Origin: Heterodontus francisci
Lineage: Eukaryota
Length of the DNA: 64,000 nt
Direction: 5' to 3'
Assembly: GCF_036365525.1 (NCBI RefSeq)
Contig: NC_090413.1
Location: 28,410,262-28,474,261 of the forward strand
Shown: positions 1-64,000 of the stretch, in pieces
Numbering within the stretch: position 1 is the first letter of the stretch
How the letters are laid out: every line of letters starts with the position of its first letter
Notes under the pieces: generated by a model
Told to the model about the DNA's origin: nothing
Seen by the model: only the letters and a program-made list of their open reading frames with translations
Databases searched by the model: none
Position numbers and translations under genes: made by a program

Positions 1-815
1 TGTTTTCGTTCTCTATTGGTTAGAGACCACCTGGGCAGTAAGTACTTCATGTTGAACTCTTCCCTTACTGAAAGTGTGCAACATTATGGGGTGTATTGGC
101 CACAGCTGACTGTTCCACACCATTGATATGAATTTGAACAATCAGGGGAATTGCTCCATCTTAATGCTGGAATTAATGCGCTGCTTTGGTCACAAAGGAG
201 CCCCCTCCAGGACACCCCACAATTCAACATCAGTGACTGAAAGCTTAGGGGTTTGGAGGAGGTTTATAAAAATGGAGAGATTTAAATAGAGAATTTCAAC
301 GCGTTGGAATCTCCTCTGAGAAATGTCTATTCTCAGGCTTAACACTTACTATAGACTTCAAGAATGTGGTCCACTGTGTTAAAAGGTCCTGGAGAGCTGC
401 TGCTATTAGGCACTGTAACTGTTCTTTACAGTGTTTGGGAGTAAGTGGCAATCTGCCTCATTCTTGCCTTGGGTTGGCAGAATGTACGACTTGGCAGCAG
501 GATATTTGTTTCAGTCTGTCCAAGAATTGCCTTCATTCCTGAAAGCATTGCAGATTACAAACCGTTATAAACTTTATTCTGCTCCTTTCCTCTTTGCGCC
601 AGGGCAGGCTCGTTGTGATGCTCAACACAGTCCAATAGACAGAGGCTGCATCTGTGAAACTGAAATCCAGCAAAACTGTGCTGTAAGAGGGAGGGGAAGC
701 TCTTCACAACTACCTTGATTGTCCATCTGTTGATATTTGTTTGCTTATCTTTTTCTCCCCCTTCAAATCCATTGCTTCCTCAATCACATATGTCCTGTGC
801 CCCCCTCTCATGCAG

Positions 816-1007
816 CTGGCTCAGGGACCTGATGGGCAATTTCGAGGCTTTGCAGTCGTGGAATATGAAGCTGCGGATCAAGCAGAGGAAGTGCAGCAGG
901 AGACGGATGGGCTGTGGGTTGATGGGAACCACGTTCGGGTCTCATTCTGTGCACCTGGACCCCCAGGACGGAGTATGCTTCCAGCCCTGATAGCAGCTCA
1001 AGCTATG
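816..1007 (+). CDS. RAVER1: RAVER1 exon (end of RRM3), LAQGPDGQFRGFAVVEY...ALIAAQAM
   Basis: tgcag| acceptor, |gtgagg donor, 192 nt, phase 0-0, RNP1-like RGFAVVEY. Confidence 0.95.
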
Positions 1008-1458
1008 GTGAGGCCTTATTTTAATTTTTAATGTACAGATTTCAAGCACCAGATAGCCACGACCTCTGTTCGAAGTATAGACTGTGCAAGACTCTCAAAA
1101 ATCTTAACTGGCTTTCAGCAATGGTAGTTTGGAGTGCAAAGAACAATACTAGAAAACAATGGAGCAGTAAGACGTTACTTGATCACAGTGCCCACCATGT
1201 TTGAGTAGCCATTTAGATGAGGTATGAGAGCAGAATGTGCCGGTGGAACTGGACTTCTCTACATCTTCATCTCTTATTTTTTCGGAGTGGTGTGGGGGGT
1301 GGTGGTGGGGAAGAGAGCAATCCTGTGGTCATTAAAAGAAGACTGCCGTACAGTCTCTGAATATTCCATGGAGTATTGCTTTTAAGTGCAAAGCTCACTG
1401 TTACTCGCTTATTTTAGTCATTAAATCTTGTCTTCATTTGTTTTAATTCTTCTTGTAG

Positions 1459-1588
1459 GCAATGAACCGTGGAAAGGGTCTTCTCCCAGAACCGAATCCT
1501 GTGCAGATTCTGAACAGCCTCAATAATCCAGCAACGCTGCAGCTTCTCCTAAATCCGTTAATTCATGGAGGCACAGGCGCGCAGCAGG
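1459..1588 (+). CDS. RAVER1: RAVER1 exon [19 protein letters not shown]...GAQQG
   Basis: ttgtag| acceptor, |gtgaga donor, 130 nt; [11 protein letters not shown] is conserved in RAVER proteins. Confidence 0.95.
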
Positions 1589-2174
1589 GTGAGAGCAGGG
1601 TGCACGAGCTGCAGTGATTAATATGTCTTTATTCCTAACCGGTTTATCTCCCTTGGTTACTTAGTGTGTCAGGATCCAATGGTGGCAGGTTACACTGGAG
1701 CTACACAATCTGCACTAACTGTCACCATAATCTGTTTACAAAGAATTTCCACTGCAACTGATCACTTAGGCACTTTCAGTGTTATATGTTGTAAGTCATA
1801 TCAAGAAATGTGTGCATAAGCCAGATTTTAATGTGTTGGATCTGATTTTTTGTTCAATTCTCAAAATCTTTCCTCTTGCTGTCCCGTGTAAACATAAGAT
1901 CAAGAGTAGGCCTATCAAGCTGACCTCCTTAGACATGGTAACTTTATAATTTCAGTTCCTTGCCTTTTTCTATTTCAATGCTTTCTGAATATTTCTATTG
2001 CACGTGCAGTGCAGAAGTTCATCTTTAATCCTTAATCTTCCATTGCTTTGTTTGGTTGATTTGGTGCACAGTTATGATGTTTAGCTGTTGTCCTGACCTT
2101 TATACCACTGCTAAGATCAGGTACTGTCCGTTGGGAAGTGCTTGAAGTCAAATAAAAAAAAAATCTTGAGAATT

Positions 2175-2740
2175 AGCAATAGGTGTTGTTGCCTCTCCCT
2201 GGTTGCTCTTGAGAAGGTGGTAGTGGGTCTTTTTCTTGAATTGCTGGAGTCCATGTGATGAAGTTGCTCCCACAGAGGGAATTCCTGGATTTTGACATGG
2301 TGATATAAGTCCAAGTCAGGATGTTGTGTGACTTTATTTTATTTAGAGATACAGCACTGGAACAGGCCCTTTGGCCCACCGAGTCTGTGCCGACCATCAA
2401 CCACCCATTTATACTAATCCTACACTAATTCCATATTCCTACCACATCCCCACCTTTCCTCAATTCCCCTACCACCTACCTATACTAGGGGCAATTTACC
2501 TATCAACCTGCAAGTCTTTGGCTGTGGGAGGAAACCGGAGCACCTGGTGAAAACCTACACAGTCACAGGGAGAACTTGCAAACTCCGCACAGGCAATACC
2601 CAGAATTGAACCCGGGTCGCTGGAGCTGTGAGGCTGAGGTGCTAACCACTGCGCCACTGTGCCGCCCTTGGAGGAAAACTTGGAGTTGGTGGTAGTTCCA
2701 TCTGTCAGCTGCCCTGTCCTGCTAGGTGGTCGGCGGCTTG
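2175..2740 (-). mobile_element. Old CR1-group LINE 3' fragment, split by the SINE at 2333-2667
   Basis: The two flanks join into a sequence colinear with 59815-60100. Confidence 0.65.
2333..2667 (-). mobile_element. HE1-type V-SINE (tRNA-derived head, V domain, CR1-derived tail)
   Basis: The minus strand reads GGGCGGCACAGTGGCGCAGTGGTTAGCAC...CCCGGGTTCAATTC (A/B boxes), then GGAGTTTGCAAGTTCTCCCTG...GCTCCGGTTTCCTCCCACAG (V domain), then the tail GGGCCTGTTCCAGTGCTGTATCTCTAAATAAAATAAA. Confidence 0.88.
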
Positions 2741-2979
2741 ATGTGGCAAGTTTGCAGTGCCAAATGTTCTAGATCAGAAAAACAAGCTTTTTGATACTAG
2801 GGGAGCATCTTGTGCTCTCAAAGCTTCTTTACAAATTAGTGCAAAATAGTTTTTCAGAGTTTCTGATACAATCACCTAATTTTTGAATATTTGAAAACAT
2901 TTTCTTTGTGATTAAATGTTAACTTTAGCTGTGGGAATTATGAACAAAAGATGCTAACCATAATCTTTATTTTCTTCAG

Positions 2980-3083
2980 GAATTTTGGGAGCTGCCCCTT
3001 CAATGCCTCTGCTGGGGAATCCTGGATTAAGTGCAGCCCTCTTACAATTGGTTTTACAGAGCCAGAACCCAGCACAAACCCAG
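2980..3083 (+). CDS. RAVER1: RAVER1 exon GILGAAPSMPLL...QTQ (PRI1)
   Basis: ttcttcag| acceptor, |gtaaat donor, 104 nt, phase 1-0. Confidence 0.93.
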
Positions 3084-6000
3084 GTAAATCTCCAATTACA
3101 CATGCAAGTAATTATAAGCAGGCTGGGGGGAGGGAGGTTGTGTCTTTGCTTTGAAGCTACAGCACAAGCCAGTCAGTGGGTGACCAAAGGAAGTACAATT
3201 GTCTTTGAAGGCTTTGTGTTTTCAATGAGCTTTTTCTTGCTCCTCCCTTCTGTGCCCTCTCGTAGAAGAGCAACCCTGAGCTATTTTCTCTCTGGTATGC
3301 TGCAACTTTAAATGCCACTGCTGTCAGATCAATGTTACGGGCAGTCACGGAAATTAAGCACACCAACTTCAAACATGGTTTCATCAGACTTTTCCTATTC
3401 TAACAATCCTTGAGAAACCTTTGTCCAGTTACTGGCACTCTTTGACCTGCCTTGTTCCTGTGCTTTTAGAGGTTAAAAATGATGCTTGTTATGAAACGAA
3501 TGGAAATGTGCAACTGCACAATTCTGCTTCTATTGATCCAGTTGCATCCATTCCCCACCCCCACCTTTTTTTTTTTTAGTTTCCATGTGTTTGAAATGGC
3601 TGCTGAGTGATTTACAGGCCAAGCGCAAAATGTTAAATTCAACTCTCAGATTGATGATCTGGACCAGAACACTGACCAGAGCTACATATCCACCAGAAAG
3701 CGGGGAGGGTGAAACAGTTAGACGCAAGATAGCTAGTTGCTGCTTGATGAAACAGATATGTGTAAACTGGATAATTAAACAGTTTTGTGTATCAATTAGA
3801 CTGATATACTACCCTTAGTTGTAGGAAGATTGTCCTGCAGATTCCTGTCCAGTGTGTGAGTAAAGTCCCTTCTTAATGTGATGTAAATAGGATATGTTGT
3901 CCCCCACCCATTGTTTCTACATTTGAGTTTAGTCTCTTGGTATGTAGAGATCTGCCAGAAGATTCCCAGCAGGCTGATTAGTGTCTGAATGAGCAAGATG
4001 GATTAAATGTTTCAGGAGTGACCATTCAGCAGAATGCACATATTCCAACATAACATTTTAGACACAGTCCTTCAGGAATGTTAACGCTACCCTTTTTCAA
4101 ATGTTGAACAATCTGGGCATCTCCAACATTTGCTGTTCCCTCTCCAAAAATAAACTGGGGAGAGATCAAACGGTGCTGATAGAATGAGGCAACGGTTTCT
4201 TTGATGTTTAGGATGTCCTGATTCTAAATTCAGACACTCATCTACCAACCAACCCCCCCCCCTCCCCCCCCACCCGCCGTGCTAGATCTATGCCATTTAC
4301 AATAAAATTTCAGGGTAAAAGCAGTCACCCATGCTACATGTGTTCATGAGGAAGTTTAAAATGTTTAATGCAGTGTGCAGTGTCCTTATTGATCTTCAGA
4401 TAAGGGAGGCAAGCTCAACTTGTATTGATAGTCCTGTAAATTCCCGCATTTATAAATTATACAGAAATTAGTGTAGCAAAACTAGCAACACGTGCCTTGC
4501 ATGAGTAAAGATGTACTGTGCCAAAATGGATAAATTATCCATTTGTTGCTTGCTTTTGCTCCCACCTCCTTACACACTTACTACATTTTGCAGCTATGTT
4601 TTTTAAAAAAAGATCTCTTTCTGACATCAGTTTTTTTTTAGTTTTTCATGAGTGGTAAATTTCTTGGAACGCGTAGAGATTGCTCATTCTGAGACTGGTT
4701 AAATGCTGTAACATCTGTAATATATCTATAAAGTTTACAAAGATTCCCTCTTTTCCCCCCCCCCCCCTAACTTTCTCCTCTTTGAAATCATGCTGCAACA
4801 CGCATTTTAGAGTCGCTGGTTAATCTACAGGTATGAGCTGTGATGGTGAGTGTTGACAAAGCACGAGCCCAACTCTGGACTTACTGGACATGCACTTTTT
4901 AGCCTGGTCACTGGCAGTTTTGGATTGTGTTCTGTTAATCCTCCTTGTTATCTGAAATTCACACAGGCTGACAATTGAAGCTGTGACATTCTGGTCTGCA
5001 TGTACTTAAACACCAAATCAGTGGGGGAGAACTTGGTTAGATGGATGATTCCCGAAATCTCATCCTCTGTCTCAGCAGTTGTCACTTACACCATAGTCTC
5101 CATTAACACGTGGAAAGTATTGGTTCAGTAAAATTAACATTGCCGTCTAATAATCTTGAAGATTTGAATGTTTCAGAGCTCACCTTGAGCTGGTGTTGAA
5201 GCACATGAGTCACCATGCATTTTCCTATTGGCTAATTTTAATGAGCAAGTGCTGGTGGGTGTTGAAATCTGTGTGGAATGGCAGATTGTATATGTTAGTA
5301 TAAAATGTTAAAACCCTGTGTTTCTTAAAAATTCAGTATGATTATAGCTCAAGCATTCAGTAGTTATACAGTATGTACAATGATACTTCTATCAGAAAAT
5401 GGTTTTACTTAGGGTGATATAAGTATTTCTTCATTCCCCAAGTAAATTCAAAGGCCAGTTTGACGATATCTTGAAAAGGCAACAAGCTGACTTGTTTTAT
5501 TCTTCCTCACACTTTCTCCACCTTCAGGGTGGGAGGGGAGATTGGAAATCTTTTCTCACTTTTTATCCAATAATTAAAACTCAGTCTCCAGGTCAGATGC
5601 AGAGATTGCTCACCTGCGCGTGTGTTGACCTCAAAGCAGTTTACCCAAGTGTGACTTTTCTGCTGGCTTGCTGCCTGAATAAATCATGAGGACCATCAGA
5701 TTGCATCAGCTCTTCTACAAAGTCAAGTCAGAGACCACCTTGAGACCTTGCATAAAGGCTTTCTTGTGAATTAAGTGTTTGCAAGGTCCTTCTAAGTGAT
5801 ATGTGACTGTGTTACTATGCAATTGCTGCCTTTTGTCATTTTGCTGCTTACTGAGATCATCTCAGCCTGAAGTTATCATGCTGCAAGTTGCCCAATAAAT
5901 TTATAGTTGAAACTTATTCTCATTTCCTTACTTTTCTGAAGACACTAGCCTATCTGTCTTAAAAATCTTTTTGTTCAATAATGCAGTGGAATGATCCCAG

Positions 6001-7382
6001 ACCTACATTCCAATTACAGAATTACTGGGGAATTGTGATAGAGTAGCTGCTACTACTGAGTGAATTAGGGGTCACTCTGTTAATCCCACCACTGTGGATT
6101 AAATTTCCTTAAGGAAGCTAGTCTAGAATACACAAACTCAATTCACTCACGACCCTTTTAACCAGTGTCAGAAGAAAGTTGTTTGCATTTTCTGGAATAA
6201 TATGTAAGCAGTGCTCCCTAGCAACCAGAACCCTAAATCCTAATGAACTGTCAGCACCCACCATGCTGAAAACCATCTGCAGCTGAATGCTTTCAGGGGG
6301 CTGCTGTGTTTTTTGAAATTTGGGCCCAGTCATTCCTAGGAGCTCTCGTTTTTTATTATATAGTTTTAAAAAAAAAAATCTTGTTTCTGTATTGAATATT
6401 ATGTCATTGCAGAAAACAGGCAGAGGTTCCTTTTCATATTTCTGTTTTTGGCACCGTTACTTACTGTGTATTGTCAGTTCTCACTGAAACTAGCAGTGCT
6501 CTAGTTCAGTATTTATATCCTGACAATTGAGCAAGTGTATGTAAAATTTATTGAAGTCCATAGTTTTTAAACTTGTTTTTCCTACCCTGCCCATCCTTGT
6601 TTTCCTCTCCTGAGATTAGTAACTCACAGATATAGTTACACTGGCAGCTGCCAAGTGGCTGTTCTTCATGTGAGAGTCTAGACAATGAATGTTAGCAAGT
6701 TAGAGGGGGCATCGCAGCAGCACTTGATCCTTGTGTGAGATGCACAAAATGTAGCATTTCTGTTGCTACTGCTGCACATAGGAGGGATGGAACCTGGATT
6801 CTTCCTGACTTTATAGCTCAGGACCACAATCAGGTACTGGATATATCACCACATGTTGGGAAGTTTAGGAATGGTGCAATGGACTGTATTTTGATAGTGT
6901 AGTGCTAAAGCAAACAGCTAGCAGGTGACCAGCTCACATACATCAGTTAAATGGTTGCCTTGAGGGCAATGTGGCAGGACTCCAACAAAATGCTAGAGGA
7001 GGAGAAAGTTTGAGACTCTAATATTTTACCTGAGAGTGAAACTATATAGTTTCAGATGGGACTTTATGGTTAAAAGTCTGCCTCATGGCATGGACTCGAT
7101 GGGCCGAATGGCATCCTTTTGTGTAGTAATTGACTTTACATGCTGGATTTAAAGAGTGTCAGTCTCTTAGTTAGTGAAATAATGAATATGACTCTTGCTT
7201 TCAGGATTCATAGGGAGCTGACTAGTTGATTGGGACCTATTAAATAAGGTGGCTTTTCTCCTGGCACTGTGGAATTTGATAGCTTTTACTATTGCACTTT
7301 TCTGTTGATCTATTCATGTAATGACTGACCTTTCATTCTCTACTGCACCCCCCTTTTCCTCTCTACACCTGTTGTGCCCTAG

Positions 7383-7469
7383 AATGCTTTACCTGGGAAT
7401 CCAGTTTTTCTGCAGAATCTGGTTCGGTCCCAGCTGATGCAAAATAAGGAGAACCAGGCATTCCTCAAT
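7383..7469 (+). CDS. RAVER1: RAVER1 87-nt exon NALPGNPVFLQNLVRSQLMQNKENQAFLN (probably a cassette exon)
   Basis: long pyrimidine tract and tag| acceptor, strong |gtaagt donor, phase 0-0, open frame; resembles the recalled RAVER2 segment GNTSNLFLQNL. Confidence 0.75.
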
Positions 7470-9385
7470 GTAAGTCCTAGATTGTCATACTAGGGTTTGC
7501 CTTTCTACTAATTTTGGCCTTGCCGTACAATTTTAAGTGGTGGCTGATAAATTCACTTATTTGTTGCAATAATCAGAAAAATGAATTCTAGATTCTGAGC
7601 AACACTATTACTATGACTGAGAATGAGCTCGTTGAGGCTGTTGGTCGGCAATGGTGATTAATCAACATATTCCCTTTATACTGTTTAAAAAATATGGAGT
7701 GTTTTATTTAACAAAAATTAGTCAAGTCTTTCTGATCTTGAATCAGTGCAGTTGTCTAGTTCACACGTTGTCATTCATAAAAAAAAGTAGAGGAGGCACA
7801 CTATTTGTGAGCTTGTCTTTCGCAGGGCTCTACAGGATTCCATTGAAGTATAATAGGCTGCCTGGCATGTGAAATTAATTTGGTTTCTGTTGCCTTTCTC
7901 CCCTGGTTTTTAATCTTGCTCTGCCTCTTTTTATCTGTTTCTCCCTCCACTTGTACATATTTAGAATCCATTTCACATTACAGGTGCAGTTTACTCGCAC
8001 TAAAAAAGATGAACGTGACTGTGATCAAACTGTAAGAAAAAAATTAAAAATTACACCTGAGTAACCCCTGCTTTCAATCATGAGAAACTAATTTTTTGTG
8101 GAAAAGCTTGCAGGAGAGGAACTAATAGTGGCATTGTGCCCACTACCGATGGACATCAGGCCACGTTTTATTTCGATAACATTCAGGGTCTCTGCTGCTT
8201 TATAATTCTGTGGCTCTGGAATTTTGCCCCACTTTGTCTCTCCCTGTGTCCTCACCCCCGCCCAGCCACTACTACTTTTGTTTTCTAGCACCAGGTTGTT
8301 CCCATCCCCCTTTTTAACAGTTGGAACCAGTGCTTGGTGTTTGGAATTAGAATGGTGTCACTTTACACCACTTAAATCCTGTCAGTTTGCACTTTTCTTA
8401 TCCATGCATTTCATACCTTGCACCCTTGGCCCTTGTTAATCCCCACCCCCGTATGACTTTTGTTCCATAATCAGCTGGATTTGCAGAAGCTGGTTCCAGT
8501 TTAGTAAATTAAGCGTGAAAGATGAAAAGTGCCTGTGGCGTAATGAACTACAAGTCAGTAGCGGCTTATCCATGTCTGCTGTTTGAATTCAGATTCTCAG
8601 GACATAGCCGTCCGTGAACTGGCTCTATTTGCGGGGCTAAATCCTTCTCCCATTGAGAGAGAAATTGTCTGCCAGATTTAGTAGTGTAAATACGGACATC
8701 AGTCTCCTGGATCCAAATTTAAAGGCTGACGATATAAAAGCAACTGAGTGGGATTAAATCAGTATCATTCAGATTATCGTTGATTTCTTGCTGGGCTACA
8801 GTTTAATAGGTGTTGATCTCTTTTGAACTTCATATAAGGAACATTGACAATGAATATAGATTGGTTACTCAGCTCTGGAGGGCACCATAACTGAGGCCAA
8901 AGTACATCTGCACTTTCCAGCAGGGGTTGCTAGGTCAGGAGTTCTGACTGAAGAATGTAGAATGAATAAAAGGTGAGTGGATAAGGAGTTCCCACAGTTA
9001 CAAACTTCTGAAAAGATTGAGTTGATCAGAAGGCTCAGCCATTCATTTTAATGTGAATGTGTGGAGATGTTGGGAGGAGAAACCAATATTTGGTACAAAG
9101 AAAAATAAAGCTTTGAGCAGCAATGACAATAGTTGTGTCAAAAAAAAGGTCTTATTGCTGTTGGCTGGAGGGGAGAGAGATTAGAGTCTACAAGTAAGAG
9201 GCGCGGTGTTTTGGACAAATGAGATTGGGAGTTGTTGGGAATTTCTCGTTACTGGATTATACTTTATGCTGTGTTCAAGTAATTGGCACAGCCCTGCATT
9301 TATTATCCTGCTAACCAATTAAACAGAGTAATTACATGACCAGGTACAAGAATGGCATTGTCTGTATATGTGTGTGTGTTTTCAG

Positions 9386-9494
9386 AAGCCTGGAATTCTG
9401 GGCGAATCTCCTCTTGCAGCTATGCAGCAAAACCCAACAGGACTTGGTGCCCCTCCACAACCAGGAAAGGGACTTCTTGGGGATTCGCCCACAG
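9386..9494 (+). CDS. RAVER1: RAVER1 exon KPGILGESPL...GLLGDSPTG
   Basis: ttttcag| acceptor, |gtatgt donor, 109 nt; matches human KPGILGDSPL. Confidence 0.95.
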
Positions 9495-10734
9495 GTATGT
9501 ATAATTCTGTAACAGGGCTGCAGTCGCAGGAACCCTTGAACCTTTTCCCACTTTGCACATGCATCTCCCGTACCTTCCCTTGTCAGCTATTGTAATCTCA
9601 GCTGTGTTCTGGAGGAATGCTGTATCTGATTTAAATAGAGCAGGGTTGCTCACTAATCTTTTGAGTATCAGAATCAAACTGATTAGTTTCTCATTGGCCA
9701 CTGCTGATGAGTTACTGATCTGAAGTTGAGGTTCCCATTTGATGGGATTAAATTAAAGCAATTAAAACTAAGTAATTTCTCTAGCAGACGATAGAAGGGA
9801 AAGCTGGAGGACCAGTACTCCTGTTAAATAGGTATGTTTTAATGGGTCTGTCTTTCTCGCTGTGTGCTAACTCCTTCGCAATAGCACTCCCTTGCCACCT
9901 GGAGAGCAGTGGAAGGGGAGGGGATCAGTGCTGTATCCAGCTGGACAGGCTGTGAATGAGGAATCCGAGGCCCATGAAGATGGAGCTCTCCCAATGCCTC
10001 CGGGACAAGGGGAATATGCTGCTCAGTCCAGCGGCCATGTCAGATATCACAAAGATGCAAGATGTAGAAGACTTTTTAATCTGCTGAGCGTTTCAGATGG
10101 CACTGATGTTGAATAAAGCAGACAACTGATTGAACTCAGATTGGGTTGTTGCTGTTGTAATAACTAGAAGTAATGCAGTTTATTTTATATCTTTTTTACA
10201 TTTTTCTCTTTACCAAACATTACTTTCAGCCTCAAATTGCATAGGATCCATAAAGTCAATCCTCTGCCTGTCTTCACCAATATCTGGTATTTCAGAAGTA
10301 ATCTCAAGTTGGTCTATCTTTACCTGCTTCTCTTGTCTGAGGACCGGCTTTAGGTTGACACCTTCCAGCGACCATCAGCAAGATGCATCCCTCCTGTTCA
10401 TTATTGAGATTTTTCAGTTGTGCTTTTAAACTCCAGGGGACTTTGCCTCTTGTAGATAGGTGTTGCTGCCGTGTACAGTGGCCCAGTGCAGAATGGGTTT
10501 TAACCAGCATTGGGGTGAATTACAGAAGTAAGACTTCCACTATATTATTACAATTATGAATAGATGTCACACTAATTTCCCCTGTTGTGTTCCGGATTAG
10601 ATGACAATACAGAACTCTGATTAGTAGAGGATGGTTTGATTCAACAGTTACCTTTTGTTTTGGTAGGGATTTCCATCTTAAAAGTGATTTTAATGAAAGT
10701 ATCTTCTCACTGTTGCTCTTTGTGCCCCTTGCAG

Positions 10735-11006
10735 GTCTAAATTCTGAGATAGCACAGTCCCAGATGAAGCTGCCTATGATGCCAATGGGGGCGATGCAAT
10801 CCCAGCAATATCTTGGACAGATGTCAGCAGACATGCAGGAAATGATGGAGAATCCATCACATTCTCGGCAAGTTACTCCTCCTCCAGTTACTCCGGCTCC
10901 TCTGCAAGGAATCCCCACATCTATCCTCGGCTCTGTGCTCAGTGATTTGAAGAAACAGAGGAAACAAAACATGTCACAAATGGCTGAACCAGTCTCCACA
11001 TCTGGG
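10735..11006 (+). CDS. RAVER1: RAVER1 exon (Met/Gln/Pro-rich low-complexity region)
   Basis: ccttgcag| acceptor, |gtgaga donor, 272 nt, phase 1-0, bridges the neighbouring exons in frame; QVTPPP resembles human QLTPPP. Confidence 0.85.
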
Positions 11007-12357
11007 GTGAGAGGCCAAGCTTTAAATGTTTGAGGGATCACACTGGACTTTCTCTTTCTACAGTATCATTGACAATTCCTTACAGCTAATTGTTTAGTCA
11101 GTTAGTGTGTGCTTTTTTTGACGTTTACAAAATTTTGATTGGGAGTGAGTGAAGTACAAGCATAGAGTTTGGATTGTGAATATCAACTGAGACTCGAAAT
11201 TTAAATGTATACTGTTAGTGCGATCTAAGTTTTTTTTTTAATGGTTCACATTCCATATACCATGGTTGATTTAAAATTAAGTTAGGCTTGTGTTTAAAAT
11301 GCACAATTAAAACTACATTTTTGGGAGAAAAAGCTGCTTTATTGTAATTGCCACCAGAACGATGATCTCGCAATAGAAACTGTATGCAGACAGCTAACAA
11401 GTAGCAAAGTTAGTGTGTGTGGCTCTTGGGCAATGTTACTGAGATGTAGCATGGCTCATTTTGCAATTTTCTCTTTCTTTATATATTAAAAAAAAAGGCC
11501 TCCCTCTGAAATATCATGGGCGATGTAAGAATTTGTAGGAAGAGGATGAAGCTGCTTGGACTAGCTAACTACCGCTTTCTGAATGGAATCATTGCTCTGA
11601 TTGTACAACTGAACTTCAACCCGCACACCCCAGCCACTACTACAGTGCATCAGTTTCTTGATTCTGTTTGCATTTTGCTTCTGGCCAGATTTGGTGCCAA
11701 AATCATGTCTGCAATGAGCTAAACTGAATTTCCATCAGATCTTTTACTGAAGGTCTTGGTTATGAAGCAGACTGAGATCACCAAGTCCCCTTTGTCTTTA
11801 TTATCTTGGGGCCTAGCTCCACGAGATAAATGTTTTTCTGTAGACCCATCTCCTGACTATGTAACAGTATCGAGCTGGCGTAGTGTGAGTGCCTCTTGCA
11901 GGTTAATATGTAGTCTTCTCTCTTCTCCCCCCCCCACCCCCAGCATTTCTCCTATCTAACAGTGGAGCAGGGCGAGGTGGTGGACAGTTAAAACCAAACT
12001 GTGCTGCTTTAAGAGCTCGAGTTCATGTAAAGTGGACTGTCCTGACCAACTTATTTAATGGTAACCAGAGGATTTACTACATTTTGGGAGTAAGCGGTAT
12101 CACCATAGGACAATTCCTGATCTACATTGGACGTTTATTCTGTTTTAGGATGGCACGGTAGCCCCATGCCAATTCATCTATTGGGCCAGGTGCCTCTATA
12201 TAAAGAGGGAGGGAGAGCAAATTTGTCTCTTTCAGGCAGTGTGATTAGAAAAAGCCTAGGAGTATGGTGCCTAGCTGGGGTAATTCAGTGTTTCTGGTGA
12301 GAACAATGAGGGGGAACTCTGTGCTGCAAATAATGTACTGCCACTTTTATGTTGCAG

Positions 12358-12448
12358 CCATCTCTGTTGGGAGAACCACCAAAAGACCTTAGGATCCCTC
12401 AGAATCCATATCTCAATCTGCGAAGTGTGTTCCCTGTTAATCTGCCTG
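12358..12448 (+). CDS. RAVER1: RAVER1 exon [30 protein letters not shown] (main PTB-binding PRI)
   Basis: ttgcag| acceptor, |gtaagg donor, 91 nt; SLLGEPP hallmark. Confidence 0.96.
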
Positions 12449-13895
12449 GTAAGGAGTTGTCTGTTAGCTCGATGTTACTTGGGTTTTAAGGGTGAAGGGA
12501 AGGGGTAACGTATGAAATGGCATTGTGTTGTATTTTCCCCTTAACATAGTCCGCAATGAATGTGAAACCGAAGATTGAAATTTTCTTTGTTTAAACCGCA
12601 GCCTTCTGAGCCTCCATTCAGAGGCTAAGCTCTGACTCTAGCCTTGATGGAAATTCATCGACATAATTGTGCCATGAACTGGGAAGATATGAATTAGTGC
12701 TTTGATTTCCTTCTTGGTCCTGACCTCTGCCTCTAAGAATGATGGGAAATTGCTGGTTAAACAGCTCATCGCAGTGCAGTCTAGCCAGTGCTCCCACCAA
12801 GCGCTCTCCTGTGCTCCCCAATCTCTTTCCCTGACCAATATCTATCCTGGTCTTTGCCTACCCATTTACATCACCACCCCCACACCCCAACCCCTACACC
12901 CTCCACAGGTGTTGTGTTCTGTACATTCACACTGTAAATTGGTCACCTTGCCATGCGAACCTTCACTTGTTTTTTAAGGTATTGAGCACTCCTAGGAGAT
13001 GGGAATGGAATTGCTTGTCATGGGGATTGTGACTGGTATGGAAAGAATTCAGTCCAAAAAAGCTACAACTCCGCCTCAGCTGATATTCAAAGTCTACTCT
13101 CCCTCATTGGTTAATGTTACTGGTTCTTAAATACTACAGCAAGAGATGGTATAATGTCTCTGGGAACTGGCTAATTGGTCAGTATTTGTAAACTGCATAT
13201 GGAGAAGGTGGGTGAGAGTGTAGGTTCTGCTTTGTGGTGCATTATGTTGACCTATTGAAGAACTATATGCTCACAAGTTGTTCTTCATAATTCTGTTACA
13301 AGTGGAGTTTCTATTCTGATTTTGCGATTTTAATCTTCCGTTAATATGAAGTGTTTAGTGGGATGCACTGACTGAGGGGCAAGCAGTGGTCGAGATTAAT
13401 TGGTCCATGTGTAGAGAGCCCACAGACACAGTAATATTTGTTGAGTATACAGCTCCAGGGTGTCAGGTGGACAGGGAAAGGCAAACACAGTGATCACTGG
13501 AGAACAGCAAGCTATGTAATAGTGTGATAGGCTGCAGCTGTCCCTCTTCCTCTGCCTCTTTACCTTTCTGGCACGTGCTTCTCCGCGCCGCTCCCCTCAG
13601 GCCCCCTGTGCCCAGATACATCAGTTGCTTCAACGGTTCATGTGTCCGGTGGAATGTAATGAGTCGGGTTAAACGTGTATTCAATGTGTTTTTCTTTATC
13701 GAATTTTAACCTGAACGAGATTAAATAGGTTACGATGAATCTGATAGCTGTATCTAAAAGAAACAAACAGTCACTATACTTGCTAAGCATGGTGCCTTAA
13801 ATATCCATGTCAAAGCTTATAACGCAGCTACATGCCATTATGTTATCGGGATATATAGTGCCATTAGACCTGAAAATGCTCTTTTTCTCTGACAG

Positions 13896-14083
13896 CCAAT
13901 GCCAGCAACTCCATGTCCTATGGCCATAGTACTGGTCTTCTGGGAAACTACCCCAGTTCCAGCTCCAGAGTTCAGCAGGGATCTGGCCTCAGTGACTATC
14001 CAGAGTCCGGAAGCAGCCAGTTGGGTTATGGCAATTTTGAAAGTTATGACAATTACAGTCACTCTTACAGGGACTATGAGCAG
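13896..14083 (+). CDS. RAVER1: RAVER1 exon ANASNSMSYGHSTGLLGNYP...YRDYEQ (Ser/Tyr/Gly-rich)
   Basis: ttctctgacag| acceptor, |gtatgt donor, 188 nt, phase 1-0. Confidence 0.88.
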
Positions 14084-14564
14084 GTATGTTGGAAATGTGC
14101 TTTGTTAGCAGTTTGCAATGCTGTGATTGGGTTTTAGTGTAATTGGGCTTGTCCCTTTTCCTGAATAGTTCGCTGCAGGCAGCCCTCATTCTGAATTCTT
14201 TTCACCACAAAGCTGGAATTTGCTGGTGGTAGTGTTACTGGGTAAATGTGGTGTTTGTCCGCTGATGTTACCAACTTTCCAGACTCAGTCGCCTTCTGCA
14301 ATTTCAGGGAACTGGTCCACTATGTAATCAGTTTGTTTACAGCAATCCTGAAACAGGAAATGACATTGAATACTGATGAGATTGAAATACCACATTCGAC
14401 AACAAGATACTGAGAGTAATGAGACTGGGGAGGCAGGTCACTTCCAATGTTATAATACTATGGAAAAGTACTTGTCTTTTTATTTAAAAAAAAAACTAGG
14501 ATTTGGTAATATATTGCTAAAATATATATTCTGAGCGTTTTCTAATGCACGAGAATATTTCACT

Positions 14565-14785
14565 ACCGTACTGAGGGAATGCTGCACAGTTAAAGGTGCC
14601 GCCTTTCAGATGAAACCTGCCCTCACAGGTGGACATAAAAGATCCCATGGCACTATTTGTATTAAAGCAGAATAGTTCCCTTGTATTCTAGCTAATATTA
14701 ATCCCTCATCCAATTGTACTAAACAGATTAGTTGCTTATTTGTCTCTGGTGTTTGTGAGATCTTACTGTGCATATTTTCTGCTAG
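14565..14785 (+). mobile_element. Degenerate Deu-domain SINE fragment (SacSINE1/AmnSINE-like)
   Basis: gtactgagggaatgctgcac...caggtggacataaaagatcccatggcactattt core. Confidence 0.6.
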
Positions 14786-15043
14786 TTGCTGTACAGTGCT
14801 GGAACATCTGAGTTTGATCCTTGTTCTAGGCTTCTTCCTCCATTGGTCTCTGCTGGAAAGTGCCTGTGTAGTTCGGGTAGGGTTGGGTTGCCCATCCATG
14901 TACAATAAATTGCCAGCCTCTACTATGACACTCTCAAAGAAGAATGACGAACTATACCCCAGCAAAAGTTCAAGTACCACTGAAGGAAAAGGAGAAAACT
15001 GACATTATAATTTTAAATTAACTTTCTAATTTTATGTTATCAG

Positions 15044-15115
15044 GAAAGAGAAATGGAGCGCTACCCACTATCGCGTAATTCTGGGCTTAGAGGGTACAGT
15101 CGTGACAGAAACGAG
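15044..15115 (+). CDS. RAVER1: RAVER1 repeated exon copy 1, EREMERYPLSRNSGLRGYSRDRNE
   Basis: ttatcag| acceptor, gag|gtaaat donor, 72 nt, phase 0-0. Confidence 0.82.
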
Positions 15116-15753
15116 GTAAATCTTATAAAGAAAATTGAAGATTAAACATCCTAGTAGAGGCAGCTGTAGTATAAATGTTTGAAAGGGTTAATGTCTGGGA
15201 CAGAGAGTAACACCTCCCACTGTGATGTAAGAGATGACATGGGAGAGAGACTTCTAGAAGAGAAGCAGCATGGCTTTAGTTGAGTTAGACATACTTATGT
15301 AAAGCTGTATATAGTTCTTTAATAGGTAATAAACTAGTTATTACAACTTACCAAAGGCTCAGGAATCTCTCCTAGCTAGACAAAGCAAACATACAACAGC
15401 AGCTGGATGCTTGGAGACTGTACGTTCTCGGGATACGTTAGCTACATTTACAGGCCAGATGTTCTTGCATTCCTTCTCCAGACTACAGAGTTAATTCTGT
15501 TTTACCAGGACAGTAGTTAGGCATCCATGTTTGATCTTGGTACACTGGGTAAACAAGGGACAAAAACAGCTGGGGTTCATGCTCTTTGTTAGTGTCCTGC
15601 ATGGGGAGGGACTGAGTTTAGTTTAGATGCTGTGAAGGTTGAATAGCTGTGACGTGAGGTAGGTAACTGGGAAGTAACAGCAGAGAAGGGCCTTGATGAA
15701 AGTTTGTCTCTACAGTTAAATGAATGATCTGATTGAGGTTTGTTCCTGACTAG

Positions 15754-15834
15754 GAAAGGGAGCTGGAGAGGTACTCAATGTCCCGTGACCCTGGCCTAGG
15801 AGGAATTGGGGGCTATGGGCGTGATCGAAATGAG
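15754..15834 (+). CDS. RAVER1: RAVER1 repeated exon copy 2, ERELERYSMSRDPGLGGIGGYGRDRNE
   Basis: ttcctgactag| acceptor, gag|gtacgt donor, 81 nt, phase 0-0. Confidence 0.8.
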
Positions 15835-16428
15835 GTACGTTTTACAAAGGGATTCCATGATTAGAATAAAGCATTCGAAGTAACGTACTAACTGATTCAT
15901 ATCTTGCTCTTTTGGGACTATACGTTACTAGATTCAGCCGTGAGTCATTACAGTTCCTTTCACTAAATACAATTCCAAGCAGAGTGCATCAGAGTGGAAC
16001 AGTTCAGTGACGGTCAGTAGTTACCACTTCCAAGAGCTGCAGCAGTGAGCAATGCAGACTCCAATATTCCCAGCTCAGTCACCAGCTTGTGCTGAGTTTG
16101 CTGATATCCATCAGGCAGGGATTGGCAAACTACAGTTGTCCTCAGCACACTGAGCCAAGAAGGGTCAACAGTCACGCAGGGGCTGGCATTTGTGATTGTT
16201 ATTCGATGACAGCTGCTGCAGTGAGATTGGCCAGGATGGAATCAGGTTTGGTTAAGATGCACTATGAAGTTGATTAGCCTGTCAACACTTGCTTTGTGTA
16301 ATGACCAGTTGGACAAAGTACGGGGTGCCAGTGGAATCTGTCATATGATGCCCCAGTAAGGAACTAATGCCCTTAAAAGGGAAAATATTGTCGAGAAAAT
16401 CCAAGTTCACTGAGGCTTTCTTTGTTAG

Positions 16429-16500
16429 GAAAGGGAGCTGGAACGATACCCGCTACTGCGCGACCCTGGACTTGGAGGGTACGGATCTGATCAAAATGAG
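16429..16500 (+). CDS. RAVER1: RAVER1 repeated exon copy 3, ERELERYPLLRDPGLGGYGSDQNE
   Basis: ctttctttgttag| acceptor, gag|gtaaag donor, 72 nt, phase 0-0. Confidence 0.82.
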
Positions 16501-17096
16501 GTAAAGATTAGAATAAAGAACCTTTCAAGTTATCCACCAGGTTCAGGATTGCTAATTAAAATAAAATTTCAAGCTTCTGTGTTTAGTACAGGACATTAGT
16601 AACAGCTAGCAATCAGATGAGCACATGCACTGTGTAGAGCCATACAGACCTGTTCCAGGTTGATCCTTGGTCTGAGTTTGCTTGGCTAAGAGGAGCCAGC
16701 ATTTAGGATTCTCTAAATAGTCTTTACCTTCAAATTAGGGCTGAGTTTGGACAAATCAAGCTTTTACTCTGGATCCCTATCTAATGTCTCTATGTCAGTT
16801 CCCTGAGGTCATGTTTGGCTACAGTCCAGTCCATGGCCAAAATAACCTGCCAATAATTGTCCAGGTTTATATATGAATGGCCAGGGGCAAGGCATCAGTG
16901 GCAACATAGGCTGGTAAAATTCCCCCTTGAGAGAGCAGGAGCAATGTGAAGTGAAGTTTAAGCCAGCTGAGTTTGCTGGTTGTTGCTCCTGGGATGGTTT
17001 GGAGTTCTGTATAAATGTGTCATTTGGAAGTAGTTGAAATTTGTTGGATTTTATTTGAAGTGTATGATTGCTAACAGTCTCTCTTCCTTGTTTAAG

Positions 17097-17216
17097 CGAT
17101 CGACTCAATGTGGATATGATTTGGAACCTACTGCACCTCCACTATACTCCAGCTCTCCCACATCCTATTTCACCAGTGGTGTAAGAGCAGGACTCCGTCA
17201 AGGCTACTCCACCAAG
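17097..17216 (+). CDS. RAVER1: RAVER1 exon RSTQCGYD...YSSSPTSYFTSGVRAGLRQGYSTK
   Basis: ctaac branch point, pyrimidine tract, tttaag| acceptor, |gtgggc donor; SPTSYFTSG matches human. Confidence 0.88.
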
Positions 17217-17256
17217 GTGGGCACAAATAATAGAATGCATTGATGTTCATTCATTA

Positions 17257-18087
17257 TGTTGCGACCAGGTCAGAAAGGTGTCTAAGGGCCCCTCTCCGCC
17301 CTCACCTGGTCTTGCTGTAACAGGATTTAATTTTTAACTGTTTTTAGCTCCCCCTTGGTGAATCCTTGTTCACTGCTTTCCAATTATAAGGCAAAGAAAC
17401 CAGCACAAACAGGCCTTCTCAGGTTTAAAGAAGAAAGGTTCAAGTTTAATAAACTTGAACTTAAACACTAATTCGGTTGACGCTTAAGGATACATGATGC
17501 GTCGATGCTAGCATGCTTATGCGATGCATGCAAATTGAGACAGAGAAGAGAAGAAAAATCAAGTGGAAAAGTTTGAGGCAATATCTGAAGAGTTGTTACA
17601 GTTCTTGATTGCTGGTAGATCTTGTTTTTCGTTGCGACCCAGTATTCTTCAACTTTGTTCGCTGTAGGAGACTTTTCTGTCTTGGGGTTCATGTGTCTTC
17701 AGTAGATTGAGAGGCTTCTGAGAAAGAGATGGGAGCAGACAGGCGAGAGATCTTCAGTCCAGGAGCAAACAGACACTGAGTTCAAACTGTTTGTACAATT
17801 CAGAAAAAACCCAGGTTGCCAAGCAGGTTAGTCATGTGACTAACTGGTCTGACCACGTCTCTGGACTGCTCCTCTTACACACAATACCTGGTGATCAAGG
17901 TCCATTGTGGGTTGAATGTGTCAGGGAATGGTCCTTTGGCCTACCAATCACTGTCTGTTAATATGCAAATGTCTTTTCCAGCCACGGCTGATCTGTTTAA
18001 CAAGTCCTTTCTTCACTCCAGTAACAATTTAAAATCATGACAAAATTAATGTGCCTCATTCTTGGCAGGTGGAGGCCTAGCATGACA
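17257..18087 (-). mobile_element. Solo LTR-like element, copy 1 (~830 bp)
   Basis: TGT...ACA termini, flanked by TTA on both sides, colinear with 20109-20949; orientation inferred from a minus-strand poly(A)-like signal. Confidence 0.75.
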
Positions 18088-18669
18088 TTAACTGATAACT
18101 GGAGCTCATTTCTCCCTGGGCTGCACATCGTTCTCTAACTGTGCAACAACACATTTTAACAAGGAATGCTCGGATCCTTTTAATACTCCATCTTCCTGGT
18201 TTAGTTATTTTTTTCTCCCCCAGTCTATGCTCAGTTAACTGATCTCGGCCACAGCTCAAGGGGAAAATCATCCAGAATTTCTGCTCCTGATTGGTTGTCC
18301 AGTAAACTCCTGCTGGGAAGGGTGCATGTGAGTCCTGACAGGATAGACTCCAACTTGACTAGAACTCTGCACGTTCAAATCAACATCAGTTCTTAATGTG
18401 CAATGATTGGTGCTTCTGATGGTCTACATGAAACTATACCACAGTGAGGGTAGGGAGGGATAGTCCACCTGTTCCTGTGGGGAAGCACCCGACCAAGTGT
18501 GGAGAATTTTTGGTACAATCCTTCCTCTTGTCCCTCTAACACCACATGTTGGTTCTAAAATAAATTGTATCACCTGACCAAGCAGGATGTACATTTTTGA
18601 GATGCTGTCGCCATCCTCAAACATCTGAGTACTTCATGTACAATGAATTGCTTTGTAGAGCAATGACTC

Positions 18670-18945
18670 ATTGAGGCGAATGTGGCAGGCAGTTTGTGCA
18701 AAACAAAATTCCATGAGCAATGACATGAATGAGCAGTTAATCTGTGTTTGCTGTATGTTGAGGGAGGAATGTTTGTCAGGACACCATGAAATTCTCTTCC
18801 TCTTGACTAGTTAACAGTTCATCAGGTGGAGGGGGCCCTTTTGTTTAACTTCTCCAAAGGATGGTACAGCATTCACTTGGTACTGCGCTGGAGTCAGGCT
18901 TGAAGAGACACATCTCCTACTTGGGAGAGCACTAACAACTGAGCT
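18670..18945 (-). mobile_element. Degenerate Deu-domain SINE
   Basis: similar to 53343-53686 and 56147-56482. Confidence 0.45.
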
Positions 18946-19379
18946 CAATCACACCATTTAACAATAGAAATTTATTTTAATTCACTCCCCTTCTGATCAA
19001 AACCTCTGATATATTACCATCGGCTCGGTAGTGGACCCTGAATTCTGCAGAAATCTTTTTTGAATGCAGTCATGTATTATGGCTGACCTCTGAATATTGT
19101 CCTCTTTTTCCACCAATCAGTTTGTTATATCTCTCAATGAGTGAGGTCTACATTCCACCTGTATGAATCCATCTGTTCCTCTGCTTTTGGTGCTTGGCTG
19201 ACTGGGGTCTGTTGGCAAAAAGTGTGGAGTTGGGGGATGAGGATTTTCATGTCTGTTTTATAAAAAATGGCTGATGATTCAGTGTTCAGAATCCTGTGTA
19301 AATTACATAATTGTTGTCATGGTATGAAATTCATGTAACATTGAGTGAGCTGGAGATGTGACTCTCATCTGTGTTGCAG

Positions 19380-19457
19380 TTAAATCCACTGCTGAGTTCC
19401 GGGGCAGGACTCTTGGGTGCTCGTCCTGCCAACTCCCCACCAGGCTCCATGCTGAAG
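19380..19457 (+). CDS. RAVER1: RAVER1 exon LNPLLSSGAGLLGARPANSPPGSMLK
   Basis: gttgcag| acceptor, |gtaact donor, 78 nt, phase 0-0; corresponds to human GSGEGLLGLSP...LLK. Confidence 0.87.
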
Positions 19458-20108
19458 GTAACTGTCTGATTGCTCTGTTTATTTCTCCCTATCTTGTGTG
19501 CTTGCATTGTGTCTGTGCACACTACATTGTTAGCATAATGAGTGCTCCCCTGGTGTTCCAGATTAGTGCAGGAGTGTGCAGTCGTCAGTGAGTTGAGTTC
19601 TTGGGATCTGTATGAATGAATGGGCAAAAACCACTTTTACATTCATTCAGTCGTTCGACTTGCAGCTTTTGATCATGGTTTCCTGAGAACCCAGCTACTT
19701 TGAAGTAGGATTTGAACTCAGCTACTCAATAGGTATTTAATTCAAGACTGTTTTGGGAAGACTAATCCACATGTAAGGCTGAAGATCTCAGCAATGTCCT
19801 CATGGAATGGCATCAAGTAGAACCAGCCAATTTCCATGGGTGGAAAAGTCACCAGGGCTTCACTGCTCACCTGCAACGACTGCGTCAGGACTCTCCTACA
19901 CAGAAGGTTACCAGTCCTTGATTTGGTTAGGAGTGGTATGAACTTCATGGAAAGGCAGAAAAATGTTTTCTTTTCTCGAAAGGAAAAGTGGTAAATACAC
20001 CGATTACAGTCAGTCATACAGGACCAGTTAGTCTGTGGTAGGTTAGCTGATCTCAGCTGTGGCAGCACTCCAGGGAGACCACACACAAACTCGGCAAGCT
20101 GAGAGTGT

Positions 20109-20949
20109 TGTTACGACCAAGTGAGAAAGTTGCCAGGGGTTCCTCTCAGCCTTCACCTGGTCTTACTGTAACATGGTTTGATTTTAAACATACCATGTTT
20201 TGAGCTTCCCCCTTGTTCACTGCTTTCCAATTATAAGGCAAAGAAATGAACACAAACAGGCTTTCTTGGGTTTAAAGAAGAAAAGTGAAATTTATTAAAC
20301 TTAAACTAAAAACTCTAATTGGGTTAACGCCTACAGATACACGCCGCGCCCCACACTAGCATGCATACGCGATACACATATGTAAATAGAGACAGAAAAG
20401 AGCAGAAGAAAAATAAAGTGGAAAGGTCTGAGACAATATTTGAAGAATTTTTTTGTTACAGGTATTCGAGCTCACTGTAGAGTCCTTGTTTGTAGGTGGA
20501 TCTTCTCATTTGGGCCCAATATTATTCTTAAACCTTGTTCACTAGGAAACTTTTCTTTCCTTGGGGTTCATGTGTCTTCAATGGATTCTGAAGCTGGTGA
20601 GAAAGATGGGAGTAGACAGGAGGAGAAGAGATTTTTTCAATCCAGGAGCACCGAGCTTTCTGTCTTCAAACACTCTTTCTCCAGTTTAAAACTCAGTTCA
20701 AATCTCTAACAGTCAGTTAGTCATGTGACTAAACTGGTCTGACCATGTCTGTTCTGTGTATTGGGAGCAGGGTATAGCTCCTTTGTTCCAAGACTGTCTG
20801 TCTGCTAGTATGCAAAAATGGCTTTCCAGCCGGGGGCTTGGCACCTCTTGTATTAGGCCTTCTCTTCTTCCAAGCAACACTTTGAAATTTAATGTCCATG
20901 TGGCAAAATTAATGTGCCTCATTCTTGGCAGGTGGGGGCCTGCATGACT
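20109..20949 (-). mobile_element. Solo LTR-like element, copy 2 (~840 bp)
   Basis: TGTTACGACC...GCATGAC(T) termini with a 4-bp target-site duplication GTGT (20105-20108 and 20950-20953); same family as 17257-18087. Confidence 0.78.
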
Positions 20950-21358
20950 GTGTTGAAGGTTTTCTTGGCTCGCTACAAATTACCAAGATATTAGGCAGGA
21001 TTGTCAGCAACACAGGCTCATTCACAGAGGGCTGAACCAAGTGGAAAATGCCTCAGTAAAACTGTAAAAAATGAAGCATTTTATCAGCCCTGCCAGGGTT
21101 GAATGTGTTAATAGAACATACTAGAAAACCTCTAGAAGTAGATCATTACTTACACCAGTGTGTTATATTTTCACTTTCAATTCCTTGGATCTAATATTAT
21201 GTCTCTCAAATTTAAGAGACCCATTCGAGATACGAGGCATGATGGTGCCCCTCCTTTCAATGTTTTTCTGTTGAGCCCTGTGTCAGTAGAGTTTGAAAGT
21301 TTGGGAGAAGGTTTGGTTCGACATTGCCTTCAAGTGACCTTAATTCTCTCTGTTCCAG

Positions 21359-21505
21359 ACACCACTCATTGGTCACAAGCGGGGTGCTTCTCACCTGATC
21401 CCATCACCCGAGCCCAGTCCAGAGGGAGGCTACATCGGCCAGCACTCGCAAGGCCTGGGTGGCCACTACGCTGACTCTTACCTGAAGCGCAAGAGGATAT
21501 TTTAG
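21359..21505 (+). CDS. RAVER1: RAVER1 last coding exon TPLIGHKRG...YLKRKRIF* (C-terminal NLS)
   Basis: ttccag| acceptor, TAG at 21503-21505, near-identical to the recalled human C-terminus. Confidence 0.97.
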
Positions 21506-24500
21506 CTGAGGATCTGGTGTTGCCATCTCGAATGATGTGGTTATTTTTCGCTTAAGGCTGTAAATCTTGTACAGATGTTTTTAATCTCTGTGTCAAAACA
21601 CTTTGGTTTTTATGTTTTTGGAGGAGGGTAAAACTTGTATCTGTGAATTCGGGGTATGCATAAGGCTAGAACTTGTCAAACTGACTGAAAGCTGACCTCA
21701 TGGCACATCAGCCACCCAATCACCGTGTCCCCTTTTGGGGGATGTGAGTATGCAATGAGGTGGTAATCACCATATCTGCCTTCTCTCACCTAGCTTATTG
21801 TTGGTAGAGCTTTGGGACCAGTTAGTGTGAACCAGTGAGTGATCCGGGGATGTACATTTGCCCTCAAGTGCAGTATTTCTCCACCACAAGTTTAAAAATG
21901 CATGGAATTGGCTACAAAAATTGCTTTTCGGTAATGATGCTGATTACAAATAAGTCTCACTGGCTGTTTCTGAACCAGCCTGAAAGGTCATTTGTGTGGT
22001 GCTGCAGAAAAATACGCACTTTACAATACTTTACCATTTTAAGCAAGTATTTTACGTCAAAGCCCGTTCTGTGAGGTGTCGGTTGTCTCTGGTGAATTAC
22101 TTTGCTTCTGTGCAGCTTTTTTCCAAACGTTTCCCAGGGGAGTGGAATTAATTTAGTGAGTTCTTTTCCTTTTGTTTTAGTTGGACTGCCCCATGTCCTC
22201 TGCTTTTAAGATTCATCACGAGACTGGCTGGTTTGGTTTTCAGTTCTTCTGCATACCCCTGATATCTGTCGGTTTATCTTTCAATGTTTTTCCTTAATTT
22301 TTCATTTCATTTTGTGAGCCAACTTTTGCCTTTGATTTAGAAATGCCCCTTTTTTTTAAATCTCTAATTTTTAGTGAATTATTTGCAGGAAAAAGGTTAT
22401 ATGCTTGTCCCTTTTTTCCCCTTTTTTAAAAATTGAGCAGTTGGGGTAATTAATTTTGTTCCTGTTTGGCGTGTGTATACACATCCGTGTTTGTTTCTGC
22501 TTATCAAAGCTTTGTTCTGCAAAAACTTTAGACGTTGAATTTTCATGTCCCATAACCTGTGGGCCTTTTATGCCAGCCAACTTTCCATTGGGCTTGGACA
22601 GAGATCCGAAACTGGCAAGTGTGGGACCCTAGCCATAAAAAGATCAAATGTAAATATAAGAAACAGTAGCAGTTATTGCAGATGCTAGCTTCTGTTACGA
22701 TGCTGTGTGCAGATTAAAGCTGCAGGACATAGTGTCTCTTCCAGTTGCCTTGCAATACATTAACCACCTGCACTGTTTGTGTTTGTTTTGCCTCTATTTG
22801 AAGTTGGTGGTGGAATTTCTCCAATTTTATCACACCTCTGGTCTGCAGTTCCTCGGTTTGAGACCTGAGCTGAAGGAGAACAGGTTTCTATTGGAGCATT
22901 TGTCCAATTTGCCTGATGCAACATGTTGGGGTTTCAAAGCAAAACCGCCTTTGAATGTCCACTGCTTTCTTGCTTTCGACCGAGATTGAGGGAAGAGGAC
23001 TGAGAAATAGATAATTAAGACATGTCTGAGTACTTTCCTGATCACTTTCTCACTCTCCCCAGCCACCAAAAAGCAGGTCAAAATGGGTAAAGTCAGGGTG
23101 AGAAAGCGTGTCCTGCTGGGAGAGGGTGGGATGCAGTAATATAGAGCAAAACAAACAAGCCAATAAAAATTCTGATGAGCTGCGCATGAGCAAGCCAAGG
23201 GTCGAGTGTGAGATGGGGATCCTATGCACTGATCTTCTGGTTTGTGTATTGCCCAATCCATTAACACAATACTTATTGCTTTAACTCTAATCTGATCATG
23301 TTGCAGGCTGAGCTCTGGGTGAGTATGATTGGCAAGAGGTCCAGAATCTGACCAAGTGGGTGGCAACCAAAATGCAGGGTCCATTCCAAGTTAATATTTT
23401 CTCCCCTGCCAATAGGTATGGAATCCATGTCGAAACTTGTGGTTTCATCCAGGATTGTCTGTTTGTGAGCGGGCATAGATAGTGAGTGTTGATAGGCTAT
23501 TTGGGGGAAGATCCCAGCCTAAGCCGGACACTGCCCTTGCCTGATGTGCACATTTCAGGTTGAGAAGTTGGATAGCAATGAAGAATGCCAGCCTTAACTT
23601 CTCCCCCTCTACTGTGGCCAATTGTAGTATCTCTGCTAACTCAGGAGACTGGGGGTTGAACCTCCAACCTTTCCATTGCCTGTGGTTGACCTGCTTAGTC
23701 CCTCTTTAAAGGAAAATAGTCGGTGACTGGTATGTGAACTGTGAACCATGTTTAACACAGTGGTTCAGTACGTTGGCCTCCAAGTTCAGAAGTGAATGGG
23801 GGATGTTATGTTGATGGATTCCTGCTTTGAATTGCTATTCAGTGACCCTGGCTGGAATCTGTAAGGACTGAGCCAGCTGCAATGTTCCATTTATACTGGA
23901 ACATGCTGCTGACACTAGCTGTCTTGACTAAATTGTAACCAAGGGCACCTTGGGGGGGGGGGGGGGGGGGGGGGGGAAAGGATAAAACTGGTGACATTTT
24001 CTGTAATTGAAATAAGTATTTCAACATGCACTGTCCCCTACCACTGATTTGCAAGCAGGAATAGCACAGGATGTGCAGCTTGTGTCTGAAAATAGGTGTG
24101 ACCATTCCTGCAACATCTGCTGCAGTGAGTTCCTGACATTGGCTATGCCATCATAGAAACAGGTTCTATCCTTTAGCTGTGTGCGGGTGGAGGAAGGATT
24201 TGATATTTCCCTGTTGCCCCCTTCCACAACAACAAAACTTCTTATACTTGGGAGGCCAGTCACCCAGAGGCTAGCTTGTTTTGTAGCTACTTCAAGTACA
24301 GCAGAGACCTGCTGCTTGTATGGAATGTGAAAGGTGGCATAAAGGGTCTGAAAAGACAGGAGTGTCTTAATTGGACATAAGTTCAGCTGTGTAATTGAGT
24401 AGGAACCTAGTGCAATTTCATGTTTGGAGAGTCCATTCTACATCTCTAATAAAATTGGAAATTGCTCTTAATTCTGTTTGTTTGATTTCTTTAAACCTTT

Positions 24501-24970
24501 TTGGACAATCTGCCTAATCACTGCCACTATCCTCCTCTTATCTGCATTATTAAAGTATAGAAATTCCTGAGCTTGCAAGCAATTAATGTTCTTTTAATCT
24601 GATACATCTATTCCTAGTTTTGAGTCAGATCAAAGTGCAATTAAATACTGCTCTGACTTCTGATAGCCCAGTTGATCGTCCCATACAGACCTGGAACTGT
24701 CCCTGATTTGAGGTCTGCTTTGCGGTATTTGCTGATCTCAGTTGAAACACTACGTTTGCCCTGAGAATATTGGGGCTAGAATGGGGGTAATTACTCCTGA
24801 TCTCATTCCAGCCACTTGTGCTGCTGAGTGCATGCACATGAAGTGATTCAGGCTCAGCTGTGATGCCCGACAGTCAAGTTGTCTGTTAAAATTGTGTTTC
24901 TCGAACTTTTTAGTAAACTTGTAATACATTGAAGTTCACTACCTGAATTAAAATACTGTTATTGAAGAAA
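21506..24970 (+). other. RAVER1: Probable long U-rich RAVER1 3' UTR (3' end uncertain)
   Basis: U-rich, TE-poor sequence after the stop; candidate poly(A) signals AATAAA at 23162 and ~24448 and ATTAAA at ~24549 and ~24947. Confidence 0.4.
23952..23976 (+). repeat. poly(G) run, 25 nt
   Basis: read directly from the sequence. Confidence 0.95.
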
Positions 24971-26454
24971 TACATATAACAGAAATATCATAATGAATAC
25001 AGAAATCTTCTGACCTTGGCAGACTGATAGGTTATTACATAAGCCTCCACTTTCAGAAGTCAAATCCTTCAGTTGTGGCAGTGATTTGATGAAATATTGC
25101 CACGAAAAAAAGATGGTCTTTGAGCAGCATGCTCTCCATGAGATCTGATCCCACAAAAGTTTGAAAAGGTTTGTAAGATCTTGCATTGGCTTTCATTTCC
25201 TGTGCACACTTTTCTTTCCCTGCAACAACTTTTCCCATTGTAAATTGCTTTGAACTTTCCCCTTTCCATTTTGCTGTCAACAGTCACGATGCAGTTACAG
25301 GTTCTGGCCATTAGGTGGGCCTGTGGGCTGAATTTCTGGATCGAAGGCCAATGCCCAGTGGCGCAAACACTCCATGCATCCGTAACGCCTTTATTTCTCT
25401 AAATGGCCGCCTGTTTTGTCAATTGAGGGAGACGCATATTTTTGTGATCAAAGCTATTCCTGATGTGTATAAGGGCTTTTAGACTTGAGGGGCCTGTAAG
25501 CAGATTCAAGCTCATGCCCATGGATAGGGAAGGGGAGTGATGCAAGGAGACAGCAGGAGTCTGCAAGAAAACATTCTAAAACTATCAATAATGGACAACT
25601 CAATCTTAATACGTTTTCGTAATCTCGTTCAATGGTACTTTTCTGTGCAAATATTTACATTTGATTGACAAACTAATTTGATATACCTAAGGTGACAAGG
25701 TTTAAAGGAGTGAATTCCAGTGTGTAGAGTACAAAGGTAAGAATTAACTAAGATTGTAACATCTTAAAATTGGTTTACAGCTTCAAATCGTTTTATGGAC
25801 AACACTCGATAAAAGATGCCACACGATCGTGAGTGTAACTCAACGATCAGTTCATTTGTTTTGGGAGATGAAGAATTAATATTTGAGGATTGCTGAAAAA
25901 AAAGATATGCTGTTGAAACTTTTCATCTTGCACTCATAAGTACAGTTGTGAGAATGCAATATTTTAAAGGGAGCAACAATTTTTATGCATGAGAAAGGGT
26001 GCTGATGGCAAGTTGACTCTGGCTGAGGCATTACGGTGGAGAATTAAACAGATGATGAGGGATAATTGGAACTTTCAAACGGAGAGCGATAGCTTTTGGT
26101 TAGATTAAGGATGAAAGGTGTGAAAATGAAGTTTAGATGCAGTTGAGCCGTGGTCGAATTGGTGGAACAGCCTTGAGGGGTTGAATGGCCTCCTTCTGTT
26201 CAGGTGTGGAGATGAAGTTAGGACAGCAACCAACAAACGAGAAAGTGGCAGCCAGAAAGTCAGATGGAGAATGTTCTAGATTTCCTATGAAGGGTCATTT
26301 CTTGAGCCAGATTTTAATATTTATTTCTGACTCTTTAGCTTTCCCAAACTTCTGGAATTAAAAGAAAGTATTTCACGTTGAGAAGCTATTTAACATTTGA
26401 GGAGTTTCAGAATTTTCCAATTTTTTGGGGGCTTAGATGTTGGCAATGATAATG

Positions 26455-26535
26455 GGCCTGTCTCTTTAAGAAACTGCCCCTTTAAGAGGCTGCGCTTGCG
26501 TCATGGAGCGGGTCAGGTGACCAGGTGTCATGGCG
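26455..26535 (+). promoter_or_regulatory. FDX2 CpG-rich promoter / 5' region
   Basis: CpG rise, NRF1-like TGCGCTTGCG (26491-26500), CTTTAAG twice, YY1-like CATGGCGG at the start codon. Confidence 0.5.
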
Positions 26536-26668
26536 GCGGCCAGTGTGACTCGGTGTGGCCTCCGCTTCGCCCTCAGGCTGAGACCTGCTCGGCTGGGACC
26601 GGGACCGCGGAGACAGCGACAGGAAAACTGGCCCAAGGCCCAAGCCCGGCCCCTCCACACCGGCCTGA
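26530..26668 (+). CDS. FDX2: FDX2 exon 1 (mitochondrial transit peptide MAAASVTRCGLRFALRLRP...)
   Basis: gtcATGG Kozak context, |gtgagt donor, phase 1. Confidence 0.88.
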
Positions 26669-26717
26669 GTGAGTGAAAGGCAGAGGCCGCCCTGGGCCCA
26701 GTGCGGAACCCCGGGGA

Positions 26718-27690
26718 TGAGGGGGGGGGGGGGGGGGGAAACAGTGACCCCAGGGGAGTGAGGGGTGGGGGAGAGACAGTGACCCCAGGGAGGAGAGAGG
26801 GGTGGGGGAGAGACAGTGACCCCAGGGAGGAGAGAGGGGTGGGGGGAGACTTTCCCCAGAGGGGTGGGGTGGAGGAGAGTGACCCCAGGGGAGAGTGAGG
26901 GTTGGGGGAGAGACAGTGACCCCAGGGGGGAGAGAGGGGTGGGGGAGAGACAGTGACCCCAGGGAGGAGAGAGGGGTGGGGGGAGACTTTCCCCAGAGGG
27001 GTGGGGTGGAGGAGAGTGACCCCAGGGGAGAGTGAGGGGTGGGGGAGAGACAGTGACCCCAGGGAGGAGAGAGAGGTGGGGGAGAGACAGTGACCCCAGG
27101 GAGGAGAGAGAGGTGGGGGAGAGACAGTGACCCCAGGGAGGAGAGAGGGGTGGGGGGAGACTTTCCCCAGAGGGGTGGGGTGGAGGAGAGTGACCCCAGG
27201 GGAGAGTGAGGGGTGGGGGAGAGACAGTGACCCCAGGGAGGAGAGAGAGGTGGGGGAGAGACAGTGACCCCAGGGAGGAGAGAGGGGTGGGGGGAGACTT
27301 TCCCCAGAGGGGTGGGGTGGAGGAGAGTGACCCCAGGGGAGAGTGAGGGTTGGGGGAGAGACAGTGACCCCAGGGGGGAGAGAGGGGTGGGGGAGAGACA
27401 GTGACCCCAGGGAGGAGAGAGGGGTGGGGGGAGACTTTCCCCAGAGGGGTGGGGTGGAGGAGAGTGACCCCAGGGGAGAGTGAGGGGTGGGGGAGAGACA
27501 GTGACCCCAGGGGGGAGAGAGGGGTGGGGGAGAGACAGTGACCCCAGGGAGGAGAGAGGGGTGGGGTGGAGGAGAGTGACCCCAGGGGAGAGTGAGGGGT
27601 GGGGGAGAGACAGTGACCCCAGGAGAGGGAGAGACACCAGGGGAGAGTGAGGGGGGGGGGGGGGTGGGGGAAGGGACAGTGACCCCAAGG
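26718..27690 (+). repeat. G-rich minisatellite in FDX2 intron 1 (~37-bp unit, 137-bp higher-order period)
   Basis: GAGACAGTGACCCCAGGGAGGAGAGAGGGGTGGGG units; the GACTTTCCCC variant recurs at 26851, 26988, 27162, 27299, 27436. Confidence 0.95.
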
Positions 27691-28142
27691 GGATTAGGTC
27701 CCTCCCCAAGATTGAGCCACCATCTGAATCTGACGTCACCCAGATGATGAACGGTTGCTACAACAGGGCAGCTTCCAGCAAATCCTGAGTTCTGTCCCCA
27801 GTCTCTGTCTGTGCCCTATTCTGGCCCTTGGTTCTATTCCTGTGTACGGCTCCAGTGAAGCGACAAGTTAAAATATTTCTTCTTCTTTCAGGCAGTTAGG
27901 AATGACAAACAACAAGATCAGGCAAGTAATAAAAACAGATGCTGCCGGGCCTGCTGAGTATTTCTTGTTTTTATTGAAGATCAGGCAAGTGTTTAATTCA
28001 GTTGTTAACTCCACCACAGCAAATGTTCAACCTGACCCTTCACTTGGTGTACAAGTCACTGATGGTCTGACAGATGGGCAGCTTCGATGTGGCTTCATGC
28101 AGTCCTTGGTTAAAAGTGTTGATCACTTTTGTTTGTTTCCAG

Positions 28143-28194
28143 ATGCTTGTCAGTGTGAAGACACAAACCAGAAACCCGACAGTTCAACAGACGT
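28143..28194 (+). CDS. FDX2: FDX2 exon 2
   Basis: tttccag| acceptor, |gtaagt donor, 52 nt, phase 1-2. Confidence 0.88.
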
Positions 28195-28684
28195 GTAAGT
28201 ATAAAAAGCCGACGTGTGGAGGTTTCTTACTCCCATTCTATTCTGATTTTAGTCCAGTTCCTTGTCCCTCCCTAATTTTTTCTTCTCCTGAATGTGCTGA
28301 CTCATGCTGAGATACATTCACTCCCTCCCCTCCTTTCCTATGGCCTGTTGGTTTTGCATTTTCTGTTGATGGAGAGATCTGACAAGTAACTGGGGATCTC
28401 CTATCAATATCCCAGATCACTTTGCATCAAAGGTTCTGTGATTTCACAGGGTCTATGGAAGTGATTTTTTGAGATAAAGTATCTGAAGCAAGCTCAAATC
28501 ATAACATCATAAGATTCCATCAGGGCTGCTGTGTGAATCATAGGCAAATGAGAGGGACCAGACCACTTCCCAGAGAGGACATCAACTCCTTTAGGAATAA
28601 AACTGACCAGAAATAAATTGAGTGTTTTTACAGGCAACTTTCAATAAATACACAACATTGTGTAATGATTTATAATTTTCATGA

Positions 28685-28837
<153 letters not shown>

Positions 28838-29453
28838 TGATGGAGCCAGATCTTTAAATTCTTCAGCTTCTTAAAGTGGACAGGCTTATTTAGTGATTTG
28901 AGTTAAGGGATAAATATTTGGGTCACTGGGGAAATGTTCCAGTTGTTCTTGAATAGCTTAACTGAGGGCATACAGGGACTCGGTTTAACATGTCATCTGA
29001 AGGTATTTTGGGAATCATATTCCATGATTCCCATCAACCAGTCAGTTGTGTGAAGCTGAATGCTTTTTGTCAGCAGGTGTAGATATTTGAGGGCCCTGTA
29101 TGTTCTGGTACCTCGCATGATAAATGCCTGGTGTGGCTGTTCCACACATCACTGAACTACTCCAAGTTCATCCCTGCTCTTGGCTCTGTTGGACAACCTC
29201 ATCTGCGTGGCAATAGTTGGATTGAGGGACACTGACAAAGGATGAAGTTCCTACTTCTAAACGCTATCCAGTCACTCTTATGTGTGAGCGGGCGCGCTGT
29301 GTAGATTTTTGGGAGGGACGGGATCAGATTCGGCTATGAATTCACCCATGTTGATTTCAACAACTCTGGGCTCACGTAAAGAAAGGAGACTTGAGCAAGG
29401 CACCAGAGAGCTACCCCCACTCACTCGTGTACTTGTACCTCACCAAGTGTTGA

Positions 29454-29723
<270 letters not shown>

Positions 29724-30360
29724 TAACCTGTTTTCTCTAGGATCCAATATTTGCAGTGTAAAGTGGTGAATGTGAGCAATTGGTCCAAGAGCCAACAGTT
29801 ATACCCTTTTAGCACTGGGTTTAGCACCGAAAGTTGTGAAGGATCCCAATTGTATAATCCTAATCTCTTCCATAGATGAAACATCACCATACTGTCGGAC
29901 AATATATTTCAGGTTACACGACAGATCAGAAGTTTTACAAGACATAAAATTATACAAATTGTAGCAGCAGGTAAACAGTAATATGTTCACAGCAAAACTT
30001 TATATATCTGTTTCTGAAACAATAATTAACAAAACTGTTCAAATGACTCTTATATGGAACACTGCAATCTCTGTGAAGTTCTCTCTTACTGCTGAGTATT
30101 GGAATATTAATGCTGTAACTGAGAGTTTATTAGCAGTACAGGCTGATGCACAATTTGTGGCAACAAAATGCCACCACTGGTGGTTGGATGTAATTACAAT
30201 GTGACATGTTTACATGAGTAATTTCCATTATAACTGGTGGCATAGGAATTCATAATGAAAAAAAAGTTAACCCAAAAATGTGGCAACAGGTTTTGCCAGT
30301 GGGAAGTAACATTTTTAATACTTTAGCAATAGATATACTTGCCAGAATTTGAAAAGATGA

Positions 30361-30570
<210 letters not shown>

Positions 30571-32040
30571 TGGGCATTTGCCAGGACTTGTGGCATGCAG
30601 GGTGGCTCACATCATTCCAGTAATGCTTTAAGCACACAGCTCACTCAATGATGGACCAGTAGCAAATGGGCAGAGACTCCAAACTCGAGACGGGGGGTGG
30701 GGGGGGGCCAAGAGGAGCATCAGAAGCAATTTGGCAATTTAGAGTGGGAGAGAGGTCAGGTGACAAGAAACATAGGGGGAAAGGTCACTCTCATTCCTCT
30801 CTCTCTCTCTCTGTTTGCCCTCCCCCCTCTCCCCAGTAGATGTGCCTTTAGCCAATGGTGAGATTTAGAATCAACAGATATCATTCGAGGCCATTTCTGA
30901 TGATTTTTATTGTCTCTGTCTGGCTCTCTCCTCCACCTCGGTTGCCATTTAGCCGAAGAAGAACATTTAAAAGTTGTGAAGTTGGGCAAAGGAAAACGTG
31001 AACATCCCAAGGATTTCTAAGCAGTGTGTAAATTACTGCCAGGGTGCAAATTAGGTCACAGGAAGTGATGTGTTTGACCCTGGCACTCTGCCCCTTCCCC
31101 ACTGACTACGGCTATTGACACCAATAAGGTGCTGTCCATCAGATGGGACTAACCTGTCATGATTTGGGACTGTGCAGTTAGGATTTCAATCCTTGTTTGT
31201 TCACATCTTTATAAAGCCACAACCCAGCACTGATGGAATCTGTGATTCTGTGAATTGCCTCCTTTATAATGAAGGGGACAATAATTTCTGGACATAAAAA
31301 TATAAAATTCTAACTTATAAACAGGATGTTAAATGGCTGCAGTCACTTCTTGAGAGAAGCTCCACGACAGATTCTGCATCTCTGCAATTATTGGAAATGT
31401 GACACAAGAGCAGTGTCACAACAGAAATATTGTGGGATCAAGAGTTTCAAAAAAAATTAAGGAGCGGGTTCGGCTGTGAGGGAGTACAGATTTCTGGAGG
31501 GTGATCAGAAAATGAAGGATGCTAATGAAGTGTGTGTGTGAATTATTGACCAGCAGAGCAGCCGATTCCTGGGAATGATTGCAAAGTTCTCTGGGATTTG
31601 AGCACCAGACAATTCGAGGCTGAGGCTCTGAATATTTCATCTAAGCTGCAAACTGAGATCCCTCCTCTCAGATCTGGACACCTAGAGTGTGGGCAGTAAC
31701 CACACCTGGATTGATTGTAATTCACCAAACCCTCTGCATCGTCCTTCATGGGACAGTTTCTGTGTAAATCGCACTGTCGGTGTGCAGGTGGCTGGGGTAA
31801 AGGCTACCAGTCGCTCAGCCTCTCAAACAGCAATGTGCTGACTACACCCTCTTATAACACAACATATAATCTAAGTATATATTCCAGTATTTCACAGCAA
31901 TGCTGTTTCTGCCAGTTGGAGCATTTTGGGAAAGCTTGTATGTGTTTTTTTTTGTTACGGTTAGTAAATGTGGCTAGATTATAAACATTTGGAAATTATT
32001 TAAACTTTGTTACATTAAAATATTGATACACATAATCTAC

Positions 32041-32046
32041 AATAAA
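32041..32046 (+). terminator. Probable FDX2 polyadenylation signal AATAAA
   Basis: AATAAA preceded by ATTAAA and TGTA in AT-rich sequence ~1.5 kb after the stop. Confidence 0.55.
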
Positions 32047-32616
32047 ACCAGAGACATATTTTGTCACCACTCTTGTCACGCCTCTATTTGAGCAGCTGAA
32101 GCCAGTGTCAATTGCTCTGGACAACTGTCTGAACAAACTCTCGGCCAGTGTATTTTTGTGAAGAGTTTGAATTGAAGCATTGCCCATTCTACTGCGACTT
32201 GGGGAAACTCTCACCCAGTGAATCAGAACCTGATGGAGGGGTTTCTCCTGGAGCCACAATCTTAACATTAGAGCCAGCCGCATGGATCAGGAATCACTTT
32301 CTCTTGTGAAGTGGAAATCTGGAATTCTCTCAACAACAATGATGATGATGACGACAATGACTTGCATTTTACAGTAAAATGTCCCAAGTGTTTGTCAGCA
32401 GCAACATCAAAGAAAACTCCTCTGCCAAAAGGCTGTGGATGCTGCATCAATGATCCAGTTTGGGCATTTTTATTTGTTGAAAGAGCATGCATTTATAAAG
32501 TGTCTGTCCTGACCTCTGGCAATCTCAGTGACTTACAGCCCATGGAAGTGTTTTTTTTTTGGAAGTTTGGTCACTGGTGTGGACATGGATCGAAGACTGG
32601 TCAGTGGAGCAGATCC

Positions 32617-33045
32617 GTGACTCCCATCCTGCAGGGGGCGCTGTGGTGGGAGGAGTGACTCCCATGCGGCAGGGGGCGCTATGCGGCAAGGGCGCTGTGC
32701 GGGGAGGAGTGACTCCCATGCGGCGGGGGCGCTGTGCGGAGAGGAGTGACTCCCATGCGGCAAGGGCGCTGTGCGGGGAAGAGTGACTCCCATGCGGCGG
32801 GGGCGCTGTGCGGAGAGGAGTGACTCCCATGCGGCGGGGGCGCTGTGCGGGGAGGAGTGACTCCCATGCGGCGGGGGCGCTGTGCGGGGAGGAGTGACTC
32901 CCATGCGGCGGGGGCGCTGTGCGGAGAGGAGTGACTCCCATGCGGCGGGGGCGCTGTGCGGGGAGGAGTGACTCCCATGCGGCGGGGGGCGCTGTGAGGG
33001 GAGGAGTGACTCCCATGCGGCGGGGGGCGCTGTGGTGGGAGGTCT
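32617..33045 (+). repeat. CpG-rich 37-bp minisatellite (~11 units) at the FBXL12 promoter
   Basis: GTGACTCCCATGCGGCGGGGGCGCTGTGCGGGGAGGA repeated. Confidence 0.95.
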
Positions 33046-33135
33046 CCCGGGGAGGCGGCGCCCGCTTCCCGGCTGTCTTGTGTGTGTTTCCCTGCCAGGC
33101 GGATGTTGTCGATCACTTTGTACCTGCTGCTGAAA

Positions 33136-33242
33136 ATGGCCGCAGTGTTGGCGGAAAAGGCAACGTTGAACTCGCTGCCGGAGAATGTGTTGGTGGAAAT
33201 CCTGTCCTACCTGTCAACCCGGGACCTGCTCCGGATCAGCAG
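33136..33242 (+). CDS. FBXL12: FBXL12 exon 1 (F-box N-terminal part); an in-frame upstream ATG at 33103 is an alternative start
   Basis: aaaATGG context, ag|gtaccg donor, phase 2. Confidence 0.9.
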
Positions 33243-33451
33243 GTACCGGCCTAGGGGAGAGGAGGGCAGAGACAGGCCCGGGGGTGGCGGATGTGTGGGC
33301 CGGGCCTGGGCTCCTCAGGGGGCGACACTCGCTCACCCCCCAGTAGCCGGGACTGTCGCCTCCTCTCCGCCTAACATTGTCGGGCTGTCGCTCTGTGTCG
33401 GAGACTCCGACCACCTCAATCACTCTGCTGACATTTCTTCATCGTGACAGA

Positions 33452-34110
33452 TCTCAGGAGAGGGGGAATTGTACCCCAGGGAGAGTCAACATCTTCAGGA
33501 GAGGAGGAACTGTACCCCAGGGAGTGTCAACACCTTCAGGAGAGAGGGAACTGTACCCCAGGGAGTGTCAACACCTTCAGGAGAGAGGGAATTGTACCCC
33601 AGGGAGTGTCAGCACCTTCAGGAGAGGGGGAATTGTACCCCAGGGAGAGTCAGCACCTTCAGGAGAGGGGGAATTGTACCCCAGGGAGAGTCAGCACCTT
33701 CAGGAGAGGGGGAATTGTACCCCAGGGAGAGTCAGCACCTTCAGGAGAGGGGGAATTGTACCCCAGAGAGAGTCAGCACCTTCAGGAGAGGGGGAATTGT
33801 ACCCCAGGGAGAGTCAGCACCTTCAGGAGAGGGGGAATTGTACCCCAGAGAGAGTCAGCACCTTCAGGAGAGGGGGAATTGTACCCCAGGGAGTGTCAAC
33901 ACCTTCAGGAGAGAGGGAATTGTACCCCAGGGAGAGTCAGCACCTTCAGGAGAGGGGGAATTGTACCCCAGGGAGAGTCAGCACCTTCAGGAGAGGGGGA
34001 ATTGTACCCCAGGGAGAGTCAGCACCTTCAGGAGAGGAGGAACTGTACCACAGGGAGAGCCGGCACCTTCAGGAAAGGGGGAAATGTACCCCAGGAAGTG
34101 TCAGAGCTGA
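33452..34110 (+). repeat. 41-bp minisatellite (~16 units) in FBXL12 intron 1
   Basis: CCTTCAGGAGAGGGGGAATTGTACCCCAGGGAGAGTCAGCA repeated. Confidence 0.95.
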
Positions 34111-34488
34111 GAAGTGGGTGTAACAAGCAGCTGAATCATTTTGGAAAAAAAAGTCTGTAGTGGGAGTTAATTATTGATTGTTACACCCTCCTCTCGGCTC
34201 TGACCCTCCCTGGGGTAAAGCACCCTTTCCTCTCCTGAAAGTGCTGCCTCTCCCTGGGGTACAGTAGCCGGTAATGGCCAGGGTTCCCGCTTCAGGCTGA
34301 ATTCTGCTTCCCCTGCTACCCCTGACCAATCCTAGCCAAAAAATAAATCGGATGATACTTTCATTTTTTACAGCATTGTTTTCATCAAAACGTCTGAAAA
34401 TAATTCCCAATGAATGACTGTCATCTAGGTGAACATTGCAACTCTCTCCAGCTGTGATGTGAACTGCCAACTAAACCGCTTTTGGGTT

Positions 34489-34527
34489 GAGTTCCGAAGA
34501 AGGGTCACTGACCCGAAATGTTAACTC
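34489..34527 (+). ncRNA. Minimal type I hammerhead-ribozyme-like motif (Penelope-associated), with variant core positions
   Basis: stem I GAGTT/AACTC, core CCGAAGA (canonical CUGANGA), stem II GGGTC-ACT-GACCC, GAAA, ATGT, putative cleavage after GTT. Confidence 0.6.
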
Positions 34528-34591
34528 TGCTTCTCTTTCCACAGATGCTGCCAGACCTGCTGAGTGGTTCCAGCATTTCTTGTTTTTATTT
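34489..34591 (+). mobile_element. Penelope-like element terminal-repeat fragment
   Basis: hammerhead motif followed by ACAGATGCTGCCAGACCTGCTGAG...CAGCATTTCTTGTTTTTATTT; a related fragment lies at ~27935-27976. Confidence 0.55.
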
Positions 34592-34704
34592 GGGTTATGA
34601 TAGTTGGGAATAATGCCCAGGATTCCAGGGGAATTCCCTGCTCTTTACATATCGCGTGGAATGCAGCTGATTATCCTTGACAATGCAGCACTCCCTCAGC
34701 ACTG

Positions 34705-35210
34705 CATTGGGGGCAAATGGGAGGAAGTTATGCTGCAGTTGTATAGCGGTTTGGTCAGACCTTCCTCAGGAGCAGAGAGTTCAGTCCTGGGCACCAACCT
34801 CAAGAAGGATATATTGACCTTGGGGAGTGTACCAGATTCACCAGAGCAATACCGGGACTTAGAGTTAAAGTATAAGGACAAACTTTATCAGCTTGGCTTG
34901 TATTTCCTTAACAGAAGAAAGTCGATGGGTGATTGATTGAAATGTTTAAAGGAGGGAGAGAGAGAGAAGCTATTTTCTCGAGTGAGTGAAATCAGGAATG
35001 AGGTTGCAGAATCTTAAAATTCGAGCCTTGCCAATTGGGAGGGGTCTGTTGAGACTGTGGATGCTGGGAGTCAGTTGGGGATTTCAAGACTGAGGTTGTT
35101 AGAGTTTTGTGCACTGAGGGAATCAGGGAATATGGAGCAACCGGAGTTGAAGTACAGATCAGCTATCAACTACCTGAATGATAAAGGAGTCTCAAAGAGC
35201 TGAAACCCTG
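34705..35210 (+). mobile_element. Degenerate CR1 LINE 3' fragment
   Basis: encodes EEVMLQLYSGLVRP, typical of the CR1 ORF2 C-terminus. Confidence 0.6.
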
Positions 35211-35364
35211 GCTGGGCCGGGGAAGGTACACTCAACCTTCTGACCCCGAGGCAGGAGTGTCACTAACTGAGGCAAACTGGCGTGTTAGTTGCTATATGCA
35301 GCAGCCAGAATGTGAAGCCGATCAGTTGTTAAGCTTGACACATTCTTATTTTGTACTTCCACAG

Positions 35365-35437
35365 AGTTTGCAAAAGATGGAGAAGATTAGCTTATGATAA
35401 AGGACTCTGGAAAGATGTTAATTTAACCCCATACAAG
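35365..35437 (+). CDS. FBXL12: FBXL12 exon 2 VCKRWRRLAYDKGLWKDVNLTPYK
   Basis: ttccacag| acceptor, |gtaaga donor. Confidence 0.95.
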
Positions 35438-35873
35438 GTAAGAAAAACAGTTACATACAAGTGAATATTTTAGTTAAAGATTTCCGACTCTCTCAGATTT
35501 TTGCCCAGGGAGATATTGGGTGCAGTTTGAAGCTGTACGCTTCTAAAGATTCAAATGGCAACTTCAAAATTAAGGAGACTTTTTCACTGCATGCAAATGT
35601 CATCAATAATTAAAAGGTAATGATTTTCTCGAGTTCCAGATTTCCACTACCCTTTGTGTAAAGATGTTTAACCTCTCATCAGAGAAAAAAGCTTCTCCCT
35701 ACCACAAGGCAGCCCTTGTGATTCCCACTGGTAACATTATTTGCAAACGTTGAGAATATGTTTGTGTCCCAGCTCAGAATTCTCACCCCGAAACCTTTCT
35801 ACCAAAATAAATTAATGTCTTCTCAGAATGTCTCTTGTACAAATCACTAATAGTTTGACGCTGCTCTTTCCAG

Positions 35874-36686
35874 GTAAATTCACGGATACTCTGGCACCTG
35901 GTCAGACATTACCTGGGTGGCACTCTGCGGACTCTAAGGGTAAAAGGTGTCCTTCATTCTGTCAAGAAGCACGAGTCCCTGACTGAAGCCTTACTGTTGG
36001 AGATTGGGAAACGCTGCCCAAACCTGAGTGAGCTCCGGCTGATTGAGATGAACCTGCGAGGTATCAGTTACGAGTGTCTGCCTCCATCGTTGCTCTGTCT
36101 GGAGTTGACGCACTGTGAGATCCCATTGCATTGGTTCAGAGTGGCAGCAACATCCAATGGGACCCGCATCCCGCCTCGCATCAAAAATCTGGAGGTGGAC
36201 AATGTGCCGAACTTCTCTGATCAGCACCTCCAGAACCTTGCGTCTCGCACAGCCCTGAAGATGCTGATCCTCTCTGGCACCTACAGGGTGACCGACTCTG
36301 GGATCGAGAAGTCGGCCGAGTCTCTCTCGGAAGTTGTCCATCTCAAGCTGCACGGCTGCAACATCTCAGATGACTCACTGCGTCACATTGCCCGGCACCT
36401 GACGCAGCTCCGCACTTTAGACCTCACGAACTTCTGCTCCATGACTGACGCAGGCCTGGCCTGTCTCGGGGGCCTGCTCTCCCTCCAGTCACTGTGCTTC
36501 GAGTACTGTGACCAGATTACTGTTGAGAAGCTTTTGGCTGTTTGTACTGGCCTTCCATCACTGACCAAACTCAACCTGAATGGAAACCCGTACTCTGAGG
36601 GGGAGCTGCAGAGAATCCGGCAGAGTTTACCGAACTGCACTGTCACCAACGATTTCCCTGACATGGATTCTATGCCTAAATTTTAA
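35874..36686 (+). CDS. FBXL12: FBXL12 exon 3 (LRR domain)
   Basis: ctttccag| acceptor, 813-nt open frame to TAA, includes ORF 35997..36686. Confidence 0.95.
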   Translation, partial: VNSRILWHLVRHYLGGTLRTLRVKGVLHSVKKHESLTEALLLEIGKRCPNLSELRLIEMNLRGISYECLPPSLLCLELTHCEIPLHWFRVAATSNGTRIPPRIKNLEVDNVPNFSDQHLQNLASRTALKMLILSGTYRVTDSGIEKSAESLSEVVHLKLHGCNISDDSLRHIARHLTQLRTLDLTNFCSMTDAGLACLGGLLSLQSLCFEYCDQITVEKLLAVCTGLPSLTKLNLNGNPYSEGELQRIRQSLPNCTVTNDFPDMDSMPKF

Positions 36687-37379
36687 CAGGGGACTGCTGC
36701 CATCTGTTAACCTGGCACTGGTTTGACTTGTGACCGGGGAGGGTTGGGGTTTGCCAACTGTACAACTAGGGCTAGAGCATCGTGTTTCAATTAATGGAAG
36801 CACCAGCACCACCCTAACCCACCGCTGAGAAAATGAGTCGCCCAAAATCCATGCCAGCAATGTGTGCACCCCCAGACCTTTGGGGGTTGGGGGACATGGG
36901 GTGGCGAGTGCACAAAATTGCCATGGACTAATGTGATTGAGTTTGGAGTGTATTAAGACAAGGCACACACACAGACTGCTGAGCAGAGGTGAAATAGAAA
37001 GGAAGTGATTTGCATTGGCTCCTTGGCAGATTGGATTTCTGGTTCGTTGATGCTCAGTATCTTTGGAATTTGCCATTCTCATTTGGATGAATGTGATAGA
37101 TGGGACTGCAGCAATCTGTATAGAGGTGAGGGAATTCCAAGGAGGAAAACCATTCAGAAATATATCCAATTGCAGCATACCCTTACCGCACATTGCAAGA
37201 CTGGTAAACAGCATGACACACAGACCTTAGACCACAAGAGTGGGCACACTATGTGGTTAACCAAATGGTTTACATTACTAGGTCCTGACAGCCTATGAAC
37301 AATAGTTAAACTCTTCAGTAATCGTTATACCATTAAGCTAAGTAATTTTATTTGGCAGCTTTGTTTCATTGCTATTGAA

Positions 37380-37385
37380 AATAAA
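37380..37385 (+). terminator. Probable FBXL12 polyadenylation signal AATAAA
   Basis: first AATAAA ~0.7 kb after the stop, in AT-rich context. Confidence 0.6.
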
Positions 37386-37659
37386 GTTTATCATTTCTAA
37401 TAATTCATATCTCTACTTCCTATATATAATGTAAAAGAATTGACTTCCCTTATGACCAAACTCATTGGCCAATTGTGATCATCTGACTGTTTGGATGTTG
37501 ATGCTTTGAGCCAGTCTCCTGGGCCAATAATGTCACAAGACCATTCTGTCCTGCCTATCCCAGAGCACAGCCCCAACATCACTAACAATTCTCTTTTGAG
37601 TTTGGCTGTTGACCATCTCACAGCATTGGTTCCATTCTTAACTATCCAGTTGTAGCCAG

Positions 37660-38541
37660 GGAATCACCTGCAATGGCTTCTCTTCCAGCTCCTGCACCGT
37701 TACCTCTGCTGTCCCCCAAGGATCTATCGTTGGACTCTTTCTGTTTCTCATTGGCATCTGGTAACATCATCTGAAAACACTTCAGTTTCCACATGTGTGC
37801 TGACAACATTCAGCTCTACCTCACCACCACCTCTCTCAACCCCTGCACTGTCTGATTTGTCAGACTGCTTATCTGACATCCAGTACTGGATGAGCAGAAA
37901 TTTCCTCCAATTAAATATTGGAGTGACTCCATTGACTTCAGTCCCCGTCACGTACTCTGTTCTGTAGCTATCAGTTGCAGCCCTCTCCTTGGCAACTGTC
38001 CAAGGCTGAACCAGACTGTTCGCAGTCTTAATGTCCTATTTGACGCCAAAATGAGCTTCTGAACACACTTCAGCTCCACTGCCAAAACCACCTATTTCTA
38101 CCAACGTGACTCCACCCCTATCTCAGCTCATCCACTGCTGAAACCCTCATCCATGCCCTCGTTACCTTCAAATTTAATTATTCCAATGTTCTCGTAGCCA
38201 GCCTCTCACCTTGCACCCTCTGTAAACCTGAGGTCATCCAAAACCCTGGTGCCTGTGTCCTAAATTGCATTAAATTCTCCAATTCTTGCTTTTTGCACAT
38301 ACCTGATTCTACCATTGGCAGCTGCCGAGGCCCTAAGCTCTGGAATTCCCTTTGTAAACCTCTCTTCCTCCTTCTCCTCCTTTAAGATGCTCCTTAAAAC
38401 CAATCTACTTGATCAAGCTTTTGGTACCTGTCAGATCACCCAGTGTGGCTCAGTAACAAATTTAGTTTGATCATTGCTCCTGTGAAGCACCTTGGGGCCT
38501 TTTACTACTTTAAAAAGGCTACATAATGCAAGTTATTGTTG
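37660..38541 (+). mobile_element. L2 LINE 3' fragment
   Basis: gtcccccaaggatctatc (VPQGS RT motif) and L2-type tail tgtgaagcaccttgg...aatgcaagttattgttg. Confidence 0.75.
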
Positions 38542-39821
38542 AGACTGCCCTGGTCTAAGTCACGAGCACACCGTGCTGCAGTTTCCATCTTTATCCACAT
38601 CAAACTTTCCATAGTCTTCGATGTGATTGATCGCTCTGTTGTGACACCTCCCTTGACCATTTCTGTGTTGTCTGCCTGTTTGGCGATTGAGTCCTGCATG
38701 AGGCTCAGATTTGTTCTGAACATTGAAAAGATCAATGTCCCAGCCAGTGTTTTGGTTCTCGCCACAAACTCTGCCCCTTAGATACTGGTTCCATCCCCTC
38801 CCTCACCTCTCAATCAGACCATGGACAATCTTAGTCCCTACCCTGTCTGAATAAACAAGAACAAATAAAATTGCAAAACAAACCCAATTACTAACAGGGT
38901 GGATAAAACCAAGAATGAATCAGAGAAGATACAAAAGGAAACAAAATAATACAAAGAATAAAGAAAATTTAAAAATATTGGCAATTTCTGAGGATTCTAC
39001 GTTTCCAGGAGCGTTCTCAAAGGCCAGTCGTCACATTGCTATTAATTTATTTTAACTGATATTTCTATTTACAAACTGCAAGTTCTCAGTATTGGGAAGG
39101 TTTAGTTTCGAAGACTTTCTAATATTGCCAAACTGTTCAGTGACAATGTTGCATTTCTGATGCGGTTGAATCTTGTGATGGTTGTTTGGTTTGTGCCGTG
39201 TTTTAGTTACATTGTTGGTGTAGTTTTTAGTTGGTTTATATAGTTGTAATCTGTTCTGATAACAGCACCAGAGGAGAAATAAAAATATTTCAATACTAAC
39301 CCTTGTCGAGCTTTCATTTTTTGTTTTGATTTGGTAAATTTGAATATAATCCATATCCCAAGGACGCGGGTTTACCAGATCAAATTAATATTAATTGTTT
39401 TGAATTTGCCAATTGCTTTCTGAGATTTCGTCCATTTACAATTAAGGACACCTGTTTATTTTGACTCAATTCCATTTTTGTTATACAGGTTTCCAGGAAT
39501 TTTTTTTCTATTGTTTTGGAATCAGATTTCACAATTCTGTTTTTATTCAAAAGTCATAAACCTGCTTAAGGTCACGAGCCTTGCTCACAACTGTTCAAAG
39601 CACACAATGTTCTATGTGGTTAAAAAGAACAGCCTTGTAGTGGTATTAAATGGCATGTAAGCTGGTACATTTTACTCTAAGTCAGATGTCCTTTTTGTAC
39701 TTTATTCCTCCAATTCTTGCTGCCGCCACATCATCAGTGCCAGTCCCACACCTGCACTGACATCCCAGTGTTACACAAACTCAAAGTGCTCTCTCCAGAT
39801 GCTTTAGTTTTGGAAGCGAGA

Positions 39822-40195
39822 GAGAACTTCATTCATGTAGTGATTTTCGCAGCTTTGCAATATCCCAAAGCACTTTAGAGTAATTGACTGCTTTTTAAAG
39901 TGTTATTTCTAATTTGTGCACAGACTGATCCCCCAAGCAGCAATGACCAATCTGTTTTCATGGTCTTAGTTATGGATTCTAGGAGAATTCCTCTCCTGCT
40001 CTTTGAACAGTACCAAGGGATCTTTTATATTCATCTTAGAGGGCAGACGGGACTTCAGTTTAGTGTCTTACCAGAAATGCAGCACCTCTGACAATGCAGA
40101 GCGTCAGCCTGGATTATGTGCTCAGGTACTGAAGTGGAGCTTTAGTGTTTAGAAGCTTCTTACTGAGGTGAGACTGGTGCCAACAGTTGGCACTG
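39822..40195 (-). mobile_element. Degenerate Deu-domain SINE
   Basis: reverse match to the gatcccatggcacta/gagcagg core and an L2-like tail. Confidence 0.55.
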
Positions 40196-40777
40196 AAAGC
40201 TCAAAGCATTGGATGTTAAACCACCTGCTGATGCAAATTTCATACACAGTGTTGTGCTTTAGTAAACATTCTAGTGTGAGTAGCAGCTGCAGGCCAGTTA
40301 CCCAGTGAGGCTGTCGTGCTTATTTCTGTCAGTTCTACCAAAGCTTGGTTCACTTTTATTCCCCACACAGTTGCTTTGTGTACCAAGTTTTCTTTTTAAA
40401 GCTGCCTGTAAGGTAAGCAAAGCTTAGTGCGCTAGCAGTTTATTTTGAGAGCTAAGCTATTCCCCGTCAGTGTGGCACTGTAATCTGCTGGGAAGCTTTG
40501 AGACAGCAGGCATAAGAGTGCCCATTTCTCCTCGTATCCAACTTGATCTGATTTCACTCCGACCTTGCGGAGCAGCACTTCTGTCTCTCAGCACCTTCCC
40601 CAGATGGTATGACCAAGACTGGAATCCCATTGCGTTACACATCGCAGTACACTTGTACTCTGAGGAAGACCTTGTTAGAGATACAGGCACATCTTGTGTT
40701 CTTTTAGCATTCCTGCAAAGTCAACAGTATTAACTTGCTGCTAAAAGTTTACACTTTTGCTTTGCATGGTTTGAGGT

Positions 40778-41060
40778 GTCAGCCATAGCTCAGTGGGTAA
40801 CATGCTTGCTTCTGAGTCAGAAGGTCTTGGTTTAAGCCCCACTTCAGTGACTTCAGCCCAAAAATCCAGGCTGACACTTGTAGTACTGGATGTGGGGTGA
40901 GGGTAGTGTTGAGCCTGGCTGTAATGCTCCCTATAACCTTGTACCCTTCCTGCATAATGTGAAAGGTCCAGTTCAGTGTCAATTTTATATTTCATTAAGC
41001 TACTGTGAAGCACCTTGAGACGTTTTATTATACTAAAGACACCAAAGAAATGCAAGTTGT
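40778..41060 (+). mobile_element. tRNA-derived SINE with L2-type tail
   Basis: agccatagctcagtgggtaa...gagtcagaagg...ggtttaagcccc head; tgtgaagcaccttgagacgtttt...aaatgcaagtt tail. Confidence 0.7.
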
Positions 41061-41599
41061 AATGGGAAGAGCACAGAGCCTGTGGACTGGGTAGTGGGTG
41101 CACAATGCTATATGTACTTGTATCAAAGAGTCAGTCAGCTGTTAGAACAAAAGATACTGAAAGCAGAGGAGCAGAAAGATTTTATTTTGTGAAAATGTGC
41201 CGCTGTGGAACTATGACTTGGAATTTCAGATCCTGCTTGCTTCTTCAAGGCTTGTGAGAGTGCAGTGAAACTGCTGTTGGCAACACCCATCTCAGTCGAC
41301 CTCTATATGGAAATGTCCATTGCCCTCACAGTATTATATAATTTAGCAGTTCAACAGCTACACTGGTTAAAAAACCTTTCTTTGTGTGTGCCTGTTGGAT
41401 CTGAACTTTTCCTTAGTTTGGATCTCTGCTTGTTTGAGTTTTGCACCTTTGTCTTGACAGTCAGTATGTGTGCATGTGTTTTTTTAAAGGGGCTGTGAAA
41501 TACAAACTTGTCCAGTGCAACATCTTAAAGATCCATTTGATTATTTTCCTTCAAGGCCCATTTCTGTAGCCAAGCTGTACAGATGACTATGTATGACGC

Positions 41600-41832
41600 C
41601 TGCCCTGTGTTGGGCTGCCCATGTTGACCCATTGGTCTCTGGGTGGCCATGTTGACCCCTGCCCTGTGTTGTGTTGCCTGTGTTGACCCCTGCCCTGTGT
41701 TGGGTTGCCCGTGTTGACCCCTGCCCTGTGTTGGGTTGCCCGTGTTGACCCCTGGCCTGTGTTGGGTTGCCCGTGCTGACCCCTGGCCTGTGTTGGGTTG
41801 CCCGTGCTGACCCCTGGCCTATGTTGGGTTGG
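41600..41832 (+). repeat. 31-bp minisatellite (~7 units)
   Basis: CCGTGTTGACCCCTGCCCTGTGTTGGGTTGC repeated. Confidence 0.9.
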
Positions 41833-42089
41833 CTGATGTCAGCTGTTGTGTTGATCCCATAATTGGCTGCGGTATCCTGGGTTAGGGAGGGCGTATTTGA
41901 CGGGTCCCTGCTTACTATGCTATGAACCCGGCTGGGAAAGTTCAGGTGCATAGATATTCGATGCAGATATTTGTTGCATTCTGTAATGCCCGACACACTG
42001 AAATATCTTACCAACATTCATTGGGTGTATTGAGATCTGCTATTGGTGCCCTTGAACAGTACTTGGCATGGATCAATGTCTTCAACAGT

Positions 42090-42495
42090 AAAGAACTTGC
42101 ATTTATTCAAACCACCTAATGCACTTCATTTACAAAGAGACAATTTGGGGTGTTGCTTTCTGAGGGTAAACACTGCAACCATTAGGAACACAGTAAGACC
42201 TCTCAAAAAAAATTATGAGACGACTAGCTATTTCATTTGTTTGAGCTGGTGTTGGTTGAGGGAATAATGTTGTCCTAGACACAGGGAGAGCTCCATACTC
42301 TTTTTCAAATTGTGCTGTGGGTTGACCACCTGAACCACAGATGGGGTCTTCGTTTAGCATTTCATCTGAAAATCAGCACTCCTTGGGTAATGCACTTAAG
42401 TGTTAGAGCATAGATTCTGTGCTCCACTCCTGGAGTCAGTCTTTAGTACATAGCCTTCAGAATCAAGAGGTGAGAATGTTAGTAACGGAGCCACA
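42090..42495 (-). mobile_element. Degenerate Deu-domain SINE
   Basis: aacttgcatttat tail and ggttgagggaataatgttg core on the reverse strand. Confidence 0.55.
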
Positions 42496-43349
42496 CTCTC
42501 ACTTCTGCAGAAGAAAAGTAGAAAACATTCGAGGGATACAAAACAAAGCACAGAATTTGAATTATTAATTTGATGCTGGTTGGGGAAACTCATGTCAGCT
42601 GTGAAGCTGGTTTGTTCAGGAGGAGACTGTAAGACTGCTGCAGTTGGAGATATTATTCTTCTCAATGGGAGCTAATGGTCAAGGGGAATCCCTTGTTCAG
42701 TGGCATCAGTTACTCTGTATTTTGTGTGTCACTGACCACACTGCCACAGAGGGCCTGCGCCACTTTGCAGTTGATAATGAGAGCTATGTTAGGCAGATAT
42801 TGAGCTGAGACTTCTGAGATTGGGAGATCTGGCATAGTCCATGTGGTCTCCTGGATTTGTATTCAGAACGGCTAAATGTTGGGGGTTGCGGGGTGTGACA
42901 GAATACTCATCTGTCATAACACCTCCAGAAGTCATCTGGCAGTGAGGAATGAATGGCATTTTTATTTAAAATGTTACGTCTTCATGCACGTTCTATCTAC
43001 TTACATACTTCCAGTGGTTACACTTTGTGTCAGCTTTTTCTATTATATATTACATCCACATTTGTAATGGAGATCGTCTATGTAAACTTGTCACATTGTA
43101 ATTGCAATCCTTTGCCAGTGGTTGCGCTGCAGCGCCACAGCCAGTCCTGCAGAGAAACTCCAATTCTCTACTTCTCAGATTGCAGGAACCTTTGCTTTAC
43201 AACTGTTATTAATAGTAGAAACTCAAAATATTTCATAATAGAGATAGAACTTATGACTTCAAAATGAGGACTAAATAATGTCTGCATGCTTTATGTTTTT
43301 ATGACTATCCCGTAATCCTAAAGACTGCATCTGGCCACTCCTGGATGCA

Positions 43350-43900
43350 GCAATTCTTCCCAAGCTGCAGGTGGCGTTGTAGCAGCGCCCATTCTCCGGC
43401 TCCTCCCGGGCTGCAGGAGGCGCTGTCGCGGCGTTCACGCTCCTGCTCCTCCCGGGCTGCAGGAGGCGCTGTCGCGGCGTTCACGCTCCTCCCGGGCTGC
43501 AGGAGGCGCTGTCGCGGCGCCGGTCAAGAGTTTCTGGTCGGGCGCCGCTCTCTACCTTCAGTGATGATAATGGTCGTCAGGGAATGGCTGTCCGGTCAGT
43601 TTGTCTGACGCTTGACAGGAGGGCGCATAAACTATGGCTAAATTAGCAGTTTAACCTCCAATCAACCGAAACGAAGCTGCTGAAAACCAATTTTTAACGA
43701 GAGAAATGGGTTAAGGTGAGCGCTTTAAATAAAATATCCACAATAAAGCAGCGGCTTGGAGACGCGCCTCAACTCAAGCTGACGGTCACCGGGGGGGGGG
43801 GGGCGGGTCCAGTGTCAGTTTGCACAGCAATTGGCTAGTTGGCTGTCAATCAGGCTAGATCTGATGTGTGATTGGTCCATACAGATGCCAATCAAAGCTC
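43350..43900 (+). promoter_or_regulatory. ATG4D: CpG island, probable ATG4D promoter with non-coding exon 1 (donor aag|gtgagc at 43715/43716)
   Basis: local CpG enrichment, strong donor, GC box, CCAAT boxes; the first ATG4D coding exon starts with an acceptor, so an upstream exon is required. Confidence 0.6.
43399..43519 (+). repeat. 40-bp tandem repeat x3 in the ATG4D CpG island
   Basis: GCTCCTCCCGGGCTGCAGGAGGCGCTGTCGCGGCGTTCAC. Confidence 0.92.
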
Positions 43901-44274
43901 TCGCCAAAGTGGGGGCAAGTTGGTGGCGGTGACCTTTAGTTTTGTGGCAGCTTCACACAATGTTTACTTATTGACTTTCTGATATTTTAACAGAGAGTAG
44001 AACGCCCAGGAGTGGTTTAAAAGGCCGTCAGCTTCCACTTCATGTTGGTTCAGAATGTACACATGATGGTCACAGCTCTCCCTCCAAGTCCTAAATGTCG
44101 AGGGGGGAGGCGGTTTGCAAACTGTTTCTGCTCAGAAACCTCACTCCTAATATTCATCCCTTGTGCTGACATCTCAAACAGTAATTTACAGCTCTCAACC
44201 ACTGGACTCTCATCAAATTTGTTGTTTTGGAATCACTTCCCCATGTCGATCGTTGGATTTATTTTTGCTGGTGT

Positions 44275-46195
44275 AAAATACTACAAAGATTAGTGGTAGG
44301 CCAGAAGATTGGGACAATTTTAGAAACCAATGGAAGATGATTAAAAAGTTATAGAGGGAGAAATTAGGAGAATAAACTAACAAGAAATATAAAAGCAGAC
44401 AGTAAAAGCTTCTACAAACATATAAAGAGGAAGACAGTAGCTAAAGTAAGTGTTGGTCCCTAAGAGGATGTGACTGGGGAATTAGTAATGGGGAACAAGG
44501 AAATGGTAGAGACTTTGAACCAGTATTTTGTATCTGCCTTCACAGTAGAAGACACAAAAAGCATCCCAAGAGTAGCAGAAAATCAAGAGGCAAAAGGGAG
44601 GGAGGAACTTAAAACAATCACTAACACTAGAGAAAAATGACTAGGAAAACTAATGGGACTAAAGGCTGACAAGTCTCCTGGACCTGATGGCCTGCATCCG
44701 AGGGTCTTAAAAGAAGTGGCTTCAGATATTGGATGCATTTGTTGTAATCTTCCAAAATACCTTAGATTCTGGAAAGGTCCCAGCACACTGGAAAACTGTA
44801 ACAGCTCTATTCAAGAAAGGGGGGTGTGACCGAAAGCAGCAAACTGTAGGCTGGTTGGCCTAACATCTGTAATTGGGAAAATGCTAGAGTCCATTATTCA
44901 GGAAGAAGTAGCAGGACATTTAGAAAATCATAATGCAATCAGGCAGAGTCATGGTTTTATGAAAGGAAAATTGTTTTTGACAAATTTATTAGAGTTCTTT
45001 GAGGATGTAACAAGCAGGGTAGATAAAGGAGAACCAGCAGATGTAGTGTCTTTGGATTTCCAAAAGGCATTTAATAAGGTGCCACATAAGATAAGAGCTT
45101 GTGGTGTTGTGGGGTGATATATCAGCATGAATAGAGGATTGGCTAACTAACAGGAAACGGAGTCGAGATAAATGGCAAACTAACAAGTGGAGTGCCACAA
45201 GGATCAGTGCTGGGGGCCTCAACTATTTACGATCTGTATTAGTGCCTTGGATGAAGGGGCCGAGTGTATTATAGCCAAATTTGCAGACGATACAAAGTTA
45301 GGTAGGAAAGCAAGTTGTGAGGAAGACACAAAGTGTCTGCAAAGGGATAAAAGGTTGAATGAGTGGACAAAAGTTCGGCAGTTGGAATATAATGTAGGAA
45401 ATTGTGAGGTTGCCCACTTTGGCAGGAAGAATAGCAAGTATTTACATGGAGAGAGACTGCAGAATGCTAAGGTACAGAGGGATCTGGGTGTCCTTGTACA
45501 TGAATCACAAAGTCAGAATGCAGGTACAGCAAGTAATTAGGAAGGCAAATGGAATGTTGGCCTTTATTGCAAGAGAGGGAGGGTGGAATATAAAAGTAGG
45601 GAAGTCTTGTTACAGTTGTACAGGGCATTGGTGAGACCGCACCCATAGTACTGCGTACAGTTTTGGTCTCCTTACTTAAGGAGGGATATACTTGCATTAG
45701 AAGCAATTCAGAGAAGGTTCACTTGGTTGATTCCTGGGATGAAGGGGTTGTCTTATGAGGAAAGGTTGAGCAGATTGTACCTATACTCATTGGAATTTAG
45801 AAGAATGAGAGGTGATCTAATTGAACATGTAAGATTCTGAGCAGACTTGACAGGCTAGATGCTGAGAGGACGTTTCCCTTGTGGGGGAATCTCGAACTAG
45901 ATGGTACAGATTCAAAATAAGGGGTCTCCCTTTTAAGATGGAGATGAGGAGGAATTTCTCCTCTCAGAGGGTTGTTAATCTTTGGAATTCTCTTCCCCAG
46001 CAAGCATAGGAGGCTGGGTCATTGAATATCTTCAAGGCTGAGTTAGACAGATTTTTGATCTACAAGGGAGTCCAGGGTTATGGGGGCAGACAGGAAAGTG
46101 GAGTTAAGGCCACAATTAGATCAGCCGTGATCTTATCGAATGGCGGAACGGGCTCGGGGCCGAATGGCCTGCTGCTGCTCCTAGTTCTTATGTGT
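44275..46195 (+). mobile_element. 5'-truncated CR1 LINE with disrupted RT ORF2
   Basis: KSPGPDG, HGFMKGK..LTNLLEFFE, LDFQKAF.KVPH and FADDTKL motifs with stops and frameshifts; CR1 3' tail gggccgaatggcct. Confidence 0.92.
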
Positions 46196-47369
46196 ATCTT
46201 TGCTGATCAGTTTACATGTGAGGATGTAAGCTTAGTTAGTACATTACCAGGAAATAATATCTTGACCTTTATTTTGTTCATTGGGAACCAAATTTAGTTG
46301 AGAGATTATTTGATTCTGGAGATAGCGATTGCTTTTTGTTTCAATAAATAAATACATAAATCTACATGAAAGTCCAGTAGCCTACAGAGATCAGAAGTGA
46401 ACAGTGTGGGAGCGAAGATGAGACAGTTCAGGAGTGATTAGGTGGTGAATGTGGGTTTTAAAAACCTGTTAATTGGAGGAGGGAGGAATTGTGAGGGAAG
46501 TGAGGAGTCCCACAAATTTTTTGGAAGGTTTTTAGAATAAAATTCTGAATAGGCGCTGTTGCAATGCATCTTTACTATTCACACTGAGGATTTAGGTGTG
46601 TAAAATGTCACATTGGAATTTGGAAGTGTGGGGTAAAACAGCACAGCAGCAAGATATATAGTGCCAAAACAATAGTGTTAGAGGTGGAATTGCTTTTCTG
46701 TACATTAAAGTTGGATTGGGAGACGGTAACTCCTTCAGAGATATTATCAAACTGATAAATGTTCTATTATTTGATTTGTTTGCAATTCATAGAGGAAAAT
46801 ATTAGCAAGAATTTTTAGTACAGTTTTACTGGTATTGTGTCGAGGGTGGGAAATGAGGAAATAGCTGTGCCCCATTATAGGTGTGATGTGAGTTCCAGTG
46901 ATATGATGAAGTTTCTGTGATGTTGTGACATGTTTCATTCGACTTTATTTGGCAGGCTTATTATTTGCCAAATTATTTTTGAAGAGCATATGCTGATTTA
47001 AATATAATAGTTTCTGGGGTGTTAAAGATTTCATATGCTTCACTGTTTTCCACTTCTTGTAACTCTAAATTATTGAGCACGGTCAGCTGTATAACCACAT
47101 TTGCTGGTAAGGCAGCCACAAAGTATTTACTTCAGTTCTTTTACCTGTTTACTCTGGTTAATAGGAATGCAAACTGCCATTGAAAATTTTTTTTTGAAGT
47201 TGCTTGGTATTGTCCTTTTCTGCTCGAGCGTCAATGCAGTTGATGGCATTGCAGTTGTTGTCAGAGTACTAACATGCTATCTTAGGGGTTATAAGAGTTG
47301 TCATTAACATTAACTATATTAGTCACTGTTTGCAATTGAGCAGTATCTTCTCACTCGCACTATGTTGAC

Positions 47370-47840
47370 AACAACTTGTGTTTATATTTTTAACATTGGA
47401 AAACATCCCAAGGTGCTTCACAGGAGTGTTATCAAACAAAATTGGACACTGAGCCACCTAAGTTATTAGGACAGGATTTAGGGCACCTGCACGGGCATCT
47501 GGTGAGGACAGGGTGAGGCTCAGTTCTGAAGCCTTCCAGAGACAAACAGTCTGCTGACAGTCTAGGTTTTTTTTTTCCTTTTTTCCCCAAAGCTTGGTCA
47601 AAGAGGTAGTTTTTAATGAGCATCTTAAAGGAGGAGAGAGATGTAGAGGGGTTTAGGGCTTTGGCAGCTGAAGGCTGTCAGAGATGGAGTGATTAAAATC
47701 GGGGATGTGCAGTAGGCCAGGATTGGAGGAGCATAGATATCTCTGAGGATTGTAGGGCTGGATGAGGTTCCAGAGATAAGGAGGGATTTGAAAATAAGGA
47801 TGGGAATTTTAAAATTGAGGTGTTGCCTGGGAGCCAAAGT
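47370..47840 (-). mobile_element. L2 LINE 3' fragment
   Basis: acaacaacttg...catcccaaggtgcttcacaggag tail reversed; minus strand encodes FKIPILIFKSL. Confidence 0.65.
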
Positions 47841-49624
47841 CGGTAATTGAGATCAGACTCATTGTGCAGTCTGCTACTTGAATTTGATTTTTTTCCCAGG
47901 ACCTCTGATCTGTAAAACTCATCTACTCCTACATTTTACAGGCTTTTAAATCCTGAGTTGAGCCTCACAAATCACAACAGCTTGAATTATTTTGTCTTTC
48001 TCTCCAGGCCTTTTCAGTCTTGGTATTGTCCTGCATGCTGGACCCTGGCCCTCCAAATCGTTTTAAAGCCAAAGCTTGGAGAAGTGACCAAGCATGGCAG
48101 AACAAAGAGTTGGAATTCAAGGGAATTATCTCTGAATTTTCTTTCCAAATGATTTTCTGCCAATGATTTATTTGTAGTTAAGATTGTTGCCTTGATACTG
48201 TCCCAGATAGGTTATCCACTTTGTACACTCCTGTCAATCAAATGGTGACAATTATTTTGATTACCTCACAGTACTCTTGATCATGCAGATTTTTTAGATA
48301 TAATCTTGAAATAGTGGGAAAAAAACCTCGACTGTAAGCAGACTGTTTGTCTGTGGAAGGCTTCAGAGCTGATCCTGATCCTGATGCTGACCCTGTCCTC
48401 ACCAGATGCCCATGAATGTATCTTGCAGCAGGCACCATAATTCCTGTTTGGCAAAAGGGTCTCACAAAGCTGGTAGTTCCGAAGCTGTGGGGGTGGGGAG
48501 TTGGCGTTAGTGTTGCTGTGGCATTTTGAATGAACTGAAATAAGAGAATTGGTGCAGTGACCACACAACTGAGGTTCTCTACTGCAAAATTAAGTTATAT
48601 GGAAGCAAGGTTGAGGCCATTACTGGTACCCTTTTCAAGCCTGGAATGGGAGTACTGAAATACACCATTACTCTAGCATTGAAGGTTATTTATGAGAAGA
48701 CCCAGCACTGACTGTACCTGTAACAGCACAGACTGTCCTAGCACTGTCTGTATGTGTAACAAATAGACTATGTATTAATTGGTTACTTCACCTGAGGGTA
48801 CATTTACTACTTGTACTGTTCCACTTCCCTTAGTTGTTTGAAAGTGACTATTGTGATTTATAATTGAGCTTTTTATTAACCTGGTCTATACCTCCGGGTG
48901 ATTTTATGCTGTGTAACTTGGAATTTACGGGACAGAAAAGACTAGAAATGCACAACAGATCCATCAGCTTCTGAAAAGATAGTTTACCATTATGGGTTGT
49001 ATCCCTTCATCAGAAAAGCCTGTTAATGTTACTACTTTAACAACTGCAATACAGTCAGCTTCCCTGATGCAAGAACATTCATCAAACTTTAAATCCATGA
49101 AAACTTTATTAGGCAGCCAATAGAGCTAACTCAAAAGCAAAATACATTAGAAATCTAAAATAAAACTAGAGAATGCTGGAAATATCCGGTAAGTGTTTCT
49201 TTCTTCCATCTTCTATGTCATCGCCTTATCACAGTGCCACCTGGCCATTTGTACCATCCCTGGGTTTTGTAATTCACAGCAAACTCGTACTCATTGTGGA
49301 GCAATCGCCAGTGTTAACTCAATAGTTTACAGACATATTTTGTACCAAGCAGAATAACTGAACCCTAAAGAACACACAAGCCAAAATTGGCTACCCCGTC
49401 GTCCTTTCCGAACTTGATCAAGTCTTCCGCCTCCCGTATATGTTTCCTTGGCTTGTAGGTCTGTGTCCTTATGAATTTCACTTTGATGGATTTTAATTTC
49501 TTCCTTTGTGTGTATTTTCTCTCTCTTCTAGGCTTTTCTTGCTATAACCTAGATGGCCAAGAGGCAAAGGAATAAATGCACTGCCCACCAATGCTGTGTC
49601 TTATGACAGTTAACCACGTGACCA

Positions 49625-49841
49625 ATGAATTCCGTCTCGCCTTCCTCCGTTCAGTACATCCAAAGCCAGGAAGACCTGTGTCCCTCAGACTCAAAGAGGC
49701 AATTGCTCCCAGTACCCACCGATCATGAGAATGGCTGGAATGGCCATTGTAGTCCAGCAGAAAAGCCACAGCAGAATGAACCAGACGAGGTGGACAAGAT
49801 TAAAGCTAAGCTGATGACAGCATGGAATAATGTTAAATATG
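49625..49841 (+). CDS. ATG4D: ATG4D first coding exon (exon begins at 49532) MNSVSP...DEVDKIKAKLMTAWNNVKYG
   Basis: ctctcttctag| acceptor at 49531, |gtgagg donor. Confidence 0.95.
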
Positions 49842-50382
49842 GTGAGGAACTTTTTGCAAAGATGGAAATGTTTCAGACATTATTTCTTTCCTCTCTCGTT
49901 TGCAGTCCTGTCCTGAAAGTGCCGTGTCATGTCCTTCCTCCAGTACCTAAATGACCATTGAGAGACAACATGCTCTCACTTGACTTTTTCATGTACATTA
50001 TAGCAGCAGTTACTGGATCTGATGCTAACTCTCATTATCACTGCTGCCCTAATCAACTAACTCTGCATATCTTGATTTTAATTTTAATATTTAGAGTTGG
50101 AATAAACACTTTTTTAATCTTTCAAGTAAGTGCTGACAGTTGTGATCAGGGAACTGGCTTGGACGTGTTCCTGAATGGGAGAGAATGAGAGACCTGACCA
50201 CACGTGTAAAATGATCAGGTTTAATACATGTGTCTCTACTGATGTTAATCCAGTCACCTCATACTTCTGGCTTTAATATCTTTCCCTCGCCCTTTGCCAG
50301 TGGTGTCACCAGTATATGCCATAGGGAGGATTATCCTCAGTAACCGGCTGTGGTAACCTGTTTCATTTCTGTGTCTTCATAG

Positions 50383-50466
50383 GTTGGGTGGTGAAAGGCA
50401 GAACAAACTTCAGCAAAACTTCCCCCATTTTTCTTCTGGGACGGTGCTACTGCTTTGAGTCAGAAG
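50383..50466 (+). CDS. ATG4D: ATG4D coding exon 2 [27 protein letters not shown]
   Basis: ttcatag| acceptor, |gtattg donor, 84 nt. Confidence 0.95.
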
Positions 50467-50564
50467 GTATTGTGTTCATATCTGGGGCTGGGACACACTG
50501 TGACTTTGTCAGCTGTTAACTGCCAGAACTGCTAATAATATCACCATCTGCTTCCCTTTCCCAG

Positions 50565-50804
50565 CAGCTGATTCATCCTCAAACTCAGAGACTGGTTATG
50601 AGACAGGAAACAACCAAAATTCCCCTCCTCCCTCGGTGGAATCATTCCGGAAGGACTTTGCCTCGCGGATCTGGTTGACGTACAGGCGTGAATTTCCTCA
50701 GCTGGAGGGTTCTGTGTGGACCACAGACTGTGGTTGGGGTTGCATGTTACGCAGTGGACAGATGCTGCTGGCTCAAGGACTTCTTGTCCATCTTCTGTCT
50801 CGAA
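50565..50804 (+). CDS. ATG4D: ATG4D coding exon 3 (catalytic Cys, [13 protein letters not shown]); NAGNAG acceptor, start 50565 or 50568
   Basis: ttcccagcag acceptor, |gtaagt donor. Confidence 0.93.
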
Positions 50805-51818
50805 GTAAGTCTTGCATCATTTGGTTTATGCTTTACTCTCTCCTCTCTTGAATGCACTGACTGTTGCTGAGAAGCAGTCCACAGGTGTGTGCAATAGTTG
50901 TCCAAGTGGCCATTTTTATACCTGGAAGCCTGGGGAATAGGTGCCATGCTATTTACCCAAGTGAGGCATCACAGCTGAACACTATTCTGCCTTTTCCTGT
51001 CATCTACATACAGGCACTTTCCATAGGCACCTGTGAGTAGTAATCTGCAATCAGTAATCCTGCGTGACACTCACTCTGTTTTCTCCCCGCCCCATGACCT
51101 CTAGCCAAGGGTGCCACAGAAGACTCTAGCCTTAATTGCTGACCATTTGAAATCACTTAACTCAGTACAGCCCAAAGATCAGACTTGGTCTATGAGGCAA
51201 AGAAATGCACTGAGCAATGCTTAATCCACTAAGATGAAAGCTCATGTAACATTACAATTAATGTGTTTGTCAGCATATTGCAATACATAGCAAAGGAATA
51301 ATGCAGATCTTGGAGTGACTCTGAGACCGAAATCTAAGAGAGAATTTGAACATGCAAACCTCATTAAAGTCCAACTTTATTTCCTACATTTAAAATATGT
51401 TTTAGAATTGAATACTTGTTTCCCTAATGTGCCGAGAGCTCTGCCATACAGACTAGAAGGTCCCAGACTTAATCTGTGGGCAATGCTGAGGTTAACAGTA
51501 AACATTGTACAATTGACTTTACAGCCTTTAAGCTGAGGAGAAAATTCAGTGCAGATTCCTGCTCCTGATTGCTATCTAACCACTGCTGCTGAAAAGTATG
51601 CATGTGTCGGACGAGGACAGGATCACCCTTGGATGCGATACATCCTTGCCACTATTGAATAGGCTGCCATTACCCAATGACTAAGCCTTTTTACTGAAAA
51701 TGACCACTTGATGTGCCGGAGAACAGCCTGATACCAGGAGAATCGTGCTCGCTAAAATGAATTTAAGTTCTGTGATATTGACAACAGTTCTGGTTTGTAA
51801 ATGATCTTTTTCTTTCAG

Positions 51819-52185
51819 ACTGGACCTGGCCTGATGCGTTACTCTCTGTTGAATCAGAAACTGAGTTTAGATCGCCATCCAAATCAAACACTTTAAATTG
51901 GCCAATCTTCTCTGAGGTCCTTGGCTCACAATTGGACAGAAATAGAAGCCTCAGGGATACGCAGAGAACCACCGTGACACAAACGCATGCACGAGCATGG
52001 AGGCGGGCCAACATTGACCAGCACAATATGGATAAAGAGGAGTTGGAGCACCGGAAAATCATTTCGTGGTTTGGAGATCACCCCAAGGCTCCATTTGGAG
52101 TACATCAGTTGGTGGAATATGGGAAGAGGTCTGGGAAGAAGGCTGGGGACTGGTATGGCCCATCCATTGTTGCTCACATAATCAA
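51819..52185 (+). CDS. ATG4D: ATG4D coding exon 4 WTWPDA...[17 protein letters not shown]
   Basis: tctttcag| acceptor, |gtgagt donor, 367 nt. Confidence 0.95.
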
Positions 52186-52326
52186 GTGAGTAAAGCCTGC
52201 CTGCGACAGCAGCGAAGAAAAAACTTGCATTAATACAGCACCTTTCGAATTGTCAGCGTGTCCAACAGTAATCCCTCAGTTGCAAAATGCTTTGGAAATG
52301 TAGACGCCGTTATATAGGCAAATGTC

Positions 52327-53290
52327 ATAGAGTCATTCACAGCACAGAAGGAGACCATTCAGCCTGTCGAGTCTATGCTGGCTCTCCATGGAGCTGTGCA
52401 GTCAGTCCCGCTACCTGGCTCGATTCCCATGGCCCTGCAAGTCTATTTCTGTCAGGTGGTCATTTAATTTCCTCTTGAAGTCATTGATCGTCTCCACTTC
52501 CACCACCCTTGTGGGCAGCAAGTTTCAGGTCCTTACCACCCGCTGTGCTTCCTCATATTCCCCCTGCATCTTTTGCCCAAAACTTTCAATTGTGTCCCCT
52601 AGTCCTTGTATCATTAGTTAATGGGAACAGTTTTTCCTTGTCTAACTTATCTAAGTCTGCCATAATCTTGTACATTTCTATTAAATCTCCCCTTAACCAA
52701 CTTTGTTCTAAGGAGAACAAACCCAGCTTTTCCAACCTAACCTTGTGACTAAAGTCTTCCATCCCTGGACCAATTCTGGTAAATCTCTGCACCCTCTCAA
52801 GGATCCTCACATCCTTCCTCAAGTGTAACCAGAACTGGATGGAATGCTCCAGTTGAGGCCTAACCACAGCTTTATAAAGGTTCAGCATAACTTCCCCACA
52901 TTTGTACTCAATGCCTCTATTTATGAAGACCAAGATCCCATATGCTTTACTAACCACACTCTCAATTTGTGCTGCCACCTTCAAAGCTCGATGCAATAGA
53001 ACCCCCAGGTCCTCCTGTTCCTGCACACTCTTTCCAACTGTGCTATTAAGTTTATGTTGCCTCTCCCTAATCCTTCTGCCAAAATGCATCACCTCACATT
53101 TGTCAGTATTAAATTCCATCTGTCACCTCGCTGCCCGTTCAGCTAGCCTATCTATGTCCTGCTGCAAGCGATTAATCTCATTCTTGTCTGCATTAAATTT
53201 CATCTTCCACTTGTTCACCCATTCCACCAGCCTGTCTGTGTCCTTTTGAAGTCTATCACTATCCTCCTCACTTCCAAGTTTTGTGTCATG
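52327..53290 (-). mobile_element. CR1 LINE 3' fragment
   Basis: ORF 52586..53119 MEFNTDKCEVMHFGR...LRGDLIEMYKIM; catagagtc tail. Confidence 0.92.
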
Positions 53291-53342
53291 TATGTAGGAG
53301 TAATATGTAATATTTATATGTTATATAATATATATATTAAAT

Positions 53343-53686
53343 GTAGCAGCCAATTTGTGATTATAAGATCCCACAAACAGAAAATGAGATGAATAACCTG
53401 TTTCTGTTTTGGTGGTGTTTGTTGAGGAATGAATGTTGGACAGGACAGCAAGAACTCGCTGTTGTTCCTCGAGTAGTGCCATGGAACCTTTTATATTCAT
53501 CCAAACAGATGGACAGGGCCTTGGTTTCATGCCTCACTCGAAGTACAGCACCTTTTAAAAACGTGGCACTTCCTCAGTACAGCACTGTGGTATCAACTGA
53601 ATTGTCTGTTTAAGTTCTAGAGAGAGACTTGAGCCCAAAAATCTCCTAACTCAGACAACAGTGCAACCACTGAACCAAGCTGACAC
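53343..53686 (-). mobile_element. Deu-domain tRNA-derived SINE
   Basis: reverse strand has a gtgtcagcttggttcagtggttgcac head and a gtactgaggaagtgccac...ccatggcactac core. Confidence 0.65.
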
Positions 53687-54202
53687 TTGGCTGACTGATT
53701 TGAAAGGTGAAGAGTGGATCATAAGTTCCAGCACTTGATGACAGAAATTACATATAAGTTTTTGACACAAGGTCGCTGGGAACTGAGTCATAAGTGCCAA
53801 ATTTTACCACCCTTTTCCTCACTTCCTGCCGCGTGATTAGCTCCTCTGATAGTTTGTGGGTACGTTCACTGACCAGTGCAATGCACAATAACATAAACCC
53901 AGGCTCTTTTCCCTTGATCACTGTCCACTGACTACTGCTAGAAATTGCCTCTGTGCAGGCACTGAGACAGGACAGGATCAGGTTGGGGCTACAGTGACTC
54001 CCATTGTTCAATACTGTTACACTGCCTCCGCGCGCACACAAAGGAATGTCACTTGGCTGAGGTGCTGAAAAGTTGCTGGCACCTGTACAATTGCACCCCA
54101 GGATACGTCTGAGATTAGAGAGCTGAATTTGATTGCAGTTATGTTTTTATCACTGCAGTTGTTTTTTTGGTTCTCACTATCCTAATTCTCCATTTCTTTC
54201 AG

Positions 54203-54273
54203 GAGAGCAGTTGAAAAAACTGAAGACTCTGAATCTCTTAACATTACTGTCTATGTAGCACAGGACTGCACAG
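54203..54273 (+). CDS. ATG4D: ATG4D coding exon 5 RAVEK...VYVAQDCT
   Basis: tctttcag| acceptor, |gtgagt donor. Confidence 0.95.
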
Positions 54274-54420
54274 GTGAGTGTGCACAGTGGTCCTTAGAGG
54301 AGTATACATTTAGTACTGCACTACTTATTACTCAGTGAGGATACGAGTCCTTTGAATAGCTTTTTCATAGGAGTTACTGTTGGTGGAGTTAGTTGCTCAG
54401 TAGTTTTATTTATATCATAC

Positions 54421-54750
54421 GGGAGATTTGATAGAGGTGTTCAAAATCATGAAACTGTTTCCAGTGACAGAAGGGTCAGTAACCAGAGGTCATAGGTTAA
54501 AGGTGAGTGGCAAAAGAACCAGCAGTGACACAAAACTTTTGTTTTACCCAGTGAGTTGTGATCTGGAATGTGCTGCCTGAAAGGCCAGTGGATGTAGATT
54601 CAGCAGTAACTTTCAAAAGGGAATTGGATAAACACTTGAAGGGAAAAACAAATTGCAGGGCTATGGAAAGATGCTGGGAGGGTCACTAGTTGGATAGCTC
54701 AGACACGATGCGCTGAATGGCCTCCTAGTCTGCTGCGCCATTTTATGATA
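54421..54750 (+). mobile_element. CR1 LINE 3' end fragment
   Basis: ggagatttgatagaggtgttcaaaatcatg (GDLIEVFKIM) through gctgaatggcctcct. Confidence 0.8.
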
Positions 54751-55227
54751 TTAGTTCTCCATCTGCCTGGACAGCTGCATGACAGTGTATAATAACCAAC
54801 CTATTCCCAAGCCACTAACCACCTGAATTTTCCATTCAGCTGCTCAAAGGCATTAGTCCAGCTGCTTAATTCTGAATGGTGTGTTGATTAAACTCCGAGG
54901 AGCCCATCCCCTCTCCATAGCACTGTGCACTAGGATTTGTGCTGAAATTCAGGGCCTTTCTTTAAGGGTATATTTACACAGCACACAGAAAACTCTTGAG
55001 TCACACATTCTTGAGTTTGTTATGGGTGTTCACACTATTCAGTGCTGCTGCAAAAGCTTTGCCATCAGCGGGGAGGATGGCGGTGCGTGAGAGTGGCCCA
55101 AGATGATCTTCTCCTTCAGTTTTTCCTTCTGTTGCAGTAATTAATGAGCTATACTTTTTGGGAGGGGTGAGGAAGAAGCTTAAAAGTATCTCAAGTATCT
55201 GATGTAACATTCCAGCCTGAAAAGGTT

Positions 55228-55908
55228 AGAACCATAGAAAAGTTACGGCACAGTAAAAGGCCTATTGTGTCTGCGCCAGCTGAAAAAACTTGTCGCCCAA
55301 TCTAATCCCACCTTCCAGCATTGGGTCCGTAGCCTTGCAGGTTGCAGCACTTCAGATGCGGATCCAGGTACCTTTTAAATGAGTTGAGGGTTTCTGCCTC
55401 CATCACTATACCTGGCAGTGAATTCCAGACACCCACCACCCACTCGGTGAAAAAGTTTTTCTTCATGTCCCCACTAATCCTTGTACCAGTCACTTTAAAT
55501 CTGTGCCCCCTTGTATTTGACCTCTCTGCTAGGGGGAAACAGGTCCTTCCTGTCTATCTAGGCCCCTCATAATTTTGTACACCTCAATTAAGTCATCCCT
55601 CAGCCTCCTGAGGAAAGCAACCCTAGCCTATCCAATCTTTCCTCATAGCTGCAATTTTCAAGCCCTGGCAACATTCTTGTAAATCTCCTCTGTACTCTCT
55701 CCAGAGCAATTATGTCCTTCCTGTAATGTGGTGACCAGAACTGTATGCAGTACTCCAGCTGCGGCCTAACCAGCATTTTATACAGTTCCAGCATTATATC
55801 CCTGCTTTTGTATTCTATACCTCGGCCAATAAAGGAAAGCATTCCATAAGCCGCCTTCACCACTCTAACTACCTGTCCTGCCACCTTCAGGAATCTGTAG
55901 ACATGCAC
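55228..55908 (-). mobile_element. CR1 LINE 3' fragment
   Basis: ORFs 55600..55908 (LVRPQLEYCIQFWSPHY) and 55302..55493 (WNSLP). Confidence 0.9.
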
Positions 55909-56146
55909 ATGGATTTACCTCCTGAAGAACCAGTCATCCATTGTTTATCCATATCTTGCCCTAGCTTTCAGTTCCTTGTGCTTTGGAAGAGCTTCTCTGA
56001 AGTAACATCCTATACCCATTAATTAGAATAATTTGCTGTCTTCCAATGATTTATTAATCATACTCTTGCCATTAAAGGTTAGATGGAGATGCACTGCTTC
56101 TGCCCCCCTCATTGATAGGAAAACACACAGATCCTTCTCGATGAAG

Positions 56147-56482
56147 AAAGAAATTGCATTTATATAGCACCTTTTGTAACCTCAGTATGTCCCAAAGTGC
56201 CTTATAGACACTGGGATGCTTTTGAATTGTGGGCACTGTTGTAATGCTGGAAATGCAGCAGCTAACATACACACAGCAAGGTCCCAAAAACAGCAATGAG
56301 GTAAATAACCAGATAGTCTATATCAGTAATGTTGGTTCAGGATTAAGTGTTGGCCAGGGCACCAGGAGAACTCCCCTGCTGTTGTTACAATAATGCCGTG
56401 GAATCTTTTGCATTCAGCTGAGAGGGCAAGGAGAACTTGAACCAATGAGCTCCTAACTTGGAGGTGAGAATGCTACCACTGA
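56147..56482 (-). mobile_element. Deu-domain SINE with L2-type tail
   Basis: aaattgcatttatatagcacc...tcccaaagtgc tail reversed; ggccagggcaccaggagaactcccctgct core. Confidence 0.65.
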
Positions 56483-56882
56483 CACCTACACCTGACCATT
56501 CAACTGTAGCTCAGACTGCAAGTGGAACAAAGTGGGCAAAACAACTTGCTTAAATGGCCTCTTGGCAATGCAATGATGTTGAATGTTATCATTCTGTGAC
56601 ATAATGAAGGGGAAATGGTAGCTGATGGTCGATGGATCTCAGGTCTGCAGTATGTGTTTTAAATGTTTTATTTCTAGGAATTAAATTTTTTTTCACTAAG
56701 TTTTGGAAGCTCCAATTCTGAATCCTACAACAATTCTGCCAGATAATGGAGTGCCGATTTTGGGATGGTGGATAAACGAGGTTCCGCTGTATATGTATAG
56801 AAGTTTTATATGGTTCTAAGCAGAATGCTTCTTGTTGTGGCAACTTGGAAGTTGGCAACTTTTTTTTCCCCTTCTGAGACAG

Positions 56883-57028
56883 TGTACAAAGGAGACGTAT
56901 TGAATCTCTGTGAGATACAGTTAAAGGGTGGAACAGTTCCTGGTTTGGATTGGAAGTCTGTCATTATCCTAGTGCCTGTTCGACTTGGAGGAGAAAATCT
57001 CAACCCAGTATACATGCAGTGTGTGAAG
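56883..57028 (+). CDS. ATG4D: ATG4D coding exon 6 VYKGDV...WKSVIILVPVRLGGENLNPVYMQCVK
   Basis: gacag| acceptor, |gtaggc donor. Confidence 0.95.
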
Positions 57029-57394
57029 GTAGGCAATACAGCTGGAATGATTGGGTTATAAATCTTTCAGTGTGACCTGTGCTTGCAACTCTCTCACACA
57101 CTGAGTAGTAATCACTCATTTTGCTTTAAAATGCAGTGTATTTTGATGTCCAACTTAAACATAGCTCCATATATTTAAATGAGTTGGCATTAATGACACC
57201 CTTCACATACAGCAACGTTCGTCCCTAACATTCTCCCTGCTGTGCAGGATTTTGTCTTTCTCCTGATTGTGGCCAGTTCTTACAGTATCCCTACTGGTGT
57301 GCTCAGGTGTACCTCCTTGTCTCAACTTTCTGGTGAACTTGCTAAGCAAATGGCACAGTAATGTACCAGGAGTCTAATCCTTGCTTGTTTATAG

Positions 57395-57473
57395 GAGATT
57401 CTGAAGCTCGAATGTTGCATTGGAATCATCGGTGGGAAACCCAAGCACTCGCTTTACTTCATTGGTTTTCAAG
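57395..57473 (+). CDS. ATG4D: ATG4D coding exon 7 EILKLECCIGIIGGKPKHSLYFIGFQ
   Basis: tttatag| acceptor, |gtatgt donor. Confidence 0.96.
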
Positions 57474-58913
57474 GTATGTTTTGGAGTAGAGTAGATAGTT
57501 TTCATTCTCCATCTGACTGGAAAGGCACAATGGTCTGAGCTGGCCTGTGAATAAACTAAGGTGATCAGGAAAGTGAGTTGGGAGTAGTAGCTGAATGTGC
57601 AGCTTTAATGATTAATCATTAGGCAGCTGTAGAAAAAAACAAATATGATTGCATTGCTCAGACCATTGAATACAAAATGAAAATCAGTGTACTTAGGAAA
57701 TAGTAGGCTGTGGTGAATTTGGAGCATTGAGCTCAGTGTTGGTACTTGCATATGGTGAAGGAGCTGGAGACTGTGAACAGGGTGAAGAGGAGAGCTGACT
57801 GGGATAATAGTAAATCTGAAATTCTTTAGTTTGAGGGTTTAGGATTTTTTTTTTTACTTTTAAGAAACCTTGGCTCAGAGTGAATAGGATTTATTTTTAA
57901 ATGAAAGGACTTGGATGCAGTCGCATTAGGTTATTTGGATTCTATAGAGCTATCATAGAAAGTTTATGGCTCAGAAAGAGGCCACTTGGCCCATCGTGTC
58001 TGCGCTGACCAAAAAACGAGCCACCCAGCCTAATCCCACCTTCCAGCATTTGGTCTGTAGCTATATGAAGGCAAAGAGTTATTTTAGATCCCAGGAAGTA
58101 TTTCTTTTCAGAGAGAGCCAGAACAAATTTCTGTGATGTGATGAGTATGGGGCTGCTGCAGTCCTTTGAAAAGGAACTTGGCAAGTTCCTGAGAGAAGGG
58201 AACATTTCTAGTTATAGGGTTACTTAGTTTAGGTCGTGATGTATCACAGAGGAATTTCGCAGAATTTTCCCTGCATTGGCAACAGGTTTTTTTCTGTCTT
58301 TTTTTGCTTTTCCCAGGGATCAGCACAAAGAGGGATGGGTGGGGAGCAGGTAGACTGGATTGGGATGAGTTTGTTGGATATGATGGATTTTTCTTGTTTG
58401 TTTGTATCTGAGCCCGATTATCAAGGTCCCAGGTTAGATCCTTTGGCTATATAGCTCCTTAATGGCCTCAGTGCCCTGGTGTAAAGAGGCAGAAAAAACA
58501 GCCAGGGCTTCCTTACCAGTGATTACTGGACAGTGTGCAGGCTGTAACACACCTTACAGACAAATATCCTATCAATACTGAATATCTGGGCTTGTATAAC
58601 AGTGATCAGTTGGGTGAGGTCAGTACAGAGTTGGGCACCAGACGAAGTTAAACTAGTAATAAATGATATTTGACTATTCAGTAATAGAACCAATCCTGTG
58701 TGAATGTCCAGACACACTTACAGTAGGTGTCATGGTATAGTTCTCAAGGATGTTTTGTTAATTTTTAGTCTCCTTCTGCCCTCTAGGCCTAGGAACACTG
58801 AACTCTGTTGTATTGCCCCTAAGGCCATGCCAGCTGAGATTATTTTTATCATCAGTGGAAATCTGAGTTGTAATGAAACAGAATATGAAGTAATTGGTGC
58901 TATCATTTTGCAG

Positions 58914-58990
58914 ATGATTTCTTGCTGTATTTGGACCCTCACTACTGCCAGCCTGTTGTGGATGTAACTAAACGTGACTTTGTGTTGGAG
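58914..58990 (+). CDS. ATG4D: ATG4D coding exon 8 [26 protein letters not shown] (catalytic Asp/His)
   Basis: ttttgcag| acceptor, |gtaagc donor. Confidence 0.96.
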
Positions 58991-59814
58991 GTAAGCAGCG
59001 CTATACTGTTGCTATGGGATGGGTCTGTGACAGCTGCTGTCCTGGACTCAGTGCCTAGTGATTGTAGGGCAAGAGGGACAGATATATATATTTTGAGAGT
59101 TGGAGAAACTAAATTGAGTCCATCACATAGAGATGTCTAGTTTGGCATTAGAATGATTAATTTGCTCTGTTTTGTAGAACACTCGTAAAACCGGTTGTGT
59201 CAGTACTATTTTAAAACAGCTTTTTCTATTTCAAATCAGCTAACTGCATTGTCATGACACAAAAGAGGAATGGTGTACATGTATTAACCAGCGCACTAAA
59301 ATAACAACCAGAGGAAATGGAAACTATGTTAATCTTGTGGAGGTCAAAGGGTTGCTTGCTGTGGGAAATTGCAGTATCGACTTAGTGTATGTGGTCTGAT
59401 GATTGGGTTCAGGCAGGTTGTTAGGGTAGAATAGAGAAGGCTTTTCACTTTAACCCATGCCACAGCCAACTTGGAGATGTTTACGATTTCAGAGCAGTTG
59501 CATTTCTCAAAGCTTGCCCAGTTACTGCTTTGTGCTGAGTTGTTTGATTTTGGCTCTGATGGGCCTATCATTAGAATCGGGGTATGGAGGGTCAAGCCCA
59601 GCCAGGACTGGAGATATTTATGGGGTCAGGGTCAGGTTGAGCTGAGGTGACCACCCCCACCACCTAAACAAAAAACTGCTTAGACTTGCATATGGAGAAT
59701 GACCAAAGTAGCTAGTCCTGGGGGGCAGCCACAATCACTTTACCAGACCACATTGGAATTTACTACATCCCAGGAAGGAGGATGAGGGGGGAAGCTACTT
59801 ATCAGCGTTTTTTT

Positions 59815-60100
59815 TAAATTTAATTCATTCCATAAGATGTGGGTGTTGCTGGCAAAGCCAACATTTATTGTCCATCCCTAATTGCCCTTGAGATGGTGGT
59901 GGTGAGCAGCCGCCTTGAATCGCTGCAGTCCGTGTGGTGTTACTCCCACAGTGCTGTTGGGGAGGGAGTTCCAGGATTTTGACTCTGACAGTGAAATCAG
60001 GATGTTGTGTGGCTTGGAGGGGAACTTGCAGGTGGCGGTGTTTCTGTGCATCTGCTGCCCTTGTCCTTCTAGGTGGTAGGGGTCACAGGTTTGGGAGATG
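59815..60100 (-). mobile_element. CR1-group LINE 3' end
   Basis: minus strand encodes WNSLPNSTVG...LQRFKAAAHHHHLKGN*, followed by a poly(A)-like tail. Confidence 0.65.
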
Positions 60101-60377
60101 AGGTAGGAGGAGACCTCTTAAAGAATATTCTCTCCTTCCTATCTGCCCACAGACTGCTAATTCAGACTGCAACCATGTACTGATTTTATAAATATTTTGT
60201 TCCCCCTCTTGATACTTTATGTACCAGTCAGAGTTCTCTCCTAAATCTCTTCAAGGCTGATTGACCAGATTCAAGAGGCAGTGCTGGTGGTTTGGAGAAG
60301 AGGGTACTGAATAACACAGGCCAATTTCTAAAAATATTATATGTAGATTAGTCTCTCACAATATACTGGTTCAAAGG

Positions 60378-63300
60378 TCATAGAGTCATAGTTATACAGC
60401 ACAGAAACAAGCCCTTCGGCCCATTGTGTCTGTGCCGGCCATCAAGCACCTAACTATTCTAATCCCATTTTCCAGCACATGGCCCATAGCCTTGTATGCT
60501 ATGGTGTTTCAAGTGCTCTTCTAAATACTTCTTCAATGTTGTGAGGGATCCTGCCTCTACCACCTCTTCAAGCAGTGTGTTCCAGATTCCAAACACCGTC
60601 TGGGTGAAAAATGTTTGCCTCAAATCCCCTCTGAACTTCCTGCACCTTACCTTGAATCTATGCCCCCTGGATATTGACCCCTCCGCTAAGGGAAAAAAGT
60701 TTTTTCCTATCTAACCTATCAATGCCCCTCAAAATTTTGTATACCTCAGTCATGTCCCTCCCTCACCCTTCTCTGCTCTAAGGAAAACAACCCTAGCCTT
60801 TTCAGTCTCTTCATAGCTGAAATGCTCCAGCCCAGGCCACATCATGGTTAATCTCCTCTACACCCTTTCCAGTGCAATCACATCCTTCCTATAGTGTGGT
60901 GCCCAGAACTGTACACAGTACTCCAGCTGTGGCCTAACTAGTGTTTTATACAGCTCCATCATAACCTCCCTGCTCTTATATTCTGTGCCTTGGCTAATAA
61001 AGGCAAGTATCCCATATGCCTTCCTAACCACCTTATCTACCTGTGCTGCTGCCTTCAGTGATCTATGGACAAGTACACCAAGGTCCCTCTGACCCTCTGT
61101 ACTTCCTAGGGTCCTACCATCCATTGTATATTCCCTTGCCTTGTTAGTCCTCCCAAAATACATCACCTCACACTTCTCAGGATTAAATTCCATTTGCCAC
61201 AGCTCTGCCCATCTTACCAGCCTATCTATATCGTCCTGTAATCGAAGGCTTTCCTCCTCACTATTTACGACACCACCAATTTTCGTGTCATCTGCGAACT
61301 TACTGACCATACCTCCTATATTCATGTCTAAATCATTAATGTACACTACAAACATCAAGGGTCCCAGCACCGATCCCTGCAGTACACCACTGGTCACAGG
61401 CTTCCAAATGCAAAAACAACCCTCGACCATTACTCTCTGCCTCCTGCCACTAAGCCAATTTTGGATCCATTTGCCAAATTGCCCTGGATCCCATGGGCTC
61501 TCACCTTCTTAACCAATCTCCCATGCAGGACATTATCAAAAGCCTTACTGCAGTCCATATAGACTACATCAACTGCTTTACCCTCATCAACACGTTTCAT
61601 CACCACCTCAAAAAATTCAATCAAGTTAGTCAGACACGATCTCCCCCAAGCCATGCTGATTATCCCTGATTAATCCCTGCCTCTTCAAGTGGAGATTAAT
61701 CCTGTCCCTCAGAATTTTATCCAATATTTTCCCTGAATATGTTAGACTCACCAGCCTGTAATTACCTGGTTTATCCCTGCTACCTTTCTTAAATAATGGT
61801 CCTCCAACCTCTGATATCTCTCCTGTGGCCGGAGAGGATTTGAAAATTTGTGTCAGAGGCCCTGCTATCTCCTCCTGTGCCTCACATAACAGCCTGGGAT
61901 ACATCTCATCTGGGCCTAGGGATTTATCCACTTTTAAGCCCCCTAAAACAGCTAGTACTTCCTCCCTTTCAATGCTAATATGTTCAAGTGTATCACAGTC
62001 CCCCTCCCTGATCTCTACACCTACATTGTCCTTCTCCACCGTGAACACAGATGAAAAGTAGTCATTTAAAACCTCACCTATGTCCTCCGGCTCCACACAC
62101 ACATTGCCACTTTCGTTCCTAATGGGCCCGACTCTTTCTCTGGTTATTCTCTTGCCCTTAATATACTTATTAAACGCCTTTATCTTGCCCGCCAGTGTTC
62201 TTTCATGTCCCCTCTTCGCTCTCCTAATTTTTTAAGTACCCCCTACACTTTCTATACTCCTTTAGTGCCTCCACTGTTTTCAGCACTCTGAATCTGCCAT
62301 AAGCCGCCTTTTTTTTTACTGATCCAATCCTCTATATCCCTTGACATCCAGGGTTCCCTGGACTTGTTGGTCCTACCCTTCACCTTAATGGGTACATGTT
62401 GGCCCTGAACTCTCACAATTTCCTCTTTGAATGACTCCCACTGATCTGATGTAGACTTTTCTACAAGTAGCTGATCCCAGTCCACTTTGGCCAGATCCTG
62501 TTTTATCATCATAAAATCGTCCTTCCCCCAATTCAGTACTTTTATTTTCGGTCCATCTTTGTCCTTTTCCATAACTACCTTAAATCTTACAGAGTTATGG
62601 TCACTATCCCTGAAATGTTCCCCCACTGACACTTCTACCACTTGTCCGGCTTCATTCCCTAGGATTAGGCCCAATAGTACCCCATCTCTTGTAGGACTAT
62701 CTACGTACTGGCTCAAAAAGCTCTCCTGAATGCATTTTAAGAATTCCGCCCCCTTTAAGCCTTTTGCACTATCCCAGTTAATATTGGGGAAGTTGAAATC
62801 CCCTACTATTACCACCCTATTATTTTTACACCTCTCTGAGATTTTCCTACATATCTGCTCCTCTATCTCTCCCTGACTGTTTGGCAGCCTGTAGTACACT
62901 CCCAGCCAAGTGATTGCCCCCTTTTTGTTTTTAAGTTCTACCCATATGGCCTCATTTGAGGAACCTTCTAAGATATCATCCCTCCTTACTGCAGTAATTG
63001 ACTCCTTGATCAACAGTGCAATGCCACCTCCTCTTTTACCCCCTCCCCTGTCATGCCTGAAGATTCTATACCCTGGAATATTCAGCTGCCAGTCCTGCCC
63101 CTCCCTCAACCATGTCTCTCTGATAGTAATATCATAATGCCATGTGCTAATCGATGCCCTCAATTCATCTGCCTTACTAGTAAGACTCCTTGCATTAAAA
63201 TAGATGCAATCCAGCATTGCATTTTTCACTTGTGCCTTAACAGGTCTGTATTTACTCTGCCTTCCAGACTGACTCAGTTTCTCTTCTGTATTTGACTGTG

Positions 63301-63610
63301 CATCACCCCCTACTGTAACTCCACTCTGTATCCCACCCCCTGCCAAATTAGTTTAACCACCCCCCCAACAACACTAGCAAGGATGTTGGTCCAGTTCAGG
63401 TGCAACCCATCCAACTTGTACAGGTCCCACCTTTGCCAGAAACAGACCCAGTGATCCAGGAAACTAAAGCCCTCCCTCCTGCACCACCTCCTCAGCCACG
63501 CATTCTGCTGTATCCTCCTATTCCTGTACTCACTAGCACGTGGCACTGGGAGTAATCCAGAGATTACAACCTTTGAGGTCCTGCTTTTTAATCTGCTACC
63601 TAGCTCCCTA
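60378..63610 (-). mobile_element. Long CR1 LINE: 3' end of ORF1 (SGNH esterase-like) plus APE endonuclease and RT ORF2 with frameshifts
   Basis: DGLHLN (ORF1), YFNARSL/ETW/GDFNFP/SDHN (APE), QGSVLGP/FADDTK (RT), catagagtcatag tail. Confidence 0.93.
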
Positions 63611-63963
63611 ATAAGGTGGCAATAAAACTTGGATTTCTATTTTAAATAAAAGATTTATTTTTCCCTCCCCTCCTGAAGACATTGATTTCTTGCTGCGATG
63701 CGGTTCCACAGGAGGTGGGTTCCCTCCAGAACCTCACCTAAGTGTTCATCATTCATGTGAGCTAATGCCAACAGGCTGTTCACCTATATGGGCATCGCAG
63801 GTGACCCAATCTTGTTCTTGCCTGATGTCCATACACTCCAGATGTTATTGCGAACCTCATCATCCAGCTGATTGACAGGCTTGGAATAGGGTTAGGGGGG
63901 AGGGTGAAGTATTTCGCTTGAAAAGGGAGCTCTTTATTAATAGCTGATTTGTTTATTTCACAG

Positions 63964-64000
63964 TCTTTTCATTGCATGTCTCCAAGAAAACTGTCCTTCA
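63964..64000 (+). CDS. ATG4D: ATG4D coding exon 9, truncated (SFHCMSPRKLSF...)
   Basis: tttcacag| acceptor; matches human SFHCTSPRKMAF. Confidence 0.92.

Follow-up and report, generated by a model that had tools for sequence, protein, structure and literature searches.

Three tandem copies of a RAVER1 coding exon are spliced together in the horn shark and are shared by sharks and rays

Genes and features of the locus

The window, that is, the whole 64,000-nt stretch of Heterodontus francisci (horn shark) DNA that was analysed, carries exons of RAVER1 on the forward strand, three of which are tandem copies of one another (Table 1). The translated exon just upstream of the copies (13898-14083) is 100% identical to protein P0001, named RAVER1 of H. 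francisci, and a sequence-only reading of the same DNA had named the gene correctly. P0001 is the RefSeq model XP_067877381.1 (ribonucleoprotein PTB-binding 1). Thirteen exons of the window map onto it, and the three units are already annotated there in a row. RAVER1 was set apart from RAVER2 by informative hit names and by the gene order downstream. A ferredoxin-like exon follows the horn shark gene, in agreement with the order RAVER1-FDX2 of the human genome.

P0001 has three Pfam RRM_1 stretches in its N-terminal part, with only the end of RRM3 coded in the window, and six matches to the PRI consensus [S/G][I/L]LGxxP (PMC3420021), among them SLLGEPP at 561 and GLLGARP at 777. The former is PRI3, described in the same source as a high-affinity PTB-binding motif. 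An extra match to the consensus in the exon preceding the repeats (GLLGNYP, or GLLGDYP in chimaera) was present in six of six cartilaginous fishes and in none of the 12 bony vertebrates scanned. The 87-nt cassette exon of Table 1 is present in other shark, ray, lungfish, coelacanth, and sturgeon models. No Pfam family was found for the repeat at E 0.01, and Rfam gave nothing in the 64,000-nt window at gathering scores.

Table 1. Features of the window (positions counted from its first nucleotide).
Feature	Position	Strand	Characters	Evidence
RAVER1 exon with the end of RRM3	816-1007	+		maps to P0001
RAVER1 exon	1459-1588	+		maps to P0001
RAVER1 exon	2980-3083	+		maps to P0001
RAVER1 cassette exon	7383-7469	+	87 nt, in frame	AG/GT ends; absent from P0001
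RAVER1 exon	9386-9494	+		maps to P0001
RAVER1 exon	10735-11006	+		maps to P0001
Exon completing PRI3, upstream of repeats	12358-12448	+	SLLGEPP	transcript contigs, motif scan, P0001 mapping
Exon upstream of repeats	13896-14083	+	phase 1-0, Tyr/Ser/Gly-rich, PRI-like GLLGNYP	P0001 identity, motif scan
Repeat exon, copy 1	15044-15115	+	72 nt, 24 codons, phase 0-0	residues 653-676 of P0001
Repeat exon, copy 2	15754-15834	+	81 nt, 27 codons, probable ancestral length	residues 677-703 of P0001
Repeat exon, copy 3	16429-16500	+	72 nt, 24 codons	residues 704-727 of P0001
Exon downstream of repeats	17097-17216	+	phase 0-0, conserved SPTSYF anchor	joint 16500>17097, maps to P0001
Exon with motif at PRI4 position, downstream of repeats	19380-19457	+	GLLGARP	transcript contigs, motif scan, P0001 mapping
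Last coding exon	21359-21505	+	ends KRKRIF and stop
Interspersed-repeat copies in RAVER1 introns	17257-17860; 20109-20750		73% identical	many diverged contigs over them in 4/4 runs
Ferredoxin-like gene (presumed FDX2, by synteny)	about 26500-29726		starts about 5 kb past the RAVER1 stop	motif-bearing exon in 29454-29726
GC-rich minisatellites	26727-27634; 32681-33042; 33454-34104; 41594-41831; 43364-43519		periods of about 31-46 nt and multiples

The repeat exons and their constraint

Three paralogous phase 0-0 exons with intact splice sites had been proposed from the sequence, and their coordinates, ends, and translations were reproduced. Each copy opens in phase 0 and reads AG/GAA...GAG/GT, with slashes at the exon borders. 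In an ungapped repeat search, 3-copy families at these exons had 69-78% identity to the reference copy, with exon starts spaced 666-719 nt apart. The introns of the triplet are 638, 594, and 596 nt long, and the triplet codes for 75 residues (653-727 of horn shark RAVER1). Copies 1 and 3 have exactly 16 of 24 residues in common, with nine of those 16 codons differing synonymously, as had been counted before. The 9-nt in-frame indel that distinguishes copy 2 is also present, but it is likelier to reflect loss in copies 1 and 3 than insertion into copy 2, given that the exon is 27 residues long in eight of 12 single-copy sequences (chimaera, coelacanth, newt, tortoise, emu, alligator, sturgeon, and gar). 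Copies 1 and 3 have probably lost three codons each, while copy 2, which keeps 27 residues in 19 of 20 elasmobranchs, would have retained the old length. The start of the intron after copy 2 (15835-15849) reads VRFTK in frame, with no GT after that stretch in the window. In three of six sawshark models, use of a donor further downstream adds VNFTK to unit 2, and VRFTK is also read in the partial model P0006; the start of this intron therefore seems to be conserved.

Purifying selection among the copies, part of the sequence-only reading, is supported by Nei-Gojobori pN/pS ratios of 0.28 (copy 1 vs. 3), 0.21 (2 vs. 1), and 0.25 (2 vs. 3), with one-sided Fisher p of 2.8e-4, 8.9e-6, and 3.1e-4, respectively, and with synonymous sites near saturation (pS 0.61-0.79). 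The ratios represent constraint since duplication and are, alone, no proof of a need for three copies. Both Tyr positions are retained in 60 of 60 elasmobranch units. Among seven tail exons compared in 20 species, the repeat units have the lowest conservation (mean identity 0.72-0.73 vs. 0.78-0.97), and the constraint is therefore moderate; unit 1 of skates has added ER dipeptides. Among the 40 of 123 differences listed, the only one in the triplet is a synonymous change in copy 3, 16461 C>T, in the run of a second organism.

The introns were also said to have largely diverged, and this holds, with two of six intron pairs scoring above all 100 shuffles (i1/i2, 56 vs. a maximum of 40; i2/i3, 42 vs. 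a maximum of 34). Introns 1 and 2 have a weak likeness at 15487-15651 and 16093-16282 (nhmmer E 0.004). Because the intron-2 segment matches 24695-24871 equally well (E 0.002), a duplication relic and old interspersed repeats are inseparable here.

Splicing of the three copies

Transcript evidence came from four of seven listed runs (X1-X4), with no more than two samples, studies, or organisms behind them. The runs are Logan contigs, which drop rare variants, and their RNA status is a guess, although spliced joints occur in the contigs; none of the listed runs is recorded as RNA, a blank that speaks neither for nor against it. A single contig of each of the four runs holds the joints 14083>15044, 15115>15754, 15834>16429, and 16500>17097, all GT..AG; for X2, X3, and X4, the record coordinates sum to exactly all three exons. 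The three copies are spliced together into the main mRNA. No skipping joint was among the 15 of 201 joints listed from these contigs, in which rare forms are dropped. Contigs begin at exon 9386 in three of four runs, and in X1 there is a break after exon 19457; these ends coincide with places where annotated isoforms differ, which serves as a weak control; none breaks at the triplet.

Three units are present in 57 of 59 shark and ray RAVER1 models, two units in the remaining two, and a single unit in none. Fifty-eight of these models belong to 21 named species; the partial models P0006 and P0010, made by a gene caller, are excluded, and with 12 members of one cluster outside the count, 57/59 applies to the models listed. 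Mutually exclusive use, with one copy per transcript, had been one of the options named for these exons, which are homologous, adjacent, of the same phase, and similar in length. Because the direct joints 15115>15754 and 15834>16429 occur in four of four runs, it is rejected for the major transcript; single-copy models are absent, the introns of about 600 nt leave no steric block, and this option retains hardly any probability. Constitutive use, another of the options, is the one supported by the co-inclusion in runs and models. That all three copies are functional, as had been proposed, agrees with their joint presence in transcripts and with the purifying selection; all are spliced and none is decaying.

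Distribution and age in sharks and rays

A three-unit model was found in all 21 named elasmobranch species, among them sevengill shark, sawshark, carpet sharks, catsharks, sawfish, skates, and stingrays. In 243 of 273 comparisons, a ray unit had its best match in the shark unit of the same position. A tree of 57 units (39 from elasmobranchs, six from lungfish, and 12 single copies) was computed from only 27 columns, with the elasmobranchs represented by 13 of 20 aligned species after seven near-duplicates were left out. A branch supported at 95/100 sets the 39 elasmobranch units, without exception, apart from the lungfish units and single copies. Unit 1 (94/80) and unit 3 (93/82) each group sharks with rays, and unit 2 does not form one group in this 27-column tree. 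Based on the same-position matches and on the grouping of units 1 and 3, the triplication likely predates the split of sharks and rays, about 250-300 million years ago. Taken jointly, the splicing mode and the age of the triplet are regarded as highly probable.

The single exon of other vertebrates

Among 104 bony-vertebrate models (P0019-P0122, within the best 120 of 672 matches), 85 have one unit, 19 have none, and none has more; teleosts, frogs, lamprey, and human are absent from the matches listed. Inspected by eye, the 19 unit-less models consist of 12 clean skips and seven faulty models. The clean skips (P0033, P0047, P0056-P0058, P0068, P0073, P0086, P0099, P0116, P0121, and P0122) are from amniotes, namely a turtle, lizards, snakes, camels, and a bat. 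One unit is present also in the complete coelacanth model P0166, used instead of P0064 and P0082, which are broken in the repeat region, in newt P0160, and in the chimaera. The single copy is found in chimaera, coelacanth, newt, sturgeon, gar, bichir, and amniotes. The copy-number survey suggested by the sequence-only reading gives three copies across sharks and rays and one in the chimaera and the bony fishes seen other than lungfish, and the triplet is not general in vertebrate RAVER1, as none of the 104 bony-vertebrate models exceeds one unit.

The unit of the chimaera (Callorhinchus milii, P0165) was placed by position and length, and no profile matched it. A Tyr/Glu/Gln/Asp micro-repeat lies between PRI3 and this single unit, just upstream of the latter, in a tract with 28 Tyr in 151 residues.

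The six units of the lungfish

RAVER1 of the African lungfish (Protopterus annectens) has six units in the same place (residues 662-815 of P0164; also P0018 and P0161-P0163), and unit number across vertebrate models spans 0-6. Exactly unit 3 is missing from isoform X2, and exactly unit 5 from isoform X4, which suggests that the lungfish units are separate exons. A profile of the lungfish units matched the tortoise single exon over its whole length with E 5e-4 and shark unit 3 with E 6e-5 (single-sequence E-values). Scores of cross-profile matches among shark, lungfish, and single-copy units are low (E 5e-5 to 0.04), and homology of these units therefore rests on position, phase-like boundaries, and modest similarity. 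An AU test against grouping lungfish units 4 and 6 with unit 3 of sharks was borderline (p 0.041), with the group picked post hoc. The lungfish repeat region, searched against 1356 candidates, returned four proteins (itself, two sharks, and one newt), and no second lungfish was among them.

Judged by these comparisons, the lungfish array is likely an independent expansion of the same exon. An alternative is that the jawed-vertebrate ancestor already had several copies, of which all lineages but elasmobranchs and lungfish retained one. This would agree with the DPGLGGY-like core shared by lungfish units 1, 4, and 6 and the shark units (profile E 2e-4 to 3e-3), and with the best non-self match of the lungfish tail, which is the horn shark protein. 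It would, however, require four losses, one each in the chimaera, in ray-finned fishes, in the coelacanth, and in tetrapods, and a history of two gains is simpler. The elasmobranch units form one group in the tree (95/100), and the lungfish units start with D and end with K as in the single exon of bony vertebrates. Such an ancestral array is improbable, and concerted evolution could have hidden one.

Constitutive or regulated inclusion

The lungfish and amniote isoforms bear on another option named earlier, that of combinatorial cassettes. Skipping regulated by tissue or stage would then provide a dial of zero to three units, as the single ancestral exon gives zero or one in amniotes. Isoform X2 of the white shark lacks unit 2 and isoform X2 of the brownbanded bamboo shark lacks unit 1 (P0124 and P0196), the lungfish isoforms each lack one exact unit, and the single exon is cleanly skipped in 12 of 104 bony-vertebrate models. 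The acceptors of the three copies are preceded by 11-13 pyrimidines in 18 nt (11/18, the fewest, in copy 2) against 11-15/18 for the other exons. On the other hand, all three units are kept in 57 of 59 models, though the same annotations resolve many other small variants, and the contigs run unbroken through the triplet in all four runs, yet end where annotated isoforms differ elsewhere. Regulated cassettes are accordingly rather unlikely; what remains of the option is a minor role at most, one copy being skipped in two of 59 models, and skipping of single copies in sharks and rays looks minor.

Composition of the tail and possible role

The triplet lies between the PTB-binding motifs PRI3 and PRI4 and adds no new PRI motif. 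With the triplet, the PRI3-PRI4 spacer has 209-218 residues, compared with 148-177 in coelacanth, platypus, seal, and chimaera. The horn shark triplet contains 6 Tyr, 14 Arg, no Lys, and 17 Asp/Glu, with 41% charged residues, a net charge of -0.04, and one GY per unit; it is predicted to be disordered (FoldIndex -0.31). AlphaFold on a 15-row alignment gave a mean pLDDT of 34, with low quality in the RRMs too, and is therefore of no use as evidence of disorder.

The C-terminal region of RAVER1 is reported to be an intrinsically disordered region (IDR) that mediates association with the perinucleolar compartment (PNC) and gives nuclear aggregates without the RRMs (PMC11039986). The tail carries the PTB-binding PRI motifs (PMC11039986; PMC3420021), and the 442-748 half of mouse RAVER1 is described as binding alpha-actinin as well (PMC2150882). 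We propose that the triplet arose by two rounds of unequal crossing-over from an exon of 27 codons in phase 0-0, which preserves the frame whatever the number of copies, and that this triplication likely happened once, before sharks and rays split. Occasional skipping of one copy would produce minor two-unit forms. The fixed array of three Tyr/Arg/acidic units may then act as stickers, strengthening weak multivalent contacts of the predicted disordered tail. The whole account, a co-spliced old elasmobranch triplet acting as a three-unit sticker array, is considered probable. The sticker function taken by itself is put forward tentatively, with somewhat less than even confidence, by analogy with GY-rich hnRNP IDR exons (PMC8498194) and Arg-rich mixed-charge domains (10.1101/771592). 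Against it stand the slightly negative net charge of the triplet, the position of the units as the least conserved of the tail exons compared, and the lack of a PRI in the repeats, while recruitment of RAVER1 to the PNC is reported to depend on PRI-PTBP1 binding (PMC11039986). Condensation of mixed-charge domains is reported to be abolished by negative charge (10.1101/771592).

A serious rival is that the triplet is a tolerated spacer, a duplication fixed by drift where a symmetric exon in a disordered region is cheap, with three copies doing no more than one and selection keeping only the frame, splice sites, and overall composition. The range of copy number from 0 to 6 across vertebrate models, the clean exon skip in 12 amniote models, the low conservation of the units, and the ER dipeptides added in skates fit with a spacer. 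Exactly three copies with position-specific signatures in 21 of 21 named species, both tyrosines in 60 of 60 units, and the pN/pS of 0.21-0.28 speak against it, and we give it a substantial, though minority, chance.

Tyrosines between PRI3 and the SYF anchor number 17-18 in five elasmobranchs, 28 in the chimaera, and 23 in the lungfish. Coelacanth and tetrapods have 3-5, and sturgeon, gar, and bichir have 5-10. Only 6 of the 17 Tyr of the horn shark come from the triplet, and 8 come from the upstream exon. These counts would fit an adaptation to urea, in which the Tyr-rich expansions of elasmobranchs, chimaera, and lungfish offset condensate contacts weakened by intracellular urea; urea is found in chimaera and in aestivating lungfish. 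However, the coelacanth, likewise urea-retaining, has one copy and 5 Tyr, and because of this single copy the idea is only a weak rival. TMAO counteracts urea, one gene only is concerned, and there are only three lineages, of which chimaera and elasmobranchs are related; an adaptation to urea is very unlikely. Urea retention by elasmobranchs is documented in PMC10039937 and PMC10998561.

In the widest reading, the exon is an evolutionary valency dial, set to zero or one by splicing in amniotes, to three in elasmobranchs, and independently to six, with skippable members, in lungfish, while the chimaera came to a like Tyr enrichment through its micro-repeat, under convergent selection for stickier RAVER1-PTB assemblies that is possibly linked to urea. 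We regard this as speculative and rather improbable.

Relation to known systems

The horn shark RAVER1 model XP_067877381.1 is the same gene, with three RRM_1, PRI motifs, C-terminal KRKR, and three units; bony-vertebrate RAVER1 models except lungfish differ by having one copy or none. Most tandem duplicated exons are reported to end as constitutive (PMC8373072), and since this is their usual fate, the mechanism proposed here is ordinary. Like the duplicates of that study, the RAVER1 exon is symmetric, arranged in tandem, and co-included, but in its case the unit is low-complexity sequence from a disordered tail rather than a folded module, and it seems to have been expanded twice; RAVER does not occur in the main text of PMC8373072. 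A common origin by tandem duplication, equal phase, and selection on all copies are shared with mutually exclusive homologous exons, whereas the RAVER1 copies are joined to each other in transcripts.

The GY-rich IDR exons of the hnRNP A/D family (such as HNRNPA1 exon 7B) are a possible parallel from other splicing regulators, where the number of Gly/Tyr motifs is set at the exon level (PMC8498194, citing Gueroussov 2017). There, the number falls by mammal-specific skipping, whereas in RAVER1 it rises by duplication; the RAVER1 unit is charge-rich with only one GY. Nuclear-speckle Arg-enriched mixed-charge domains alternate Arg with Asp/Glu without Lys, as the triplet does (10.1101/771592). 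The triplet is only 75 residues long, diluted by Gly, Tyr, and Pro, and slightly negative (-0.04), and RAVER1 is reported at the perinucleolar compartment and not at speckles (PMC11039986). In a literature search with subscription journals mostly outside its scope, no description of the repeat or of the RAVER1 exon was found among the papers listed.

Meaning of the triplet

The triplet is already present in RefSeq models and is general in sharks and rays. It is real, old, functional, and mechanistically ordinary, and the likely parallel six-fold expansion in lungfish is the interesting part. The finding points to a little-studied RAVER1 exon that is skipped in many amniote models. Should copy number be neutral, what remains is an ordinary constitutive triplication and a marker common to sharks and rays. 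If copy number alters activity, vertebrates would provide a PTB co-repressor in which one IDR module forms a natural series of 0-1-3-6 units, and such a series would test sticker number against splicing repression and association with nuclear bodies.
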